Source: Candidatus Helarchaeota ASGARD archaeon Hel_GB_B (GTDB lineage Archaea; Asgardarchaeota; Lokiarchaeia; Helarchaeales; HEL-GB-B). From it: a DNA stretch of 19,610 nt. Made by a program: the position numbers and the translations under genes. The stretch spans positions 1-19,610 of the forward strand of contig SUPR01000069.1 in NCBI GenBank assembly GCA_005191425.1, read 5' to 3'. Below, one piece after another: positions 1 to 19,610 of this stretch. Below the pieces are notes generated by a model. The model was not told the DNA's origin. It made no database searches and saw only the letters and a program-made list of their open reading frames with translations. Each line of letters opens with the position of its first letter. Positions within the stretch are counted from its first letter, which is position 1.

Positions 1-138
1 AGATTCGAAAATTTGTTAAATATATATTATTCACTAAGAGGGTGGGATAACAACGGAATCCCAAAAAAAGAAAGTCTCAATAGGTTCGGACTTCAATTCA
101 CTTTAAAAGAAATCGAAAAAATAAGGCAATCTAAATAA
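1..138 (+). CDS. Aldehyde:ferredoxin oxidoreductase family protein, C-terminal fragment (gene runs off the left edge)
   Basis: Frame 1 is open from base 1 to TAA at 136-138 and reads RFENLLNIYYSLRGWDNNGIPKKESLNRFGLQFTLKEIEKIRQSK*. This matches the L-x2-YY-x2-RGWD-x2-GIP-x2-E-x-L-x2-(L/F)GL C-terminal signature of tungsten AOR/FOR/WOR enzymes. Absent from the ORF track. Confidence 0.85.
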   Translation, partial: RFENLLNIYYSLRGWDNNGIPKKESLNRFGLQFTLKEIEKIRQSK

Positions 139-476
139 ATTAAGATAATATAAAATATCTAATTTATTTAAAAATAAAGAAAAACCATGAATTCAAGAAT
201 AAACTTCGATTTCAGATGGAGTTTTTATATTTTAAGAGTTATAATTTTATTTTAAATCAATAATCCGGCATTAATAGGACCTAAATTACACGATTTTTCG
301 TAATAATTGAATTGTTTAAACACAATTCGTTAAATAAATAAGCTGTTAATTTTTTTGTTAAGTTTATATCATCAATCAAAAATAAAAATTCATTAGATTT
401 TCAAACGGAAGGAACTTATTTAATAAAATACGAAAAACTCAAGTATATAAAGAAAAAATTATAAAAAATATTAATA

Positions 477-764
477 CTATTTCTCTTGATATTCAGTTTT
501 TTCCAACTTTTCTTGGAGTTTTATTATTTGTTTTTGTACTTCCAAGAGTTGTTTTTGCTGCTCTAGTAATACATTCATCACCATAACCTCGAATATGACG
601 GGCCTGTTAGATATTGAACCTGCATCCCCATGAAGCCGTGCACTATTAAGTATTATATCAAGTATGCTCTTGTCCTCTTTTCTAAGAGCAGTCCCATACC
701 CTTTTCTCCAAAATAGAATCTCTTTTTCTAATGCCATCCTAAAAGTCGGAACAGTTCGGCCCAT
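477..764 (-). CDS. Small helical protein of the MGRT(V/Q)P(T/S) family usually encoded next to PolB2/Dpo2 (arCOG07300-like), with a C-terminal coiled coil
   Basis: ATG start. N-terminus MGRTVPTFRMALEKE, internal 'PVIFEVMVMNVLLEQQK' segment and Q/K/E heptad tail. Family assignment is from recalled similarity to archaeal PolB2-operon small proteins and was not searched. Confidence 0.65.
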   Translation of the reverse strand: MGRTVPTFRMALEKEILFWRKGYGTALRKEDKSILDIILNSARLHGDAGSISNRPVIFEVMVMNVLLEQQKQLLEVQKQIIKLQEKLEKTEYQEK

Positions 765-965
765 ATTAAATTATACTAATTTTTGCGCATAAAAAAAATT
801 TCAAAACAATTAATTCTTTTGAATAAACAGTCAGCATAATTAGAGATAATTAAAAGTAAGAAAAAAATCAATTACAGTTAAAATAATATCTTTATCACAA
901 AAAATACAGTTCATTTGTAAAAGGAGGTATACATAATTAAAAAAAAAGAAAAATAAAATCCGAAT

Positions 966-2147
966 TTATTTTTTTATTCTTTTTACTAATTCTCTTTGAA
1001 TTATAAATTTTTGAATATCTGTTGTACCACCGACTACCCACATTACTGGTGCCATACGGTGTGCGCACATAACCAGTCCAGTCCTATCAGTTATTGCTTC
1101 ACCTGCAAGTGTTTGTAATGCATGATTTGTCACTGAAAGTTCCATTTCAGTCCCATTTGCAAAAGCCATGGACGATGCAATAGGAGCAGTAACTTCATCA
1201 CCGGCATCGACATACCTTGCAGCTTCTAAAGTTTGGAGCCGTACAGCCCGGATTTTACTATAATCACCTGCAAGCCTAAAACTGACTCCTTCAAACCCAT
1301 AAATGGGGCGTTTAAATTGCTCTCTTTCTTGAGCATGCTTCATAGCACGGTCAAAAGCCGCCTCTGAATGGCCTACACATGCAGCAGCCATTCCAATACG
1401 TTCTACAACTAATTCGTCCATAAGAATCCAGAAACCTTGGCCTTCTTTTCCCAGAAGATTTTCAGGGGGAACTCGCACGTCTTTAAATTCTAATTCAGCT
1501 ACAGAAGCTCCCTCCATACCTGCTAAATCAAATTCTCTTACTACTTTAAAACCAGGTGTTTTTGATTCTACTAATAAACCTGTAATTTTTTTCCTCGGAT
1601 TTTTTTCGTCCAATGTTTCAAGAACACCATAAACGGACAGAATATCTGCTTTCCCACCATTTGTAATAAACCGCTTACTTCCATTGATTATATAATCATC
1701 GCCGTCCTTATCAATTCTAGTTTGCATTCTTGTTAAATCAGAACCGGCATTTTTCTCGGTCATTGCTATTGCGCCAATCATTTCGCCTTTAATTATTTTT
1801 GGAATATATTTTTTTCTCAATTCAGGTTTAGCATGCTTTGAAATAGGTACACCAAATAAAGTTGCTGAAACAAGTCTAGTCATTTCAATAGCCCCGTTTA
1901 TTCTTGCACTTTCTTCAGCAATTATAGATTCCCATGCCACACCTTTTTCAGTGCCCCCGTATTCTTTGGAATGAATTGACCCTAATAAATTTTTTTTAGC
2001 CATAAGTTTCAATGCTTGTCTTACTTTATCATAGTCACCAGTAATTGCTGGTTTGACTAAAGGAGCGATATTTTCTTCTAGCCAAGGTCTGAGTTCTTCT
2101 TTAAATTGTCTTTCCTCTTCAGTATAAAAGAAACAATCATTACTCAT
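966..2147 (-). CDS. Acyl-CoA dehydrogenase family flavoprotein
   Basis: Motifs GAIAMTEKNAGSD, INGSKRFITNG, F-x-DVRVP-x-ENLLG-x-EGQGF, REQF-x-RPI and GGTTDIQ. The track's start at 2156 is TTG; the ATG at 2147 follows GGTTGA and is the more likely start. Confidence 0.93.
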   Translation of the reverse strand: MSNDCFFYTEEERQFKEELRPWLEENIAPLVKPAITGDYDKVRQALKLMAKKNLLGSIHSKEYGGTEKGVAWESIIAEESARINGAIEMTRLVSATLFGVPISKHAKPELRKKYIPKIIKGEMIGAIAMTEKNAGSDLTRMQTRIDKDGDDYIINGSKRFITNGGKADILSVYGVLETLDEKNPRKKITGLLVESKTPGFKVVREFDLAGMEGASVAELEFKDVRVPPENLLGKEGQGFWILMDELVVERIGMAAACVGHSEAAFDRAMKHAQEREQFKRPIYGFEGVSFRLAGDYSKIRAVRLQTLEAARYVDAGDEVTAPIASSMAFANGTEMELSVTNHALQTLAGEAITDRTGLVMCAHRMAPVMWVVGGTTDIQKFIIQRELVKRIKK

Positions 2148-2373
2148 TGAAATCAACCATTAAATTTAATAATTAAATTAAAAGACTTCAAATCTTTTTA
2201 AATTATTAACGATTATTTACTCATCGATATATATTAAATATTTACTTATTATTGAAAAGATTCCTTAAATAAATATTTTTAAAAAGTGGAAATCAATCAA
2301 AATAGATTAATGTATAATTTTTTTAAAATTAAACCATAGAACTACAACAATTAGACCATCATTGTTAAAAAAG

Positions 2374-3468
2374 TTAAAGAAAAAATAAAATCGGGCCATT
2401 TATAAATAAATTAAACATGCCAGCAAGATAATATCCAATAGTAATAAAAGTCGGCCCGAAAATATTATCACAAATTGGAATTCTTGGGCTAATTATATCT
2501 ATTAGAGTAAAAATTAATGCTGCAATTAATCCATATATTAGACCTACAAAAATCATTGTACTAAGAAATGTAATAATAAACCCACCAACAGACCCTTCGA
2601 TGGATTTTACATTGTTAAATGGTATTTTATGCCACCCAAATCGTTTCCCAATTAATGCATATGAACTGTCGCCAAAGGATAAAGTTGCTAAGATTGCTAA
2701 AATAGGAAGGGTTGATAAAAGTAATGATGAAAAAATCATTCCAATTGCAAAATAAATATATGATGCAAAAGTCATAAATTCTTTTTCTCTAACAAACAAT
2801 TTTGCCGAGCTCGAAAATGGAAAATGTAATTTATTATTCAATCTAGCACCTTCGTTCATCAACATTAAAATAGATGCCACAAGAAAAAAACTTAACAAAA
2901 AAACACTGGCTGGAGCTAAGTTTGTAAAAGAGTCATAGTGATTTAATGGGTCTTTTAAATTTGGGCCTAGAAAATTGATTAAAATCTCGTATACCATAAT
3001 GTCATGAGTATTTAAATACATATAATTCAAGATAAGAATAGATACATATAAAAAAATTAAAATTCCAAAAAAAATGATAAAATGGAATATTTTCCTTAAA
3101 AATTCGAAATTTTTATGCGTTACCCCAAGCGATTTTATTTGTTTTGAGGGATTATTTTTAATTTTTTTAAGTTTTTTATAAATTATAGCAAGCAAATTAT
3201 ATATCCCAAAAAATGAAAAAAGAATCGATATTATTAATATAACAAGAACATCAGTAGGATATACAGTGATTAATTTAAAATAATAAAATAATATAAGACA
3301 TGTGATTAAAATAATTATTGCGAGGATGATACTGTAAAAACTCTCTTTATTGTGGTCTTTATAGGATTTCGATATTTGACTCGATAAAATGACTATCATA
3401 AAGATAAATGCTAAAGTTAGAAGGAAGTAAGAAATTATTACTATTATATCATACATTTTTCTCAACAA
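2374..3468 (-). CDS. Multi-pass membrane CTP-dependent polyprenol/dolichol/phytol kinase-like protein (SEC59/DGK1/VTE5, cytidylyltransferase family)
   Basis: About 10 hydrophobic segments, an RKIFH motif, and the C-terminal CTP-binding signature GDSSYALIGKRFG...KSIEGS. Start is TTG 3468 or ATG 3456. Confidence 0.8.
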   Translation of the reverse strand: MLRKMYDIIVIISYFLLTLAFIFMIVILSSQISKSYKDHNKESFYSIILAIIILITCLILFYYFKLITVYPTDVLVILIISILFSFFGIYNLLAIIYKKLKKIKNNPSKQIKSLGVTHKNFEFLRKIFHFIIFFGILIFLYVSILILNYMYLNTHDIMVYEILINFLGPNLKDPLNHYDSFTNLAPASVFLLSFFLVASILMLMNEGARLNNKLHFPFSSSAKLFVREKEFMTFASYIYFAIGMIFSSLLLSTLPILAILATLSFGDSSYALIGKRFGWHKIPFNNVKSIEGSVGGFIITFLSTMIFVGLIYGLIAALIFTLIDIISPRIPICDNIFGPTFITIGYYLAGMFNLFINGPILFFL

Positions 3469-3727
3469 GATTATTCTATTTCTTTTTTTATTCCTAATTA
3501 ATTTATAAAATATTGTTTATATTAGTTAGACCATTAAATATTTAATAATTTTTTACCATAAATTAATAATTGATTTAAAAAGTTATAATTTAATTGATAA
3601 GTGAACCATTTAAAGACATAACGTAAAATTTCAAAAACCCTTAAATTTACAATTTTTTATTTAAAATTATATTTAATTGGGTCATTTTACAAAATAATAA
3701 ATATTATTTTTAGGAAATGGTTTAAAA

Positions 3728-4180
3728 ATGTTTAAATTAGAAGAAAAAGAAGTAATATTAGATGCAATAGATAGAAAAATTCTAAAATATCTAGCAAATA
3801 ATTCAAGGTCGAGCTATAAAACTATGGCTAAAAAAATTGGTATATCAGAAACTACAGTTAAAAATAGAATTGTAAAATTAATTAATAATAAAGTTATCAA
3901 GAAATTTACCATCAAAATTGATTTCAGAAAAATTGGGCAAAGCGTTGGTTGGATTTTAAAATTAGTTGTTGATCCTTTTAAAATTCAAGAAATCGTTGAA
4001 AAATTGTCTTCTTTTGATAATATTGTTTCCATTTATGAAGGAGCGGGTATTGAAAATTTAATCGTTAAAGGATATCTAAAAAATATGACTGAAATTAATC
4101 AATTTCTAAAAAATATTATTTATTCTTTTAAAGGAGTAAATGAAGCCAAGCTGGAAATATTAATTAATGAAATAAAATGA
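3728..4180 (+). CDS. Lrp/AsnC family transcriptional regulator
   Basis: N-terminal HTH LDAIDRKILKYLANNSRSSYKTMAKKIGISETTVKNRIVKL, linker IKKFTIKID, C-terminal RAM-like domain; 150 aa. Confidence 0.92.
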   Translation: MFKLEEKEVILDAIDRKILKYLANNSRSSYKTMAKKIGISETTVKNRIVKLINNKVIKKFTIKIDFRKIGQSVGWILKLVVDPFKIQEIVEKLSSFDNIVSIYEGAGIENLIVKGYLKNMTEINQFLKNIIYSFKGVNEAKLEILINEIK

Positions 4181-4196
4181 GAAATAAAAAGTTGTT

Positions 4197-5651
4197 ATGG
4201 AGGCAGGTTTTTTGGTAGATATAGAATTCGGTACTGATGGATGGAGGTCCATAATGGATAAAGAACATTTTAATTTACAGAATGTTTCAATAGTAGGTCA
4301 AGCTATTTCTAATTATTTAGAAAGTGAGAAATTAATTTCTAAACCTATATTAGTCGGTTATGACACGAGAAATAATTCTAGATTATTTGGAGAAACAATA
4401 AGTCGTGTATTAATTGCGAATAATATTCAAGTTAAATTGACAAATTCAGATGTCCCAACACCTGTTGTTGCATTTTTGGTCTTGCATTTTAAAGCAGGGG
4501 GTGCAGTAATGATTACCGCATCACATAACCCTCCGGAATATAATGGAATAAAATTTATTCCCCATTATGCTAGCCCAGCAATGCCAGATATCACAAATAA
4601 ATTGATGAAAGAAATAAAATTAATTCAATCTAACAATCTATCAATAAATAAATTTGAGGGGGAATTAAAAAATTCATCAAACTTCAATGAATTTGACCCA
4701 ACTGAATTATATATCGATAATTTACTTAAAAAAATAGATGTTAAGAGCATTAAAGAAGAAAATTATATTGTTGCAATAGACCCCTTATTTGGTACTTCAA
4801 GGACTTATTTAAAATTAATATTGAAAAAATTAAATTGTAAAATTCATGCAATTCATGACAATTTGGACCCAAATTTCGGAGGTAAAATGCCAAACCCAAA
4901 TTCTGAGATATTAAAGGACTTGAGTAATCTTGTATTGGAAAAAAATGCGGATATTGGAATGGCATGTGATGGAGATGGTGATAGAAGTGGAATTATTGAT
5001 GATAAAGGTAATTTTATTGATGCAAATTATTTATTTGGGCTTTTATTTAAATATAATCTTGATAGAGGTTTAACTGGTGATACTGTACGCACTGTAAGCA
5101 CTACTCATTTAATTGATAAAATTGCAGAAGATTATAATTTACATGTATATGAGACACCAGTGGGGTCAAAATATATTGGACTGTATATGCGAGAAAAAAA
5201 TCTATTAATTGGAGGGGAGAGTTCAGGTGGATTGATGTTTCGCGGCCATACACCTGAAAAAGATGGTATTTTTACGAATATGAAAATTCTTGAGATGATG
5301 GCATTTTATAAAAAGAGTTTATCAGCTCTTTTAAAAGATTTAATTGATAGATATGGTAAAATTTATTTTAAACAAATAGACATAGAATGTGACGATAAAT
5401 TAAAGGACAAAATACTAAATAAATTAAGTAAAATCCTCCCTAACACATTTGCAGGGTTAACAGTTGAGAAAAAAATCGAAATTGACGGGTTCAAATTTGT
5501 TTTAAATGATGGAAGTTGGTTATTAATTAGAAAATCAGGTACTGAACCATTATTAAGATTATATTGTGAATCTACAGATGATTCAACATTAGAAAAATTA
5601 ATTAAGGAGGGAAAAAACTTTATAATTTCGGCACAAAAGCAATTTTCATGA
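4197..5651 (+). CDS. Alpha-D-phosphohexomutase (phosphomannomutase/phosphoglucomutase/phosphoglucosamine mutase family)
   Basis: FGTDGWR, catalytic phosphoserine loop ITASHNP, metal loop DGDGDR, sugar loop GGESSGG and C-terminal IRKSGTEPLLRLYCE. Starts 16 nt after the Lrp stop, so a likely operon. Confidence 0.95.
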   Translation: MEAGFLVDIEFGTDGWRSIMDKEHFNLQNVSIVGQAISNYLESEKLISKPILVGYDTRNNSRLFGETISRVLIANNIQVKLTNSDVPTPVVAFLVLHFKAGGAVMITASHNPPEYNGIKFIPHYASPAMPDITNKLMKEIKLIQSNNLSINKFEGELKNSSNFNEFDPTELYIDNLLKKIDVKSIKEENYIVAIDPLFGTSRTYLKLILKKLNCKIHAIHDNLDPNFGGKMPNPNSEILKDLSNLVLEKNADIGMACDGDGDRSGIIDDKGNFIDANYLFGLLFKYNLDRGLTGDTVRTVSTTHLIDKIAEDYNLHVYETPVGSKYIGLYMREKNLLIGGESSGGLMFRGHTPEKDGIFTNMKILEMMAFYKKSLSALLKDLIDRYGKIYFKQIDIECDDKLKDKILNKLSKILPNTFAGLTVEKKIEIDGFKFVLNDGSWLLIRKSGTEPLLRLYCESTDDSTLEKLIKEGKNFIISAQKQFS

Positions 5652-5696
5652 TAAAGGATATCCACTAATCAATACAATTTTTTTTACAAATTATAT

Positions 5697-5912
5697 TTAT
5701 TTCTTTTCGGACAGCCACCATTTAAGATATTCTTTTTTTCGCTGCTCTTCTTTCCAGCCATTTCCTCTTGCTTCATCGATATAATTTTTGTACTTTTCTC
5801 TCATTTTCTCGATTTCTTTGTACTTTAATGCTAATCCACATCTTTGGCAAATATACCTTCTTTGGCTGCCGTCCCATTTCATATAACCGGCACATTCTGG
5901 ACAAACTGGTAT
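5697..5912 (-). CDS. Small archaeal CxxC...CxxC zinc-finger protein (71 aa) with a basic helix and a KEYLKWWLS tail; probable ATA start
   Basis: Upstream of the track's ATG (5882) the frame continues as ATA-CCA-GTT-TGT-CCA-GAA-TGT-GCC-GGT-TAT (I-P-V-C-P-E-C-A-G-Y). This supplies the first CxxC to pair with CQRC. AGGTGA lies 6 nt upstream of the ATA at 5912-5910. Confidence 0.8.
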   Translation of the reverse strand: MPVCPECAGYMKWDGSQRRYICQRCGLALKYKEIEKMREKYKNYIDEARGNGWKEEQRKKEYLKWWLSEKK

Positions 5913-5918
5913 TCTAAA

Positions 5919-5924
5919 TCACCT
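5919..5924 (-). promoter_or_regulatory. Shine-Dalgarno AGGTGA for the zinc-finger gene
   Basis: Forward TCACCT at 5919-5924, 6 nt from the ATA codon. Confidence 0.65.
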
Positions 5925-6141
5925 ATTAATGAACTATTTTTCCATTTTAATTTATATTCTTTTTTTTTTCAAAAATTTAAATTTGTGATAATAAAAGATT
6001 TCTATTGGAAATGAATTTTTCCTAAAAATTTGTTATGTGTTTATTTTTTTATTTTATTTTGCTAATAAAAATGTTCTCATTTAATTAAAAATTTTCATCC
6101 TTTTTGAACCTTTTTTGATTTTTTCTTTTCACCTGATTTTT

Positions 6142-6174
6142 GGATATTATTTAGATATTACTCGGATATTTTAA
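6142..6174 (+). repeat. Three GATATT direct repeats at exact 11-bp period (candidate operator) upstream of the GTPase operon
   Basis: GGATATTATTT / AGATATTACTC / GGATATTTTAA, with GATATT starting at 6143, 6154 and 6165. The third copy runs into a TATA-like TTTTAAG at 6169-6175. Confidence 0.5.
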
Positions 6175-6210
6175 GCAATTTCGCGAGAAAATAAAATAAT
6201 TATTAAAGAT

Positions 6211-6215
6211 GGTGA
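6211..6215 (+). promoter_or_regulatory. Shine-Dalgarno GGTGA for the Arf-like GTPase
   Basis: GGTGA at 6211-6215, 7 nt before TTG at 6223. Confidence 0.7.
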
Positions 6216-6222
6216 TTATAAC

Positions 6223-6723
6223 TTGGTCTCGATCAAAACTACATTTATTGGTTATCCAACAGTAGGGAAGACTACTTTGATTGCATTATTAAAAGGGAAA
6301 GTACCTGACTTAAATTATGAGCCAACGATGTTAATTGATTTTGAAACAATTCAAATGAAGGAACATGAAATAAAAATCTGGGATATTGGAGGACAGGCTT
6401 CTTTTGAACCATATTGGGACCAATTTGTTGAAAATTCAGTATTAAATGTGGTAGTTACCGATTCAACACCACAAAATGTTCTAAAAACAAAAATGATTAT
6501 AGAAAAACTGAATAAAGTTAAAGGTTCAAGAACTATTGCTATAGCAAATAAGCAAGATATTGATGGACGCTTGAATTCAAATAGAATTGAAAACATACTT
6601 AGAGTACCTACATATCCAATGGTCGGGATTGACCCAAATAATAGGGAAAAATTATATTATATACTTATTAGAGAGTTATTAATAGCATGCGGGACAGATC
6701 CGAACGAATTAGGTGATATCTAA
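6223..6723 (+). CDS. Arf-like small GTPase (Asgard type)
   Basis: G1 GYPTVGKTT, G2 YEPT, G3 WDIGGQ followed by Arf-like SFEPYWDQF, VVVTDST, G4 ANKQD, and an atypical G5 region PMVGID. TTG start with SD. Confidence 0.9.
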   Translation: MVSIKTTFIGYPTVGKTTLIALLKGKVPDLNYEPTMLIDFETIQMKEHEIKIWDIGGQASFEPYWDQFVENSVLNVVVTDSTPQNVLKTKMIIEKLNKVKGSRTIAIANKQDIDGRLNSNRIENILRVPTYPMVGIDPNNREKLYYILIRELLIACGTDPNELGDI

Positions 6724-6724
6724 A

Positions 6725-7246
6725 ATGGAAATGGAGAATATTAATACAATAGCTTTAATTGGATTTGATATAACAAAAGGGCCTGTTCTTAGATGGAAAA
6801 AAAGTTATAATAAAAACAATATGATAGATGTAGACCAATTTTATACAAATTTTTATGTCATATTTCGCGGCGGAGGTAAATTTAAACCAAAAATGATGGT
6901 ATTCGATCAATTCCAAATAGTAGCGTTTCAAAATGAAATGGATTTATTGTGTGTCTTTTTGGATAACAAAATTAATGAAGAACACTTTAAAGAAATTAAA
7001 AAAATAGCAGAAAAAGAAAGTTCCAAATTCATTTCCAGTTCTACTAAATTAGAAACGGAATCGGACCTAATAAAAGAAAAATTAATTCAACTCCTAAAAG
7101 AACAAGAAAAATTAACAATAAAACAATTAAAAAAGCATTTTCCACTATCCTATTGGACGATTAGAAGATACCTGACAGATCTGGAAGAAGACGGCATAAT
7201 CGTACGAGATAAAGAACATAAAGAACATTTATGGTCAGTAAAATGA
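6725..7246 (+). CDS. Longin/uDENN-like N-terminal domain fused to a C-terminal DeoR-like winged helix-turn-helix
   Basis: N-terminus IALIGFDITKGPVLRW resembles the F-x4-GP beta-hairpin of longin/uDENN/Npr2 domains; predicted order beta-beta-alpha-beta-beta-beta-alpha. C-terminus LTIKQLKKHFPLSYWTIRRYLTDLEEDGIIVR matches the DeoR-type S-x2-TIRR-x-L-x2-LE-x2-G HTH. The track's GTG at 6713 lies inside the SD AGGTGA (6711-6716); the likely start is ATG 6725. Confidence 0.7.
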   Translation: MEMENINTIALIGFDITKGPVLRWKKSYNKNNMIDVDQFYTNFYVIFRGGGKFKPKMMVFDQFQIVAFQNEMDLLCVFLDNKINEEHFKEIKKIAEKESSKFISSSTKLETESDLIKEKLIQLLKEQEKLTIKQLKKHFPLSYWTIRRYLTDLEEDGIIVRDKEHKEHLWSVK

Positions 7247-7282
7247 ATTTCATTTGAAATTGTTTCTTTTTTCTCTCTTTAT
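7247..7282. terminator. Short convergent intergenic gap with a T-rich tract, possible archaeal oligo-T terminator for the + strand operon
   Basis: TGTTTCTTTTTTCTCTCTTT follows the stop at 7246; 36 nt separate the convergent stop codons. Confidence 0.35.
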
Positions 7283-7861
7283 TTATTTTGATTGTATTAA
7301 TTCAATATTATGTATATTCTTGTTAATTAACAATTTAATTAGTGCATTAAAGAGTTCATTTACTCCCCGATGTGTTTTGCAAGATGTTTCAAAAAACTGC
7401 ATTTTTAATTCAAGAGCTTTTGAAGACCCTGATACATGAGAAATTTTTCGTTCATTTTCTAAATCAATCTTATTTCCAATCAAGATACCAATAGTTGTTG
7501 ACATTTTTGAATTATCTATTGCTTCTTTATACCAATAGTTAATATTTTGAAAAGATCTTGGATTTGTTATATCGTACATATACAGGATAGCCTTAACTCC
7601 AGAGTAAAAAATTGTCCGTACTTTTGAGAATTGTAATTGCCCAGATAGATCCCAAAAAATTAAACTGATATGCTCAACACCATCGAAAGTTTTTATATCA
7701 GCCTCTTTTGAAGTTATTTCAACTCCTAAAGTTGGTAAATATTCATCGCGATAAATTTTTTTTGTATATTTTTGGATCAGAGTAGTTTTTCCGACAGCAG
7801 GATCACCTATTACTACTATTTTATAAGGTGTCCTTGCGTAATATTTCTTTTTAACCATCAT
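7283..7861 (-). CDS. Rab-like small GTPase
   Basis: G1 GDPAVGKTT, G2 YLPTLGVEI, G3 WDLSGQ, G4 GNKID, G5 ETSCK. RabF-like segments LGVEI, SLIFW, FYSGV and YMYDIT. No C-terminal Cys prenylation motif. Confidence 0.92.
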   Translation of the reverse strand: MMVKKKYYARTPYKIVVIGDPAVGKTTLIQKYTKKIYRDEYLPTLGVEITSKEADIKTFDGVEHISLIFWDLSGQLQFSKVRTIFYSGVKAILYMYDITNPRSFQNINYWYKEAIDNSKMSTTIGILIGNKIDLENERKISHVSGSSKALELKMQFFETSCKTHRGVNELFNALIKLLINKNIHNIELIQSK

Positions 7862-8131
7862 TCTATCATCATTTATTAACCAATATAAAAGATAAATAAA
7901 TAAGTATTATAAAAATTAAAATGGATTATTTCAAATCTTTATCAAATGTATAACACTTTTTAATTTCTCAAAAATGAAAATTCATTAAAAAATTTCACAA
8001 AAATTAAGATTTATTAAGCAATTTGAAGTACACAATTGATTATTACCTTAAAAATTGTGAAAATCAAACAAAAGGTATATTATATAAAAATAATACATAA
8101 CTAATTAAAATAATATTTTTTGATGAATGTT

Positions 8132-9985
8132 ATGTGTGGTATTGTTGGAATTGCTTCAAATTTTATGGAAGATAGAAGTATTGGAGTATTGTTAAAAGAA
8201 GCACTATTAAGATTGGAATATAGAGGATATGATTCTGCAGGAATTGCGACTATTTATAATAATAAGCTTTACATTAAAAAGGATAAAGGTACTATAAAAG
8301 AAATACATAGGAAAATAAATTTTGATGATTTACTAGGTAATTGTGGTATTGGACATACTAGATGGGCGACTCATGGTAGCCCAAATCTTATAAACGCGCA
8401 CCCACATTGTGATTGTAATGATAGGATTGCGGTAGTTCATAATGGAATAATTGAAAATTTTTATGAATTAAAGAATAAATTAATAAGTAAAGGACATGTT
8501 TTTAAGTCTGAAACAGATACAGAAGTCATTCCACACTTAATTGAATCTCATTTAAAAGGAAGAGTGAGAAGGAGTTCAGTTGAAGAGGCTATTGAAAAAA
8601 CAATTAGAGAACTTAAGGGTACTTATGCTATTGTCGTTATTTATGTTGGTTTGCCAGATACAATCTTTTGTGTGAGAAATGAAAACCCATTGGTAATCGG
8701 CATCAATTCAAATGCCATATATTGTGCATCAGATATCACTGCTTTTTTACCAATGACAAATAAAGTTCTAATGTTAAATAACAATGAAATTGCTACTATT
8801 ACTAGTAACAGAATAGAAATTAACAATACAAACCTTGAAGAAACTGATATTAATGACCGTAAAATCGTAAGAATTTCTTGGACACCTGAAATGGCACAAA
8901 AGGGTGGCAGACCTCATTTTATGCAAAAAGAAATTCACGAACAGCCTATTGCCATTTCAAATACATTAAAAATTGACTGGAATAAAATTTTAAAATTTGG
9001 AGAATATATTCATAATACCCCTCCAGGTAATATTTATATTACAGCCGCTGGCACCTCTTATCATGCTGCTTTAGCAGGAAAATATATGTTTACAAAAATT
9101 GCTAATACACAAATACATCCAGTAATTTCGTCAGAATTTAGAGAATATATTGGAAATACACTTAATAACGATAGCCTTCTTATAGCTATAAGCCAATCAG
9201 GTGAAACTGCAGATACTATTAATGCAATTGATTTCGCAAAACAACAAGGAGCAAAAATTATCTCAATTACAAACGTACTTGGAAGCAATATTACCAGAAA
9301 ATCAGATTATTTTATCTATACACAAGCAGGCCCTGAGATTGGAGTCGCTGCTACGAAGACATTTTCAGTCCAATTAACTTCATTAGCACTGTGTAGTTTG
9401 GGATTAGCGGAATTAAATGGCTCACTTTTAAATAATGAGATTCTTGAATTTAAAAATAGATTGAATAATATCCCAATGATTATAAAAAATTTCATTTCAT
9501 CTAAAGAAGAAAAAGTAAGAATAATTGCAAATAAATATTACCAAAATAAGAATTTTCTATTTCTTGGACGGGGTGTTAATTATCCAACGGCTTTGGAGGG
9601 CGCTTTAAAACTAAAAGAAATTTCGTATCTTCATGCAGAAGGTTATGCCGCAGGAGAAAGTAAACATGGACCAATTGCTATGATTGAAAAAGATTATCCA
9701 GTAATTTTTGTAGCAGCTCCAGATGAGACCTATGATAAAATTTTAGGAAATGTTATGGAAATGAAGGCACGAGGAGCAAAAATATTTTCTATAATTCAAG
9801 AAAATGATCAGACAATTAAAACTTTATCCGATGATTTTATTGAAATACCTCGTAATATAGATTTGCCTTTTTCACCAATTGTATATATCGTACCATTACA
9901 ATTATTTAGCTATTATGTTGCAATTAAATGCGGCTATGACCCAGATAAACCAAGAAATCTTGCAAAATCCGTGACAGTTCCCTAA
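8132..9985 (+). CDS. glmS: Glutamine--fructose-6-phosphate aminotransferase (isomerizing)
   Basis: MCGIVG N-terminus (catalytic Cys after Met removal, so the start is ATG 8132 rather than 8120), LEYRGYDSAG, GHTRWATHG, HNGIIEN, SETDTE, ISQSGETADT, ALKLKEISY and the C-terminal DKPRNLAKSVTV. Confidence 0.97.
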   Translation: MCGIVGIASNFMEDRSIGVLLKEALLRLEYRGYDSAGIATIYNNKLYIKKDKGTIKEIHRKINFDDLLGNCGIGHTRWATHGSPNLINAHPHCDCNDRIAVVHNGIIENFYELKNKLISKGHVFKSETDTEVIPHLIESHLKGRVRRSSVEEAIEKTIRELKGTYAIVVIYVGLPDTIFCVRNENPLVIGINSNAIYCASDITAFLPMTNKVLMLNNNEIATITSNRIEINNTNLEETDINDRKIVRISWTPEMAQKGGRPHFMQKEIHEQPIAISNTLKIDWNKILKFGEYIHNTPPGNIYITAAGTSYHAALAGKYMFTKIANTQIHPVISSEFREYIGNTLNNDSLLIAISQSGETADTINAIDFAKQQGAKIISITNVLGSNITRKSDYFIYTQAGPEIGVAATKTFSVQLTSLALCSLGLAELNGSLLNNEILEFKNRLNNIPMIIKNFISSKEEKVRIIANKYYQNKNFLFLGRGVNYPTALEGALKLKEISYLHAEGYAAGESKHGPIAMIEKDYPVIFVAAPDETYDKILGNVMEMKARGAKIFSIIQENDQTIKTLSDDFIEIPRNIDLPFSPIVYIVPLQLFSYYVAIKCGYDPDKPRNLAKSVTVP

Positions 9986-10079
9986 TTATAATTAATAGGA
10001 ATTTTTTTCATTTCCATCTAATCGATTTTATTTAAATTAATAAATTTAAGATGTAATTCATTAATACAATTATCTAAAT

Positions 10080-10979
10080 ATGACAACTATAATGACAGAA
10101 AATAATTTGAGAATAGGGCCGGCTGGGATACCTACTAATCAATTTAGAAAAGAATACGAAGTATTAATTGATAATTGTAAAAATAATGGATTTACTGCCT
10201 TAGAATTAGAATTTTTGAATATTAAGGATATTTTTCTTTATCCTGATCCACAAGATTTAATAGAATTAAATTTATTAGCCAAGAAATATAATATAAAATT
10301 AAGTATACATGCTCCTTATTATATTAATTTAGCAACTAATAATCCTAATATAATAAAAAATTCATTTAATCATTTATTAAAAACTCTTAATGTCTCAAAA
10401 TCATTGAATTGTCCGGTTGTTTTTCATGCTGGGTTCTATCAAAAAGAGTCTAAACATAAATCAGTCCTTAATGTAATTGATAACCTAAAAAAATTTAGAA
10501 AACACCTAAAAAATAACACTAATTTAAACCTTAAAAGGTTATTTATAGAAACACCAGGTAAATTTACTGCAGTAGGGACGATAGAGGAACTCATTGAAAT
10601 TGCTAAAGTAAGTAATTGCTTAATTTGTATTGATTGGGCGCATCTTTATGCTAAAAATCCATCAAAAATTACTAAAAATAATATAGTGTCGTTAATTAAG
10701 AAAATTGAAAACGAATTAGAAATGGATTATTTCCATATGCATATTTCTGGAATTAAACGAAACAGAAATGGTGAAATTAAACATATTCCGTTTATTAAGT
10801 CTTTTTTTCCATTGGATATTGTAATAAATACTCTTAAAGAAATAGGTATTAAAGGTACTCTTATATGTGAGAGCCCAAATAGGTTTAAAAATGATACCAA
10901 TTATTTATTATCATTATATAAAACTGGAAAATTACCATTTTCTAAATTAAAAAAACTTGATGATTTTATTGCTCTATGA
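10080..10979 (+). CDS. nfo: Archaeal-type endonuclease IV (AP endonuclease family 2, TIM barrel)
   Basis: RIGPAGIP, SIHAPYYINL, VFHAGFY, FIETPGK, CIDWAHLYA, HMHISG, EIKH and ICESP retain the expected metal ligands. Alternative ATG at 10092. Confidence 0.85.
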   Translation: MTTIMTENNLRIGPAGIPTNQFRKEYEVLIDNCKNNGFTALELEFLNIKDIFLYPDPQDLIELNLLAKKYNIKLSIHAPYYINLATNNPNIIKNSFNHLLKTLNVSKSLNCPVVFHAGFYQKESKHKSVLNVIDNLKKFRKHLKNNTNLNLKRLFIETPGKFTAVGTIEELIEIAKVSNCLICIDWAHLYAKNPSKITKNNIVSLIKKIENELEMDYFHMHISGIKRNRNGEIKHIPFIKSFFPLDIVINTLKEIGIKGTLICESPNRFKNDTNYLLSLYKTGKLPFSKLKKLDDFIAL

Positions 10980-12182
10980 TTTCTCCGATTTTAAACGTTG
11001 ATTGACTAGTTCATAAGCTTTTTCCTCTAAAACTTTTGCAGGTATATCAAATAAAGTCAGTCTACTACGACGCCCCCTTCTTCCCTTCCCAATTTGTTTT
11101 GTTATTTTGTTAATAATGCCATATTTGACTAATGCATCGATATAATTTCTATATGTATTAAGAGAGTGTGGCTCAATTTCCAATTCCTCACAAGTTACTT
11201 TATAATAATCGTAAGATTCCATAATACTTGTTGATATAATCCCTCTATGCTTGAGCCTCTTTGCAATCCCTATAGCACTTATCAATTCTTGTGTCCGTAA
11301 AGTATTTAACATCTCAGGTCTTAAAACGGGATATACATTGTTCTTAGCTTCCCTTACCATCTCAGCTGAAATTTCCTCCTTGTTCTCCATATCAGCTAAT
11401 TTTCCACATTGATATAATATTTCAATCATATGTCGTGTATTTTTTGTTTCATTTACAATATCTATTATCAAGTCTTTTATGTCATCAGAAATCGCACCAG
11501 GCTTAAATGCCAATTCTGTTCTGAAATCAATTATATTTTTAAATGTTTCTCTATCATAAACATCAAGCTGTATTAAATCAGTTATTTTCCCTTTTAATTG
11601 CATAGCCAAATATGATTTATACTCCTCAGGACGACTAATTATTATCATTGAAATCGGTGAATAACCAAACCCATAACTCTCATAAGAATGAATCAAACTT
11701 AAGATGTCATTTCCACCTAATAAAAACGCTTCATCTAAAATTAAAAGAATACTTTTGTTCTCATTTTTTAATCTGTTAAATATTTGCGTTAATAATTCAT
11801 TATCGGACAAACCTCTACTTGAGATACCAAAATGCTTCCCTGTAATTTCTCTTAATATTGCGCTTTTTGTCCGGAATGAATAACAATTAAAATAAAAAAG
11901 CATAACGTCCTTATAAGGTTTGATTGCCTTAATAAAACCTTCACCAAACAACCTCGCCAATGAAGTTTTACCTACGCCAACTGGACCGGTTATTGCAACA
12001 TTAATATTGTATGCCTTCTTTTCCATAATTAATGGTTTATAATCTCTGCTCAATCTCGCTAATTCTTCATCACGACCAGGTAACCGGGGCGGTATATAGG
12101 TCAATAATAATGTTGACTCGTCCTTAAAGATTGATGACCCTAATACATTTCTCTTTATTATATCATTATTAAATTCTCTCAT
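10974..12182 (-). CDS. cdc6: Cdc6/Orc1 AAA+ ATPase with C-terminal winged helix
   Basis: SIFKDESTL..YIPPRLPGRDEEL, Walker A GPVGVGKTS, NC motif, Walker B LILDEAF, sensor-2-like NTRHMIEIL, and winged-helix tail GRRGRRSRLTL. Confidence 0.93.
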   Translation of the reverse strand: MREFNNDIIKRNVLGSSIFKDESTLLLTYIPPRLPGRDEELARLSRDYKPLIMEKKAYNINVAITGPVGVGKTSLARLFGEGFIKAIKPYKDVMLFYFNCYSFRTKSAILREITGKHFGISSRGLSDNELLTQIFNRLKNENKSILLILDEAFLLGGNDILSLIHSYESYGFGYSPISMIIISRPEEYKSYLAMQLKGKITDLIQLDVYDRETFKNIIDFRTELAFKPGAISDDIKDLIIDIVNETKNTRHMIEILYQCGKLADMENKEEISAEMVREAKNNVYPVLRPEMLNTLRTQELISAIGIAKRLKHRGIISTSIMESYDYYKVTCEELEIEPHSLNTYRNYIDALVKYGIINKITKQIGKGRRGRRSRLTLFDIPAKVLEEKAYELVNQRLKSEKS

Positions 12183-12270
12183 TTTTCCCTAATCATTTAA
12201 ACTCTTAATTTAATATTTTTCGATTACATTTCTGTTAATATTATTTTATATTTTCAATTACTTATATATA

Positions 12271-12444
12271 CTAATTTTCTTCTTCTTCTTTTGAAAATAA
12301 AAATCCTTTTTCTTCTAAATCATCTAATATAGTCTTTACTTCATCAGACTTCATATTTAATTCTTTTGCAATATCTTCTGGTAATACTCCATCCTCACTT
12401 TTCATGACCAAATATAGAACGTCTTTCTCTTTTTTACTTAACAT
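12271..12444 (-). CDS. Stand-alone 57-aa winged helix-turn-helix protein (MarR/TrmB-like) with acidic tail
   Basis: MLSKKEKDVLYLVMKSEDGVLPEDIAKELNMKSDEVKTILDDLEEKGFL is a classic L-S-x2-E-x2-V-L ... IA-x2-L ... V-x2-IL-x2-LEEKG wHTH pattern. ATG 12444 follows GAGTGA, which contains the track's GTG start. Confidence 0.8.
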   Translation of the reverse strand: MLSKKEKDVLYLVMKSEDGVLPEDIAKELNMKSDEVKTILDDLEEKGFLFSKEEEEN

Positions 12445-12893
12445 TGTTTTCACTCAAAAATATCAAGTATTATATTCTCTTAAATTTGTATTTTTTTGCT
12501 GATTTCCATCTATAAATACATCAATTATATTGATTTTTTAAAAATTACTGTTTTTATTTTATTTTTATCGTTTATATTTTTTATTTGTTTAAATTAGAAA
12601 TTATTTTCAGAACTAAATTCAAAAAAATTTAGGTGATAAGTTGTAATACAATTTGATTCTCGTATATATTATATATTTATTGTAATCATCTATATTATCT
12701 AATGTTTTTATATCCAATTATCCCATAAAATACTTGTATATTTTAAATAATATTATTTTAATTATATTATTTATTGATTAGATGTGCATTATTTTCAACT
12801 TTAATTGCAAATTTTGGAATAAATCTAAATTTTTTAATTTGATTTTAAAATTATTATTAAATAATTATAGATGATCAATGAATAAATTTAACA

Positions 12894-14195
12894 ATGACTC
12901 CACAGAATGAAATTCATAAAGCAATAATGAAGAGCAAATTAGTCTGGAAATTTTGTTTTTATGGGTTTTTAAAAAACTTAAAATTTTTTGAACCATATCT
13001 TTTATTAATATTATTTAATTTAGGTTATAATTTATTTGAAATTGGTATTTTAATCATGATAATTGAGGCAACTACCTATTCTTTTGAAATTCCATCTGGT
13101 ATATTATCAGATAAATTTGGTAAAAAGCGAATTTTACAATTTTGTTTTATTTTTTATTGTATTTCTTTTGGTTTTTACTATTTTGGATTTAATTTGCTTG
13201 CAGCGAATTTCTTAATTTTAATTGGTGCGTCCTTTTTTTTTGGATTGGGTGAAGCATTCCGCTCAGGTACCCATAAAGCTATGATATTAACTTGGGCTGA
13301 AAAAGAGGGTTATTCAGAATATATAACATTCGTCTACGGGAGAACCAGGTCTTTTTCACTAATTGGTGAAGCGATATCCGGAGTACTAAGCGTTATATTT
13401 ATTTTGGCTATTCAATTACCACCTAACGGAACCATCTTTTTGATAACGATTATTCCGTATATTATAGACTTTATTTTAATTACTTCATACCCAAAATATA
13501 TGAATGAACATAAAAAATACAAGGAAAGAAAACTAAAAGAATTTATTAACGGTATAAAAAATCTTAAAATAGTATTTTCCAATAAAAAATTAAACAGAGC
13601 ACTACTTAGTTCGACTATATACGACTCTATTTTTAAAGTAATTAAAGATTATATCCAACCCATAATGAAATTATATTTTGGAATGGTCATTTTATTTTTT
13701 ATACTTAATCCTACTACTGAGCAAATAGATTTTTATACATCAGTGATACTTGGGTTTCTTTATACCATATTTTATCTTATTTCATCTTTTGCATCAAAAT
13801 ATGCTTACAAATTTAATTATAAAATAAAGAATACTAAACGTTCTATGGATATCCTATTCGATTTGTTTGGTATTGCTTTACTTTTAATAGGAATTTTTTC
13901 TTTATCGAACTTGATCATTATGGTCATAATTACTTATTTGATTGTTTATATATTATTTAATGTAAGACGGCCAATTATAATAGATTATTTAAGTTCCGTT
14001 ATGGAGAAAGACCAGCGAGCTTCAATTTTAAGCATTGAATCATTGATTAAATCAATTTTTACATTTATTTTTGCGCCATTATTTGGATTTTTTGCTGATT
14101 ATACATCTATTCCTATTTTATTTATTAGTTTGTTTATCTGTATTATAATTATCAATAGATTTCTGAGTATAAACATTCGGAGAAAATCTCATTGA
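12894..14195 (+). CDS. Major facilitator superfamily transporter
   Basis: About 12 hydrophobic segments, MFS motif A variant EIPSGILSDKFGKKR, GEAFRSGT, and a second-half motif A remnant RRPIIIDYLSSVMEKDQRASILS. Confidence 0.9.
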   Translation: MTPQNEIHKAIMKSKLVWKFCFYGFLKNLKFFEPYLLLILFNLGYNLFEIGILIMIIEATTYSFEIPSGILSDKFGKKRILQFCFIFYCISFGFYYFGFNLLAANFLILIGASFFFGLGEAFRSGTHKAMILTWAEKEGYSEYITFVYGRTRSFSLIGEAISGVLSVIFILAIQLPPNGTIFLITIIPYIIDFILITSYPKYMNEHKKYKERKLKEFINGIKNLKIVFSNKKLNRALLSSTIYDSIFKVIKDYIQPIMKLYFGMVILFFILNPTTEQIDFYTSVILGFLYTIFYLISSFASKYAYKFNYKIKNTKRSMDILFDLFGIALLLIGIFSLSNLIIMVIITYLIVYILFNVRRPIIIDYLSSVMEKDQRASILSIESLIKSIFTFIFAPLFGFFADYTSIPILFISLFICIIIINRFLSINIRRKSH

Positions 14196-14217
14196 TCGAC
14201 TTAATTATTTTATATGT

Positions 14218-14352
14218 TTAAATTTCTCTTGTTGCCCGGAACGCATTATCTAAAATAAAGATTTTTCCACATTTTGAACAAATTATAACATCTGAATCTT
14301 TATTTACATAATTAGGAGTATTACAATAAGGACAATTAATAATCATTCCCAA
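14218..14352 (-). CDS. 44-aa zinc-ribbon microprotein (CPYC-x14-CSKC), not in the ORF track
   Basis: GGAGG at 14364-14360, 7 nt before TTG at 14352. Reads MGMIINCPYCNTPNYVNKDSDVIICSKCGKIFILDNAFRATREI*, with TAA at 14220-14218. Alternative ATG at 14346. Confidence 0.75.
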   Translation of the reverse strand: MGMIINCPYCNTPNYVNKDSDVIICSKCGKIFILDNAFRATREI

Positions 14353-14571
14353 ATTTATTCCTCCACTTTATTTTTAGACTATTATTCATAGATAATTTTT
14401 ACAATTTAATTTAAAATAAAAATCTTTAAAATTTAAAATTACGGTAAAAAGTCTATTTTTATTAAGATTTATTTTCAGAAGTTAAAGAAAATGTTTATTT
14501 CATATAAGATTTTCAAATCCCATTTAATCATAGAAAATAAATTTTATTTGGATAATTGTTTTATTTATTAA

Positions 14572-15696
14572 TTAGTATAGAGTATCTGCCCCACATCTAG
14601 GACATTTTAGTTGGTCGTATCTAATAATCCATCCACACTTTTTACATCTTGTTATTGAAGAATCTGGTTGTATATTTGTCAACTCTTTAAAAGTATCATC
14701 GTCCATTTCTGCTGGTTTTAATATTTCATATAAGACATTTTTTTCTTTATCTTCATCTTTCTTATTTCCGCTTGGTTTTAATACCTGTGAAACTTCTTTT
14801 TTAGCTGGCTTAGAATAGTATTCATCTTCATCAGATTCAATTACAACGCGCCCGATTTTTGGTTTTGCTTTTTTCTTTTGAGCGATTGGTGATGCCATAG
14901 GACTTGAAATTTCTGAAAATTGATCTATTTCGCCACCAATAATGACTTGGTGAACTTCAGTTTCAGGCTTGGAAATATTCGGGGGTTCGGGTGGAGATGA
15001 CATTATTTGAGGTGGCTCAGGTGGAGCTTCTGCAATTTGAGGTGGCTCAGGAAATCTATTATCAGATTGAATTGGTATGGGCTTTTCTATATCTTCGTCA
15101 TCTATTAATACATTACTCAATTCGGATATAATTTCAGATTCGTCTAAAGAATCAATTGGAATCTCACTTAATTTTCTCGGAATTCGACTTTTTAACTCTA
15201 CTTCCCATTTTTTAAGTTTTTCATTTAATTCTGCAGTATCCACTAATAAATTTTCGTTGACCAGAAATATATAGAAATTATTTTCTTTATTGTCTATTTC
15301 ATAACTGATTTTTAATTTTGGGTGCATTAGATACTTTCTTTTAAATATTTCGTCATGCCCAATAAATATTTCTTCAATTTTGGAATTTGGTATCTCGATT
15401 ACTATTGGTTTTGAATAATCAATATTACAGATAGGTCTTAGTTTATTGGTATTTAATGCATCTTCTTGTAAATTAAACGAAATAATTTCATAACCTTTGA
15501 AAATTAACTTATTATTTAATAACCAAATGCGACCTCGATATTTAAAATTAAAATTCTTATTATTTATTACTTTAAATTCAAAAGTATCCGGAGTAACTAG
15601 ACAATGACTGTCCAATACTACCTCATCATCATTTTTTTCATTCGGATTTAATTCAATCTCTATTTCTAAGTTATTGCCAGATATAAGATCTATCAT
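14572..15696 (-). CDS. Modular protein: PH/GRAM-like N-terminal domain, acidic and Pro-rich disordered linker, C-terminal zinc ribbon
   Basis: GAGGT SD 6 nt before the ATG. GRIWLLNNKLIFKG resembles the GRLYLTNxRLIF strand of GRAM/GLUE-type PH domains, closed by the Trp-containing helix LNEKLKKWEVELKSRI. The C-terminus is CKKC-x10-CPRC. Confidence 0.65.
   Translation of the reverse strand: MIDLISGNNLEIEIELNPNEKNDDEVVLDSHCLVTPDTFEFKVINNKNFNFKYRGRIWLLNNKLIFKGYEIISFNLQEDALNTNKLRPICNIDYSKPIVIEIPNSKIEEIFIGHDEIFKRKYLMHPKLKISYEIDNKENNFYIFLVNENLLVDTAELNEKLKKWEVELKSRIPRKLSEIPIDSLDESEIISELSNVLIDDEDIEKPIPIQSDNRFPEPPQIAEAPPEPPQIMSSPPEPPNISKPETEVHQVIIGGEIDQFSEISSPMASPIAQKKKAKPKIGRVVIESDEDEYYSKPAKKEVSQVLKPSGNKKDEDKEKNVLYEILKPAEMDDDTFKELTNIQPDSSITRCKKCGWIIRYDQLKCPRCGADTLY
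14965..15054 (-). repeat. 3 x 30-nt intragenic tandem repeat encoding (F/P)PEPP(Q/N)Ixxx
   Basis: FPEPPQIAEA-PPEPPQIMSS-PPEPPNISKP. Forward ATTTGAGGTGGCTCAGG is identical at 15005-15021 and 15035-15051. Confidence 0.85.
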
Positions 15697-15928
15697 TATT
15701 TTACCTCATTGAAATTATGTATAGCTTTATTTAATATTTGATTTCTTTACTATTAAATTTAATTATATCAACAATTTCAAATTAATTAATTCTAAAATAA
15801 AATGAAATGAATATATTAAACTAATAAAGTTTTGAATTTAGAAAACTTAACAAATAATATTTTGATCTAATATAAAAAAATATCGAATATAATTAAGGGG
15901 AAAAAGTAGAAGTTAAATTTTTTTAAGT

Positions 15929-18900
15929 TTAAATAGGAAGTGGTAATAATTCTTCAGCTACGTATTCCTTTTTCTTTTCTTTTGATGTCATTCTTGTAAT
16001 AGTAATTACTGCGGATACTGCTCCAATAGCTGCGACAAGAATTATAACAATTATCATCCATGGAAATGGTTCACCAACAACATTATAGACATATGAATTA
16101 CTGATAGTAGTATGACCATATTTGTCCACTACAATTATTGTAAAGTTTACTGAAGCTCCAGCTGTTTGGCCTGGAATTTCTCCACTCCAGATTTGCGTAC
16201 CATTTGGATATTCCATTATCAATAGCATATCAATTATTCGAGGAGATTCGCCACTTACTGAATAACTTATATAGACTCTATCTATACCGCCAAGGTCATA
16301 CACAGTTATATTGATGACAACTGGATTACCTACAACTACGGATGTAGAGGGATATCGAATAGAATCTGGATAAATTATAGGATCTGTTGTATCTACAGTC
16401 AGCGTTATCATGTTAGAGAATGAACTCGAATGGTTTTTCTCATCAAATGCAATTATTATTATATAATAAAATCCATCCATAATATTATAGAATGAATAAG
16501 TTGTATTAAATCTACCAAATATTGTAGCATTTGCAGTTATACCAGAAACGCTTGTAAAGTTATAAGTTAAAATATAAATTTCATAATATGCTACATCTGC
16601 CCCATAACTACTATTTGAAGGAGAACCCCACATTAATGTTATATTTTCGCTACCATCGGCGGTTAAATTTAATAGATTAATTGGTGGATCAGGACTTATA
16701 GTATCATTTATTGTAATATTTATTGGAGATGAAAATAGACTTTCTTTGTAATATCTATCTATTGTAGTCACATAATATGACCATGGCCCATCAGGGACAC
16801 CATAATCAATAAAATTATATGTTGATGTCCCTAGATTATGGGCAATATATCCTACCAATATGTGAGATGTCCCACCGATTACATCTCTGTAAATATTATA
16901 TCCAGTTATGAAAGCATCGGGATTTGTTGTATTGTCTGTCCACTGCAGAAAGATGTCTCCATTACCATTATCATTTATTTGACTCCAAATTGGCGATGCT
17001 AAAACAATTGTATTATTAATTATATTTGATGGAGCCGATTGTTGAAATTTCTCGTCCATTGCAATTGCATAATAATAATATGTCCCTATTTGGAGGTCTG
17101 CATCTGGATAACTTGTTATTTCTAAGGTTGAACTATAATTTGCTGCTATCAACTCCCAAGGACCTGCACTACTGATATTTGACCTGTAAATATTGTAATA
17201 CATTACGTCTTTATCAGCAGGCTTTTGTATTAATATAATCACCAATCTTCCAATTGCTGGTTGTGGAATTAAGGTCGGTGGCCCAGGTGGCTTTATATCT
17301 ATAGGAGTACCATTAAATTGTTCACTTGGATTTCCTTCATTTTCTTCTTCGTCTACTGCAGTGACTCTATAATAATACATAGTATATTCAGTTAGCCCTG
17401 TGTCATAATATGAATTACTACTTGTTTGAGCAATTAAATTACCACTATTTGGAACAAAATTAGAAGTAGTGCTCCTATAAATATTGTAATGGTCTATATC
17501 ATTTTCCGGATTTATACTCCAGTTTATTATTAAAATATCACCTGTCCCTTCATTATAAGCATGGCCATTTGTTACATTTGAAGGAGCTATTATATCACCT
17601 GATGTTGAGTTAAAAGCAAACCTTGTGGTAGAATCCCCTGCTTCATCTGCTACTGCTATTTTGTATGAATATAGCATTCCGTCCAATAAATTTGCTTCAC
17701 TATCTATATACATTAATGTATTATTATCATAAATACTTTTTATTAAAGTTGACCCATCCGTTAAAAAGCTGGGGTTATATCCACTATACCGATAGATATT
17801 ATACCTATAGAAATCTGGTGGTGTTGAAGCAGTCCAAATTAACTTCATAGACCCATCATTTTGAGCCAATACTTTAAATGTATAAACTGAACTTGGTCTT
17901 ACAGTATCTATAATATCAACAAATGCTTCATTTCCACCCGTTGCTATGTTATTATTTTCATCTACAGCTTTTACTTGATAATAATATCTTACCCCAGTCC
18001 CATTTAATGAAGGATCATAATCAAAATAAATTGTACCAGTAGTATTGCCAATATAATTTGAAGAATTAGGTGTGAATCCAGAATATGCTGACCTGAATAT
18101 CTTATAATACATTATATCAGGTGTCCCAGGTGATGTCCATGTTAACCTTACATACCCGCCAAGAATATTTGAAGCTGACAATGTTGTTACATTTGCAGGT
18201 GGTTTGTTATCGCCACTCGGGATTATTATTGGTGAATATTTTGGTGGCGCTGTTGAATTATATCCTACTTCATCATAAACCCTTATCTCGTAATAATATG
18301 CTACTCCATCAATTAAGTTATCACTTGAATCTGTCCAATAGTTTATTGACTTATTTAAAATCGTCTGAACCAAAGTAAAAGATCCATTCCTCCATATCTC
18401 ATACTTTACAAAGTCATTTTCTTGAGCTGCCGTCCAATTTAGATATATACTTCCATTTATGTTAACTGCTGAAAAGTTCTCAGGTTGTAATGGGGGTACT
18501 GTATCTTCAGGTTTGCCACTCTTCTGAGTTATTGGTGGTAAATAATTTCCATCATCGTCCACTGAAATTACTTTATAATAATAAGTTATCCCGTCTGTTA
18601 ATCCTGTATCTACATAGAATACTTTTGTATAAGAAACATTTGCAATGTTATTCTGAGAACTCGGTGTAAATCCAGGTGTTGTACTTCGATATATCCTATA
18701 TTCAAACATATCAGGTGCAGAAACATAATTCCAAGATATATTTAGTGTATTTCCAGTTGGAATTACTACTACTGTTAATGTTGTTATAGCACTTGGTGGT
18801 ATTGAATCTATTGGAATACCACTTTTAACTGTTGAATTCTCACCTTCATTTAGGACTTCATCTAAAGCCGATACTTTATACCAATATTTTTTACCATTTG

Positions 18901-19610
18901 TGAGGCCAATATCTAAATAATTGGTTTTATTTGTACTTATTATAAGAGTCCAATCTTCTGTTGTACTATTCCTATATAACCTATATTCTTGAAAATCACT
19001 GGCACTACTTGGGTTCCATGTTATATTTAATTTATTACCTTCTGGTAATACCGTTATTGGACTTGCGACCCAAGTAACCTGCGGAGGTGGTGTTATGTCC
19101 GTTGGAATTCCGCTTTCTATTGTCGAGTTCTGCCCTACATTTGGGACAGGACCACCATCGTCTACTGCCGCTACTTTATAATAATATTTCCTATTATCTA
19201 CAAGCCCGCTATCAGTATATGAAGTGGTCGAAAGAGACGCTATGAAAGCCCATGACTCCACTGTCGAGTTCCTATACAATAGATAATGGTCTAAATCGGG
19301 CGCTGAACTTGCATTCCATGATATCACTAACCGGTTCCCAGTACCTGGATTGGTCACCACCACATTTACTACTTGACTGGGCGCTACTGTATCTGCCGGA
19401 GTGCCGTTCACAATACTCGAAGCATTCCCTTCATTATTTTTCTCATCAAATGCAGTAATCAAATAATAATAAGTCATATTATCTGTCAGTCCAGTATCAT
19501 TATAATAAATATTTGTAGTTGAGTCTATAAAATAATTGGGCAACGCGGTCAGGCTTGGGTCTGTTGACCTATATATATTATAACCTGCTACATCGTCCAC
19601 TGTTATACTT
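15929..19610 (-). CDS. Large single-pass membrane surface protein with tandem fibronectin type III repeats (5' end outside the window)
   Basis: The frame stays open past the track's GTG (19600) to the window edge. It has 11 FN3-like units (first partial) of about 100 aa with a D-x2-PP...W...Y-x-IYR...DTGL...YYY-x-V-x-A-x-D pattern, then an Ig-like domain, a TM helix FPWMIIVIILVAAIGAVSAVITIT and a 21-aa tail. Confidence 0.92.
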   Translation of the reverse strand, partial: SITVDDVAGYNIYRSTDPSLTALPNYFIDSTTNIYYNDTGLTDNMTYYYLITAFDEKNNEGNASSIVNGTPADTVAPSQVVNVVVTNPGTGNRLVISWNASSAPDLDHYLLYRNSTVESWAFIASLSTTSYTDSGLVDNRKYYYKVAAVDDGGPVPNVGQNSTIESGIPTDITPPPQVTWVASPITVLPEGNKLNITWNPSSASDFQEYRLYRNSTTEDWTLIISTNKTNYLDIGLTNGKKYWYKVSALDEVLNEGENSTVKSGIPIDSIPPSAITTLTVVVIPTGNTLNISWNYVSAPDMFEYRIYRSTTPGFTPSSQNNIANVSYTKVFYVDTGLTDGITYYYKVISVDDDGNYLPPITQKSGKPEDTVPPLQPENFSAVNINGSIYLNWTAAQENDFVKYEIWRNGSFTLVQTILNKSINYWTDSSDNLIDGVAYYYEIRVYDEVGYNSTAPPKYSPIIIPSGDNKPPANVTTLSASNILGGYVRLTWTSPGTPDIMYYKIFRSAYSGFTPNSSNYIGNTTGTIYFDYDPSLNGTGVRYYYQVKAVDENNNIATGGNEAFVDIIDTVRPSSVYTFKVLAQNDGSMKLIWTASTPPDFYRYNIYRYSGYNPSFLTDGSTLIKSIYDNNTLMYIDSEANLLDGMLYSYKIAVADEAGDSTTRFAFNSTSGDIIAPSNVTNGHAYNEGTGDILIINWSINPENDIDHYNIYRSTTSNFVPNSGNLIAQTSSNSYYDTGLTEYTMYYYRVTAVDEEENEGNPSEQFNGTPIDIKPPGPPTLIPQPAIGRLVIILIQKPADKDVMYYNIYRSNISSAGPWELIAANYSSTLEITSYPDADLQIGTYYYYAIAMDEKFQQSAPSNIINNTIVLASPIWSQINDNGNGDIFLQWTDNTTNPDAFITGYNIYRDVIGGTSHILVGYIAHNLGTSTYNFIDYGVPDGPWSYYVTTIDRYYKESLFSSPINITINDTISPDPPINLLNLTADGSENITLMWGSPSNSSYGADVAYYEIYILTYNFTSVSGITANATIFGRFNTTYSFYNIMDGFYYIIIIAFDEKNHSSSFSNMITLTVDTTDPIIYPDSIRYPSTSVVVGNPVVINITVYDLGGIDRVYISYSVSGESPRIIDMLLIMEYPNGTQIWSGEIPGQTAGASVNFTIIVVDKYGHTTISNSYVYNVVGEPFPWMIIVIILVAAIGAVSAVITITRMTSKEKKKEYVAEELLPLPI

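Follow-up and report, generated by a model that had tools for sequence, protein, structure and literature searches.

The window, by which we mean the whole 19,610-nucleotide stretch of Asgard archaeal DNA analysed here, carries a gene for a small Arf-like GTPase (gene A) followed at once by a gene (gene B) whose product is predicted to join a longin-type domain to a winged helix. We propose this two-gene operon as a candidate GTPase-gated, self-regulating DNA-binding switch, a reading to which we give about an even chance of being right. According to this proposal, the longin domain, probably dimeric like other longin/roadblock platforms, would bind the co-translated GTPase through the face that bears an invariant Gly-Pro turn and an invariant F-x-G-G...P loop, and the winged helices would bind three GATAWT boxes, phased at 11 bp, that precede the operon and abut a TATA-like element. 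The nucleotide state of the GTPase would then alter occupancy of this operator, such that the pair would regulate at least its own transcription. The longin domain may have GAP or GEF activity, or may be a passive effector. The features on which the proposal rests are listed in Table 1.

Table 1. Coordinates of the features of the two-gene operon, numbered from the first letter of the window.
Feature	Position	Strand	Details
Three GATATT boxes, operator-like	6143-6170	+	starts 6143, 6154 and 6165; from sequence
Shine-Dalgarno-like site of gene A, GGTGAT	6211-6216	+	6 nt 5' of TTG start
Gene A, small GTPase, 166 aa	6223-6723	+	TTG start; stop TAA 6721-6723
Shine-Dalgarno-like site of gene B, AGGTGA	6711-6716	+	within final GTPase codons
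Gene B, 173 aa	6725-7246	+	ATG 6725; stop TGA 7244-7246
Longin-type domain, gene B residues 1-100	6725-7024	+	AF2 model and structural matches
DeoR-type winged helix-turn-helix, gene B residues 112-173	7058-7243	+	Pfam and AF2
T-rich spacer, gene B end to end of convergent Ras-like gene	7247-7282		from sequence only

The two genes are predicted to be translationally coupled

The initial annotation had described gene B as translationally coupled to the GTPase gene, and closer analysis upheld this description. A single nucleotide separates the gene A stop from the gene B ATG, and the AGGTGA hexamer embedded in gene A lies 8 nt from that ATG. A Shine-Dalgarno-like core (GGAGG/GGTGA-like), at most about 15 nt from the start of the partner gene, was seen at all 27 related loci examined; since it recurs at every one of these junctions, the predicted coupling of gene A and gene B is not due to chance. 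The stop-to-start distance at related junctions ranges from -26 to +22 nt, with a mode of -4 (the ATGA overlap). ATG 6209 is out of frame with gene A. GTG 6713, which would give gene B a longer reading frame, was rejected, as it falls inside the Shine-Dalgarno site and disagrees with the starts of homologues. The gene B stretches quoted in the initial annotation, IALIGFDITKGPVL near the N-terminus and SYWTIRRYLTDLEEDG near the C-terminus, are both present.

Oligo-T tracts terminate archaeal transcripts, and the T-rich spacer behind gene B likely marks the end of a two-gene transcript. Beyond it lies a convergent gene for a Ras-like GTPase (7283-7861), which we considered as a second client. 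This gene is present in L002 and missing from L003 and from every distant locus, and it was therefore placed outside the module.

Gene A encodes a predicted soluble Arf-like GTPase

Gene A had been proposed to encode an Arf-like GTPase, and profile comparisons bear this out. The protein matches Pfam Arf with 65.8 bits (4.4e-18; cut-off 22.3), and when the profile of the GTPase family was compared with the PDB, the best 60 matches were all Arf or Arl proteins, headed by Arl3 at 4.4e-24. Its motifs comprise G1 GYPTVGKT, switch I Y32-x-P34-T35, G3 WDIGGQ and G4 NKQD, and it displays all of the features used to recognize an Arf protein (P-loop GxxxxGK[ST], switch I Thr, WDxGGQ, NKxD and the Arf profile). 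The position of Ras Gly12 is occupied by a proline that is invariant in the orthologue alignment, the invariant columns being taken from 27 orthologues. Work on Ras G12P indicates that a proline at this position may hinder an inserted arginine finger.

The N-terminal amphipathic helix of Arf proteins, which is often myristoylated, couples GTP binding to membrane binding. A helix of this type is absent from gene A in the profile alignment to Arl3: the protein begins 4 residues ahead of strand 1, and its residue 5 aligns with Arl3 residue 15. Because this helix is missing, gene A is judged from its sequence to be Arf-like and not a canonical Arf. Its product is a predicted soluble Arf-family-like GTPase, with the G1-G4 motifs intact and no membrane-anchoring helix.

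The N-terminal half of gene B is modelled as a longin-type domain

Small GTPases are docked by a longin-type fold in MglB, Ragulator, TRAPP, Mon1-Ccz1, GATOR1 and folliculin. In general, longin and roadblock domains serve as GTPase platforms (PMC3747258; PMC10933270). Sequence searches with the N-terminal domain of gene B returned zero matches in the PDB at E-values up to 10 and, in Pfam, sub-threshold strays alone (DENND11 in 2 members at 0.0086; DUF7200 in 3 at 0.01). In the AF2 model of full-length gene B built from 10 close homologues, the pLDDT was about 50 over the N-terminal half; a usable model of this half required an alignment of 20 sequences of the domain, with which residues 1-100 reached a pLDDT of 86.7 and a pTM of 0.79. 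The modelled elements are E6-15, E19-27, H36-48, E57-59, E64-70, E73-79 and H85-99. They follow the longin order (strand-strand-helix-strand-strand-strand-helix), and strand 1 has no preceding helix. Longins are further marked by dimerisation and by a second C-terminal helix (alpha3) that occupies the site taken in roadblock by the N-terminal helix. Within residues 1-100 of gene B one helix follows strand 5; the next, 112-127, forms part of the winged helix when the full-length protein is modelled, where the packing between domains is of low confidence.

Structural comparison of this domain using VIA-align gave its highest Z scores with an MK-D1 roadblock (9.9), MP1/p14 (9.4), a TRAPPII chain (9.2), a GATOR1 chain, 7t3b_C, over residues 6-151 (8.9), a Lokiarchaeal longin (8.7) and MglB homodimers (8.4-8.8); effector domains of IclR scored 7.2-7.6. 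Every listed match with a Z of at least 8 was a longin or roadblock protein, and 86-96 residues were covered. Judged by its length, chain 7t3b_C is probably NPRL2. The fold scores are tied among NPRL2, roadblock, TRAPP and adaptin longins and do not separate them. The longin-like succession of strands and helices read by the initial annotation from the letters is thus reproduced by the model and by its top PDB matches, all of them longin or roadblock platforms, and residues 1-100 are confidently folded in the model as a longin-type domain of the roadblock/longin superfamily. Seven positions in this domain are invariant (D15, G19, P20, Y44, F47, G50 and P55), and G19-P20, found in all of 30 sequences, opens strand 2. 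Complex prediction with the GTPase and longin alignments gave a score of 0.01 (mark 0.32), which speaks neither for nor against binding.

The C-terminal half of gene B is a predicted DNA-binding winged helix

Sequence profiles, the AF2 model and Foldseek agree with the earlier proposal that gene B ends in a DeoR-like helix-turn-helix. Residues 118-161 match Pfam HTH_DeoR with 35.1 bits (1.1e-8; curated cut-off 21), and gene B also matches HTH_11 with 28.3 bits (cut-off 25). The modelled elements (H112-127, H132-136, H143-155, E159-162 and E169-172; pLDDT 81-91) form the three-helix bundle and two-stranded wing of the DeoR type, with SYWTIRRYL as recognition helix and VRDKEHKEHLW as wing. Foldseek returned winged-helix DNA binders, among them Z-alpha (61 columns, rmsd 1.1 A), ArsR, MarR, MecI and CodY. 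Conserved across the class in this domain are L124, F139, I146, L153, E154, R161, K163 and W170. By sequence and model, the C-terminal half of gene B is predicted to be a winged helix of the DNA-binding type. The winged helices of NPRL2/3 and of ESCRT-II bind proteins, not DNA.

For the full-length model, the top Foldseek match was CodY, which combines a GAF domain with a winged helix. Like CodY and IclR-type one-component regulators, both of which turn up in its fold lists, gene B has an alpha/beta sensor domain connected through a helical linker to a winged helix, and longins fall in a wider PAS/GAF-like group (PMC4917890). Gene B might accordingly be a one-component regulator of the ordinary kind that senses a small molecule through its N-terminal domain, in the manner of GAF, IclR or profilin-like domains, with the GTPase as no more than a co-regulated neighbour. 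We give this only a slim chance. The IclR effector domains fall below the Z of 8 above which all listed matches are longin or roadblock proteins, and, unlike the sensor domains of CodY and IclR, that of gene B appears by fold and gene linkage to be a GTPase platform with no small-molecule pocket.

A phased GATAWT repeat precedes the operon

The candidate target of the winged helix in the proposed switch is the set of GATATT boxes that lie, with an exact 11-bp period, about 55-80 nt 5' of the start of gene A, the third continuing into a TATA-like TTTTAAG. This is the sole 11-bp GATAWT triple in the 3.54-Mb genome, where two boxes spaced by 11 bp are no commoner than chance predicts (24 pairs, as with other spacings). 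Upstream of orthologous operons, GATAWT was observed 49 times versus 19.6 +/- 4.4 expected, a count reached in 0 of 1000 shuffles, and mismatches in the best triple averaged 3.7 for a spacing of 11 bp, compared with 5.2-5.4 at spacings of 8-10 and 12-14 bp. The repeat recurs in lineages whose proteins are about 30-40% identical; in the same upstream comparison, no such triple was found in lineages L011, L036, L053, L055 and L056. Since the boxes are AT-rich and sited where promoter elements lie, part of this conservation could be a promoter signal. The uniqueness of the triple in the genome and its place at the operon's own promoter argue for a specific site.

The GTPase stays with the longin domain when the C-terminus changes

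The initial annotation had staked its proposal on conservation of the gene pair, and the pair proved to be conserved beyond syntenic relatives. Among 400 Asgard species genomes, 167 encode the N-terminal domain; for the window's class (Lokiarchaeia) the figure is 143 of 160, and the domain is nearly always in single copy. Judged by size and match, the carriers include two closed genomes (about 4.4 and 6.0 Mb), each a single contig. An orthologous GTPase lies immediately upstream in 44 of the 48 strong loci that have upstream sequence, and the pairing is kept amid differing neighbourhoods (L004, L005, L006, L009, L011 and L048-L057).

Two families (L050, L052, P0018 and P0020) have swapped the winged helix for a C-terminus containing a GLGxKR helix-hairpin-helix-like motif, with the GTPase still upstream. 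This C-terminus matched the HhH profiles of Pfam below threshold (HHH_5 at 0.17; IMS_HHH at 0.024 and 0.052) and, for P0020, P0018, L050 and L052, had no match in the Atlas; the helix-hairpin-helix reading is a lead. Other orthologues consist of the longin domain alone, accompanied by the GTPase in L048 and unaccompanied in L043-L045 and L049, and for this reason the winged helix is not indispensable to the module in every case. Across classes the partner remains a single orthologous GTPase lineage despite change or loss of the C-terminal domain, which ties the GTPase to the N-terminal domain and counts against the one-component reading, in which it would be a bystander.

Replacement of the winged helix in some families and its loss in others would suit a generic tether better than a reader of an operator. 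Such a tether would belong to a polarity, segregation or nucleoid-positioning module like MglA/MglB, with the C-terminal domain holding DNA non-specifically and exerting no control over transcription. MglA/MglB, found in bacteria and archaea, is a small GTPase with a roadblock-domain GAP, the two encoded in one operon. Gene A and gene B share this two-gene layout of GTPase and platform, and the MglB homodimers, which belong to the same fold superfamily, are among the best structural matches of the gene B domain. We nevertheless consider an MglA/MglB-like module distinctly unlikely. The pair has neither an MglA-type GTPase, the profile of gene A matching Arf/Arl and not MglA, nor the roadblock N-terminal helix of MglB, gene B having the longin topology with no helix before strand 1. 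Gene B further differs from MglB in bearing a DNA-binding-type domain, and the genome-unique phased repeat at the operon's own promoter points to a specific site.

Relation to the longins of NPRL2, FLCN and SMCR8

NPRL2 and NPRL3 consist of an N-terminal longin followed by C-terminal winged helix-turn-helix repeats (Levine 2013, PMC3747258), in agreement with the initial annotation, which had NPRL3 ending in such a domain. Longins of the NPRL2/FLCN/SMCR8 type and some Asgard longins share as a hallmark a Gly-Pro motif where the strand 1-strand 2 loop ends or strand 2 begins, and C9orf72-SMCR8 acts on Arf GTPases (PMC12290439). Gene B resembles these proteins on several counts: its longin precedes its winged helix as in NPRL2/NPRL3 of GATOR1 (yeast Npr2/Npr3), it has the Gly-Pro of NPRL2, FLCN and SMCR8/C9orf72 as G19-P20 at the start of strand 2, 7t3b_C of GATOR1 is among its tied best fold matches, and its presumed client, the Arf-like product of gene A, would be a small GTPase of the Arf/Rag class as for GATOR1-type longins. 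In the ESM Atlas there is moreover an Asgard cluster for which NPR2 makes up 19% of the annotation of neighbours, at weak scores. These likenesses would fit a minimal GAP of the NPRL2/FLCN/SMCR8 type, whose Gly-Pro longin activates the Arf-like GTPase and whose winged helix serves protein interaction or dimerisation and binds no DNA.

Several results point away from such a GAP. Longin GAPs of this type have a conserved catalytic arginine finger beside the Gly-Pro motif. Judged by alignment columns, no Arg is invariant in the gene B family, and the candidate basic positions vary: R/K/E at 23, R/K/Q/N/M at 48 and K/R/L/Q/M/V at 56. After the invariant Pro55, gene B carries Lys where many relatives carry Arg. 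Pfam NPR2 (PF06218) matched none of 20 family members, gene B included, at E-values up to 10; it gave just one 12-bit, chance-level match elsewhere in the window's own genome and none in 400 Asgard genomes at 1e-5. The winged helix exceeds the DeoR cut-off and has DNA binders as its best structural matches, and a conserved repeat precedes the operon. We therefore regard a minimal GAP as a rather unlikely account of the pair. The kinship to Npr2/NPRL2 suggested by the initial annotation stands as regards the Gly-Pro motif and the order of domains; it gains nothing from Pfam NPR2, from an invariant Arg or from the fold scores, which do not discriminate.

Gene B also departs from NPRL2/NPRL3 in architecture. 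At 173 aa, it has a single winged helix, lacks TINI and other intermediate domains and has no DEPDC5-like partner; its winged helix belongs to the DeoR type of prokaryotes, with an operator-like repeat before the operon, and its GTPase is encoded in the same operon. Eukaryotic longin-GAPs could stem from an ancestor of which this pair, with a Gly-Pro longin and a winged helix as in NPRL2/NPRL3, is a minimal surviving relative, still serving Asgard archaea as a small-GTPase-gated transcription factor, although we hold this to be a minority possibility. If true, GATOR1/folliculin-type nutrient-signalling longins would descend from a prokaryotic DNA-binding switch, and eukaryote-like Asgard GTPases would directly control gene expression rather than membranes.

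Comparison with other Asgard longins

NPRL2-like longins fused to assorted domains have been described in Asgard archaea in general terms (Liu et al. 2021 preprint, 10.1101/2020.10.19.343400), and in MK-D1, GTPase genes as a rule do not share operons with genes for roadblock or longin proteins (Tran et al. 2024, PMC10933270), a rule to which the present gene pair is an exception. Gene B comes from the same phylum and has the same fold classes as the known Asgard longin/roadblock-GTPase fusions and stand-alone longins and roadblocks (PMC10933270; 10.1101/2020.10.19.343400). Unlike in the fusions, its longin is joined to a winged helix and not to a GTPase, and the GTPase is a separate gene with predicted translational coupling. 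The initial annotation knew of no described example. Our literature search likewise found no paper describing a GTPase with a longin-winged-helix partner, though the general account of NPRL2-like fusions tempers that claim of novelty.

Significance

Eukaryote-like small GTPases and longin or roadblock proteins number in the dozens in Asgard genomes. Whether operons can reveal their targets has been asked by Dey et al. 2016 (PMC4917890). An operon kept across a whole class offers a matched GTPase and partner along with a candidate DNA target, and the pair provides a direct test case for GAP activity of Gly-Pro-motif longins outside eukaryotes. Were the switch found to gate DNA binding, this would place at least one 'trafficking-type' GTPase in gene regulation in those archaea most closely related to eukaryotes.

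An Arf-like GTPase and a longin-winged-helix protein form a conserved gene pair

Gene A, which encodes a small Arf-like GTPase, is followed on the same strand by gene B, which encodes its partner. When the sequence was read directly, every item of the initial annotation's observation, including the AGGTGA hexamer and the 1-nt gap, proved correct. An ATG-GTG lies 14 nt upstream of the gene A TTG, out of frame (start region 6209-6225), and the homologue at the related locus L003 has an in-frame ATG-GTG start; this could reflect a genuine change of start codon or an error of 1 nt in the assembly. Gene A scored 65.8 bits against Pfam Arf, which outranked Roc and Ras, and the 60 best PDB matches of a profile of 27 orthologues were all Arf/Arl proteins, led by Arl3 (4.4e-24). 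Since the columns G10, P12, G15, K16, Y32, P34, T35, D54, G57, D80, S81 and N109-K-Q-D112 are invariant in these orthologues, with Q58 nearly so, the nucleotide-binding and catalytic apparatus looks intact from sequence. Canonical Arfs carry an N-terminal amphipathic helix, whereas gene A lacks one, its alignment beginning at Arl3 residue 15; it also differs from them in an invariant proline at the position of Ras Gly12.

The nearest homologues of gene B are named Helarchaeota, Lokiarchaeota or Promethearchaeota at source. Close relatives share the entire neighbourhood and therefore say little about conservation of the pair. A survey of operon conservation, as the initial annotation had suggested, revealed that the pair is kept far beyond synteny: distant members lie in unrelated gene contexts with the GTPase still immediately upstream of the partner, and an orthologous GTPase directly precedes it on the same strand in 44 of 52 distinct loci. 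In 43 of these 44 loci the intergenic distance, taken from longest-ORF calls, is -53 to +10 nt; in L035 it is +52 nt. The exceptions are two contig ends (L008, where a C-terminal fragment of the GTPase is visible, and L023), two weak matches (L046, L047) and four short longin-only forms (L043, L044, L045, L049), possibly paralogues whose partner differs. The paired GTPases constitute one orthologous group with signatures including VTDSTPxNVL and AIANKQD. A GGAGG/GGTGA-like core precedes the partner's start in all 27 junctions examined, the commonest junction being a 4-nt ATGA overlap.

The convergent Ras/Rab-like GTPase is retained in the close relative L002 and is missing from L003 and every distant locus, so it lies outside the conserved module and was ruled out as a member. 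The small zinc-ribbon protein is conserved in close relatives. Its ATG-started frame in the window lacks the first CxxC of the L002 homologue, and the true start may thus be an upstream non-ATG codon.

Coordinates of features in the window and at related loci
Feature	Position	Strand	Description
GATATT boxes	6143, 6154, 6165		upstream of gene A
Gene A	6223-6723	+	166 aa; TTG start, GGTGAT 6 nt upstream; stop TAA 6721-6723
AGGTGA hexamer	6711-6716	+	within last codons of gene A
Gene B	6725-7246	+	173 aa; ATG one base past gene A stop
T-rich spacer			between gene B and convergent GTPase gene
Second small GTPase	7283-7861	-	192 aa, Ras/Rab-like, Pfam Ras 3.1e-42; convergent with pair
Zinc-ribbon protein	5697-5882; L002 3712-3939	-; -	divergent from GTPase operon; weak Pfam Zn_Ribbon_TF
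Orc1/Cdc6 gene	10974-12182	-	Cdc6 lid and winged helix
Non-coding gap	12183-12893		711 bp, adjoins Orc1/Cdc6 gene; could hold a replication origin
374-aa protein	14572-15696	-	Pro-rich PPEPP repeats; C-terminal zinc ribbon (Pfam Zn_ribbon_3, under cut-off)
Surface protein, 3' part	15929-19609	-	over 1220 aa, very large, cut by window end; many ~95-aa N-glycosylation-rich repeat units; C-terminal membrane anchor
Partner genes with GLGxKR domain (~85 aa) in place of winged helix	L050 1947-2516; L052 2126-2707; P0018; P0020 (= L011 3480-4061)	-; +	related partner proteins
Short GP-longin forms, ~112-150 aa	L043 1483-1872; L044 1429-1821; L045 1426-1878; L049 2315-2653		families f11/f20/f21; no adjacent GTPase

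The N-terminal domain of gene B has a longin/roadblock fold

Residues 1-100 of gene B had no sequence match in Pfam or PDB. The AF2 model of this domain, from a 20-sequence alignment (pLDDT 86.7, pTM 0.79), comprises strands 6-15 and 19-27, helix 36-48, strands 57-59, 64-70 and 73-79, and helix 85-99, matching the longin topology, in which no helix precedes strand 1. In an exhaustive structural search and a re-examination of the Foldseek list, all listed matches at Z of at least 8 were longin or roadblock proteins: MK-D1 roadblock (9.9), MP1/p14 (9.4), TRAPPII chain 7u05_D (9.2), residues 6-151 of GATOR1 chain 7t3b_C (8.9; probably NPRL2, judged by its length), Fuzzy (8.9), MON1 (8.8), MglB (8.8), a Lokiarchaeal longin (8.7) and AP mu and sigma (8.3-8.9). 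With only about 1 Z unit separating the best matches, the modelled fold class is secure and the sub-family assignment is not. The ESM Atlas's own model gave the same picture, and the longin reading of the initial annotation is thereby borne out.

When 1.84 billion representative proteins were searched exhaustively with a profile, this longin domain turned up in only 22 clusters. A six-frame search of 400 Asgard species genomes detected it in 167, among them 143 of 160 in the window's class (families f1 1/1, f2 3/3, f3 2/2, f4 1/1, f5 13/14, f6 121/135, f7 2/4), nearly always as a single copy; there are strong matches in families f10, f11, f20, f21, f28 and f29 and none in f13 (0/31), f16 (0/22) or f19 (0/19).

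Seven residues are invariant among 30 sequences (D15, G19, P20, Y44, F47, G50, P55), with G19-P20 at the opening of strand 2. A "GP motif" has been defined at the start of strand 2 in the catalytic longins of folliculin, GATOR1 (NPRL2) and C9orf72-SMCR8; it also occurs in some Asgard longins, is lacking in other longins, and is reported to accompany a conserved arginine finger (PMC12290439). NPRL2/NPRL3 are also closest to gene B in architecture, a longin domain followed by a winged HTH (PMC3747258), in keeping with the C-terminal winged helix that the initial annotation named for NPRL3. The proposed likeness to Npr2/GATOR1 thus holds for domain order and the GP motif but not for NPRL2 profile membership or the conserved arginine: no arginine column is invariant in the 30 sequences, and basic positions 23, 48, 54 and 56 vary, position 56 being Lys in the window's protein and Arg in the largest family. 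The rival reading of gene B as a GAP of the NPRL2 type, with a protein-binding winged helix, is judged unlikely.

The C-terminal domain is a predicted DNA-binding winged helix that varies between lineages

Residues 118-161 matched HTH_DeoR and HTH_11 above the curated Pfam cut-offs. In the full-length AF2 model the C-terminal half forms three helices and a two-stranded wing (pLDDT 81-91), and Foldseek paired it with the winged-helix DNA binders Z-alpha (rmsd 1.1 A), ArsR/SmtB, MarR, MecI and CodY, all in agreement with the DeoR-like HTH read earlier from sequence. The winged helix is present throughout the window's class, where L124, F139, I146, L153, E154, R161, K163 and W170 are kept, with a K-K-G-R wing tip in most members. 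In families f28 and f29 the tail differs, carrying a helix-hairpin-helix-like GLGxKR motif (Pfam HhH matches sub-threshold only), and the GTPase is still directly upstream; in f10 there is no C-terminal domain, and a 131-aa longin-only protein still lies downstream of the GTPase (L048). The C-terminal domain is therefore variable, and the constant association is that of GTPase and longin domain. That gene B is a regulator sensing a small molecule, and the GTPase just a co-regulated neighbour, we consider very unlikely.

A repeated motif upstream of the operon is a candidate binding site

The GATATT boxes form the only GATAWT triple at 11-bp spacing in the 3.54-Mb genome (28% G+C), where pairs at 11 bp number 24, similar to other spacings. 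Upstream of 27 orthologous operons, which are related rather than independent and in which the boxes sit where promoter elements sit, GATAWT occurred 49 times; first-order Markov shuffles gave 19.6 +/- 4.4, and 0 of 1000 reached 49. The best triple averaged 3.7 mismatches at 11-bp spacing and 5.2-5.4 at 8-10 and 12-14; five loci had at most two mismatches at 11 bp and none did at any other spacing. Among these loci are members of other families, such as L054 and L033, with proteins that share about 25-32% identity with that of the window. Some lineages (L011, L036, L053, L055, L056) show no triple. These data support the repeat as a specific protein-binding site well, albeit indirectly.

A GTPase-longin pair with a predicted DNA-binding output

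We take the two-gene operon, the folds, the conservation and the upstream repeat as established. In the mechanism that we propose, the longin domain would dock the co-encoded GTPase, the winged helix would read the GATAWT boxes, and the nucleotide state of the GTPase would alter DNA occupancy, resulting at least in autoregulation; for these steps taken jointly we judge the balance to be about even. MglA/MglB is closest in gene layout, but partner topology and GTPase type differ, and a positioning module of that kind with a non-specific DNA tether seems quite improbable.

Asgard NPRL2-like longins fused to various domains have been described, as has a separate LAMTOR1-like/Rab-like/DENN operon, in a study that does not report the present pair (Liu et al., 10.1101/2020.10.19.343400), and MK-D1 GTPases generally lie outside operons with longin or roadblock genes (Tran et al., PMC10933270). 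The full-text literature searched contained no account of an Arf-like GTPase coupled to a longin-winged-helix protein. The pair belongs to a known kind, a GTPase with a longin or roadblock platform; it carries a predicted DNA-binding output domain, together with a candidate operator.
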